Below are positions 1-43,581 of a stretch of 43,581 nucleotides of DNA, in pieces. The notes under the pieces were generated by a model. That model searched no databases. It was not told the DNA's origin and saw nothing but the letters and a program-made list of their open reading frames with translations. The position numbers and the translations under genes are program-made. The stretch is from a virus (taxonomy: Duplodnaviria > Caudoviricetes), in IMG/VR virus record IMGVR_UViG_3300018476_000006, positions 1-43,581 of that record. One strand, written 5' to 3'. The first letter of the stretch is position 1; every line of letters begins with the position of its first letter.

Positions 1-123
1 GGTCGGGCACCTGCCGCGCCTGTTCGGCGGCCTCGGCCTCGGCCATCACGCGCGCGGCCAGCGCCTCGCGCTCGACCGACAAGGCCGCCTCGTCCCGGGG
101 GACGACCCCCAGCGACACGCTGA
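1..123. repeat. 123-bp direct terminal repeat (copy 1); circular assembly overlap
   Basis: 1-123 identical to 43459-43581; falls inside an ORF. Confidence 0.97.
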
Positions 124-736
124 ACTGGCTGACCAGCCCCTCGGCGTAGCGGGGCGTCACGGTGAGACCGTGTCGGCCGGCGAGCAGGTGGAGCCGGCGC
201 GCCTCCTGCGCCTGCCACCCGGGGTGGCGGTCGGCCTCATGGTCCCAGTGCTGCTCGAAAAACGCGCGCGTGCTGCCGTGCCACGTCCCGGGGCACCGCT
301 CGCAGGAGAACGCCGGCGCCGCCTCGGGCACCGGCGGGGCTGTCTCGGGCGCGTCGTGAATCAGCCGGTCGATCTCGCGGGCGACGAGGTCGCCGGGCGC
401 GGGCACCAGCGCCGTCAGTAGCACGCGCATCTCGCCGGTCCCCAGTAGCGCCTGCGGGCAGTAGGCGCCGGCCTTGTCGGCCATGGCGCGGATCCGCCGG
501 TGGTCGGTGTGGCTGATCCACTTCGCGAAGAGCACCGCGCCGGTGTTGGGCGGGATGGCGCCCTTGGCGACCGCCCGGCTGTTGCTGGGCCAGAAGGCCA
601 CCTGCCGGTGCCCGAGGATCATCTCGGGCAGGTTGCCGGGTCGGATGCCCACCAGCAGGATGGTCTGGCCGCGCGCGACCACGTCGGCGATGAAGCGGTC
701 GGGGGTCAGCCCCGACGGCACGTCGGCGAGTCTCAC
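1..736 (-). CDS. 5' part of ~339-aa hypothetical protein spanning the circular junction; DUF2325-like alpha/beta N-domain, C-terminal coiled coil
   Basis: GTG at 736 overlaps upstream stop (GTGA); frame open through base 1 and continues into ORF 43175..43576; ILLVG...AVLFAKWISH motif. Confidence 0.75.
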   Translation of the reverse strand, partial: MRLADVPSGLTPDRFIADVVARGQTILLVGIRPGNLPEMILGHRQVAFWPSNSRAVAKGAIPPNTGAVLFAKWISHTDHRRIRAMADKAGAYCPQALLGTGEMRVLLTALVPAPGDLVAREIDRLIHDAPETAPPVPEAAPAFSCERCPGTWHGSTRAFFEQHWDHEADRHPGWQAQEARRLHLLAGRHGLTVTPRYAEGLVSQFSVSLGVVPRDEAALSVEREALAARVMAEAEAAEQARQVPD

Positions 737-1119
737 AAGGCACCCCCTGTCGCGCGCTGGGAGGCCGCTAGGCGCGCAGCGGCGAGGCGCTGGCGGTCCA
801 CGGTCGTAGACAGGCCCGCGAGGCGGCTAGGCGCCACCGGGGCCGGCTGGGCGATGCCAGCGGACGGCAGCACCGGGCTGGGCCGGCGCGGGTCGACGGG
901 CACCGCCGTCTGGACACGGGCGCCGCAGGCCGGCTTCCCCAGCTGGGGGCCAGCTGGGGCTGGGGCGGGCGCGTCGGGGTGGCCGAACCCGATGCCGATG
1001 CCGCCCCGGTCGGGGTGGTGGTCGGCGCAGGTGGCCACCCGGCCGAATCGCTTGTGCTGCGCGGAGAGGGTGGCCCGGCCGTTGTAGCAGCCGAGCACGT
1101 AGCAGAGGTTCCCGGTCAT
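733..1119 (-). CDS. hypothetical early protein, Cys/His N-terminus, Pro/Ala-rich tail
   Basis: ORF track; ATG 1119 preceded by CCGAGGAG RBS. Confidence 0.7.
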   Translation of the reverse strand: MTGNLCYVLGCYNGRATLSAQHKRFGRVATCADHHPDRGGIGIGFGHPDAPAPAPAGPQLGKPACGARVQTAVPVDPRRPSPVLPSAGIAQPAPVAPSRLAGLSTTVDRQRLAAARLAASQRATGGAL

Positions 1120-1173
1120 CGTCGTCACTCCTCGGAAAGTGGGGGCCGGTCTATAGACCAGCCCCCGGGTCCA

Positions 1174-2169
1174 CTACGCCGCGACCAGTTCGCGGGCCTG
1201 CGCCAGCGCGAACGCCTTGAGGTCCGCGTTGCCGCCGAAGATGGCCGACTCGTTGGCGCGCTTGCGGCCGGCGGCCGACTTCGCCTCGGCGGGACGGACG
1301 TGGTCGAAGTACTCGGTGACCGCGTTGTAGGCGCCCCACGCGGTCGGGATGCCGTTGGGGTTGGCAAGCTCGGCGCCGACGCCCGACTGCAGCAGTTCGG
1401 CGACGGTCGCGCGGCGGTTGCGGACCACGTCCGACAGCTTGCCGCCCTCGGCCGGGAAGACCGCCTCGATGAACGCGACGACTTCGCGCGAGGTCAGCTG
1501 GCGCTGCGCGAGGTGCGCGAAGGTCTCGCCCGTGGCGACCAGCGCCGCCGTCAGCGACGACACCAGCTTGGCCGCCGTGTCGAGCTTCGCTTCGACCGAC
1601 GCCGTGTGGCGCAGCTTGAACACCTTGGCGTGCTGGCCGGCGGCGGCCATGTTGAGCGTGTTCTGGCAGACCACGCGGATGGGCGTCAACGACCCCACGA
1701 TGCCGACCGAGCCGTCGTGGCCCCACTTGATCAGCGCGTAGCCGTTGACCGTGTCGCCGGTGCCGGTCGGGTCGATGCTCTCGGGCAGCTTGGCGAGCGC
1801 CCAGCAGGTGGAGCCACCGGCCAGCGCGCCGGCGACCGCGATGGTGAGACCGAACTGCTCGACCGCTGGGCGCAGCACGTCGAGCGCCTGTGCGTTCTGC
1901 ACCGGCGTATAGGCCGGGCCGGGGACGCCGAGCACCGCGTTGGTGTCGGTGCGGACGATGGCCTGCGCCTTGTCGGTCGCGCGCCATTCGCCGTGGTGCA
2001 GATAGGCGATGCCGCGCGCTTCTACCTCCCACGCGAGGCCGGCGGCGTCGAGGACGAAGTTGAGGTCGGTCGCCTGCGCGGGCGAGATGCGGTTGCCGAA
2101 ACCGTGCCACGGCGTGGAACCGATGTAGGCGATGGCGGCGCGTCCGGTGCTCTGGTCGATGTTGTCCAT
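1174..2169 (-). CDS. DUF932 family phage/plasmid protein
   Basis: PWHGFG, AGLAWEV, YTPVQN, HDGS, TPIRVVCQNTL, RHT, TAWGAYNAVTEYFDH motifs; ATG 2169 with GAGGAGG RBS. Confidence 0.92.
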   Translation of the reverse strand: MDNIDQSTGRAAIAYIGSTPWHGFGNRISPAQATDLNFVLDAAGLAWEVEARGIAYLHHGEWRATDKAQAIVRTDTNAVLGVPGPAYTPVQNAQALDVLRPAVEQFGLTIAVAGALAGGSTCWALAKLPESIDPTGTGDTVNGYALIKWGHDGSVGIVGSLTPIRVVCQNTLNMAAAGQHAKVFKLRHTASVEAKLDTAAKLVSSLTAALVATGETFAHLAQRQLTSREVVAFIEAVFPAEGGKLSDVVRNRRATVAELLQSGVGAELANPNGIPTAWGAYNAVTEYFDHVRPAEAKSAAGRKRANESAIFGGNADLKAFALAQARELVAA

Positions 2170-2222
2170 GGTGCCCCTCCTCGGGGTGTCGCTGCCGGCG
2201 TCCATCGCCGACCGACCCACAG

Positions 2223-2252
2223 AGTATGCGATAAACCCAACGCTCGTGTCAA
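2223..2252 (-). promoter_or_regulatory. sigma70-type early promoter TTGACA-18-CATACT, AACCCAACG motif inverted in spacer
   Basis: Near-consensus hexamers upstream of DUF932. Confidence 0.85.
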
Positions 2253-2293
2253 CCCCCCTGTTTTATTGGGGTTTTGGGGTGGGGCACCGCCGT

Positions 2294-2325
2294 GTGTTGC
2301 AATGCGGACGCAGGTGTGCAACACT
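2294..2325 (+). promoter_or_regulatory. divergent promoter TTGCAA-17-(TG)AACACT overlapped by 8-bp inverted repeat GTGTTGCA/TGCAACAC
   Basis: IR arms 2294-2301 and 2317-2324; GTG of HTH gene 7 nt after -10. Confidence 0.55.
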
Positions 2326-2332
2326 GCGTGCC

Positions 2333-2623
2333 GTGACGAGACTGACCGACGACGATGTGGCGGTGCTGTCGCGCAAGGTGCCCCGGCTGCGGCTGCGAAC
2401 GGCCGTGCAGCTGGCCGGGACCGACTACGCGACAGTGGCGGCCAAGGCGGGCGTGAGCCGGGCGCATCTGGCCGGCGCCGCGCAGGGCCGACAGGGGCTG
2501 TCGCTGACGGCCAAGGTGCGGGTGGCCCGGGTGCTCGGGGTCGCGCCGCGTGTGGTGTGGCCGGCGCTGGAGGCGCTGGCCAACGAGTTGCTGCATGGCG
2601 CAGCGGGGAGGCGACGAGGATGA
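2333..2623 (+). CDS. XRE/Cro-like HTH transcriptional regulator
   Basis: YATVAAKAGVSRAHLAGAAQG..LSL..KVRVARVLGV pattern; divergent from early promoter. Confidence 0.75.
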   Translation: MTRLTDDDVAVLSRKVPRLRLRTAVQLAGTDYATVAAKAGVSRAHLAGAAQGRQGLSLTAKVRVARVLGVAPRVVWPALEALANELLHGAAGRRRG

Positions 2624-2886
2624 CGACGGAGGCGAAGGGGCAGCTGGTGAGCCGGCTGGCGACCGAGGTCGCGCGGCGCGTGGGCGCCGGCGACAAGGCG
2701 GTAGTGGTGGGCGGGGAGACCTACACGTTGGCGGCGCCGTTGCTGCGCGACCTCGCGGTCGAGCACGACGTGTCCCCCGAGGAGGCGCGCGCGGTGCTGG
2801 TCGACGCGGAGGCCGCCGGGCTGGTAGTGACCTATCACGACCACGACACCGACGCGCCGCTGCTGGTGCGCGCGCTGCTGCTGTAA
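2620..2886 (+). CDS. small winged-helix-like hypothetical protein
   Basis: ATGA coupling; LRDLAVEHDVSPEEARAVLVDAEAAGLV resembles GntR-type wHTH. Confidence 0.55.
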   Translation: MTTEAKGQLVSRLATEVARRVGAGDKAVVVGGETYTLAAPLLRDLAVEHDVSPEEARAVLVDAEAAGLVVTYHDHDTDAPLLVRALLL

Positions 2887-3024
2887 CGACGGGTCGGTGT
2901 GCGTCCCCGCCGCTGCCAACTGGGGCACGGCCGGCGTCGGCCGCTGGGAACGGCCGGTGCCGCATCGACAGTTCATCGCGCTCCGTCGGGGACGACGGCG
3001 GGGCGTGCTTTCGAGGTCAAGGAC

Positions 3025-4011
3025 ATGAGCGAGAACGAACAGGGTCTGGAGCCGACACCGTCGGCGCCCATGACGCGCGTGGTTCCGCCGGCGCCGGCGC
3101 GTATGTCGCCGCCACCGGTGGCGCCCGTGCTGCAGAGCAGCGACGAGGTGGCCGGCATCATCGAGGCGCTCTGCAAGGCGCAGGGCAAGTTCGGCACGGT
3201 CGCCAAGGACCGCGTGGCCGACATCACCTCGTCGCGCGGAAGCTACAAGTATGGCTACGCCACGCTGGCGTCGGTCATCGCGGCCGTGCGGCCGGCGCTC
3301 AACGAGCAGGGCATCGTGTTGGTGCAGTCGGCCAACATTCTCAACGGCGAGCGCGCCGTGCTGCTGCAGGTGGACACGCGCTTCATCCACACGTCGGGCC
3401 AGTGGCTCGGCAGCGTGCTGCGCCTGCCGCTGGGCGATGCCACGCCGCAGGGCATGGGGTCGTTGCTGACCTACCTGCGCCGCTACGGCCTCTCGGCGCT
3501 CGCCGGCGTGGCGAGTGAAGAGGACGACGACGGACAGGCCGCGCAGCCGCCGACGCCGGCGCAGCGCACCACCGCGCCGCGCGAGCGCAAGCCGGCGCCC
3601 CCGACAGGGACGGACCAGTCGTTGGCAGACCGCCGGGCGCAGCAGGAAGCGCCGCCCGAGGTGGCGCCGCCGCCGGTGCTGGAGAACGAACTGCCGGCAC
3701 GCGAGGCGGCCAAGCCGCGCCCGCCCAAGGTGCAACACCCGGTGGGGCCGACCCCGCCGCGCGAGCCGCTGGCCGGCCCGGGCACCATCACGCAGAAGGA
3801 CCGCAACCTGCTGTTCAAGACCGCCAGCGCCAACAGCTGGGCCGAGGCTGACGTGAAGAGCCTGCTGCACCAGCTGTTCAAGTACACGTCGACCTCGCAG
3901 CTGACGCCAACGCAGCTGGTCGAGGTGCTCGCGTGCATCGAGCGGCCGGCCGAAAACGGCGTGTCGTTCGAAATGCTGGAGGGCCAGCAGGTGCTGGTCG
4001 TGAAGCGGTGA
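3025..4011 (+). CDS. erf: ERF family single-strand annealing protein
   Basis: ALCKAQ, YKYGYATL, TRFIHTSGQW, QGMGSLLTYLRRYGLSALAGVASEEDDDG hallmark motifs. Confidence 0.93.
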   Translation: MSENEQGLEPTPSAPMTRVVPPAPARMSPPPVAPVLQSSDEVAGIIEALCKAQGKFGTVAKDRVADITSSRGSYKYGYATLASVIAAVRPALNEQGIVLVQSANILNGERAVLLQVDTRFIHTSGQWLGSVLRLPLGDATPQGMGSLLTYLRRYGLSALAGVASEEDDDGQAAQPPTPAQRTTAPRERKPAPPTGTDQSLADRRAQQEAPPEVAPPPVLENELPAREAAKPRPPKVQHPVGPTPPREPLAGPGTITQKDRNLLFKTASANSWAEADVKSLLHQLFKYTSTSQLTPTQLVEVLACIERPAENGVSFEMLEGQQVLVVKR

Positions 4012-4244
4012 CCAAGCTGGCGCCCGACAGTGACAGCGCCAAGGTGCTGGTCGAAGTGCCGCGCGCGGCCGTGCCCGACGCCATGACGCTGCCGTGGGCC
4101 GAGGTGCTCACGTCAGCCGCGCAGCTGGGCTGGGTCGTCAAGAAGGACGCGAGCCACTTCTGGTGCCGGCCCGACCACGCGCTGCTGCGCGAGGGCAGCG
4201 ACGAGATGCGCGGGATCCCGGTGCTGTATCACCAGCGATGGTGA
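4008..4244 (+). CDS. hypothetical protein
   Basis: GTGA-coupled ORF between erf and nuclease. Confidence 0.6.
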   Translation: MTKLAPDSDSAKVLVEVPRAAVPDAMTLPWAEVLTSAAQLGWVVKKDASHFWCRPDHALLREGSDEMRGIPVLYHQRW

Positions 4245-4831
4245 CGCCGCCGCCGCTGACGTTTGACGAGGCCACGCACACGTTCTGGCGTGGCGTCGAG
4301 CGCGTGCCGTCGGTGACGCAGGTCATCAAGGCCGCCGGGCTGGTCAACACCAACCACGCGACGATGTGGGCGCGCGACCGGGGCGTGCGCGTCCACACGG
4401 CGCTGCAGGCGCTGGTGACGCAGGACGAGGACGCCGCGCTGGCGCACCTGTGGGAGGACGACCTGCCCTACTTCGCGGCCGGCCAGCGGTGGCTGACGAC
4501 CGCCGGCGTCGAGGTGCTCGGGGCCGAGGAGTTGGTCGACGGCGGCAGCTACGCGGGGTGGCTCGACCTGCGCTGCCGCATCCGGGGCCATCACCGGCCG
4601 GTGGTGGTCGACTTCAAGACCGGCGGCCTGCCCGAGTGGGTGGCGCTGCAGCTGGCGGCCTACGCCGCGCCACTGGGCGTGCCCGGCGGCTGCGACCGGA
4701 TGGCGGTGCGGCTGCAGGTCGGCGGCGAGCCGCGCGTCGAGGTGTATCGCGGGGTGACGGACTGGGCGGATTTTCGCGCCTGCCTGCGGGTGTGGCAGCT
4801 GCAGGCGCGCATGGGGGTGTGGAGTGAGTGA
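4238..4831 (+). CDS. PD-(D/E)XK exonuclease (Cas4/AddB-like recombination nuclease)
   Basis: FDEATHT, VPSVTQVI, RGVRVH, YAGWLD, VVDFKTG, LQLAAY; adjacent to erf. Confidence 0.88.
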   Translation: MVTPPPLTFDEATHTFWRGVERVPSVTQVIKAAGLVNTNHATMWARDRGVRVHTALQALVTQDEDAALAHLWEDDLPYFAAGQRWLTTAGVEVLGAEELVDGGSYAGWLDLRCRIRGHHRPVVVDFKTGGLPEWVALQLAAYAAPLGVPGGCDRMAVRLQVGGEPRVEVYRGVTDWADFRACLRVWQLQARMGVWSE

Positions 4832-5525
4832 GAACGCTTTAGTGCAGGTGACCCTGCAGCACGCGCTGGCCGAGGACGATCTGGTCACCGATGCGCGCGC
4901 GCTGCAGGTGACGGGACCGGAAACGGCCGAGATGGCGGTCGAGTTTCGCGACGGGGTGCAGGCGCTGCTGGACGAGATCGAGGGCGCTTACCGGCCGCAC
5001 ATCAGTCGCGCGCACACGCTGCACAAAGGCCTGTGCGCGGAACTGCGGACGCGGCAGGCGCCGGCGCAGCAGGCGCTGATCATTCTCAACGGCGCGCTGG
5101 CGGCCTACGAGATCACGCGCCGGCAGCGGGTCGAGGCGGCCGAGCGCGAGCGGGTGCGGCGCGAGACCGAGGCGGCCATCGAGGAGCGCGAGGCCGAGGC
5201 CAAGGCGGTCGAGGCGGTCGACCCGGCGATGGCCGAGGACATCCGCACGGCGCCGCTGGAGCAGTTCGCGATGCCGGGCGTGCCGGTGCCGGCGGTCGAG
5301 CAGAAGGCCGCCGGCGTGGCGGTCACCGTGCCCTACGTGGCCGAACTGACCGACCTCGCGGCGCTGGTCGCCTTCGCGCACACGCATCCCGAGATGCTGG
5401 CGCTGGTGGTCGCGCCCAACCAAGCGGGCCTCGACCTGCTGGTGAAGCAGCAGGGCGCCAGCTTCTCCATCCCCGGCGTCAAGCGCGTGGCCGGCGTGGC
5501 CATCGTGCGGAGGACACGGCGGTGA
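4824..5525 (+). CDS. coiled-coil hypothetical protein of the recombination module
   Basis: Charged helical core, ends FSIPGV; overlapping neighbours. Confidence 0.7.
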   Translation: MSENALVQVTLQHALAEDDLVTDARALQVTGPETAEMAVEFRDGVQALLDEIEGAYRPHISRAHTLHKGLCAELRTRQAPAQQALIILNGALAAYEITRRQRVEAAERERVRRETEAAIEEREAEAKAVEAVDPAMAEDIRTAPLEQFAMPGVPVPAVEQKAAGVAVTVPYVAELTDLAALVAFAHTHPEMLALVVAPNQAGLDLLVKQQGASFSIPGVKRVAGVAIVRRTRR

Positions 5526-5914
5526 CCGCCTACTGGCGCGGCAACGAGGTCGATGTCACCTCGGTGCCGGTGTGTCGCGGGCGGGGGAAGGAGCGCGAAA
5601 CGTGGAGCTTCACGGTCGAGCGGGGGCAACTGGTGCTGCGCGGCTACTGGGTGGAGATGCTGCCCACGCGCCGGCACAAGCGGTGGCGTGAGGTGCGGAG
5701 CATCGGCCGGCGCTGGCCGTCCTTCACCATGCTGGCCAGCCCCAACGGCATCGAGACACTGGCCGACGTGCCGATGGACAACGCGCGCGCCGCTGCGGTG
5801 TTGGACGCGGTCATGCCGACCTTCACGGTGAAGGCGCCGGGCCAGCTGTCGCTGCCGTCGATTGGGTATCGCCTGCGGGAGCACGCCCCCGCCGACGCGG
5901 CGGTCGCGCCGTGA
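5522..5914 (+). CDS. hypothetical protein
   Basis: GTGA coupling, GC3-biased codons. Confidence 0.65.
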   Translation: MTAYWRGNEVDVTSVPVCRGRGKERETWSFTVERGQLVLRGYWVEMLPTRRHKRWREVRSIGRRWPSFTMLASPNGIETLADVPMDNARAAAVLDAVMPTFTVKAPGQLSLPSIGYRLREHAPADAAVAP

Positions 5915-5959
5915 CCACGCAAGGTATAGGGTACTGGTCGGGGACTCAACCGAGGCGAT

Positions 5960-6400
5960 TTGACAGTGACGACGGGACCGTCGTAAATAATTCGGGCCGA
6001 GCAATGGTTTGCGCCACGCTCGGCCCTGTTCCTTGTTCGGCGTGGTGGAATCACGCGAACCCGGCCTGCCGTCATGGTAGCCGGTATCGCGTTCCACAAC
6101 AACCCAACGAGGCGCACGGTGCCTCTCGCGCGCGTGGTCGTGGCCACCTGCGCGAGCAGTCGGTGCGCGAAGGGGTCCGCTGATGCTGCGGACGGAGGGC
6201 GTGGTGGCAAGCAACCACGCGAGCACGCGCGCCCGGCTGACGGTGCTGACCGAGACCGATGTCGACACGCGGCACGTACGGCTGCTGCTTCAAGTACCAC
6301 CGACGGTACCGGAGTAGCCGGGGTGAGCGGAGAGACTGAGGGACGGGCGGTGGGGGTCCGGTCTGTACAGACGTTGGGGTTATTCACAGAGCGCGCGTAG
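5960..6400 (+). other. structured non-coding region; putative replication origin and/or ncRNA
   Basis: TTGACA 5960 with AT-rich -10 region; six hairpins; AACCCAACG 6101; palindrome GTCTGTACAGAC 6361-6372; DnaA-box-like TTATTCACA 6380-6388. Confidence 0.5.
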
Positions 6401-6409
6401 GATGGCGCC

Positions 6410-6631
6410 GTGGCCAAGGTGCCCAGCGTGCTGCGCGAGGTGCAGCGGCGCTATTGGGCGCTGCAGGCGAGCTTCGCCGAGGTCGACGCGCGCTACCGGC
6501 GCGGCGCGGTGACGATGGCGGCGTGGGACCGTGCGCGGGCCAGCTGGCTGGCGGTCAACGAAACCTACGTGCGCGCGCTGGAACGCGAGATCGAGCGCCG
6601 CGTCTATGGCAGGAGGTCCGAGGATGGGTGA
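6410..6631 (+). CDS. hypothetical helical protein
   Basis: ORF track; TAGGAT 6 nt upstream of GTG. Confidence 0.6.
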   Translation: MAKVPSVLREVQRRYWALQASFAEVDARYRRGAVTMAAWDRARASWLAVNETYVRALEREIERRVYGRRSEDG

Positions 6632-7064
6632 GCAGGGCAGTTTGTTTGACGACGTGCGCCCGCCGGCGCTCAAAGGCGACCCGCGCTTCGAACAGTTCTG
6701 GGCGCTCTACCCGGCGACCCGGCGCATGAACAAGACCAAGACCGCCGAGGTCTTCGCGCGCCGCGTCGAAACGGTGCGCGACTGGATGACGATCCTGCGC
6801 GTGCTGCCGCTGCAGATCGCCTCGGCGCAGTGGACCGAGCACCCGCGCTTCATCCCGCACGCCACCACCTACCTCAACGGCCGGCGCTGGGAGGACGACC
6901 CGCGCGTCTACGCCGCCGCGCCGCCGACCGCCGCCGAACTGGAGGTCGCGCACCGCATCCGCAAGAACGCGCGCGGCGGCTGCCCGCACGACCCGGTGTG
7001 CGCGCGGTGGCTCGACTGCATCGAGCAGATCGTGACCGACAACCGTGCGCGGGGGGTCCGCTGA
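6624..7064 (+). CDS. replication-initiator C-terminal-domain protein
   Basis: FEQFWALYP...K...IPHATTYLNGRRWED motif of phage replisome organisers; AGGAGG RBS. Confidence 0.75.
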   Translation: MGEQGSLFDDVRPPALKGDPRFEQFWALYPATRRMNKTKTAEVFARRVETVRDWMTILRVLPLQIASAQWTEHPRFIPHATTYLNGRRWEDDPRVYAAAPPTAAELEVAHRIRKNARGGCPHDPVCARWLDCIEQIVTDNRARGVR

Positions 7065-7450
7065 TGCTGCGCCCCGGGCAGATCAGTGAGGAGGGCCAAC
7101 GCCTCTCCGAGCAACTGTGCCCGCGCGTGTTGCCGGCCGGCTGGCAGCCGCTGGCGGCGCAGGCCGGCGGCTTTGTGAACCAACAGCGCAAGCTGGCGGC
7201 CATCTTCAGCGTCGAGCGCGAGGCTGACGGCAAACGCTGGATCCACGTCAGCGTGAGCCACCGCGACCGCGTGCCGACGTGGGACGAACTGACGAGCGCG
7301 AAGCGGTGGCTGCTGGGGCCAGACCGCTGGGCCATCTCGATCCTGCCGCCTGAGGCCGAGTACGTGAACGACCACCCCTACTGCCTGCACTTGTGGCACT
7401 GCCTCGACGGCGGGGTAGTGCCCGACATGCGGAAGGGCGGCACGATCTGA
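7064..7450 (+). CDS. conserved phage protein (DUF7694-like)
   Basis: WIHVSVS..RVPTWDEL..K...PP..EYVNDHPYCLHLW. Confidence 0.75.
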   Translation: MLRPGQISEEGQRLSEQLCPRVLPAGWQPLAAQAGGFVNQQRKLAAIFSVEREADGKRWIHVSVSHRDRVPTWDELTSAKRWLLGPDRWAISILPPEAEYVNDHPYCLHLWHCLDGGVVPDMRKGGTI

Positions 7451-7488
7451 CGCCGCCGCCGGCCCCGACCGTGGGCCTGCCCGCCGGC

Positions 7489-8019
7489 ATGGTGTGGCTC
7501 TGGTGCCCGGTGTGCCGCCTCTGGCGGGCCGTGCGCCAGCATCACGCGCGCCGTCGGGTGGTCTGCTCGACCGCCTGCCGGGCCGCGCAGCATCACCTGC
7601 GCGCCGCCCCCAAGCCGCGCTGCGCGTGGCGCGACTGCCCGCGCCGGGTGAGTCGCGTGAGCGCCCGCTGCTGCGGCCGGTTCCACGGGATGCTCTGGCG
7701 GCGCGAGCAGCAGGTGCTGAAGATGACCCCGCTGGAGGCGTATCGCGCCGGCCTCCGCGACAACGCCAACCGGCGCCAGAGGGCGAAACGTCGTGCTGAT
7801 TGTCGAGGTCCGCGTGCTCGGAGTCCCCATCCCGCAAGGTTCGATGCGGTCGCCGGCCGCCGGCGTCGTCCTGCACGCCAGCGGCAAAGTGAAACCGTGG
7901 CGCGAGGCGATGGGCTGGGCGCTGCGCGCCGCGATGACGACGCAGCCGGTGCAGGGACCGGTGAGCGTGTCGCTGCAGTTCGCGCTGCCGTTGTCGAAGC
8001 GCCCGCGCGTGTTCGCTGA
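7489..8019 (+). CDS. Cys-rich putative zinc-finger protein (ends uncertain)
   Basis: CPVC, CSTAC, CAWRDC, CCGRFH; frame runs into rusA. Confidence 0.5.
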   Translation: MVWLWCPVCRLWRAVRQHHARRRVVCSTACRAAQHHLRAAPKPRCAWRDCPRRVSRVSARCCGRFHGMLWRREQQVLKMTPLEAYRAGLRDNANRRQRAKRRADCRGPRARSPHPARFDAVAGRRRRPARQRQSETVARGDGLGAARRDDDAAGAGTGERVAAVRAAVVEAPARVR

Positions 8020-8185
8020 CCGCGCGCCCGACCTCGACAAGCTGACGCGCGCGGTGCTCGACGCGCTGACCGGCGTGGTGATCGTGGACGACGGGCAGGT
8101 GGTCGAGGTCTACGCGCACAAGCACTACGCCGACGAGACCGGCGTCCGCATCATGGTGAAGTACGCCGGCCCCGAGTTGGCGTGA
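7793..8185 (+). CDS. rusA: RusA family Holliday junction resolvase
   Basis: PIPQGS, GPVSVSL.F, PDLDKLTRAVLDALTG..IVDDGQVV...K.Y. Confidence 0.93.
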   Translation: MLIVEVRVLGVPIPQGSMRSPAAGVVLHASGKVKPWREAMGWALRAAMTTQPVQGPVSVSLQFALPLSKRPRVFADRAPDLDKLTRAVLDALTGVVIVDDGQVVEVYAHKHYADETGVRIMVKYAGPELA

Positions 8186-8640
8186 TGCCGATCTACGAGA
8201 CCGAGGCCGACCGCGACCGCGAGCGGTACCTTGCCGACCTCGTTGCCGTGCAGCTGTTCTGCGATGTCGAGTTCCGCCCCACGCTCTACCCGGTCGACTG
8301 GATTGGGCGCGGCGCGTTGGGCGAGCCGATGTGGGTGGCCGAGAACAAGTGTCGCACGCACCGCGAGCATCGCTTCCCCACGCTCTGGGTGGAGGTCGCC
8401 AAGGTGCGGGGGCTGGAGCGCGAGGCCGCGCGCCTCGGCCTCGACGTGAGCCACCGGGGCATCTTCGCGGCGATGTGGGCCTGCGGCGCCGTGCGCGTGT
8501 TCTACCACCACCGCATCGTGCAGGCGCCGGTGCGCGCCTGTTGCCGGCTGAACCGGGCCGGCGAGACCCCCGACCCCTGCTACGACGTGCCCGTCAAGTG
8601 GGGCGTTCCGCTGTATTCGCTAGGGTTTTCTGGGGGTTGA
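8185..8640 (+). CDS. PD-(D/E)XK restriction-endonuclease-fold protein
   Basis: YETEADRDRE, PVDW...AENKCR (D..E.K motif). Confidence 0.65.
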   Translation: MPIYETEADRDRERYLADLVAVQLFCDVEFRPTLYPVDWIGRGALGEPMWVAENKCRTHREHRFPTLWVEVAKVRGLEREAARLGLDVSHRGIFAAMWACGAVRVFYHHRIVQAPVRACCRLNRAGETPDPCYDVPVKWGVPLYSLGFSGG

Positions 8641-8665
8641 CACGGTAACCCAACGGTCGTATACT
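8637..8665 (+). promoter_or_regulatory. sigma70-type early promoter TTGACA-17-TATACT with AACCCAACG in spacer
   Basis: Near-consensus; same architecture as four other promoters. Confidence 0.9.
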
Positions 8666-8709
8666 CTTCTGGTGGTCGGCAGTCGCCGGCCCGCCCGAGG
8701 AGAGACCCA

Positions 8710-8943
8710 ATGTTCAACGACATCCAGCGCCGGGAAGACGACGACTTCGAACTGTTCGCGGCCTACGACGCCAAGCGCGAAGCGTTCGGCGACCCGTGCC
8801 CGGGTTGTAAGCGCCTGCGCGGCGGTGGCGATTGCGCCTACTGCTTCGATGAGGGCGACGGCCGCGACGAACCGGTGGTGGCCGCCGCGCCGCGCGTGCC
8901 GGTCGTGCTGGCGCCGCTGGGCGCTGACGACATCGACTTCTGA
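8710..8943 (+). CDS. small acidic Cys4 zinc-ribbon protein
   Basis: CPGC/CAYC; CCGAGGAG RBS. Confidence 0.75.
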   Translation: MFNDIQRREDDDFELFAAYDAKREAFGDPCPGCKRLRGGGDCAYCFDEGDGRDEPVVAAAPRVPVVLAPLGADDIDF

Positions 8944-8993
8944 AGATTCATCCGGCGGGGGCTGCGGCCCCCGCCTTGTCCGAGGACACGACC

Positions 8994-9218
8994 ATGAGAA
9001 CGCTGACCAACCCGACGCGCACGCCCGAGCAGACCGCCCGGGTCGAACTGATCAAGGCCATCAACGCCGAGACCGAGTCGACCGACATGCAGGTGCGCCA
9101 CCAGCGGTGGCACCGCGCCGTCGGCGGGGACGCCATGACCACCCAGCAGCTGGAAGACGCGCTGGGCCACCTGCGCGCCGCGCGCGCCCTATTGGCCGCC
9201 GCCGGCGCCGCCCGCTAA
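8994..9218 (+). CDS. hypothetical early protein
   Basis: Hairpin plus CCGAGGA RBS before ATG 8994. Confidence 0.7.
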   Translation: MRTLTNPTRTPEQTARVELIKAINAETESTDMQVRHQRWHRAVGGDAMTTQQLEDALGHLRAARALLAAAGAAR

Positions 9219-9242
9219 CCGAGGACCGAGGAGGACACGCCC

Positions 9243-9830
9243 ATGAAGACCACCGCCCGCAAGATCGTCATCCGCCCCAACGCATGGGGCAACTGGTACG
9301 GCTACATCAGCGGCAAGCAGGCCGCGCTGTTCACCAACGGCCACGTCGCGGGCGGCAACGCCGGCGCCGACGACCAGAAGGCGCAGGCCGAGGCGTGGCT
9401 GCGCGACCAGCTGCGCGCCGAGGTGCTGCGCGTCTACGGCGCCGACCTCGCGCGCCTGCAGCGCGGGTTCAACCGCACCACGCTGGAGGTCACCACCACC
9501 GACGTGGGCCTTGCCGGCGCGCTGGTCGCCATCGCCGAGGAGCGCCAGCTGCCGGTGCTCGCCGCCCCGGTGCTCATCGGCCGGGCCACGCGCGTGCCGC
9601 ACGTCCGCGTGACTGTGCGCGCGTCGGCGCACGACATCGAGGTCGCCGGCAGCGGCGAGTCGGTGCTGCTCATCCACGGCACGTCGCCCGAGGGCGTCGA
9701 CTGGCTGCATGAGAACGTGCAGCATGAGCCGTGGCAGGCGCTGGCCGGCCGGCTGGGCGTGGAGCACCGCTTCATCGCCAGCATCATCGAGGGCGCCACC
9801 GCCGCCGGCCTGTCGGTGCGCGTCCTGTGA
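9243..9830 (+). CDS. hypothetical two-domain early protein
   Basis: GAGGAGG RBS; NAWGNWYGY N-domain. Confidence 0.8.
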   Translation: MKTTARKIVIRPNAWGNWYGYISGKQAALFTNGHVAGGNAGADDQKAQAEAWLRDQLRAEVLRVYGADLARLQRGFNRTTLEVTTTDVGLAGALVAIAEERQLPVLAAPVLIGRATRVPHVRVTVRASAHDIEVAGSGESVLLIHGTSPEGVDWLHENVQHEPWQALAGRLGVEHRFIASIIEGATAAGLSVRVL

Positions 9831-10069
9831 CCCTCAAGCGCGGCCGGATGTCGACCGAGCACACGGTGTGGTGCGCCAACATGCTGACCCGGCCGACGCC
9901 GTGGCCGATGGACGCGGTCGACCGCCACGCGCCCTGCCACCAACACCTGCAGGTCGCCGTGCCCGGGCGGGTGCAGGCCGCCGCGCAGGCCGAGGCCGAC
10001 GGCTGGACGTTCACCCGGCGCTACGGCTGGCTCTGCGCGCGCTGCAGCCGGCGCGCGGGGGTCAAGTGA
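9827..10069 (+). CDS. small Cys-containing hypothetical protein
   Basis: GTGA coupling; GWT...YGWLCARC. Confidence 0.6.
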   Translation: MTLKRGRMSTEHTVWCANMLTRPTPWPMDAVDRHAPCHQHLQVAVPGRVQAAAQAEADGWTFTRRYGWLCARCSRRAGVK

Positions 10070-10305
10070 GCGTCTGGCAGACCATCCCCAAGCGCGGCGG
10101 CGGCGGGATGGTGCGCCTGCGCGTGCGGCAGGCCAAACGCATCGAGCTAGAGGTGCGCGTGGACGGCGTCAGCGTCACCATCTCGCTGGCCCCGGTCGAC
10201 GCCCGACGCCTGCAAGGCGCGCTGGGGACCGCCTGCACCGTGCAGGCCGGGCTACAATGCCCCGCGTGCCCAAGCGGCCAGCCCTCGCCCCCGACGACCA
10301 CCTAA
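10066..10305 (+). CDS. hypothetical protein
   Basis: GTGA coupling. Confidence 0.55.
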   Translation: MSVWQTIPKRGGGGMVRLRVRQAKRIELEVRVDGVSVTISLAPVDARRLQGALGTACTVQAGLQCPACPSGQPSPPTTT

Positions 10306-10526
10306 CCCCGCCCAGCGCCCCTACGGGCGACGTGGCGCTGGCGGTCGAGGCCTCCCTGCCCGACCAAGGCAACGCCTTCACCCTCGACAAGGACGGCGGC
10401 TGCACCATCCGGCTGGCCATCAGTCCGCAGGAGGCCGGCGCGTGCGCCAACGCCATCGCCAGCCTCACCGACGCGACCTTCTGGCTGGCGCTCATCCTCA
10501 AGCCCAAGAAGGCCCGCAGGACGTAG
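10266..10526 (+). CDS. hypothetical protein, possibly leaderless
   Basis: TACAAT 10253-10258, GTG 7 nt downstream. Confidence 0.6.
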   Translation: MPKRPALAPDDHLTPPSAPTGDVALAVEASLPDQGNAFTLDKDGGCTIRLAISPQEAGACANAIASLTDATFWLALILKPKKARRT

Positions 10527-10528
10527 CG

Positions 10529-10936
10529 ATGCCCAAGGGCACCCAGACCCCCGTCCCGGTCTCCCAGAACACGCTGGCGCCCTACCAGAAGGCCAAGGGG
10601 CACGTCAAAATGCGGACCCTGCGCCAGCTGATTGATAGGTACGCCGGGAAGGACGGCGAGAAAATTGTGCAGTGTTTGGCCGTGCTGGCGTTCGGCGATT
10701 CGGAGGGCCGGCGCAACCTGTTCGGGGAGCACGTCAAGGCCGACGCCTCGATTCGGATGCGCGCGCTGGAGGTGCTGGCCGCCCGGCGCTGGGGGCAGGT
10801 GCCGCAGATTCTGGACCCCACCGGCGACCCCAATTCGATGCCCGTCACCATCGTCAACGTCTACTCGCCCGTGCCCATTGGGTCAGATGCCCCAGAACAG
10901 AAAACCATCCCCGCCAAAGCCGTGAGGAGTGCATGA
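10529..10936 (+). CDS. terS: putative terminase small subunit
   Basis: Two genes upstream of TerL; 135 aa; IRMRALEVLAARRWGQVPQ helix pattern typical of TerS. Confidence 0.6.
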   Translation: MPKGTQTPVPVSQNTLAPYQKAKGHVKMRTLRQLIDRYAGKDGEKIVQCLAVLAFGDSEGRRNLFGEHVKADASIRMRALEVLAARRWGQVPQILDPTGDPNSMPVTIVNVYSPVPIGSDAPEQKTIPAKAVRSA

Positions 10937-11187
10937 AGCTGAACCTCGACCGCCTGTTCCGCTACCACCGCCCCGAGGGCACGCAGCCCGACCGCTACGC
11001 GCGCCTGCGCGCCGCCGCCCGCACCTACGCCGACACCATCGCGGAACTGACCCCGGAGTCGCCCGAGCAGACCCTCGCGCTGCGCGCGGTCCACCTCGCC
11101 TCGATGCACGCCAACAGCGCCATCGCCGTCAACGAGGAGGCCGACCAGTGGACGCCGCCGGCGGCAGCGGAGACCCCGGCGGTCTGA
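10933..11187 (+). CDS. Acb2/Tad1-like helical-hairpin protein (candidate immune-signal sponge)
   Basis: FRYHRP..TQ..RY..LR.AA..YA..I....P.S.E..LAL......MHANSAIA pattern; GAGGAG RBS; coupled to both neighbours. Confidence 0.65.
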   Translation: MKLNLDRLFRYHRPEGTQPDRYARLRAAARTYADTIAELTPESPEQTLALRAVHLASMHANSAIAVNEEADQWTPPAAAETPAV

Positions 11188-12740
11188 TGCCGGCCACCTC
11201 CGACCTTGTGGTGCGGCGCGGCCGGCGGGTGGTCGAGCACCGCTGGAACCCGGTGCAGTCGCGCTTCCTGCTGGCCTCGGCGGCCGAGCACCCCTACATC
11301 GATCTGGAGGGCGCGGTGCGCGCCGGCAAGACCACGCCGCTGGTGGCCAAGGTGGCCGGCTACTGCGTCGACTTCCCGGGCATCCACTGCGCGCTGGCGC
11401 GCTGGACGCAGGACGGCCTCGACGCCCAGCTGAAGCCCCGGTGGCGCGACTGGTGCCAGCACAACGGCCTCGCCCTGCGCTACCACGCCGACGAGGAGTA
11501 TGACGAGGTGGTCGCCACCGGCAGCCGCGTCTACCTGCGCGCGCTCAAGAGCAGCGAGGAGACCAGCCGCTACGGCAAGCTGGCCGGCCTCACGCTCGCG
11601 GTGCTGGGCATCGACCAGCCCGAGGAGGTGCCCGAGGATGTCTACCGCGCCTTTGTGCCGGCGCGCCTGTCGCAGGTCGGCTACCCACATCAAGTGCTGC
11701 TGACGCCCAACCCGCCGGGCGAGACCCACTGGCTCGCGCGCGACTTCCCGGTCAGCAACACGCGCCCCGGCCACCTCTACCTGCGGACCAGCGTCTACGA
11801 CAACCGCCACAACCTCGGCGACCTCTACATCGGCGCGCTGGAAGCCGCCTACCCCGCCGGCCACGCGCTGCGCCGGCGCTTCATCGAGGGCAAGCGCGGC
11901 CTCGCGGTGGTGGGCGAGCCGGTCTACGGGTCGACCTTCAACAGCAACCTGCACGTCGGGCCGACCCGGCTGAACCCGCATGTGCCGCTGCTGGAGGCGT
12001 GGGACTTCGGCCACAAGCACCCCAGCGTCGTGTGGTCGCAGATCATGCCGTGGGGCCAGCTGGTCATCCACGGCGGCATCATGGGCGTCGACCAGTTCAT
12101 CGAGGACTTCACGCCGGCGGTGCTCGCGCAGCGCGCGACGTGGTTCTGGCCCGAGGACGACGCCGAGGACGGCGTGCCCTTCGACATCCAGAGCACCGGT
12201 GACCCGGCCGGCGACCAGAACAACAGCCAAGGCACGTCGACCAGCGCGGCCGACATCCTGCGCGAGTATGGCGTCAGCCTCTACACCATCCCGGGCGCCA
12301 ACCACATCGACGCGCGCGACCGCTGCATCCAGCACGTCGCCGGCTACCAGCGGCGCCTCACGCGCACCGGGCCGGCGTTCTACGTCGACCCCGACCGCTG
12401 GCTGCTCCTCGCCACCGACGGCCCGCGCTTCAGCACCCACTTTGTCGACGCGCTGGAGGCCGGCTACGTCTGGGACGAGCGGGTGTTTGCGACCACGCTG
12501 TCGCCCAACACGCGGCGCCCGCGCAAGGACGGCTACTACGACCACTGCATGAACTGCTTGGAGTACACGGTGCTGGCCTACGGGCCGGCGCAGCCCACCA
12601 AGGTGGACGCCGCCAAGGCCGAGCGGCAGGCGCTCGCGCGCAGCCAGCGTGACCTCGATCCGGTGGGACGCGGCGACGGCGGCAGCAGCAAACACGGCGG
12701 GCGCTTCGGCGGCGGCCCGCGTCGGATCCGCTTCCGGTGA
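11187..12740 (+). CDS. terL: terminase large subunit
   Basis: Walker A GAVRAGKT, Walker B-like LGIDQPEE, LLTPNP coupling motif, nuclease WDFG, GDPAG, DHCMNCLEY. Confidence 0.93.
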   Translation: MPATSDLVVRRGRRVVEHRWNPVQSRFLLASAAEHPYIDLEGAVRAGKTTPLVAKVAGYCVDFPGIHCALARWTQDGLDAQLKPRWRDWCQHNGLALRYHADEEYDEVVATGSRVYLRALKSSEETSRYGKLAGLTLAVLGIDQPEEVPEDVYRAFVPARLSQVGYPHQVLLTPNPPGETHWLARDFPVSNTRPGHLYLRTSVYDNRHNLGDLYIGALEAAYPAGHALRRRFIEGKRGLAVVGEPVYGSTFNSNLHVGPTRLNPHVPLLEAWDFGHKHPSVVWSQIMPWGQLVIHGGIMGVDQFIEDFTPAVLAQRATWFWPEDDAEDGVPFDIQSTGDPAGDQNNSQGTSTSAADILREYGVSLYTIPGANHIDARDRCIQHVAGYQRRLTRTGPAFYVDPDRWLLLATDGPRFSTHFVDALEAGYVWDERVFATTLSPNTRRPRKDGYYDHCMNCLEYTVLAYGPAQPTKVDAAKAERQALARSQRDLDPVGRGDGGSSKHGGRFGGGPRRIRFR

Positions 12741-12829
12741 CCGACTTCGTCTTGATCCTCGGCGGCACGGCGGTGGCGCTGGCGTGTGTGGTGGCGCTGC
12801 TGGTGCTGCGCGGCCACCGGTGGAAGTGA
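12737..12829 (+). CDS. 30-aa single-pass membrane peptide
   Basis: GTGA-coupled; MTDFVLILGGTAVALACVVALLVLRGHRWK. Confidence 0.5.
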   Translation: MTDFVLILGGTAVALACVVALLVLRGHRWK

Positions 12830-12869
12830 CCTGCGCTATACTCGGCCGTCCTAGAGGAGGCCTCCATCC

Positions 12870-13532
12870 ATGGTGCGAACCTGTCTGCTGCTCGTCGTCG
12901 GCCTGCTGCTGCTCCCCCTGCCTGTCGGCGCCACCCAGATCGTGGGGTTCGGGCAGCTGGGGTCGACCAACACGTTCATCGCCACCAACAACGGGGACGG
13001 CACCACCGACCTCGCGGTGACGACCGGCGTCAGTATCACCAACATCATCAGCGGGGCGACCGACCCCAACGCGCTGCTGACCTTTGAAGCCGAGTCGACC
13101 ACGGCGGCCTCGCTGCTGGGCGGCAGCATCATCACGCAGAGCTTTGAGGGCACCTTCTCGCTGACCAACGCGGCGGGCACCTTCGAATACCTCGGCGGCA
13201 CCTTCGGCGGCGCGCTGATGCTGGGCGGCAACGGCGGCACCGGGTCGCTGTTCAGCGCCAACACGGCGCTGCTGTCGCCGCTGGTGCTGACCACCGACCT
13301 GCCGGTGTTCCTGCAGAACCCGGAGAGCTTCTCGCTGTCGCTGTCCAACGTCAACCCGCCGTTCAGCATCGGCGCCGACGGCAGCATCGCCAGCTTCACC
13401 GCGAGCTTCACCGGCACGGCCGACGCCACAGTGACAGCCGCCCCCGTCCCAGAGCCGGGGTCGCTGATGCTGTTGGGCAGCGGTCTGCTGGGGCTGGCCA
13501 GCGCCGCGCGCAAGCGATGGCGCCGAGCCTAG
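12870..13532 (+). CDS. PEP-CTERM sorting-domain surface protein
   Basis: Signal peptide, Ser/Thr/Gly-rich body, C-terminal VPEPGSLMLLGSGLLGLASAARKRWRRA; TATACT 12837 and GAGGAGG RBS. Confidence 0.93.
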   Translation: MVRTCLLLVVGLLLLPLPVGATQIVGFGQLGSTNTFIATNNGDGTTDLAVTTGVSITNIISGATDPNALLTFEAESTTAASLLGGSIITQSFEGTFSLTNAAGTFEYLGGTFGGALMLGGNGGTGSLFSANTALLSPLVLTTDLPVFLQNPESFSLSLSNVNPPFSIGADGSIASFTASFTGTADATVTAAPVPEPGSLMLLGSGLLGLASAARKRWRRA

Positions 13533-13678
13533 TCCCGCGTCGGGCGACGGTGGTCGCACTGCCACTGGTGCTGGTCACCGTCGCCGCCCGCACGCTCGGC
13601 GCGCACAGCCCGAGCGGCACCGGATCCCTCGCCCCGTCGCCGAGCGCCGGCGGGGTGTTCACGCCGCCAGCGGAGTAG
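13517..13678 (+). CDS. 53-aa hypothetical peptide with hydrophobic N-terminus
   Basis: Fills the gap between PEP-CTERM gene and ATG 13681. Confidence 0.35.
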   Translation: MAPSLVPRRATVVALPLVLVTVAARTLGAHSPSGTGSLAPSPSAGGVFTPPAE

Positions 13679-13680
13679 CG

Positions 13681-13989
13681 ATGCAGACACGCGGCACGTT
13701 CCCGGCGCTCTACACCACAGACCTCCCGAGGAGCACGTCCATGACGACCGCCAGCACCCAGACCGCCCCCGGCAAGAAGAACGGCGACGAGACCAAGGAC
13801 GCCAAGGACGAGCGCGAGAGCCTCGCCGAACTGGCCAGCCGCCTCGGCCTGCGCGATGCCGAGGGCAAGCTCGACCTTGAGGCCGCCAAGCGGGTGCTCG
13901 ACAGCGAGGTCGAGGCCGAGATGGCCAAGAAGAAGGCCGAGGCCGAGGCCAAGAAGGCCGCCGAGGCGCCCGAGCCAGCCAAGAAGTAG
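13681..13989 (+). CDS. small Lys/Glu/Ala-rich protein, two possible starts (13681, 13741); long form begins with capsid-like peptide
   Basis: GGAG before 13681, CCGAGGAG before 13741; MQTRGTFPALY vs MCP MQVRGTFAALY. Confidence 0.75.
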   Translation: MQTRGTFPALYTTDLPRSTSMTTASTQTAPGKKNGDETKDAKDERESLAELASRLGLRDAEGKLDLEAAKRVLDSEVEAEMAKKKAEAEAKKAAEAPEPAKK

Positions 13990-13992
13990 CCG

Positions 13993-16146
13993 ATGCCGCC
14001 CCCGGAGCGCCCGTCGCCGTTTGACGTGAAGCTGTCGGCAGAGCAGACCACCGCGCTGGAAGGGTTCCTCTACGACGAGATCACCCGTGCCGTCGCGGCG
14101 CGGGCGCCCATCGTGTCGCCCGGGGGCGACCTCGACTACTGGCACTGGCTCTACGACCAAGGCAAACGCAACACCTCGGAGTTGCCCTTCCCCGGGGCCG
14201 CTGACCTGTCGACGTGGCTGGTCACCGAGAAGATCGACGCCCTGCGCGGGCGCTTCGTCAAGACCATCTTTGTCGAGCCGGTGTGGACCGTCGAGGGCTG
14301 GGGCAAGGCCGCCGAGCGCGCCCCGCTGGTTGAGGAGTTCCACCAGTGGAAGGTGGAAGACGAGCGCCTGCAGGCGTGGCTGCAGCGCACCTTCGACCTC
14401 GCGCTGGTCGAGGGCACCGGCGTGCTGGAGTGCGTCGAGAAGGCCGACCTCATCAAGCGCAAGAGCCTCAAGCAGGTGCAGCCGCAGCGCACCGACACCG
14501 GCGCCGTGCTGTTCGGCCCCGACAGTCAGCCGCAGCTGATGCAGGACGCGCGCGGCCGGCTGATGGAGGCCGAGGACGCCGACGAGAGCGGCGCGGTCGA
14601 GGCCGAGGTGGACGAGGTCATGCCGGCGCGGCGCGGCCCGACCTACCGCAACATCAGCCTGCGCGACTTCTTCTTCCTGCCCGGCCACGCGCAGGACGAC
14701 TCCGAGGTGTGGGGCTACGCCAAGCGGTTCTGGCGCCGCATCAGTGAACTGCAGCAGCGCGCCGACGAGGGCACCTACGACGCCGAGGCGGTGGGCCGGC
14801 TGGCCGAGGTGGCTGACCGCGACGACTCGACGCTGCCCGGGCCGGTCGCGGCCACCGGCCAGACCGTGGCGCCGCAGGACAAGCGCACCACCATCGAGAA
14901 GGAACTGTGGGAACTGCAGGTGCTGATGGACTTGGACGAGGACGGGGTGGACGAGTGGTACATCGTCACCTTCTCGGCCATTCACCGGGTCATCCTGCGG
15001 GTGCGCCACGACGACCTCGGGCTGCCGCGCTTCCTGTGCTTCCGGCCCTACCCGAACCCGCTGTCGGTCTACGGCCGCAGCCACGTCGCCAAGCTGGCCA
15101 GCCTCGCCGAGGAGCACGCCGGCACGCGCAACGCCATCGCCGACCGCTCCAACCTCGTCAACAACGCCCCGGTCAAGCGCAAGGCGTCGTCCGCGTGGGA
15201 CATCGAGGAGGAGCCGTGGGGGCCGGGCGCGGTCATCACCGTCAACGACATGGGCGAGATCGAGCCGGTGGCGCTGCCCGACGTGCCCAACAGCATGATG
15301 TCGCGCGAGACCGCGATCATCGCCGCCGGCGAGCGCGTCAGCGGCCTCAACGACGTGGCGCTGGGCGCGACCCCCGGGGAGTCGCGCACGCTCGGCGAGG
15401 TCAACATGGTGACCGAGCAGAGCTTCGTCCGCATCGAAGAGAGCATCCGCAACATGCAGGAGGCGCTGGAAGACCTCTTCCGGGTGCGCCATGAACTGTG
15501 GCGCCGCGCCGCCGCCGAGCAGCCGCTGGAACCCAGCGCGCGCTTCATCCGCGAACTGGCCCTGCGCGGCATCGAGATGGCCGAGGGCGGCATCACGCCC
15601 GAGGTGCTGGCCGGGACGTTCCACGGGAAACCACGCGGCAGCGTCGAGAGCGCCGACCGCAACCGCCAGCGCCAGAACTACAACGGCTTCATGCAGGCGG
15701 TCGCCGGCTTCGGGCAAATGAACCCGCAGCTGCAGCAGGTGCTGGCCAGCCCGCAGGTCATCATGCCGCTGTTCGAACAGGCGCTGCGCCTCTACGACGT
15801 GCCCAACCGCGCGCAGTTCATGCGGGCGATGCGCGAGTGGGAGATGCAGCTGTTGCAGCAGCAGCAGATGGCCCAGCAGCAGGCCGCCATGGGGATGCCG
15901 CCGCCCGGGATGCCGGGCCAGCCGCAACTGCCCCCGGGCGCGCCGCCGCCGCCGGGAGGACCGCCGCCACCGGGCGGCCCGCAGGCGGGACCACCGCCAC
16001 CCGGAGGACCGCCGCCACCCCCGGGGCCGCCACCGGGACCGCCGATGGGCGGGCCGCCGCCGCCGGGCAACCCCGCCGCGATGGGGCCACCGCCGCCGGA
16101 ACTGATGGCGCAGCTGCAGGGCCAGCAGCCGCCGGTGCTCCAGTAG
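13993..16146 (+). CDS. portal protein with Pro/Gly/Gln-rich C-terminal tail
   Basis: 717 aa, downstream of TerL; RNISLRDFFFLP, YGRS, ERVSGLND..LG, RTLGEV pattern of podoviral portals. Confidence 0.82.
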   Translation: MPPPERPSPFDVKLSAEQTTALEGFLYDEITRAVAARAPIVSPGGDLDYWHWLYDQGKRNTSELPFPGAADLSTWLVTEKIDALRGRFVKTIFVEPVWTVEGWGKAAERAPLVEEFHQWKVEDERLQAWLQRTFDLALVEGTGVLECVEKADLIKRKSLKQVQPQRTDTGAVLFGPDSQPQLMQDARGRLMEAEDADESGAVEAEVDEVMPARRGPTYRNISLRDFFFLPGHAQDDSEVWGYAKRFWRRISELQQRADEGTYDAEAVGRLAEVADRDDSTLPGPVAATGQTVAPQDKRTTIEKELWELQVLMDLDEDGVDEWYIVTFSAIHRVILRVRHDDLGLPRFLCFRPYPNPLSVYGRSHVAKLASLAEEHAGTRNAIADRSNLVNNAPVKRKASSAWDIEEEPWGPGAVITVNDMGEIEPVALPDVPNSMMSRETAIIAAGERVSGLNDVALGATPGESRTLGEVNMVTEQSFVRIEESIRNMQEALEDLFRVRHELWRRAAAEQPLEPSARFIRELALRGIEMAEGGITPEVLAGTFHGKPRGSVESADRNRQRQNYNGFMQAVAGFGQMNPQLQQVLASPQVIMPLFEQALRLYDVPNRAQFMRAMREWEMQLLQQQQMAQQQAAMGMPPPGMPGQPQLPPGAPPPPGGPPPPGGPQAGPPPPGGPPPPPGPPPGPPMGGPPPPGNPAAMGPPPPELMAQLQGQQPPVLQ

Positions 16147-16485
16147 ATGCCCCCACGCACCGACGACCAGCTGCAGGCCGCCCTCGACGCCCTTGACGAC
16201 CTCACGCGCCACCCCGGCTGGGCGCTGGTGGTCGAGCACGCGCAGGTGCGGTTCGGCGGCAAGGCCTTCATCAGCGCCATCGGGGACGCCGCGCGCTGCG
16301 ACACCGCCGACGCGGTCGCGCTGAAGGTGCGCGAGGTGGTCGGGCAGCGGGACGCCGCCACCGCGCTGGTCGAGTTCCCGCACCGCGAGGCCACGGTGCT
16401 CAAGGCCGAGCAGCGCACGCGCGGCAAGGCCAAGGCCGCCGCGCAGGGTGACTACTTCGGCCCCAACGTCGAGGTCACCCTGTGA
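16147..16485 (+). CDS. hypothetical protein following portal
   Basis: LDDLTRHPGW motif; abuts portal. Confidence 0.75.
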   Translation: MPPRTDDQLQAALDALDDLTRHPGWALVVEHAQVRFGGKAFISAIGDAARCDTADAVALKVREVVGQRDAATALVEFPHREATVLKAEQRTRGKAKAAAQGDYFGPNVEVTL

Positions 16486-16793
16486 CGCCGTCGGTGCCGC
16501 TACCGGCGGCGCTACGGCCCGACTTGGTGCTGGTGGCGCTGGCCCCGCGCGAGCGCGTCACGCGCCCCAGTGGCGTCGTGGTGCTGCCGGCCAACCGCAT
16601 CATCGTGGACCGGATCGGCGTGGTGCTGCAGGTCGGCGCCGCCGTGACGGAGGTCGCGCCCCACGGGGTGGTGCTGTTCGACAGCAACGTCGGCGAAGAG
16701 GTGTTAGTGGACGGTTGGCCGTGTCTGCTCCTGCGCGTGCAGGACATCGACGCGGTCTTGGAGAGGGACCATGCCAGACGACGTAGTGCTTGA
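16482..16793 (+). CDS. groES: GroES/Cpn10-like co-chaperonin
   Basis: PDLVLV, mobile loop TRPSGVVVLP, GVVLQVG, VLFDSNVGEEVLVDG, LLRVQDIDAVL. Confidence 0.85.
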   Translation: MTPSVPLPAALRPDLVLVALAPRERVTRPSGVVVLPANRIIVDRIGVVLQVGAAVTEVAPHGVVLFDSNVGEEVLVDGWPCLLLRVQDIDAVLERDHARRRSA

Positions 16794-17718
16794 AGGCCCG
16801 ACCGACGAACCCGTGATGGGGATGCCCGGCGGGGCCGCGCCCATCACCGAACCCGGCCCGCCGGTGACCCAGCCGCCCCCGGGCGACGAACCCCCGCCGC
16901 CGGATGACCCCGACGCCATCCCCGACGAGGACGAGACCCCCGACGACCCGCGCCCCAAGCGCACGCTGGTGGGCGATCTGGTCTCCGAGCGCGAGCGCCG
17001 GCAGAAGGCCGAGACCGAGGCCGAGCAGGCGCAGGCGCTGGTGCGCGCGGTGCTGGAGGCGCCCGGCGGCTTCGAACTGCTGCAGCGCGCCGCCACCGGC
17101 CAGCCGGCGCCGACCCAGCAGGCGGCCGAGCAGGAGGCGCTGCGGCAGGAACTGGAGGCCACCGCCATCGATCTGGGCCTCTACGACGCGGAGGGCAACC
17201 CCGACCTCAAGACCGCCTACCGCATCAGCCAGCGCGAGGAGCGCCGGCTGACCAAGCTGGTCGAGCAGGCCGTGGCGCCGCTGCGGCAGCAGACGCAGGC
17301 GCAGACCGCTGCGGCCGTCATCGCGCACGTCAAGGGCGTGGCGCAGCACTACGGCATCGACCCCGAGATGGTCGAGCGCGGGATGCGGACCCTGCCGGCT
17401 GACCAGATGACCAACCCCGAGGTGCAGCAGACCGTGCTGATGACCGCGCTGGGCCTGCAGACCTTTGGCGCGGTGCCCGGGCAGACGCCCCCGCCGCGCG
17501 CACGCGGGCAGCTGGCGCAGCCGCCGCAGCCCAATGGCGGGCGGGGCACGCTGCGGCCGCCCCTCTACTCGGAGCCGGCCGGCGGCCGCCCGCGCGGGCA
17601 GGCGCCGCAGCTGGATCAGTCGTTCCGCGACCGCCTGCGCGGCAGCGGCCTCAAGGACGCCGAGATCGACTCGGCCGTCGCGCGCTTTGTGCCCGGCACG
17701 CCGCTGGCACTGGAGTAA
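16771..17718 (+). CDS. putative capsid scaffolding protein
   Basis: Acidic Pro-rich N-terminus, ERERRQKAE coiled coil, upstream of capsid genes. Confidence 0.65.
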   Translation: MPDDVVLEGPTDEPVMGMPGGAAPITEPGPPVTQPPPGDEPPPPDDPDAIPDEDETPDDPRPKRTLVGDLVSERERRQKAETEAEQAQALVRAVLEAPGGFELLQRAATGQPAPTQQAAEQEALRQELEATAIDLGLYDAEGNPDLKTAYRISQREERRLTKLVEQAVAPLRQQTQAQTAAAVIAHVKGVAQHYGIDPEMVERGMRTLPADQMTNPEVQQTVLMTALGLQTFGAVPGQTPPPRARGQLAQPPQPNGGRGTLRPPLYSEPAGGRPRGQAPQLDQSFRDRLRGSGLKDAEIDSAVARFVPGTPLALE

Positions 17719-17721
17719 CCC

Positions 17722-18357
17722 GTGGCCAACAAGGACAAGACCCCGTTCCAAGCCGGCGCCGAGACCCTGCAGAAGGAGGCCGCGCAGCGCACGCGCGACA
17801 GCAAGCGCCGGGCGAGCGCGCCCGTCACCACCGAGGCGCTGCACGAGTCGTTCGCGGGGCTGGAGGCGCTGGAGGTGCTCGACCGCCGGCTGGAGAACCC
17901 CGACGCGCCCAACGTGCTGCCGATCCGGCTGAAAGACGAACCGACCGAGGCGCAAGACCCCGAGGGCCGCAAGCGCCGCTGGTATCTGCGCTGGTTCAAC
18001 GCCGCGATGCCCAACCGGTTCCATAGTGCGACCGCGAGTCTCGGCTACACGCCGGTGCTCTGGGAGGAGTTGCAGAACCGCGAGATCGTCGCCAACGCCT
18101 TCGACGGCAGCCCGCAGGTGCGGCGCGGCGACCGGGGCATCGAGGTGCTCTGTAAGATCCCGCTGCCCTACTACCTCGCGATCAAGAAGAAGCAGCGCGA
18201 GAAGCGCGCCCGCAGCGTCACCCCGCGCGCGATGCAGCAGGAGGTGATGGCCGCCGCCGCCAAGGCCGGCCTCGACCCCGATCTGGACCCCTCCATTGGC
18301 GGCATCGTGGGCGAGATCAAGGTCGGGCGCGAGCGGCTGGTCAGCGCCGACGATTGA
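17722..18357 (+). CDS. conserved head-module hypothetical protein
   Basis: YLRWFN...GYTPV...RGD..VLCKIP pattern typical of genes preceding capsid. Confidence 0.75.
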   Translation: MANKDKTPFQAGAETLQKEAAQRTRDSKRRASAPVTTEALHESFAGLEALEVLDRRLENPDAPNVLPIRLKDEPTEAQDPEGRKRRWYLRWFNAAMPNRFHSATASLGYTPVLWEELQNREIVANAFDGSPQVRRGDRGIEVLCKIPLPYYLAIKKKQREKRARSVTPRAMQQEVMAAAAKAGLDPDLDPSIGGIVGEIKVGRERLVSADD

Positions 18358-18618
18358 CACCCGCGCCGGGTGAGCCGTAGACTGCCCGCGTCCTTCCTCG
18401 GACGGGTTCATCGCCGCCGTGCGCGCGTCTGCGTGTCGGCCATGCGCGTGCGTGCGCGGCGGCAGCGACTCCGACCCGAGGCCACGACCTCCGTTCCGCC
18501 GGCACGACAGACCGGTGTTGCGCTCACTGGGTTTGTCGGCCCCCGGTGATTGCGAGCAGGCCGACCCCAACGCACTAGGCGCGCTGCTCCCGCAGTCGCG
18601 CGGTAAGGGGTCTCGTCC
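18354..18618 (+). promoter_or_regulatory. capsid-operon promoter TTGACA-18-TAGACT plus ~230-nt structured 5' leader
   Basis: Hexamers 18354-18359 and 18378-18383; several GC stems before ATG 18619. Confidence 0.65.
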
Positions 18619-19089
18619 ATGGCAACGATTGTCGTCACCAGCAAGAACGTGCTGCGCCCGCGCCGGCTGGCGCGCACCATCGGGACCATCCCCGAGGGTG
18701 CCACGCAGAGCTACAAGAACGGGCACGTCGTCGTGCTCAACGCCGGCAAGGTCATTAAGGGCGCGACCGACCCGGCCGCCGGGACCGTGCTCGGGGTCGC
18801 GGCCGACGATGCCAGCGGGGTCACTGACCGCAAGGGCATCATCTACGCCGCCGACGAAAGCGCCGAGTTCATCGGCAACGTGCAGGACACCGGCGTGCTC
18901 GCGCTCGCCAACGTCGGGCTGTCGTGCGGGCTGGTGCTCGACGCCGGCCGCGACATCTTCCGCGTCGACCTCGGCGACACGACCAACCTCGTCGTCAAGG
19001 TCACCGAACTGATCGACGCCGTCGGCGATGTCAACGGCCTCGTCGTCTTCAAGTTCCTCAACGCGGCGCGCACGCCGCTGGCCAGCTAA
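18619..19089 (+). CDS. capsid cement/decoration protein
   Basis: Small beta-rich protein directly before MCP; GHVVVL, VLGVA. Confidence 0.65.
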   Translation: MATIVVTSKNVLRPRRLARTIGTIPEGATQSYKNGHVVVLNAGKVIKGATDPAAGTVLGVAADDASGVTDRKGIIYAADESAEFIGNVQDTGVLALANVGLSCGLVLDAGRDIFRVDLGDTTNLVVKVTELIDAVGDVNGLVVFKFLNAARTPLAS

Positions 19090-19118
19090 CCCCTCGGACC
19101 AGCTAAGGAGATACGACC

Positions 19119-20036
19119 ATGCAGGTTCGCGGGACTTTTGCAGCCCTCTACGACAACGTCGACAAGACCGTCTACGCGCTGCTGGGCAAGCAGCTGAAGG
19201 AACTGCCGCCGATCTGGCCCGAGGTCTACGGCAAGAAGAACAGCAGCCGGAAGTTCGAACGGTTCCAGACGGTCACGCCGTTTGGGGACGTGCCGGAAAA
19301 GCCCGAGGGCAGCGTCTACGCCTTCGACCTCATCCGGCCCGGCTACAGCAAGGACATCACGCCGGTCGAGTTCGGCCTCGGCTTTGAGGTCACCGAGACC
19401 GCGCTGGAAGACGACCAGTACGACGTGCTGCAGCGGCAGGCGGCGTGGCTGGCCTTCTCGTCGCGCGTCGTGCAGGAGAAGTATGCGGCGATCCCGTTCA
19501 ACAACGGGTTCACCACCCAGCTGACGCCCGACGGCGTGTCGCTCTTCAACGTCGCGCACGTTCTGGCCGGCGGGGGCACGGCGCGCAACCGGCCGGCGAC
19601 CGACGCCGACCTGTCGTTCGACAGCCTCTCGCAGGCCATCATCGACGTGCAGACCGACACCAAGCTGGAGAGCGGCCAGCTGGTGGCGCCGGTGATGTCG
19701 TGGATCCTCTACGTGCCCCCGCATCTGGAGATGCTGGCCGAGCGGATCGTCAACAGCACCCAGCTGCCCGGGGTCGCCGACAACGACCTCAACCCCATCA
19801 AGAAGCGGCGCAACATCCGCATCGTGGTCAACCCCTATTTGACCGACACCGATGCGTGGTTCCTCGTCGCCTCCGACAAGAACACGCACGGGCTGGTCTG
19901 CGTCGACCGGCTCGGCATCACGGCCGCGCCGGCGATGCAGGATCCCCGCACCGGCAACCGCATCTACAAAGTGCGGTTCCGGCAGGCGTGGGATGCGTTC
20001 CTCTGGCAGAACGTCTACGGGACCGCCGGCGCCTAG
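19119..20036 (+). CDS. major capsid protein (HK97 fold, Mu gpT-like)
   Basis: TAAGGAG RBS; KPEG, FGLGFEVTETALEDDQY, DGVSLFNVAH, LYVPPHL, NPYLTDTDAWF. Confidence 0.9.
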   Translation: MQVRGTFAALYDNVDKTVYALLGKQLKELPPIWPEVYGKKNSSRKFERFQTVTPFGDVPEKPEGSVYAFDLIRPGYSKDITPVEFGLGFEVTETALEDDQYDVLQRQAAWLAFSSRVVQEKYAAIPFNNGFTTQLTPDGVSLFNVAHVLAGGGTARNRPATDADLSFDSLSQAIIDVQTDTKLESGQLVAPVMSWILYVPPHLEMLAERIVNSTQLPGVADNDLNPIKKRRNIRIVVNPYLTDTDAWFLVASDKNTHGLVCVDRLGITAAPAMQDPRTGNRIYKVRFRQAWDAFLWQNVYGTAGA

Positions 20037-20128
20037 CCCGGTCGTTCGGGTGTTTGCCAACCGGTCGGCGTGGCCCTCGCAGGCGCGCCGGCCGGCCTCC
20101 GACCTGCGGGGAGACAGGGAACCGTAGC

Positions 20129-20536
20129 GTGTCTCACTTCAACGCGCTTGCCGTCATGTCGCGCAAGTTCATCGACTTTCTCAGCCCGGTGACCGTCGGC
20201 ACGGCCGGCCCGGTCACCTACACGCCCGCGCAGCTGCTGTCGGGCATGATCATCCGCGACTGCGCCGGCGCCGCGCGCAGCGACACCCTGCCGACCGCCG
20301 CGCAGATTGTCGACGCGCTCACCATCAGCGGCCGCGCGCCGGTGGTCGGCAACACGGTCGAGGTCTACGTCCGCAACACCAGCGCGGGCGCGTTTGCCGT
20401 CACGCTGCTGACCGGGGCCAACGTCGTGCTGGCGGGCACCATGGTGGTGCCGCAGAACCAGACCGGCAAGTATCTGCTCACCGTCGGGGCGTCGGGGTTC
20501 GTGACGTTTACCTGCGTCGGCCTCGGGGCGCACTAA
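20129..20536 (+). CDS. virion decoration/head-fibre-like protein
   Basis: YTPAQLLSG.I.RD..GAARSDTLPTAAQIV; follows MCP. Confidence 0.7.
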   Translation: MSHFNALAVMSRKFIDFLSPVTVGTAGPVTYTPAQLLSGMIIRDCAGAARSDTLPTAAQIVDALTISGRAPVVGNTVEVYVRNTSAGAFAVTLLTGANVVLAGTMVVPQNQTGKYLLTVGASGFVTFTCVGLGAH

Positions 20537-20537
20537 G

Positions 20538-20858
20538 ATGCCGGGCCTGCTGCCCATCATCGACCGCCCGCTGTTCAAGGGCACGGCGCCGGCGGTCTCG
20601 CCGGCCGTCGACATCGCCGGCTGCGCCAACCTCTGCTTCTACATCGTCGGCGCCGCTGGCGTGAGCGGGTCGGTGCAGATCGAGGAGAGCCACGACACCG
20701 CGTTTGCCGGGACGTGGACGCCGGTCGGCGCGGCCGTCGCCTTCATCGCCAACGCCGTCGCGGCCCCGGTGCGCCTCAACGGCACCGCCAAGGCCGTGCG
20801 CGCCAACGTCACCGCGCTGGCGGGCGGGCAGGGCACCGTCTACCTCGTCGGACGCTGA
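20538..20858 (+). CDS. small beta-sandwich virion protein
   Basis: VQIEESHD...GTW, KAVRA; paralogous to C-terminus of next gene. Confidence 0.75.
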   Translation: MPGLLPIIDRPLFKGTAPAVSPAVDIAGCANLCFYIVGAAGVSGSVQIEESHDTAFAGTWTPVGAAVAFIANAVAAPVRLNGTAKAVRANVTALAGGQGTVYLVGR

Positions 20859-21847
20859 TGGCCGCGCCCAGCTACAGCGCGCGCGTCATCGCGGACGGGG
20901 CCACCAACTACTGGCGGCTCGATGAGGCCAGCGGCCTCGCGCTCGACAGCATCGGCGGCAAGCACGGGACGGTCAGCGGCGGCGTCACACGCGACCAGCC
21001 GGGGCTGGTCGCGGATGGTCGTGCGGTGCAGTTCGATGGCGTGGCGACGTCGAAGATTCAATCCGCGCTGGCGGTCACCCTGCCCGCTGCTTGCACATTT
21101 GAAGCGTGGGTCCAAACGACGTGGCCCGACTATAGGCCGATCTTCACGCTGCGCCCAGAGGCGAACTTCCAAATCGCCACGAAGAACGCGCCCACCAACG
21201 GGGTGGTGCAGGTCTGGAACGGCGGCTTTGCGTTCGGATCGAAGCTCATCGCGGACGGCGCACGGCATCACGTTGTGGTGGTCTTCACGGGCACCGACTG
21301 TCTCGTTTCCGTTGACGGGGCGCTGGACACCACCACGCCGCTCGTTCACAGCCTTCGGTCTGGGCCAGCACGTCTCGGCCACGATCAAGCCGATGCGATT
21401 TCGTGGCTGGGCGCGATGGACGAGGTCGCGCTCTACGCCACCGCCCTCACCCCCGCGCAGATCCTCGCGCACTACCAGCTGGGCATCGGCACGTTTGACA
21501 GCCCCTACAGTAAGGGGTCGCCCGCGCTGCCTATCGCCGACCGCCTGCTACTGCAGGGCGCGGTGGCGGCCGGCACGGTGTCGCCGGCGGTCAACCTCGC
21601 CGGGTGCTCGGCCTACACGGTGAACGTCATCAGCAACGGCGCGGTGACGGGCGGCGGCATGGTGCAGATCGAAGAGGCGCACGACCCCGACTACACCGGG
21701 ACGTGGGCGGTGCGCGCGGGCATCCCGGTAGTGCCCGGCCTCACGGTGCTGCGCGCGGTGGAGACCGCCAAGGCCGTGCGCGCGCGCATCACGACGGCCA
21801 TCACGGGCGGCAGCGTCAGCGTGCTGCTGGTGGCGGCGGGGGACTGA
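20858..21847 (+). CDS. LamG/concanavalin-A-like lectin domain fused to paralogue of preceding protein
   Basis: YWRLDE..G..ALDS, TFEAWV, DGARHHVVVV, VDG, GAMDEVALY..ALT..QI..HY. Confidence 0.88.
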   Translation: MAAPSYSARVIADGATNYWRLDEASGLALDSIGGKHGTVSGGVTRDQPGLVADGRAVQFDGVATSKIQSALAVTLPAACTFEAWVQTTWPDYRPIFTLRPEANFQIATKNAPTNGVVQVWNGGFAFGSKLIADGARHHVVVVFTGTDCLVSVDGALDTTTPLVHSLRSGPARLGHDQADAISWLGAMDEVALYATALTPAQILAHYQLGIGTFDSPYSKGSPALPIADRLLLQGAVAAGTVSPAVNLAGCSAYTVNVISNGAVTGGGMVQIEEAHDPDYTGTWAVRAGIPVVPGLTVLRAVETAKAVRARITTAITGGSVSVLLVAAGD

Positions 21848-22611
21848 TGGATTTCCTCACGCTCTACACCACGGCGCTCGACTTCGAACTGGGCAGTGAG
21901 GACCGGTCGGAACTGTTCACGCTGGAGCGCCGCAAGCTGGCGGTCAACCGCGCGCAGCGCGAGTTCGCGCGGCTGACGCAGTGCTATATCCGCGAGTTCA
22001 CCGTGCCGCTAGTCGACGGCACCAGCACCTACGACATCGAGACCGCGACCGGCGACGTGTTCGTCAACTTCAGCCGGCGGCCGGTCGAACTGGTCCGCAC
22101 CGTCGGCGCGGTGGTCACGCTCTGGCCGCTGCACCGGCACGACGTGCCGTGGCTCGACTTCCACCGCGTCGGGTGGCGCGACAGCAGCGTCAAAGGCGTG
22201 CCCGAGATCGTGGCTTACAACCCCGACGCGGGCCTCGCCAACGTCATCCTCGTGCCGATGCCGGCGGTGCCGGCGACCGAAACGTGGGCGCTGCGCGTGG
22301 CCGCGCTGGCGACCCCGGCCGACCTCACCGCCGACACCGACCAGCCGTTCCAGCTGGCGCTGGATGCCCCCGTGCAACTGGAGCCGTATCACTGGGCGCT
22401 CGCGCACTTCGCGGCGAGCCTGCTGGAGCGCCTCCGCAAGGACACCGAGGCGGTCGAGCACCAGCTGGCGCTGTTTGGCGCCTACGTCAGCGACTACCTC
22501 GGCAGCCGCCGGCCGCGCGGGCAGCACAACCGCGTCAGCCAGCAGCGCGACTACCTCAAGGGCAGCGGTCACGTCGTCGGGGCCATCGTGCAGGGCGATC
22601 CAAGGGTGTAA
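21847..22611 (+). CDS. head-tail adaptor protein
   Basis: LAVNRAQREFAR...LVDGTSTYD, GVPE, YHWALAHFA; position before nozzle. Confidence 0.75.
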   Translation: MDFLTLYTTALDFELGSEDRSELFTLERRKLAVNRAQREFARLTQCYIREFTVPLVDGTSTYDIETATGDVFVNFSRRPVELVRTVGAVVTLWPLHRHDVPWLDFHRVGWRDSSVKGVPEIVAYNPDAGLANVILVPMPAVPATETWALRVAALATPADLTADTDQPFQLALDAPVQLEPYHWALAHFAASLLERLRKDTEAVEHQLALFGAYVSDYLGSRRPRGQHNRVSQQRDYLKGSGHVVGAIVQGDPRV

Positions 22612-22796
22612 TGGGGCAGATCGCGGTCACCTTCGCGTGCGGCTGCCGGCAGGTCGTGGACGACGCCGACGCCAGCAAGGACAGCGTGGCGCCCGTGTGC
22701 CCGGCGCACGGCGAGAGTCGCATCGCGCGCGTCACCGCCCCGGCGCCGCGTTTCCGAGGCGTGGCCGCGCGCGGCCCGCTGGCGGTCGAGGAGTAA
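22611..22796 (+). CDS. small zinc-ribbon (FmdB-like) protein
   Basis: FACGC...VCPAHG...RV..PAPRFRG. Confidence 0.6.
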   Translation: MGQIAVTFACGCRQVVDDADASKDSVAPVCPAHGESRIARVTAPAPRFRGVAARGPLAVEE

Positions 22797-22798
22797 CC

Positions 22799-24025
22799 AT
22801 GGCGACGGCCCCGTGGACCGCAGACACCGACCAGCAGCCGATGGCTGGGGGTGCGTATACCAGCGGCGGGCCGGCCCCGACCGGGTCGACCTACCAGCAA
22901 TACACGCCGCAGACCTTCGCGCAGCAGAGCCAAGCGCAGGCCTTCGGGGCGCCGCAGCAGTCGTCCGCGTCGTCCATGACCGCGTGGCCGACCGGCCAGC
23001 AGCAGGGCCAGCAGGCCGCGCAGCCGCAGTCGTGGGCGGCCCAGACCGCCAACTGGCAGCAGAACGCGCAGCCGCAGGTGCCATTCCAGTCGCAGGGCTA
23101 CACGCCGACCGGCTACAACCCGGCCGGCCAGACGCAGGTCAGCGCCGCCACCGCGCCGCCCCCGGGCGGCTGGGGCGCCCAGTGGGGCACGCAGCCACAG
23201 CAAGCGCCGGCCGCCGGCGGCAGCGCCGCGCAGCAGATCCAAGCCGCCTACCAGCAATACCTCGGGCGGGCGGCGACCGCGCAGGAGGTGCAAGCGCAGC
23301 TGGCGCAGCCCAACCTGCAGCGGCAGATCGCCTCCATCGCCTCGTCGCAGGAGGCCTACAATCGCTACCTGCAGCAGCAGCAACAGCCGCAGGGCGGCCA
23401 GCAGCAACAGCAGGGCGGCCCGCAGGCCCAGACGCTGGACCCGCGCCGCTGGAACACCGACGGCTACACGCCGCCGCGCTACATCGCGCAGCGGGTGGCC
23501 GGCCACCCGATGCCGGGCTGGGACCGGGCGAAGTGGGCCGACCCGAACCACCAGACCCCCAAATACGTCATCGGCCGGCTGTTGTCGGGGTTCAAGCCGC
23601 GCACGTCCAACATGGACGCGGTGGTGGCCGAGATCGCCAAGGCCTACCCGGGCGCGCGGCGCACCGGCAGCGGCGACGTGACCATCCCGGGCGTCGGGTC
23701 GGTCGACATCCTCAAGGCCGCCGACGTGGGCGGCAAGGCGTGGCACTTCGGCAGCCTCGGCGGCGGCAAGGCGCCGGCCGCGCAGGCACCGCAGCAGCCG
23801 GCCTACGACCCCTACGCGCAGCTGGGGCAGGTGCTGCAGAACTACACCCAGCAGGCGCCGCCGCAAGCCGCGCCCCCGCAGCAAGACCCGGCGCAGGCGC
23901 AACAGATCGCCGAGATGCAACAGCAGCTGCAGCTGTTCCAGCAGCAGGCGGCGACCCAGCAACAGCAGGCGGCGGCGGCCGAGGCGGCCGCGCGCAACCG
24001 TGGTCCCCAGTTCAGCTACTACTAG
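22799..24025 (+). CDS. Gln-rich low-complexity virion-module protein with folded core
   Basis: GGAG RBS; Q/G/P/Y/W-rich ends; IQAAYQQYLGRAAT...IASSQE segment. Confidence 0.75.
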   Translation: MATAPWTADTDQQPMAGGAYTSGGPAPTGSTYQQYTPQTFAQQSQAQAFGAPQQSSASSMTAWPTGQQQGQQAAQPQSWAAQTANWQQNAQPQVPFQSQGYTPTGYNPAGQTQVSAATAPPPGGWGAQWGTQPQQAPAAGGSAAQQIQAAYQQYLGRAATAQEVQAQLAQPNLQRQIASIASSQEAYNRYLQQQQQPQGGQQQQQGGPQAQTLDPRRWNTDGYTPPRYIAQRVAGHPMPGWDRAKWADPNHQTPKYVIGRLLSGFKPRTSNMDAVVAEIAKAYPGARRTGSGDVTIPGVGSVDILKAADVGGKAWHFGSLGGGKAPAAQAPQQPAYDPYAQLGQVLQNYTQQAPPQAAPPQQDPAQAQQIAEMQQQLQLFQQQAATQQQQAAAAEAAARNRGPQFSYY

Positions 24026-24034
24026 AGGTCTCCC

Positions 24035-24739
24035 ATGGCACTTGGTTCCAGCTTCGGGGCTACCCCGGCCGCGATGGAAGAAAACGCCCAGCGCACGCGC
24101 AAGCGGCTGCCGACGCAGCAGGCGCTGCAGACGCTGTCGATGCAGCTGCCCAAGGTGCTCGGGGGCACGGCCCTGCCGGTCTCCGACCGCTCGATGGGCG
24201 CCTACCGCCCGGGCGGGCTGCCCGACTCCTCGGCCGCCCAGATGCAGCGCATGATCCGTGCGATGTCGGGCCGCAAGCCCGGCGGGGCCGTCGAGCCGCC
24301 GCGCTTTGTCGGGGGTGGCCCGACCACGCCGCCGCCGCAGGCGGCCGCGCCCATCAAGGCCAGCAACGCCGCACCCGGCCCCAAGCCGCCCGCCGCCGTC
24401 AAGCCGGTCAAGAAGCCGGTGAAGGCCGCCGCCGCGCCGGTCAAGAAGCCGGGGAAGGAAGCGCCCGAGCGGGGCGAGCCGGGCTACGTCGACTCCATCC
24501 CGAACCCGCCCGCGCAGATGGCCAACCCGGTGGGGCCGACCCCGCCGCCGGCGCCGCCGCCGCAGCAGGCGCCGGTCAACCCCAACTGGGCCGCCGCTGG
24601 TGCCGAGTCGAACCAGACCAACGACTACGGGACCGGCGCGTCGGGCGGCTACAACAGCAACAGCGGCTACAACAGCAGCCAAGGCGGCTACTACGACGCC
24701 AACGGCCACTTTGTGACCTCCACCGCGCGGCCCTACTAG
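24035..24739 (+). CDS. Pro/Lys-rich low-complexity protein
   Basis: GAGGT RBS; GYNS repeats at C-terminus. Confidence 0.7.
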   Translation: MALGSSFGATPAAMEENAQRTRKRLPTQQALQTLSMQLPKVLGGTALPVSDRSMGAYRPGGLPDSSAAQMQRMIRAMSGRKPGGAVEPPRFVGGGPTTPPPQAAAPIKASNAAPGPKPPAAVKPVKKPVKAAAAPVKKPGKEAPERGEPGYVDSIPNPPAQMANPVGPTPPPAPPPQQAPVNPNWAAAGAESNQTNDYGTGASGGYNSNSGYNSSQGGYYDANGHFVTSTARPY

Positions 24740-24745
24740 GCGCCC

Positions 24746-26632
24746 GTGGCGGTCGCGCTCGGGGACAAAGGCTATCGACTGGTAGCCGTGGACGACTTGA
24801 CCGGGGGCGTGGATCTGCGCCGCAGCCCGTCGCTGCTGCAGACCACGCGCGCCCGCGTGTTGCGGAACGTGTCCCTGCAGGAGCCGGGCGCGTGGCAGCC
24901 TTTCCCCGGGTGGCGCACCTACAGCACCACCGGCCTCGGCGTCGAGATACGCGGCGGCCGGCGCATCTACCTCAAGGACGCGACCTTCACGTTGGTGGGG
25001 TTCGCCAACGGCACCATTCTCAAGCCGACCGACGCGGGCGTGTGGGGCGTGCCGGTGACCACCGGGCGCTCGACCGTCAACCAGCACTACTTCGTCTACG
25101 ACCGCAACCTCGTCGCGGTGTTTGACGGCGTGGCCCCGATGGTCAAGAGCGCCGACGGTGCGACGTGGACGGCCTTTGGGATCCCCAAGCCGGCCGCCGC
25201 GCCCGTGCTCGCTGGGGTGGCCGGCGGGTCACTGGTCGCCACCAACGTCTACGAGGTGGCCTACACCTACAGCGACGACGCGCTGAGTGCCGAGAGCGTC
25301 GGCAGCGCGGTGGCGAGCCACACGGTCGTCGCCGGGTCGCTGACGATCCGGGCGACGGTGGCGCGGTCGGCCGACCCGCAGATCGACAAAATCTACATCT
25401 ACGCGCGCAACAAGACCGCCGGCGAGTCGGTGCTGCGCCGCGCGGGCAGCGTGGCCAACCCGGCCGGCGCCACCGCCACCTTCGACATCACGGCGCCGAC
25501 CCAGTTCTTCCCCGACGGGCTGGAGATTCCGACGCGACACGACCTGCCCAAGGCGATGACCTACGGCGTCGTGTGGCGCAACCGCTGGTGGGGGCTGGAC
25601 GCCACACAGGGCAACCGGATCCGGTTCACCGAGGTCTTCCTGCCGCAGGCGTGGCCCGACCTGTTCTACGTCGACATCCCGTTTGAGAAGGGCGACAGCA
25701 TCACCGGGCTGGTGGCGCTGGGCGACACGCTGATCGTGTTCGGCAACACCGGCGTGTTTCTCATCATCGGCCAGACCTCGCTCGACTTTGAGGTGCGCCC
25801 CAGCGCCGGCGCGGTCGCCGGCAGCCTCGGCCTACGCGCCTGCTACGTCATCGAGCAGGGCGTCGTGCATTGCTCGGAGGGCGGCGTCTACATCTTCGAC
25901 GGCGCCAGCGACCGGCTGCTGTCCGACTCCATCGTCACCGCGTGGCGCGACATGATGGAAAACTCCACGCCCGCCAGCATCGGACTGATCGCGGTCACCT
26001 ATCACGAACGGCGCAAGGAGGTGCGGGTCAGCATCCCGCGCCTCTACGAGACCACCGGCCCGGGCGAGTGGATCCTCGACCTGTCGCGCACGCGCGAGCA
26101 GGAGACCGAGGCGTGGACATCGACCGACCGCGCCATCGGCGGCTACCTCCCGTGGGACGGCAAGGAAGTGGTCGCCGGCGACCAAGGCCGGCTGCTGTCG
26201 TGGAAGGTGGGCCTCGGGGGGCAACTGGCCGAGGAGGCCGTGGGGCACAGTGCCGACGGCGCCAACATGGTGTGCGTCTACGAAGGCCCGGCGCTGCTGG
26301 CCGCGCCTCGGCGCTCGACGCGCTACATCGACCTGTTTGGCGAGTACGGTCCCGCGCCCGGCACCTTCGCCATCGAGGTGCGCGTGGACGACGCGCCGGT
26401 CACCAACCTGTCGTTCAACATCGGCGCCGAGGTGTCCCTCTACGGCACGGCCGTCTACGGCACGTCGCTCTATGGGGGTAAACTGCGGCGCAACTTCACC
26501 TCGATGCTGCCCCTGTCGGCCGAGGGGCTGACGTTGACGCTGCGCGCGGTCTACGCCGGCAAGGCGCTGTTCCGCTGGTTCACCTACGCGGTCGGGCACC
26601 GGCCCGAGCCGCAGCTGCGAGGGTTCGACTAA
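24746..26632 (+). CDS. tail nozzle / packaged-DNA stabilisation protein (P22 gp10/T7 gp12-like)
   Basis: DLTGGV start, beta-propeller-like WRNRWW, GDSITGL, GVYIFDG; YG repeats near C-terminus. Confidence 0.75.
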   Translation: MAVALGDKGYRLVAVDDLTGGVDLRRSPSLLQTTRARVLRNVSLQEPGAWQPFPGWRTYSTTGLGVEIRGGRRIYLKDATFTLVGFANGTILKPTDAGVWGVPVTTGRSTVNQHYFVYDRNLVAVFDGVAPMVKSADGATWTAFGIPKPAAAPVLAGVAGGSLVATNVYEVAYTYSDDALSAESVGSAVASHTVVAGSLTIRATVARSADPQIDKIYIYARNKTAGESVLRRAGSVANPAGATATFDITAPTQFFPDGLEIPTRHDLPKAMTYGVVWRNRWWGLDATQGNRIRFTEVFLPQAWPDLFYVDIPFEKGDSITGLVALGDTLIVFGNTGVFLIIGQTSLDFEVRPSAGAVAGSLGLRACYVIEQGVVHCSEGGVYIFDGASDRLLSDSIVTAWRDMMENSTPASIGLIAVTYHERRKEVRVSIPRLYETTGPGEWILDLSRTREQETEAWTSTDRAIGGYLPWDGKEVVAGDQGRLLSWKVGLGGQLAEEAVGHSADGANMVCVYEGPALLAAPRRSTRYIDLFGEYGPAPGTFAIEVRVDDAPVTNLSFNIGAEVSLYGTAVYGTSLYGGKLRRNFTSMLPLSAEGLTLTLRAVYAGKALFRWFTYAVGHRPEPQLRGFD

Positions 26633-27466
26633 ATGGCGAGCTTCCCGACGACCCCGGTCGTCTTCCCCACGCGCGCGGACGCGACCCCCATCTTCGCCGA
26701 CCACATGAACGCGGTGCAGGACGAGATCATGGCGCTGGAGGCCGCGCTGATCGGCGGCAGCCTGCCGTCCCATTCGGTCACTGCGCCGCTGACGGTGGTG
26801 GGCGCGTCACCCGTGCTGGTCCTTGACGACACTGGCGCAGTCGCGAACGCCCGCGCGCAGAACCTCACGGGCGATCTCATACTGTCGGCCAACACGTCGG
26901 GTAGCAGCAACGCCGACGACGCGGCGAAGGCGGCGGTCCAACTCGCCCTGCTGGCGTCGTCGGGTCGCCTCGCGCTCTACACCTCGCCCGCTGGCCCCGT
27001 GCCGCGCACGCCGGAACTGGTGCTGCTGGTCGAGGTCAACGGCGCGATCCGTGAGCGCGGGCGCACGGCCGCGATGGGCGACTGGGTCAACATCCCCTAC
27101 AACGCCGGGTTCTTTGTCGGCGGCGGCTTCGCGTGGACGGTCGAGGCCGCCGACGTGGTGACCTACGCCTACTCACTGGTCGGCAAGACGATGACGATAA
27201 CCGTCTACGTGCAGACGACGTCACTGGCCGGTGCGGCCAACTCGCTGCAGGTCGCCCTGCCCGCCGGATATACCGGGGCCGCGTTTGCGGCCGGGTCGGC
27301 GTATCTGAGCGACAACGGCGTGGTGGTCCCGGCGGTCTGGCGCGTGTCGCCCGCCTCGTCGGTGATCTTGTTCGGCAAGAATCACACGTTCAACGCCGCG
27401 TTCACCGCGTCGACCAACCTCACGGCGGTGGCCGCCACGATGTCGTTTCAAGTGAACACGCCGTAG
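26633..27466 (+). CDS. putative tail fibre/spike
   Basis: ADHMNAVQDEIMALE N-terminal anchor; YAYSLVGKTMTI, LQVALP knob-like C-terminus. Confidence 0.7.
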   Translation: MASFPTTPVVFPTRADATPIFADHMNAVQDEIMALEAALIGGSLPSHSVTAPLTVVGASPVLVLDDTGAVANARAQNLTGDLILSANTSGSSNADDAAKAAVQLALLASSGRLALYTSPAGPVPRTPELVLLVEVNGAIRERGRTAAMGDWVNIPYNAGFFVGGGFAWTVEAADVVTYAYSLVGKTMTITVYVQTTSLAGAANSLQVALPAGYTGAAFAAGSAYLSDNGVVVPAVWRVSPASSVILFGKNHTFNAAFTASTNLTAVAATMSFQVNTP

Positions 27467-27470
27467 GCTC

Positions 27471-27836
27471 ATGGCGCGCACGAGCTACATCACGGCGCTG
27501 CTGGCGGGGCTGGACGCCGACCACAAGAAGGCGCTCAAAAGCGCCTTCGACTACGTGCTCGACAACCTGCGCTGGGGGCGGCCCGACCACAAGAAGCGCA
27601 GCGAGAACGGCCAGCAGTACTACTACGAGGCCATCACCGCACCAGTGGCCGACGCCGAGTTTTCCATCGAGCACGGCCTCGCGGTGGCGCCCTACCTGCT
27701 GGTGCCGATCCTCGCGCTCGACGCGCCGGGCACCGAGTTTGTGCCGCTGCTGGTGACGCGCGCGGCCGACAACGAGCGCGTCTACCTGTCGTCCCCAATC
27801 GCCAACGCGATCATTCGCGTGATGGTGGAGGCGTAG
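27471..27836 (+). CDS. tail-associated hypothetical protein
   Basis: IEHGL..AP motif; position in tail module. Confidence 0.7.
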   Translation: MARTSYITALLAGLDADHKKALKSAFDYVLDNLRWGRPDHKKRSENGQQYYYEAITAPVADAEFSIEHGLAVAPYLLVPILALDAPGTEFVPLLVTRAADNERVYLSSPIANAIIRVMVEA

Positions 27837-27837
27837 A

Positions 27838-28419
27838 ATGGCCCGCACCGTGAAGCTGATCCTGCTGCTCACCCTGCTGCTGCTCGACGTGTGCGTGGTC
27901 ACGCCGTGGCTGGCCGGCGCCGCCGCGCCGGGCGTCGACCGCGCGTGGTTCACCGCGCTCATCCCGCTGATTACGGCGGCCGTCGGCGCGATGACCAAGA
28001 AGAAGAAGCAGCCCATTGGCTACGCCAGCAACCCCGACAGCGGCGGCGAGACCGACGGCGGGGGCGGGGGCTTTGACTGGGGCGCGGCCGCGCCGTGGCT
28101 GGCCGCCGGCGGCGCGGGGCTGGCCGGCTACATGCTGGGCAACCGGGGCGACGACGACAAGAAGAAGACCGACAGCAACGGCATCCTCACGTCGATGCTC
28201 GCGCAGCAGCAGGCGCGGATGCAGCAGAACGAACCGGCGCAGCAGGCGATCCTGTCGATGGCCAGCGGCATGATGCCGACCTACATGAAGCAGCCCGGCG
28301 GCGGCCTCGACCAGTGGCAGCGCGGCTACGAGTCGCGGTCGGCCAGCGCCAACACGGCGGTGCCGCGCACGCCTTACCCGGGGAGCTACCAGCTGCCCGG
28401 CGCGCAGTACGAGAACTGA
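27838..28419 (+). CDS. putative ejection/pilot protein with hydrophobic N-terminus
   Basis: Hydrophobic segments, Gly/Ala-rich, Gln-rich helix; first of ejectosome cluster. Confidence 0.55.
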   Translation: MARTVKLILLLTLLLLDVCVVTPWLAGAAAPGVDRAWFTALIPLITAAVGAMTKKKKQPIGYASNPDSGGETDGGGGGFDWGAAAPWLAAGGAGLAGYMLGNRGDDDKKKTDSNGILTSMLAQQQARMQQNEPAQQAILSMASGMMPTYMKQPGGGLDQWQRGYESRSASANTAVPRTPYPGSYQLPGAQYEN

Positions 28420-28426
28420 GGCACCC

Positions 28427-29557
28427 ATGGCCCTGCAGTCCTACGACCAATACACCGGCGGCGGCGCGGGCGCGATGACCGGGGTGCCGGCCGCGCAGAC
28501 GCCGGTGCCGGCCGGATGGAGCGCCGCCACCGCGCAGCCGCAGCCGTCGCCGAGCTTCTCGCCGTGGACGGCGCAGCAGCAGCCCGGCAGCCAGCAGGCG
28601 ATGCCGTTTTTTGACGACCCGCTGTCGCAGCCGCTGATGGAAAGCTGGGGCCGCCGGATGACGCAGCTGCGCTCGCCCGGGCCGCGCTACGGCGATGTCG
28701 AGCGGACCATGTGGGGGTCGATGAACGAAGACCCGCGCCTCACCGGGCTGATCAAGAACATGACCGGGCTGGCCAACCGCAGCGCGCCGGGCAACGCCTA
28801 CCTCGGGCAGTATGCCGCCTCGACCACCAAGCGGATGGGCGAACTGAACGAAGAGCCGTTTGACGCCAGCGCCGAGGCGCAGCTGAAGGCGCGCTTCTTC
28901 GATGACCTCGCGCGCAGCCGGGACGACCGCACGCAGCAGCTGAAGGAGCGCCTCGCCTCGATGGGGATGGCGCCCACCAGCGGCACCGCGCAGGAAGCCG
29001 GCGCGCTGCTGGAGGGCGAGTACGAGGGGGCGCGCGCCGGGCAGCAGCGCGACCTGCTCAAGTACGTGACCGACGAGCGCAACCGCCGGCGCGACCTCGC
29101 GGTCGAGATGTCGGGCGGGCTGTCGTCGCACGGGCAGGCCGACGCCAGCAACCGCGCGCAGTGGATGTCGCAGCAGGCCAACCTCGGGCAGGGGCTGGCC
29201 GGCATCCTCGCCAACCTGCAGACCAACCGCGCCAACGTCGCGCAGGGCATTGCGGGCCTGCGCCGCCAGAGCTACCTCGATGACATCGAGCGCGGCGGGA
29301 TGGAACTGGACACCAGCGCCCTGCCTTCGGCGCTGGGGCAGCAGCGGATGACGCAGCTGCAGCAGATGCTGTCGCAGAACACGCCGACCCAGCAGCAGCT
29401 GTTCGAACAGCAGATGGCGCAGCAGCGCGCGGCCGACGAGAACCGGCGCTACGCCGATCAGAACCGCACCAATATGTGGGGCGCCATTGGCCAGTTCGCG
29501 GCGCCGGCCATCGGCGCGGTCGCCGGCCACTACTTCCCGCAGCAGGGCCAGCGGTAG
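28427..29557 (+). CDS. putative ejection (internal virion) protein
   Basis: Gln/Ala helical; LASMGM..SG; C-terminal WGAIGQFAAPAIGA. Confidence 0.6.
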   Translation: MALQSYDQYTGGGAGAMTGVPAAQTPVPAGWSAATAQPQPSPSFSPWTAQQQPGSQQAMPFFDDPLSQPLMESWGRRMTQLRSPGPRYGDVERTMWGSMNEDPRLTGLIKNMTGLANRSAPGNAYLGQYAASTTKRMGELNEEPFDASAEAQLKARFFDDLARSRDDRTQQLKERLASMGMAPTSGTAQEAGALLEGEYEGARAGQQRDLLKYVTDERNRRRDLAVEMSGGLSSHGQADASNRAQWMSQQANLGQGLAGILANLQTNRANVAQGIAGLRRQSYLDDIERGGMELDTSALPSALGQQRMTQLQQMLSQNTPTQQQLFEQQMAQQRAADENRRYADQNRTNMWGAIGQFAAPAIGAVAGHYFPQQGQR

Positions 29558-29560
29558 GCC

Positions 29561-31798
29561 ATGGCCGGCTGGATCCCGCAACTGTTTGCCGGCGGTCTCG
29601 GCGGTCCCTCCGGGGTGCCGCCGCTGCCCGACCTGCCCGGCCTCGGCGGCGCGCCGGGGATGGGACCGGACCCGTTGGCCGGCTTCGCGCCGCCGCCACT
29701 GGGCGCGTTCGAACCCTACGCCGCGCCGGCGCTGGACGAGGACAGCGGCGTGGCGCCGGTGCCCTACACGCCGCAGCAGACCGGCGCGCCGATGGCGCTG
29801 GGCAACCTGCTGGGCGGCCTCTACGGCGGCGAGAACCCGACGGTGGACGCCGCCAGCGCGCAGATGCGCGGCGAGCGGGACGCGGCGCGCGCGGCCGAAC
29901 CGATCCCCGACGCCCGGTCTCAGTACGAGGAGGACGAGCAGGACGACGCCGACCTGTTCCAGCCGCACGGTCTCAAGCGCACGCTGGTCGAGCGCGGCAT
30001 CCCGGCGCTCATCGCGGCGCTGGCGGGCGCGTTCGGCGGTGGCTCGGCGGCCGCCACTGGGATGCTAGCCGGCAGCAGCAAGGGGCTGGAGCAGCAGCGC
30101 GCGGAAGAACTGGAGCAGGCCAAGATCGAATCGGCCCGGCGCGACCGCAAGCGCGCGCGGCGGGACGCCAACCAGCAGCGCGACTGGCAGCGGATGCAGG
30201 ACCGCGCGGCCGCCACCAACACGCTGACCGCGAAGCTGCGCGAGTTCGAAGACCCGCAGGCGGGCCTCGCGTGGCTGCGCTCCTCGTCGGTGCGGAAGAG
30301 CTACGCGGCGATGGGCGTGGACGTGGACGAGATCGGCGGCGCGCTGGCGCCCGAGATGGAAGCGAAGCTGCGGAAAGAGGCGCGCACCATCTACAAGGAC
30401 ACGCTCGCCAACCTGCAGACCCTCTACAAGGACAAGGCGCTGCCGCCGAGCATTTTGGACGAGGTGGCGCAGGACTTCCACGGCGTCCACATGACGCTGC
30501 GGGAACTGGCCGACTACGGCGGCGAGGGCGCGCTGGGCAAAGACGCCGAGATGAAGCTGGCGCCGCTGCACCCGGGCACGTTCGAAGCGCAGATCGAGGG
30601 CGCCTTCAAGACCTTCGAAGAGAACACCGGCCGGCCGCCCGACGTGAAGGAGCAGGGCAACATCGTGCTGGCCGAGCGGAAGAAGTGGACGGAGTCGGGG
30701 CGCGACCCGGCGACCGCGCAGCTGACGCAGCTGCTGCTGCAGGGACGGGTCGACGCGCAGGCCGAGACCCGGCGCAGCGAAGGCGAGATGGCGCGGCACT
30801 ACACCAAGCCGCAGCTGCAGCTGATGGTGCAGCTGGAGAACCAGTACAACAAGCAGGCGGCGCCCTACGCGGCCAAGGCGCGGTTCTTCAACGAGATTCG
30901 CGACACCGCCCCGCGCGCGCTGCGGAAGGACGGCAAGAGCGGCAGCCCCATCGCCCAGACCCGGATGATCTTCCAGTATATGAAGATGCTGGACGAGGAC
31001 AGCGCGGTGCGCGCCTCCGAGCAGCGGCAGGTGCGGGACGCGCGCGGCATCCCCAACTGGGTGCTCGACGCCTACTGGCAGGCGCGCGACGGGCAGGTGC
31101 TCAACAACGACATCATCCTGCAGATCGTGCAGGAGGCCACCTCGACCTACGACGTGGCCAAAAAGCAGCACTACCAGTACGCCAAATCCATCGCCGAGCA
31201 GGCCGACCGGTTCGACATCGATGTGAACGACGTGGTGCGCGACTACAACGCCTACGGCGACCCGATGGGCGGCCCCAACGACAAAGACTGGCCCTACAAG
31301 CGCCCCGAGTCGGTCGACCGGGGCAACCGGCGCGAGCCGGCGGCCGCTGCGCCCAGCGAGGCACCAGCGGTCCCACCGGCGGCGTCAGCGGCCGAGCCGG
31401 CCGCCCCGCCGGGCGCCGCAGCGGCCACGCCGACGTTCGACTTCCGCACGCAGGGCGCCGACCCCGGGCGGCCGCCGACCCCGGGCGAGATTCGCGCCGG
31501 CGGCGCGCGGCCGGGCGCGAAGGTCATCGAAGGGGTGCCCGGGGGCGCGCGCGGGTTGCCCGGGGCCGCCCCGACCGGGACCAAGCCGACGCCGTCCGCT
31601 GGGCCGATGGTGGCGCCGACCGCCAAGACCGTGCAGGCCAAGCGCATCGTGCAGGCGCGCGACGGCAGCTTCCACTACGTGACGGGCGTGCCGGCTGACG
31701 GCGGCGGGGTGCAGGCGCGCCGCGTCAAGAAGGTCGACGGGCGCTGGGTGTTTGCCGACGGCGAGCCGGGCGACGGCACGCCGGTGCCGGGCTACTAG
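29561..31798 (+). CDS. putative ejection (internal virion) protein
   Basis: Coiled coils; IFQYMKMLDEDSAVRASE motif of podoviral injection proteins. Confidence 0.65.
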   Translation: MAGWIPQLFAGGLGGPSGVPPLPDLPGLGGAPGMGPDPLAGFAPPPLGAFEPYAAPALDEDSGVAPVPYTPQQTGAPMALGNLLGGLYGGENPTVDAASAQMRGERDAARAAEPIPDARSQYEEDEQDDADLFQPHGLKRTLVERGIPALIAALAGAFGGGSAAATGMLAGSSKGLEQQRAEELEQAKIESARRDRKRARRDANQQRDWQRMQDRAAATNTLTAKLREFEDPQAGLAWLRSSSVRKSYAAMGVDVDEIGGALAPEMEAKLRKEARTIYKDTLANLQTLYKDKALPPSILDEVAQDFHGVHMTLRELADYGGEGALGKDAEMKLAPLHPGTFEAQIEGAFKTFEENTGRPPDVKEQGNIVLAERKKWTESGRDPATAQLTQLLLQGRVDAQAETRRSEGEMARHYTKPQLQLMVQLENQYNKQAAPYAAKARFFNEIRDTAPRALRKDGKSGSPIAQTRMIFQYMKMLDEDSAVRASEQRQVRDARGIPNWVLDAYWQARDGQVLNNDIILQIVQEATSTYDVAKKQHYQYAKSIAEQADRFDIDVNDVVRDYNAYGDPMGGPNDKDWPYKRPESVDRGNRREPAAAAPSEAPAVPPAASAAEPAAPPGAAAATPTFDFRTQGADPGRPPTPGEIRAGGARPGAKVIEGVPGGARGLPGAAPTGTKPTPSAGPMVAPTAKTVQAKRIVQARDGSFHYVTGVPADGGGVQARRVKKVDGRWVFADGEPGDGTPVPGY

Positions 31799-31799
31799 C

Positions 31800-34700
31800 G
31801 TGAGCGATAAGTCTTCCGGCCTGCTGTCGTTTGACGAGATCGCGGGCGTCGTCGCCACGCCGGCCGAGGTGCGCGCGGGCACCACCAGCGGGGGCCGCTC
31901 GGCCTCCATGGGCGGCTACGGGGCGCTCGCCGACATCGGCTACGGCGCCGCGCGGTGGCTGGGACAGGGCGCCTACAACGTCGGCAAGACGGTCTACGAC
32001 ACGCCGCTGGGCGGCCTGTTCGACAACATCATGGGCGGGCTGTCGGGCAAGGGCGCCGAGGCGCAGGCCAAGGAAGGCGCCGCGCTGTTCGGGATGCCCA
32101 GCGCCGAGGAGGAGGCCGCCGCCGCGCCGTCCGCGCAGGACGAGTATCTCAAGCGCATCCTCGCCGAGGCCGAGGAGCGCAAGCGCCAAGCGGCGCTCGC
32201 GCGCACGCCCGGCAGTCGCCGCGCCGCAACCGGTGCGCTGACGCCCGAGGCCGACGACCCCGCCGCGCGCTTCACGCTGGACACCAAGGCACTGGTCGAC
32301 GCCGAGAACGAAACCCTGCAGCCGGTGCCCGAGGCCACCCTGCCGAGTGAGGCGAAGCCGCCGGCCGAGTACGGCACGCTGGAGGGGGCGCTGCAGTTCC
32401 AGAACCCGCGCGAGGCCGCCACCGGCACCGCGCTCGACGTGGCCTCGTCGCTGGCGCCCAACCCGGTCAGCCGCGCCGAGATCATCATGGCGCTGTCGCG
32501 CACGGCCCCGAGGGCCGCGCGGTTCCTGCTGGCGCACCCGCGTCTGGGCAACGCCGCCATCAACGCCGTGCGCGAGGGCGCGATGGGCGCCGGGCTGGGC
32601 GCGTTCCAAGAGGCCGACCCCTACACCGGCGCCGGCTACGGCACGGCACTGGGCGCGCTGTTGCCGCCGTCGCTGGGGCCACAGCCCGGCCGCATCACGG
32701 CGGCGCGGGAGTCGCTGGCCGACGCCGCCACCCGCAGCGCACAACAGCGCGCCGGGCAGGCGTTCAGCCCGAGCACCAACCCCAACAAGCGGTTTGTCGA
32801 GCGCAACTGGGAGCGGATGACGCGCGAGGCGCCGACGTGGACAAACCTTGAGCGCGTGCAGCAGCAGGCGCAGCGCGCGGCCGATACCGCCGGCGCGCAG
32901 TTGCGGGAGCACTTCGCCAACATCCGCCAGCCGAACCAGACAGCGGGCCTGCGACGGACGACCGCCGCGCTGACGCGCGCGGGCAACCTGCTGCTCAGTC
33001 ACGGCGTGGAACTGGCGCCGCAGACGCGCGAGAACCTGCAGTCGGTGGTCGGCGCGCTGCGGGGACTGAACCCGCGCAGCACCAACCTGCACACGCTGCG
33101 GAACGCGCACGGCATGGTCATCGACGCGCTGCATGAGGCCGGGCGCGAAAACCGGCGCATCAGCCAGCTGATGATGCACAACACGGTGCGGCAAGTCTTC
33201 GACAACGCCGCGCAGGCCGGGGTGGTGCCCGCGAGCCGCCGGGCGATGGTCACCGGCGGGCTGGGCATCGAGGACGTGGCCAACGCGGTCACGCCGTCGC
33301 GCGTGAACACCCGGCCGATCCTGCGCCAGCTGCAGCGCGCGCAGCAGCGCCACTTCCAGCACCGCAGCGATGCCGGGCGGTGGATCACCGACGACCAGTT
33401 GGGGTTCGACAACCTGCAGACGCTCATCGATCAGATCGCGCAGAACGGCAACGAGATCAACCTCGACACGCTCCGCAGCATCCGGCAGTCGTGGGACAAC
33501 ATCGTGGCCGGCGGCGCGGGCACCGGGTTCCTCGCGGACAACATCGCCGACGAGAGCAAGCGCGGCGCGCATCGCATCGCGCGCGGCGTGCTGTCCGACC
33601 GGATGGCCGCGACCACGCCCGAGGTGGTCCCGCTCAACCGGGCCTACAGCTACCACCAGAACGTCGCTGACGTGGTGGCCGCCACGCCGAGGCGGCGCAC
33701 CGGGCAGACCAAGGGACCGCTGGCGGGCATCGCGGCCACCGCTGGCGTCGGGTTCGGCACGCATCGGGGCGACGACGAAACCAGCGCCGGGGACGCGCTG
33801 GGGTCGCTGACGGCCGGCGCGCTGGCGTGGTATGCCACCCGGCTGATCAAGTCTCCGAACTGGAACCTGTTGAGCGCCAAGATACGGCTGAAGGTCGCCG
33901 ACGCGCTGCGCCGGGGCAACACCAGCGTGCTGCGCCACACGCTGGCGCGCGCCGAGGGCTACCTGCACCGCCGCGCCGCCGGGCGCGCCGGCCCCGACTT
34001 CGCCGAACAAGACAACGACCTGTCGGACGACGAGAGTGACGCGCAGCTGCAGCGGATCCTCGGCGGCTACGCGCTGGAGCCGGGCGTCACCGCGCCTGCG
34101 CGCGATGCCAGTGAGATCCCCGACCCCATCGAAGACGGCGACGAGGACGACGACAACGAGGCCGGCGTGCAGCCGGGCATCGACACCCTCGACATCGGCG
34201 TGCCCGGCGTCGACCCGCTGGTGCCCGGCAGCCGGCTGACGCCCGACGCACATGAGGCCATCGAAGGCGAAGAGGCCGCCAACCGCGCCGAACCGGGACG
34301 CGAAGCGCGCAAGGCCGAACTGCAGCGCGCCGGCTTCAGTGGGCGCGAACTGCGCGAGATGCTGCGGGGCGGCGCCAGTCTGGTCGACAAGGTCAGCCAG
34401 CCGTTGCTGGAGGGACCAGACCTGCCGGGCTGGCCGCGCACCGAGAAGTTCCTCGGCGCGCTGTCGCAGTTCACCTCGCCGATGGACATCGCGTCGGTGG
34501 GCACGTCGGTCGCCCGGCCGCTGCTGGGGACCGCCACGCGCGTCGGTCGGGTGGTCGAGGGCGTCGGGCGTGGCATCGGCGCGGCGACGGCCCTGCAGGG
34601 TGCCGAGGGCATGGTCGAGGGCGTGGAGCAGGGTGACCCGCTGCGGTTTGCCGGCGGGGCCGTAGGAACCGCGCTGGGGGGCGCTGGGATGCGTTCTGGC

Positions 34701-37097
34701 GGGGTGATCCCGGCGGCGGGCAGGGTCGGCCGGCGGCTGGTCGCAGGCCTCAAGGCGGGCGGCATGGACGCGCTGGTGGGGCCGGCGCTCGCGCTGGGCG
34801 CCGAGGGGCTGGTGGACGACCCGCTGGTGGCCGCCATCCTGCCCGACCGGGCCGACCGCGAGCAGCTGGCGCAGTGGGTGCGGCTGGGCGGCGCCGCCTC
34901 GCTGCCGGCGGTGCTGATGGCGAAGGGCGGCAAGGCCAAGGCCGGCGCGCCCGTGCCCCACCCGGAGACCGGCATCCTGCACGCCGACGGCCAGCCGGTG
35001 GTCTTCCATCACGGCAGCACGTCGCGCGACATCGCCGTGACCGACCTCGACCCCGGGCGCGAGGGCGTGCGGCCCCGGTCGGGTGCCGCCGGCCTGTCGT
35101 TCACGACCGACCCGCGCGCCGCCAGCGGCTACACGCGCCCGCCAAAGGCCGGCATCAAGACGCCGGCCGGCCGAGTGCTGGCCGCGCAGCTGGTGATGCG
35201 GAACCCGCTGGACATCACCGACGCCATCAAGCGCGGCCAGAAGAAGGGTCTGAGCTTCGGGGACGCCAAGCGCGAGGCGCTCAAGGCGCTGACGCCCGAG
35301 CACGACGGCGTGATCTTCCGGGGCGACCGTGTCAACCCCGACGAGTATCAAGTGTTTTCGCGGGAGCAGGTGCGCGCGCCCGAGGCCGCCGAGGCCAACG
35401 ACACCGGCCGCGAGCGGCGCGAACGCTTGGCGGCCAAGCCCAAGACGCCGCCGGTCACCGGCGAGCCGCCCGAGGTGCCCATCGAGACCGGGCTGGTGGC
35501 GCCGTCGGGGCAGTCGCTGTCGGATGCGGTCGAGGCGCCGATCCTCCTCGGCCCGACGGGCAAGGTGGTCTCGGGCAAGAAGCCGACCGCCGGCCCGGTG
35601 CGCCTTGGCGTGAAGGCGACCACGCGCGCGTCGACCATCCACGCGGCGATCCTCGGCGGCGGCTACAGCGTCGACCTCAAGACCGGCGTGGTCCCCGACA
35701 CCGGCACCTTCAGCGGCCTCTACCCGAACTACGACACCAAGAACGTGCTGGTGGTGCCCAAGGCGCAGTTCACGCAGCAGCACATCAAGAACTATGTCGC
35801 CCAGATGCAGGGCGAACTGCGGAAGCCCGAGCGGTATCTGGGCGGCTGGGTCGACACCGCCGGCGACACCGAGGCCGGCAAGGCGCTGCGCGCGGCCGGC
35901 GACGACGCGGGCGCTGAGAAGCTGCGGCAGGCGTCGGGCGACCCGTCGGCGCAGTATCCGCTGGGCACCGAACTGGTCTACCTCGACGTGCCCAAACGCT
36001 TCGCCGACGACACGCTCGTCAAGGGGAAGCCGGCGCCGAACCTCGGCCTGCAGATCCGGCAGGCGACCAAGACGGGCGAAGGCCCGCTGGCGCTGGACCC
36101 GAACCAAGCCACGCGCGAGGCCGGCGCGCAGAAGGCCGTCTACACCGCCGACGCCGGCATCCCCGCGCACCTGCGCGCGGGCGGCGGGTTCACCAACGTC
36201 AAGAACTGGCGGTCGTTCATCGAGGGACCGGTCTACGAGCGCCGCTACCATGAGCAGGCGCAGCGCGGCGACGAGTGGCTCAAGACGCAGGGCGGGCAGG
36301 CGTGGTGGAAGCTGCACGGTAGCATCATCGAGCACGTCTACGGTCCCGATCTGATGAAGCAGGCCGCCGGGTTCCTCGCCGCGACCTCGCCGCGCACCAG
36401 CGTGCATGAGAACATCCGGCAGGCGTCGGTCTATCTGCAGCGCGTCATCCGAGGCGAGCCGCTGATCCAGCCCGACTGGCGCATGACCGGCGGCCAGCAC
36501 TACGGCAAGAACGGGCCGATCCAGATGCCCATGGAGACCGTGCGCGTCGGGGCGCTGGAGCGCGCGGCGCGCGGCGAGAAGGTGGCGCAGTTCAAGATCG
36601 GCGACATGCAGGGCGCGCTGATGGGCGAACCCGATCCGGTCACCGCCGACACGCACCACGGCAAGCTGGGCGAAGACCCGACCGAGGGGATCTATCTCAG
36701 CACGGTGCCGGGGAAGATCACCGACGAGCAGTACCCGATTATGAAAGCCGTGATGCAGGCGCACGGCCGCGCCAAGGGGCAGACGCCGGCCGACTACAGC
36801 GCGAAGGTGTGGTCGGGCATCATCGAAACCATCAAGGCCGAGGGCGGTCTCTACGGCACGCCCTATCAGCTGACGGCCTCGGACGCCACGCCGCTGTTCA
36901 CGCAGTTCGAACAGATCCTCGGCAAGGTCGCCACGCACCACGGCTACCCGCTGGACGAGTTCATCGCGCGCGTGCGCGCCGGCGATGCGAACCTCATGGC
37001 CGCGCTGCTGTCGACCGGCGTGGGCGCCAGCCTCTACGCGAAGTGGCTGCAGGCCGACGAGGCGGGCGAGGGCGAGGGCGCGCCGCCGGCGTCGTAG
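31800..37097 (+). CDS. large polyvalent ejection protein with ART-PolyVal-like ADP-ribosyltransferase and DUF7178-like domains
   Basis: DGQPVVFHHGS, GLSFTTD...ASGY, MRNPLD, HDGVIF, DEYQVFSREQV (~34980-35375); LAATSPRTSVHEN, VTADTH, PADYSAKVW (~36300-36812). Confidence 0.75.
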   Translation: MSDKSSGLLSFDEIAGVVATPAEVRAGTTSGGRSASMGGYGALADIGYGAARWLGQGAYNVGKTVYDTPLGGLFDNIMGGLSGKGAEAQAKEGAALFGMPSAEEEAAAAPSAQDEYLKRILAEAEERKRQAALARTPGSRRAATGALTPEADDPAARFTLDTKALVDAENETLQPVPEATLPSEAKPPAEYGTLEGALQFQNPREAATGTALDVASSLAPNPVSRAEIIMALSRTAPRAARFLLAHPRLGNAAINAVREGAMGAGLGAFQEADPYTGAGYGTALGALLPPSLGPQPGRITAARESLADAATRSAQQRAGQAFSPSTNPNKRFVERNWERMTREAPTWTNLERVQQQAQRAADTAGAQLREHFANIRQPNQTAGLRRTTAALTRAGNLLLSHGVELAPQTRENLQSVVGALRGLNPRSTNLHTLRNAHGMVIDALHEAGRENRRISQLMMHNTVRQVFDNAAQAGVVPASRRAMVTGGLGIEDVANAVTPSRVNTRPILRQLQRAQQRHFQHRSDAGRWITDDQLGFDNLQTLIDQIAQNGNEINLDTLRSIRQSWDNIVAGGAGTGFLADNIADESKRGAHRIARGVLSDRMAATTPEVVPLNRAYSYHQNVADVVAATPRRRTGQTKGPLAGIAATAGVGFGTHRGDDETSAGDALGSLTAGALAWYATRLIKSPNWNLLSAKIRLKVADALRRGNTSVLRHTLARAEGYLHRRAAGRAGPDFAEQDNDLSDDESDAQLQRILGGYALEPGVTAPARDASEIPDPIEDGDEDDDNEAGVQPGIDTLDIGVPGVDPLVPGSRLTPDAHEAIEGEEAANRAEPGREARKAELQRAGFSGRELREMLRGGASLVDKVSQPLLEGPDLPGWPRTEKFLGALSQFTSPMDIASVGTSVARPLLGTATRVGRVVEGVGRGIGAATALQGAEGMVEGVEQGDPLRFAGGAVGTALGGAGMRSGGVIPAAGRVGRRLVAGLKAGGMDALVGPALALGAEGLVDDPLVAAILPDRADREQLAQWVRLGGAASLPAVLMAKGGKAKAGAPVPHPETGILHADGQPVVFHHGSTSRDIAVTDLDPGREGVRPRSGAAGLSFTTDPRAASGYTRPPKAGIKTPAGRVLAAQLVMRNPLDITDAIKRGQKKGLSFGDAKREALKALTPEHDGVIFRGDRVNPDEYQVFSREQVRAPEAAEANDTGRERRERLAAKPKTPPVTGEPPEVPIETGLVAPSGQSLSDAVEAPILLGPTGKVVSGKKPTAGPVRLGVKATTRASTIHAAILGGGYSVDLKTGVVPDTGTFSGLYPNYDTKNVLVVPKAQFTQQHIKNYVAQMQGELRKPERYLGGWVDTAGDTEAGKALRAAGDDAGAEKLRQASGDPSAQYPLGTELVYLDVPKRFADDTLVKGKPAPNLGLQIRQATKTGEGPLALDPNQATREAGAQKAVYTADAGIPAHLRAGGGFTNVKNWRSFIEGPVYERRYHEQAQRGDEWLKTQGGQAWWKLHGSIIEHVYGPDLMKQAAGFLAATSPRTSVHENIRQASVYLQRVIRGEPLIQPDWRMTGGQHYGKNGPIQMPMETVRVGALERAARGEKVAQFKIGDMQGALMGEPDPVTADTHHGKLGEDPTEGIYLSTVPGKITDEQYPIMKAVMQAHGRAKGQTPADYSAKVWSGIIETIKAEGGLYGTPYQLTASDATPLFTQFEQILGKVATHHGYPLDEFIARVRAGDANLMAALLSTGVGASLYAKWLQADEAGEGEGAPPAS

Positions 37098-37130
37098 GTG
37101 GTTGGGTTATCATCCCACCCCGGAGGGTGC

Positions 37131-37538
37131 ATGTTGCGATGGACGCGGGCGGTGTTGCTGGTGGTGCCGCTGTTGGCGCTGGGTTGCGAATCCACCGAGC
37201 GCCCGCCCGACCCGGTGCCGGTGCCGACCCCGGTGCCGCCGATCATTCAACCGACGCGCATCGAGTATCGGGTCACCGGCACACTGGCGCGCGCGACCAT
37301 CACTTACGTCAGCAGCACGCAGGGCACGACGCAGGTCGCCACCGAGTTGCCGTGGTTCCTCTCCTACCAGACGCTGCAGCCGTCGACCTTTGTGTATCTG
37401 AGCGCCGACGCCGCGCTGGACAATTTCATCGAGGGGTCCGTCATCGTGCAGGTGTTTGTCGACGGGGTGCTCTTCCGCGAGGCCCGCGCGCGCGGGTTCA
37501 CGCCGTCGGTGGCGGTGAGTGGGGAGGTCGTCCGGTGA
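37131..37538 (+). CDS. lipoprotein with MmpS-like Ig-fold domain
   Basis: GGAGG RBS; lipobox LALGC; Pro linker; IEYRVTG...ATITY......ELPW. Confidence 0.75.
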   Translation: MLRWTRAVLLVVPLLALGCESTERPPDPVPVPTPVPPIIQPTRIEYRVTGTLARATITYVSSTQGTTQVATELPWFLSYQTLQPSTFVYLSADAALDNFIEGSVIVQVFVDGVLFREARARGFTPSVAVSGEVVR

Positions 37539-37999
37539 CGCGCATCCTGTGGGCAGTCGTGATGGTGGCGCTGGCGGTGCCGGCGGCGGCGCAGACGCCG
37601 CTGCGGGACGCGGGCGCGCGGGCGGTGGCGGCCGAGGCGGCGCAGTATGCGTCGATCCGCACCGAGCCGCCGCTGGTCAACAAACAGCTGTTCTGGACCG
37701 GCATCGTGCTGGGCGCCGCTGCCGTCGCGGTGGCGATCCTTGCGGTCACCTCCGAGCAGCGGTCGGATCTGAGTGGCGAGTATCGCAGCGTGCGCCTCGG
37801 CGTCGACCTCGCGCCGTGCGGCACCGACCCGCAGACGACCGTGCGGCCGGTGGCCGAGTGCGAGGCCAACGAGCCGATGCTCTGGGTGGCCGGCGGGATG
37901 GCCGCCGCCTCGACCGCGCTGATCGTCTACGGCGGCGGGCGGGACTACACTGGCTACCCGTCAGCCGGTCCCCGCGTGCGCTGGCGCGTGCGCTTCTGA
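37535..37999 (+). CDS. exported membrane protein (signal peptide + 2 hydrophobic helices)
   Basis: GTGA coupling; AVPAAA-Q cleavage site; ends RWRVRF. Confidence 0.7.
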   Translation: MTRILWAVVMVALAVPAAAQTPLRDAGARAVAAEAAQYASIRTEPPLVNKQLFWTGIVLGAAAVAVAILAVTSEQRSDLSGEYRSVRLGVDLAPCGTDPQTTVRPVAECEANEPMLWVAGGMAAASTALIVYGGGRDYTGYPSAGPRVRWRVRF

Positions 38000-38008
38000 G
38001 GAGGCTCC

Positions 38009-38146
38009 ATGTTGACCGTCACGCTGATCCTGCTGCTGTGCGCGCTCGTCATCACCATCGGCGATGCCATGGGCAAGGCGCCCCTCTGGCCGGCGGTGCT
38101 CATTCTGATCGTGGTCGGGTTGCTGCAGTCGGTGCCCGTCCGCTAG
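38009..38146 (+). CDS. 45-aa two-TM protein (holin-like candidate)
   Basis: GAGGAGG RBS; two hydrophobic helices. Confidence 0.6.
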   Translation: MLTVTLILLLCALVITIGDAMGKAPLWPAVLILIVVGLLQSVPVR

Positions 38147-38189
38147 ACTCGCGCGACCCCCTAACCCTGTCCGTTTGAAGGAGACCTCC

Positions 38190-38633
38190 ATGAACGCTCG
38201 ACTGGCCTACATCGTGTTCGTTGACGGCGGTGGCCCCGGCATCGACAACAGCCTGCCGCAGCCGCCCAACGTCCCCGGCTACCCGCTGCCGACGCCGCCC
38301 GGCTTTGGCGGGGGTCCGGTCGACCCCGGCTACGGCCGCCCCGGCTGGTCGCCGGTCGACCCCGGCTACGGGCAGGGGCATCCGCGCCCGCCGCACGCCG
38401 GCTGGCCGTCGCCGCCGAACTACCCGACCACCGGCCCGGTGTTCCCGCCGGTCACCATCGACAACACGCTGCCCGAGGGCACGCCGCCGCCGAGCATCAG
38501 CCTGCCCATCGTGCTGCCGCCCGAGATCAACCCGGAGCCGCCCGACCCGGATCGCCGGTTCGAATTGAAGTACTCGGCGCGCTATGGCTGGGTGCTGGTG
38601 CCGGTGTCCGACGACGAGGCCGAACCCAAGTAG
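38190..38633 (+). CDS. Pro/Gly-rich protein with PVDPGYG and IDNxLP repeats
   Basis: AAGGAG RBS; internal repeats. Confidence 0.75.
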   Translation: MNARLAYIVFVDGGGPGIDNSLPQPPNVPGYPLPTPPGFGGGPVDPGYGRPGWSPVDPGYGQGHPRPPHAGWPSPPNYPTTGPVFPPVTIDNTLPEGTPPPSISLPIVLPPEINPEPPDPDRRFELKYSARYGWVLVPVSDDEAEPK

Positions 38634-38637
38634 GCCG

Positions 38638-38676
38638 CCGGCCGCCGGTGCTTTTGGTCGGGGCACCGGCGGCCGG
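38638..38676. terminator. 14-bp stem hairpin between convergent gene arms
   Basis: CCGGCCGCCGGTGC (38638-38651) / GCACCGGCGGCCGG (38663-38676). Confidence 0.75.
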
Positions 38677-38677
38677 G

Positions 38678-39154
38678 TTATTTGGAAGGCGTCTGTGCGG
38701 CCTTGGCGGCCCGCTGGGCGCGATGTTGCAACCCGGCCTGCACGGCCGCTCGGATTGACGCGGCGTCCCGTCCTGCGGCCTCTGAGAGGCAGTCCATCAG
38801 TTCCCCCTTCGACAGCCGGGCCAGTTCGACCACGACCGCCGGCGGCGTCAGCAGCGCCGGGCTGCGGGGCCGGCCCTCCGACTTGCTGCCGTTGACCCGC
38901 GCCGCCGCCCGCTTGGCCGGCGTCGACTTGCTGCCGATCACCCGCCACGGGTTGCCGTCTTCATACTCGACCGTGTAGCCGTGCGCGCGCAGCGTGACCG
39001 CCATGGCCTCGCGGGTGCCGGCCACCGTGTCGATCCGGGTGCTGCCCCGGGTGTTGTAGCGCACCTCCCGCACCGTCGGCGGGAGGCGCACCGCCTCAAT
39101 CGGTTGCACGCGGCAGTCGTAGCCGGCCGCCTGCGTGGTGATGTCAATCAGCAT
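38678..39154 (-). CDS. hypothetical protein with basic GSKSTPAKRAAARVNG..GRPR putative DNA-binding motif
   Basis: GGAGG RBS preceded by AACCCAACG. Confidence 0.75.
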   Translation of the reverse strand: MLIDITTQAAGYDCRVQPIEAVRLPPTVREVRYNTRGSTRIDTVAGTREAMAVTLRAHGYTVEYEDGNPWRVIGSKSTPAKRAAARVNGSKSEGRPRSPALLTPPAVVVELARLSKGELMDCLSEAAGRDAASIRAAVQAGLQHRAQRAAKAAQTPSK

Positions 39155-39180
39155 CGTGTCCCTCCGTTGGGTTCATTGTC

Positions 39181-39531
39181 TCATGCCGCCGGCGCAAACC
39201 GAGCGCCCGGCGGCGCCCCGAATCCCGGCAGGCAGGTCTGTAGCATTTTGCCGTGGCGCTCGCGCGCCCGGCCGCAGTGCCGGCACAGGGTCTCGTCGGT
39301 GACCTCGGCGACCACCGGCTGGCCGGTCTCGGCATCCGCCAGCGGCGCCGTGGTCGGCGGGCGCTTGCGCCGGCGGATGGGGTCGGGCGCCTGCTGCAGC
39401 GCGCGGCCGACGAGCAGCGTCACCCACATCTGCACCTCTTTGCGGGTCGCCGGCCCGCCGCGCTTGTAGGCGCCGGCGCGGATGCGCCGCAGCTGATCGT
39501 CGTTGAGCACCAGCCTCAGGTTGGTCGTCAC
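39181..39531 (-). CDS. hypothetical protein with C-terminal Cys/His zinc motif
   Basis: GAGGAGGAG RBS; CRHCG..H..C. Confidence 0.65.
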   Translation of the reverse strand: MTTNLRLVLNDDQLRRIRAGAYKRGGPATRKEVQMWVTLLVGRALQQAPDPIRRRKRPPTTAPLADAETGQPVVAEVTDETLCRHCGRARERHGKMLQTCLPGFGAPPGARFAPAA

Positions 39532-39890
39532 CGGCTCCTCCTCGCGTGTTGGGCGCGCCGCTGCTCCCAGCGGTCGCGCAGTAAGCGGGCACGGGTCTCG
39601 GCGACCGTGCCGGCGTCCATGAAGGCCAGCCACGCCTCGGCGTAGGGCGAGGCCTCGCCAAAGAACGGCGCCGCGTCGTAGACGTTGAGCGCCACCAGCT
39701 TGCCGAGGTCGGAGTAGGCGCCGATGGCGACCACGCCACCGCCGGGCGCCTCGATGTCGACCACGGCCACCTTGACCTGCAGCCCCTCGCGGGTGCGCCA
39801 GCTGGTGCTGTCGCAGCCGCTGCCGTCGCCCAGCAGGGCGCCCAGTGCCACGCGCAGGCGGGCGGCCTCGCCTTGGAGTGTCTCGTCCAT
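39528..39890 (-). CDS. hypothetical early protein
   Basis: GGAG RBS; coupled to next gene. Confidence 0.65.
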   Translation of the reverse strand: MDETLQGEAARLRVALGALLGDGSGCDSTSWRTREGLQVKVAVVDIEAPGGGVVAIGAYSDLGKLVALNVYDAAPFFGEASPYAEAWLAFMDAGTVAETRARLLRDRWEQRRAQHARRSR

Positions 39891-39892
39891 GG

Positions 39893-40165
39893 TCAGTCTC
39901 CCGTCTGCAGGTAGTGGTTCAGTTCGGCGGTGGTCGGCGCGGTGCAGACGCTGCACGGGATGCCGGCGCCCTCGGACAGCCGGCGCACCGCGACGGTGTA
40001 GGCGCTGCGGCCGTGGCCAAAGCGCGTCGTGGCCGAGTGCTCATGCGGCAAGGGCACGCGCAGCGCCTGCTGCGCGATGCGCTCGGCGGCGTGCGTGTCG
40101 CAGAGCCACACGGTGTGCGAGCACCACGCACGCGCCGCGTCGGTGATGGTGTAGGTGGCGTCCAC
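39893..40165 (-). CDS. small Cys-containing hypothetical protein
   Basis: ORF track; CDTH/CSVC. Confidence 0.65.
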   Translation of the reverse strand: MDATYTITDAARAWCSHTVWLCDTHAAERIAQQALRVPLPHEHSATTRFGHGRSAYTVAVRRLSEGAGIPCSVCTAPTTAELNHYLQTGD

Positions 40166-40166
40166 G

Positions 40167-40424
40167 TTAGCGCCCCGCCGCCGTGATGGCCACCGCCTGC
40201 GCGTTGAACGCCGCGCGCTCCTCGGTGGCGCGCTCGGCCTCGCGGAAGGCCGCGATGTGCGACCGCGCGCTCGCGGGGCCGGTGAACCAGAGCGCCTTGC
40301 CGCTGTCGGTGACGAACGCGAGTGCGCCGCCGAACACGCTGGTCAGATACTCGGGGCCGGCCGCCGTCTGGCGCACGACGAGGTGGTGGCCGCCTTGTTT
40401 CACGATTCGCAGGTCGATGCTCAT
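40167..40424 (-). CDS. hypothetical early protein
   Basis: First gene after promoter 40473-40502; CCGAGGA RBS. Confidence 0.7.
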   Translation of the reverse strand: MSIDLRIVKQGGHHLVVRQTAAGPEYLTSVFGGALAFVTDSGKALWFTGPASARSHIAAFREAERATEERAAFNAQAVAITAAGR

Positions 40425-40472
40425 TGTCGGTTTCCTCGGAACGGGGCCGGCCCAACGCCGACCCACCAGACG

Positions 40473-40502
40473 ATTATGGGCCGGCGTTGGGTTTCCTGTC
40501 AA
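40473..40502 (-). promoter_or_regulatory. sigma70-type early promoter TTGACA-18-CATAAT with AACCCAACG
   Basis: Near-consensus; conserved architecture. Confidence 0.9.
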
Positions 40503-40524
40503 CCCCCCTGTGTTTGCTGGGGAT

Positions 40525-41001
40525 TTACGTCAGTGTGTCCCGCAGCAGGCGGGCGTAGGTGCGGCTGAACGCCTCGCCGTGCATGTCCCGGCGCTTGGGC
40601 AGTGCCTGCTGCACCGGCGGCCACCCGCCGGCGACTCGGGCGCGGACCCGCATCTCGCGGCGCACCTGCCGGCGCTCGCGCGCCTTGGTCAGCTGCACCG
40701 CGTGGGCGCACTCATGCAGCACCGTGCCCAGCGACAGCTGCTTCGCCTTGATCGTGTCGGTGTCGAGCACGATGTAGTCGGCGCCGCCCCGGCCGACCGA
40801 CGACGGCAGCCGGCGGAACCGCAGCGGGAAGCGCGGCCCCAGCACCGCCGCGACGTAGATGCGGCAGGTGCGCTGGTCGACCATGACCTCGTTGGCGCGG
40901 ATGTCGAGGTCGGTGACGCCCAGCCGCTGGCACCACGCCCGCACCGTCGGGTAGTAGTCGCCCTTGGCGGGCACGCTCGCACGCTTGCTGGCGCGGGCCA
41001 T
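40525..41001 (-). CDS. HEXXH zinc metallopeptidase-like (SprT/zincin) protein
   Basis: TVLHECAH and HGEAF. Confidence 0.75.
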   Translation of the reverse strand: MARASKRASVPAKGDYYPTVRAWCQRLGVTDLDIRANEVMVDQRTCRIYVAAVLGPRFPLRFRRLPSSVGRGGADYIVLDTDTIKAKQLSLGTVLHECAHAVQLTKARERRQVRREMRVRARVAGGWPPVQQALPKRRDMHGEAFSRTYARLLRDTLT

Positions 41002-41135
41002 CAGCGCACCTCCTCGATAGTGAAGAGCACCACGACGCCGACGACGGTGGCGACGAGCCACACGTCGGTGTCGACCACGCCAAGCGCCACGCCAAGCGCC
41101 CCACCAACCCACGCGCCGAGAAGCCCGGCGGCCAT
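41001..41135 (-). CDS. 44-aa two-TM membrane peptide
   Basis: Coupled on both sides; hydrophobic. Confidence 0.55.
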   Translation of the reverse strand: MAAGLLGAWVGGALGVALGVVDTDVWLVATVVGVVVLFTIEEVR

Positions 41136-41332
41136 CAGAGCACCTCCCGGTCGGGCACGCTGACGACGCTGACGACGTGGTCGTAGGTCGGCGCGAGGTC
41201 GGAAAACTGCATCTTCACGCGCACCGCGCGCACGCCGTTGTCGAGGACCGCCTCGACGTTGTGCAGGACGCGCGCCTTGCGCGGGACGTAGCCCGGCGCG
41301 GGCTGCGGGGCGAAGTTGATCGTGATGGTCAT
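41135..41332 (-). CDS. hypothetical protein
   Basis: TGATG coupling. Confidence 0.6.
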   Translation of the reverse strand: MTITINFAPQPAPGYVPRKARVLHNVEAVLDNGVRAVRVKMQFSDLAPTYDHVVSVVSVPDREVL

Positions 41333-41679
41333 CAGCGGCCCCCTCGCAGCGCGTTGACGGCCTCGTCGCAGTGCCGGCGGATGATGCCGGCCACCACTGC
41401 GCGCTGCGTGTCGGCCTCGGCCTGCGCCTTGTCGAGGATGCGCTTGGCGTTCGCGCGCGCGCCGTCGGTGATGCGCTCGCGCTCCTCGCGCGCCGACTCG
41501 ATGATGCCGCGCGCGGTGTGCCGCGCGGCGCCCGGCAGCTGCAGGTCGATGGCGCAGTCGCTGGTGATGTCGCGCTCGATGTCGAGCCGGTTGTCGGCCA
41601 GCCACGGGCCGAGATAGGAGTGCGGCCCTAGCTGGGCGATGAAGCGGTCAAGCGCGGCGAGTTCCTGTGCTTTGGTCAT
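41332..41679 (-). CDS. hypothetical coiled-coil protein
   Basis: CCGAGGA RBS; LGPHSYLGPWL then charged helix. Confidence 0.75.
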   Translation of the reverse strand: MTKAQELAALDRFIAQLGPHSYLGPWLADNRLDIERDITSDCAIDLQLPGAARHTARGIIESAREERERITDGARANAKRILDKAQAEADTQRAVVAGIIRRHCDEAVNALRGGR

Positions 41680-41704
41680 GGTCGGTTCCTCGGACAGTGA
41701 CGGG

Positions 41705-41926
41705 TTAACGGCGGCTCCAGCCCTTGCGGGCCGGGGCGCCGGCGGCGAGTTCCAGACAGCGCGGGCAGGTGCCGTCCAGACGGTTCCACGCCTTGCGGCA
41801 GCCGTCGGCGTGCTGCGTGCCGAGAGGCGCCTTGGGGTGACGGTCGCAGACGCCCGAGGCGGCGGCGGTGGGCCGCGCGCAGACGGTGCAGGGGCGGGCG
41901 ACGAGGTAGCGAGTCGTTGTGGTCAT
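41705..41926 (-). CDS. small Cys/His zinc-binding protein, likely leaderless
   Basis: ATG 6 nt after CATAAT; CTVC, CDRH, CPRC. Confidence 0.7.
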   Translation of the reverse strand: MTTTTRYLVARPCTVCARPTAAASGVCDRHPKAPLGTQHADGCRKAWNRLDGTCPRCLELAAGAPARKGWSRR

Positions 41927-41932
41927 GTGATG

Positions 41933-41961
41933 ATTATGCACGACGTTGGGTTTCCTGTCAA
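41933..41961 (-). promoter_or_regulatory. sigma70-type early promoter TTGACA-17-CATAAT with AACCCAACG
   Basis: Near-consensus; conserved architecture. Confidence 0.9.
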
Positions 41962-41972
41962 CTGCGCCGGAT

Positions 41973-42122
41973 TTACTGGGCTTTCTCGCGCGCAGCGACG
42001 GCGTCGGAGTAGTCGCCGAGGGTCTCCCACAGGAACCGGACCACGCAGCCGGCGACCACCAGCAGCGCGAGGACGAGGAGGCCGGCGACGGCACCGCAGC
42101 CGGCCTCCAGCAGCCAGATCAC
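41973..42122 (-). CDS. small membrane protein
   Basis: GTGA coupling; one long hydrophobic helix. Confidence 0.5.
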   Translation of the reverse strand: MIWLLEAGCGAVAGLLVLALLVVAGCVVRFLWETLGDYSDAVAAREKAQ

Positions 42123-42319
42123 GACTGCACCTGCGGCCCGTGGCCGAAGTAGACCGCCGCCAGCGGGCAGGCGGCCCAGTCGGGCGCGAAGCCGCCGCCG
42201 GCGAGCCAGCCGCGCAGGTCGCCGCGCAGGTCGTGCAGCCACGCGCGGTCGTCGGACGTGAGGCGGCGGTCGTGCCGCAGGAGGCGCTCTTGCGCCTGCA
42301 GGTTCGCGTTGGGGTCCAT
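42119..42319 (-). CDS. small conserved phage protein (MDPN...WL.GGGF.P)
   Basis: CCGAGGAG RBS; motif recurrent in high-GC phages. Confidence 0.7.
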   Translation of the reverse strand: MDPNANLQAQERLLRHDRRLTSDDRAWLHDLRGDLRGWLAGGGFAPDWAACPLAAVYFGHGPQVQS

Positions 42320-42366
42320 CGTCGTCACTCCTCGGAAGGGGCGGCCCGCAGGCCGCCCCGGGGTTG

Positions 42367-43068
42367 CTACAGGGTCCAAAACTCGTCGGGGCGCACCGCG
42401 CGCGCCTCGTTCATGTCGAGCGTGCCGTCGTAGTCGCCACCAGAGGGCACCACGGTCGCGTAAGCGGCCACGGCCACCGGCGCGAGCACCGGCGTCACCT
42501 TGGCGCTGCCGCGCGGCTTGTGGGGCAGCCCGTAACGCTTGGCGCACACCGGGCCGTAGCCGACCTCGATGCTGCCCTCGTCGGTCAGCCCCTGCGTGCA
42601 GAAGCTGCACTGGCCCGTGAGGCGGCCGTAGGCGGCGCCGGCGGCGGCCGGGTCGGCCGCGATGGCGCGCAGCGCGTCGACCAGTTCCGGCGCGATGCCG
42701 TAGGCCGTGCCGTCGGCGGTGACCTTGCCGGCATACTCGCCGCGCACCTTGACGTAGACCGCGCCGGGGTTCTTGCCCGTCAGCGGGGCCAGCGACAACG
42801 CTAGCTCGCCGGCGCCCGGGGCGGCGAAGCGCACGCGGGGCGACTTGAGACCGCGCTCGCGGGCGCCCGACAGGAACGCGACGACCGGTGCGAGGTCGAC
42901 CGTCGGGGCCGGCGCGGTGACGACCGGCGCGGCCGCGCGCAGGGTCGCGCAGAGGTGGATGTCGGCGTGCTTGCTGCCGACGCCGCGCGTCCAGTCGATG
43001 ACGGTGCCGGGCGCGATGGTGGTCTTGCAGGCGGTGCAGGTGCTGGCGAACTTGGCGGTGATGGTCAT
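42367..43068 (-). CDS. DUF6011 domain zinc-binding protein
   Basis: AKFASTCTAC N-terminus; YGRLTGQCSFCTQGLTDEGSIEVGYGPVCA. Confidence 0.85.
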   Translation of the reverse strand: MTITAKFASTCTACKTTIAPGTVIDWTRGVGSKHADIHLCATLRAAAPVVTAPAPTVDLAPVVAFLSGARERGLKSPRVRFAAPGAGELALSLAPLTGKNPGAVYVKVRGEYAGKVTADGTAYGIAPELVDALRAIAADPAAAGAAYGRLTGQCSFCTQGLTDEGSIEVGYGPVCAKRYGLPHKPRGSAKVTPVLAPVAVAAYATVVPSGGDYDGTLDMNEARAVRPDEFWTL

Positions 43069-43116
43069 TGTCGTTTCCTCGGTCCCGGGGGCGACCCAAC
43101 GCCGCCCCACCAGAAG

Positions 43117-43146
43117 AGTATAGGGCAGCGTTGGGTTTCCTGTCAA
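43117..43146 (-). promoter_or_regulatory. sigma70-type early promoter TTGACA-18-TATACT with AACCCAACG
   Basis: Near-consensus; conserved architecture. Confidence 0.9.
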
Positions 43147-43174
43147 CCCCCGGATGTTTGCTAGGGTTTTGGCC

Positions 43175-43581
43175 TCACACCCCCTCATCGAAGAGCTTGT
43201 TGACCCGGGCGCGCAGGTGGTCGCGCGACTGCTGCAGCCGGGCGTTCTGCTGGGCGAGGTCGACCACGGTCTCGCGCGCCAGCTGCAGCACCGCCGCCGC
43301 GTCGTCCAGCATCCGCACCAGTTCCGACAGGTTGGCGCCGATGCGCTGCTCGTCGGCCTTCACGGTGGCCGCCGTGGGCGCCGGCGGCGGCGCCTCCTCG
43401 ACCACCTCGGGGACCGGCACCGGGGCCGGCACGGCCACCGGCCGGCGCCGCGCCAGAAGGTCGGGCACCTGCCGCGCCTGTTCGGCGGCCTCGGCCTCGG
43501 CCATCACGCGCGCGGCCAGCGCCTCGCGCTCGACCGACAAGGCCGCCTCGTCCCGGGGGACGACCCCCAGCGACACGCTGA
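43175..43581 (-). CDS. 3' part of junction-spanning protein that starts at 736
   Basis: Same frame across the terminal repeat; coiled-coil C-terminus. Confidence 0.75.
   Translation of the reverse strand, partial: SVSLGVVPRDEAALSVEREALAARVMAEAEAAEQARQVPDLLARRRPVAVPAPVPVPEVVEEAPPPAPTAATVKADEQRIGANLSELVRMLDDAAAVLQLARETVVDLAQQNARLQQSRDHLRARVNKLFDEGV
43459..43581. repeat. 123-bp direct terminal repeat (copy 2)
   Basis: Identical to 1-123. Confidence 0.97.

Follow-up and report, generated by a model that had tools for sequence, protein, structure and literature searches.

Microviruses such as phiX174 and SpV4 encode J/VP8, a short, highly basic peptide of which one end is docked on the capsid interior, and the available part of the account in PMC11281519 does not say that this docking end is copied from the capsid protein. 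We report here on a small gene of a tailed phage whose presumed docking end is homologous to the N-terminal arm (N-arm) of the phage's own major capsid protein (MCP). The short relatives of its product have the two-part plan of J/VP8 with reversed polarity, 48 of them with a net charge of +5 to +8. The product itself differs from J/VP8 in that it is 102 residues long, has a net charge of −1 (19 Lys plus Arg, 20 Asp plus Glu) and carries a scaffold motif; moreover, J/VP8 belongs to ssDNA phages and the present gene to a dsDNA phage with a terminase, a portal and an HK97-fold MCP.

The capsid targeting sequence of T4 is not derived from gp23 and is removed by the gp21 protease. It is a conserved N-terminal tag, with which diverse cargos are taken into the scaffolding core (PMC3012670, in the part available). 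Similarly, one N-terminal tag heads several unrelated cargos in the phages studied here; unlike the T4 internal proteins, however, the present protein has no PHROG match, and its tag matches its own MCP. Another T4 protein, gp61.1 (54 aa, annotated as hypothetical), matches residues 70 to 93 of gp23 at 14 of 24 positions (its residues 15 to 38) and continues with a lysine run. Both gp61.1 and the present protein carry a copy of the N-terminal region of the MCP of their own phage, but gp61.1 has a leader before the copy, no scaffold copy, no known function and a gene in the replication region.

The small protein CpmB of SaPIs sits at the interface of scaffold and N-arm in the procapsid, where competition alters assembly (PMC5644958, accessible portion). 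CpmB is encoded by a parasite and replaces the capsid-binding end of the scaffold, whereas the parts copied here, an arm and an internal motif of the scaffold, come from the phage itself. In T7, the genes for gp6.7 and gp7.3 are located just upstream of the portal gene. Both are small structural proteins of podophage virions with roles in the core and in nozzle assembly, for which the available part of PMC11784390 describes no likeness to a capsid arm. Our search of openly accessible literature listed no description of an MCP-arm copy. The element described here is a selected, widespread copy of the capsid arm that resembles capsid-addressed internal peptides in its plan and stands outside their families by profile or by host type.

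Results

The head module

The window is the whole 43,581-nt stretch of DNA that was analyzed (IMG/VR record IMGVR_UViG_3300018476_000006, Caudoviricetes). Its head genes follow the order terminase, PEP-CTERM gene, 53-aa ORF, small gene, SU10-type portal, 112-aa ORF, GroES, putative scaffold, two ORFs and HK97-fold MCP (Table 1), and PHROG and Pfam searches identified no head protease gene in the annotated module. In the MCP model (pLDDT 67.6), residues 1 to 6 are extended and residues 7 to 28 form the N-arm helix; Foldseek matched this model to HK97-fold capsids and encapsulins, and no solved sequence relative of the MCP was found. No GenBank phage matches the portal of the window, GenBank matches to the MCP are 28 to 36% identical, no close relative in culture was found, and a search of genome collections for related loci gave three short ones.

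A PEP-CTERM protein gene (12870-13532) lies between terminase and portal, with homologues in the head region of loci L003, L011, L014, L017, L018, L020 and L022. Its presence in a head operon is unusual and may point to an exosortase-bearing host.

Table 1. Features of the head module in the window
Feature	Positions	Strand	Basis or remark
Terminase large subunit	10929..12740	+	phrog_2, E 7e-17; true start probably further downstream
53-aa ORF	13517..13678	+	Stop 2 nt 5' of start 13681; translational coupling inferred
Small gene, long form, 102 aa	13681..13989	+	Consists of the arm copy, a linker, the copied scaffold motif and an Ala/Glu/Lys tail
Copy of MCP residues 1-11 (inferred docking tag)	13681..13713	+	9/11 identity, HH match, family-wide conservation
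Linker with internal ribosome-binding site (13728-13733)	13714..13740	+	In-frame second start; duplex energies in the clade
82-aa short form, from second start	13741..13989	+	Form usually recorded by gene callers
Residues 45-75, copy of conserved helix-hairpin-helix scaffold motif	13813..13905	+	BLASTP, HMM and HH comparison
Portal protein	13993..16146	+	PF23899 SU10_portal, E 3e-21; phrog_1216
GroES-like co-chaperonin	16482..16793	+	PF00166, E 1.4e-4, above cut-off
Putative scaffolding protein; source motif residues 125-152 (17143-17226)	16771..17718	+	Position, model and weak matches; inferred
Major capsid protein, HK97 fold	19119..20036	+	PF25209, PF10124, phrog_371

The small gene opens with a copy of the capsid N-arm

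A first-pass annotation made from the DNA sequence had claimed that the 102-aa ORF and the MCP share 9 of their first 11 residues, and this is borne out; the mismatches are Thr/Val at position 3 and Pro/Ala at position 8. Four of the shared residues use different synonymous codons in the two genes, as was also claimed, and 24 of 33 bases are identical. A chance match is excluded, since among the approximately 87,000 11-mers in the six reading frames of the window an identity of 9/11 is unique to this ORF and the runner-up reaches 5/11. Profile comparison of the tag with the MCP gave an HH probability of 94 (E 1.7e-7), and 8 of the 11 positions are invariant across seven homologues of the protein. 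An arm-like stretch at 35694, within an ORF of 1,781 aa, scored 17 compared with 31 to 36 for real copies, and was dismissed as being at chance level.

Profile searches with the 102-aa protein returned no PHROG or Pfam family above cut-off. A Pfam match to PP_M1, below cut-off, was discarded. A complex prediction for the small protein with two N-terminally trimmed copies of the MCP scored 0.06 (mark, 0.32), which speaks neither for nor against binding. Among 21 runs, no source of RNA was listed.

The arm copy is conserved upstream of the portal gene

A degenerate motif pattern matched viral contigs 42 times. Of these matches, 37 belong to this phage family and lie beside a terminase or portal gene; the other five, outside the family, were treated as chance. 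To avoid circularity, a matrix was built from MCP N-termini only, and the sequence upstream of each related portal was scanned with it over at most 2.5 kb. The scan gave 146 locus rows, many of them duplicated. When these were reduced to distinct loci having 1 kb of flank or more, 65 remained, the window among them. The portals of these loci are 36 to 90% identical, and 61 of the 65 loci have an arm copy closely upstream of the portal (one, L156, was admitted by eye on a small margin). Two of the remaining four, L284 and G001, have the copy elsewhere, and L127 and L152 are 17-19% fragments; the copy is retained somewhere in 63 of 65 loci. The first-pass annotation had called the peptide optional. 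The comparison reverses this picture: the peptide is the element conserved throughout the family, and the 82-aa part is an addition specific to one clade.

In 48 of the 61 loci with a copy, the product measures 21 to 38 aa. Counted from a conserved Gln onward, these short forms have a mean net charge of 6.8 (s.d. 0.63), on tails that are merely 35% identical at the median. Redrawn tails had an s.d. of 2.6, and none of 2,000 draws was as tight as the observed charge under this null, which ignores relatedness. Besides basic tails, the same tag heads the protein with the scaffold motif and at least five other long cargos; in loci of other clades (L080, L140, L165, L268 and L321) it is fused to other, basic cargos.

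Several loci have further small features. The short basic peptides of L098, L103, L154, L156, L166, L219 and L220 end in cysteine, as do neighboring small basic genes in L016 and L168. A frame of the form CxxC...CxxC lies just upstream of the peptide, in frame with it in L007, L011, L014, L018 and L022 and out of frame in L008 and L019. ORFs are inserted in the head module of L168 (9080-15211), where the MCP lies more than 7 kb from the portal; we take these inserts to resemble methyltransferases and a sialic-acid-synthase-like enzyme.

The amino acids are under selection and tend to follow the cognate MCP

The proposal of selection at the protein level agrees with the family data, in which amino acids are kept and synonymous positions are free. 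Among 61 distinct motifs, the codons for Pro, Leu, Gln and Gly are almost fixed at positions 1 and 2 and free at position 3, and Ser is encoded from both of its codon families. L284 carries a second version of MCP codons 1 to 19, located 5.8 kb downstream of the first; the two differ at 4 of 57 bases, each time synonymously (p 0.0045 under neutrality). This copy (15755-16054, one contig) leads in frame through a basic linker with a ribosome-binding site to a second ATG and a small gene. L284, which is without the usual pre-portal peptide, appears to have reached the linker and second-start layout of the window independently.

These data bear on the possibility that the extension is a mere translated spacer, handing ribosomes on to the gene that follows, or a leftover of MCP duplication that evolves neutrally. 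Young duplicates such as that in L284 do arise, a stop codon lies near the start in 42 of 58 loci, and the upstream start is without a good ribosome-binding site in 8 of 9 loci of the window's clade. However, neither a spacer nor a remnant would be expected to keep its amino acids while synonymous change is free across such divergent portals, to gain 4 synonymous and 0 replacement changes in a fresh copy, or to hold the charge of the short forms constant, and we consider this explanation very improbable.

The relation between peptide and cognate MCP was assessed in 40 pairs, 8 of which were matched across loci of one contig; L001, L151, L193 and L284, for which the scanned flank has no copy, and rows under the score or margin limit were excluded. 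With one pair per MCP cluster, similarity to the own MCP was 27.7 versus 22.6 after shuffling (16 clusters) and 27.2 versus 22.3 (10 clusters), with a median p of 0.005. Peptides share 0.45 of their codons with their own MCP versus 0.39, and DNA-level homogenization was on this ground rejected as the general cause of tracking, although fresh duplication is still seen in L284. In 4 of the 40 pairs, peptide and MCP alike have Asn in place of Phe7; in the other 36 the change is absent from either partner, and the sister locus L174 has Phe in both.

Other observations weaken the association. In a tree-aware test on disjoint paths, which had a median of 12 pairs, 7 were positive and 2 negative (p about 0.11, range 0.07 to 0.34), and there were too few pairs for single-site tests. 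The L016 peptide departs from its own MCP, and His11 is shared in 1 of 8. In the window's clade the MCP arm is constant and the peptides vary. The basic peptide of G001 (L509) is relocated, lying on the minus strand some 1 kb upstream of the MCP, and has Asn where the MCP has Phe; its motif equals the MCP arm of another clade and not its own, which suggests an exchange of modules. Pro8 is present in 59 of 61 peptides, and Arg4, invariant in 16 of 16 MCPs, is found in 13 of 61 peptides, which implies that the copy has constraints of its own. Hence, the covariation that the first-pass annotation had proposed to look for exists as a tendency and not as a rule, and tracking of the cognate MCP appears from these sequences to be real but imperfect.

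A copy that tends to follow its cognate MCP could also serve as a decoy for host defense sensors that recognize capsid protein, and capsid-sensing defenses exist. Anti-defense genes are typically patchy and early, unlike the arm-copy gene, which is retained in nearly all loci and sits in a late operon. Furthermore, a decoy has no need for a tail of fixed charge or for a scaffold copy. The decoy, which had also been suggested from the window, therefore fits poorly, and we regard it as improbable.

The window's clade has two starts in one frame

The second in-frame ATG at 13741 is preceded by a purine-rich site, as had been noted, and this two-start layout is confirmed and kept in all nine loci of the clade. 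The duplex energy is −8.1 at this start and −6.1 at 13681, compared with −7.2 for the 5th percentile of random sites. Throughout the clade, the second start is codon 19, 20 or 21, always in frame, with duplex energies of −5.8 to −9.3, and linker indels preserve the reading frame. The upstream start has a weak ribosome-binding site and lies 2 to 6 nt 3' of a stop, each in 8 of the 9 loci. The portal start is placed likewise, in the window 3 nt 3' of the stop of the small gene, where a strong ribosome-binding site is absent. Judged from this arrangement, the tagged 102-aa form would be made from the coupled upstream start and the untagged 82-aa form from the internal site. Databases tend to hold the latter: the ESM Atlas entry is for the 82-aa form only, and the homologues P0002 and P0003 are annotated from the second start, yet their loci L085 and L095 show the extension.

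A second copied motif comes from the putative scaffold

The remainder of the protein had been described as a charged helix. This description needs revision, as residues 45 to 75 match an internal motif of the putative scaffold. BLASTP aligned residues 45 to 72 with scaffold residues 125 to 152 (14/28 identical, E 6e-5). An HMM of 37 scaffold sequences, run against 47,930 ORFs, found eight small proteins as its sole non-scaffold matches (E 7e-7 to 7e-3), and comparison with the scaffold motif profile gave an HH probability of 90 (E 1.5e-6). Of the 10 nearly invariant columns in the scaffold alignment, which comprises 55 of 72 sequences, 3 fall in the motif. The scaffold model, which is all-helical (pLDDT 84) and ends in two short helices, shows the motif with confidence as a helix-hairpin-helix. 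The assignment of the scaffold itself is putative and draws on position, model and weak matches. Three of 55 family members match scaffold PHROGs weakly (E 0.002 to 0.005); the best BFVD match, also weak (E 7e-3), is a scaffold, the weak matches are to scaffolds only, and no fold match was found in the PDB.

By sequence, the double copy of capsid and scaffold is a feature of the window's clade. The long forms of this clade are neutral to acidic (−8 to 0) and have no basic tail after the tag, so the role of the window's protein may differ from that of the family. In L003 (4150), L025 (4181) and L107, long forms of 219 to 258 aa have disordered Asp/Arg/Gly-rich tails 3' of the scaffold-motif copy.

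Arm copies occur in distant and cultured phages

We read the flanks of 12 GenBank regions with MCPs about 28 to 36% identical to that of the window. In CRP-901 (gp63) and HTVC023P (gp50), small basic annotated genes are the best match to the phage's own, quite different MCP arm. The match in HTVC027P is tied: gp82 (L331:31070-32089) is a Gly-rich protein of 339 aa that starts like its own MCP, possibly a tagged large cargo. A match in Pag-Yong1 was set aside because it is antisense to an annotated gene, and the flanks of 8 of the 12 regions hold no arm copy.

Among CRP-901-like loci, which are 87 to 100% alike and not independent, the peptide is the top match in all 53 with enough flank; across 80 such loci, scores of at least 28 were reached by 52 with their own arm, by 0 with the arm of the window and by 4 with the reversed arm. 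In HTVC023P-like loci, read by eye, the peptide is the top match in 8 of 26 with 5 kb of downstream flank, and another distant MCP group has no copy in the flanks of the 11 loci scanned. The marine peptides (L329, L345-L424) lie 2.6 to 2.9 kb upstream of the MCP, have charges of +12 to +20 and often contain a second Met after the arm copy. The capsid-arm likeness is absent from the available part of the CRP-901 description (PMC10149686). PHROG profile searches assigned T4 gp61.1 to its family, phrog_1823/2086 (E 3e-33), and gave no match to any family for the window's protein, P0004, CRP-901 gp63, HTVC023P gp50 and the L284 copy.

The peptide gene of CRP-901 is two genes upstream of GroES, and in the window GroES is part of the same module. 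Such proximity might suggest that the peptide acts via the GroES folding pathway for the capsid protein, another suggestion of the first-pass annotation. However, DSL-LC04, QDWS535 and others have GroES and no copy in the region read, and to our knowledge chaperonins do not read a sequence tag. As no finding favors this pathway, we give it hardly any credence.

Discussion

Published structures offer several sites for a free copy of the arm. According to the available parts of these accounts, the MCP N-arm contacts the scaffold in procapsids (PMC5644958, PMC6813328), lies between neighboring capsomers after expansion (PMC6813328) and surrounds the portal stem (PMC6795507), and at the portal vertex the hexons must compensate for a missing penton (PMC12407722). 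For a free copy that varies together with the arm, the simplest reading is binding where the arm itself binds. We read the first 11 codons as a selected copy of the capsid N-arm, likely a docking tag that brings cargo into the assembling head, with a probability of roughly 0.5. The tag would bind the site that the real MCP arm would bind, and docking in the procapsid is plausible from the sequences; candidate partners are the scaffold, a neighboring capsid subunit or an empty site at the portal vertex. In most relatives the cargo would be the tail of near-constant charge (about +7), presumably in contact with the packaged DNA. We hypothesize that the basic-tailed forms would act like J/VP8 of microviruses and the varied cargos like those of the T4 capsid targeting sequence. 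In the window's clade, the neutral cargo with its scaffold-motif copy may act as a small adapter within the scaffold core, a mini-scaffold.

Could the protein instead control assembly without entering the virion? The arm copy would then compete with the MCP for scaffold or portal, and the scaffold copy with the self-association of the scaffold, tuning nucleation, portal incorporation or scaffold release, with the ratio of the two forms as the dose. Both copied motifs do come from head-assembly proteins, the window's family couples the gene to that of the portal, and SaPI CpmB provides a precedent in which competition at the scaffold-binding site changes assembly (PMC5644958, in part). However, such a regulator leaves the near-fixed tail charge of the 48 short forms unexplained, and the gene is sometimes far from the portal (L284, G001 and the marine phages). 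On balance, we think a non-virion regulator unlikely, although it is the most probable of the rivals.

Starting from the docking tag, we tentatively propose, at somewhat less than even odds, an unrecognized class of self-mimic microproteins in tailed phages. Its members would be born repeatedly from the 5' end of the capsid gene, plug spare N-arm sites of the procapsid and bring in a defined amount of positive charge or some other cargo, and the window's clade would represent a two-isoform double mimic of capsid and scaffold that steers head assembly. Annotation overlooks the peptide, either because of its very small size or because a second start conceals it. The cultured phages CRP-901, HTVC023P and T4 (gene 61.1) make the reading testable.

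The copied stretches would mark residues of MCP and scaffold that form assembly interfaces. If the docking reading is true, the tag is a new, self-derived encapsidation signal, with which heads could be loaded with cargo. According to the available part of PMC7096446, dsDNA phages that package their genome by a motor are without the genome-neutralizing basic arms of small viruses. If our reading is correct, this neutralization would be provided in trans by a free peptide that is addressed to the capsid and nearly fixed in charge.
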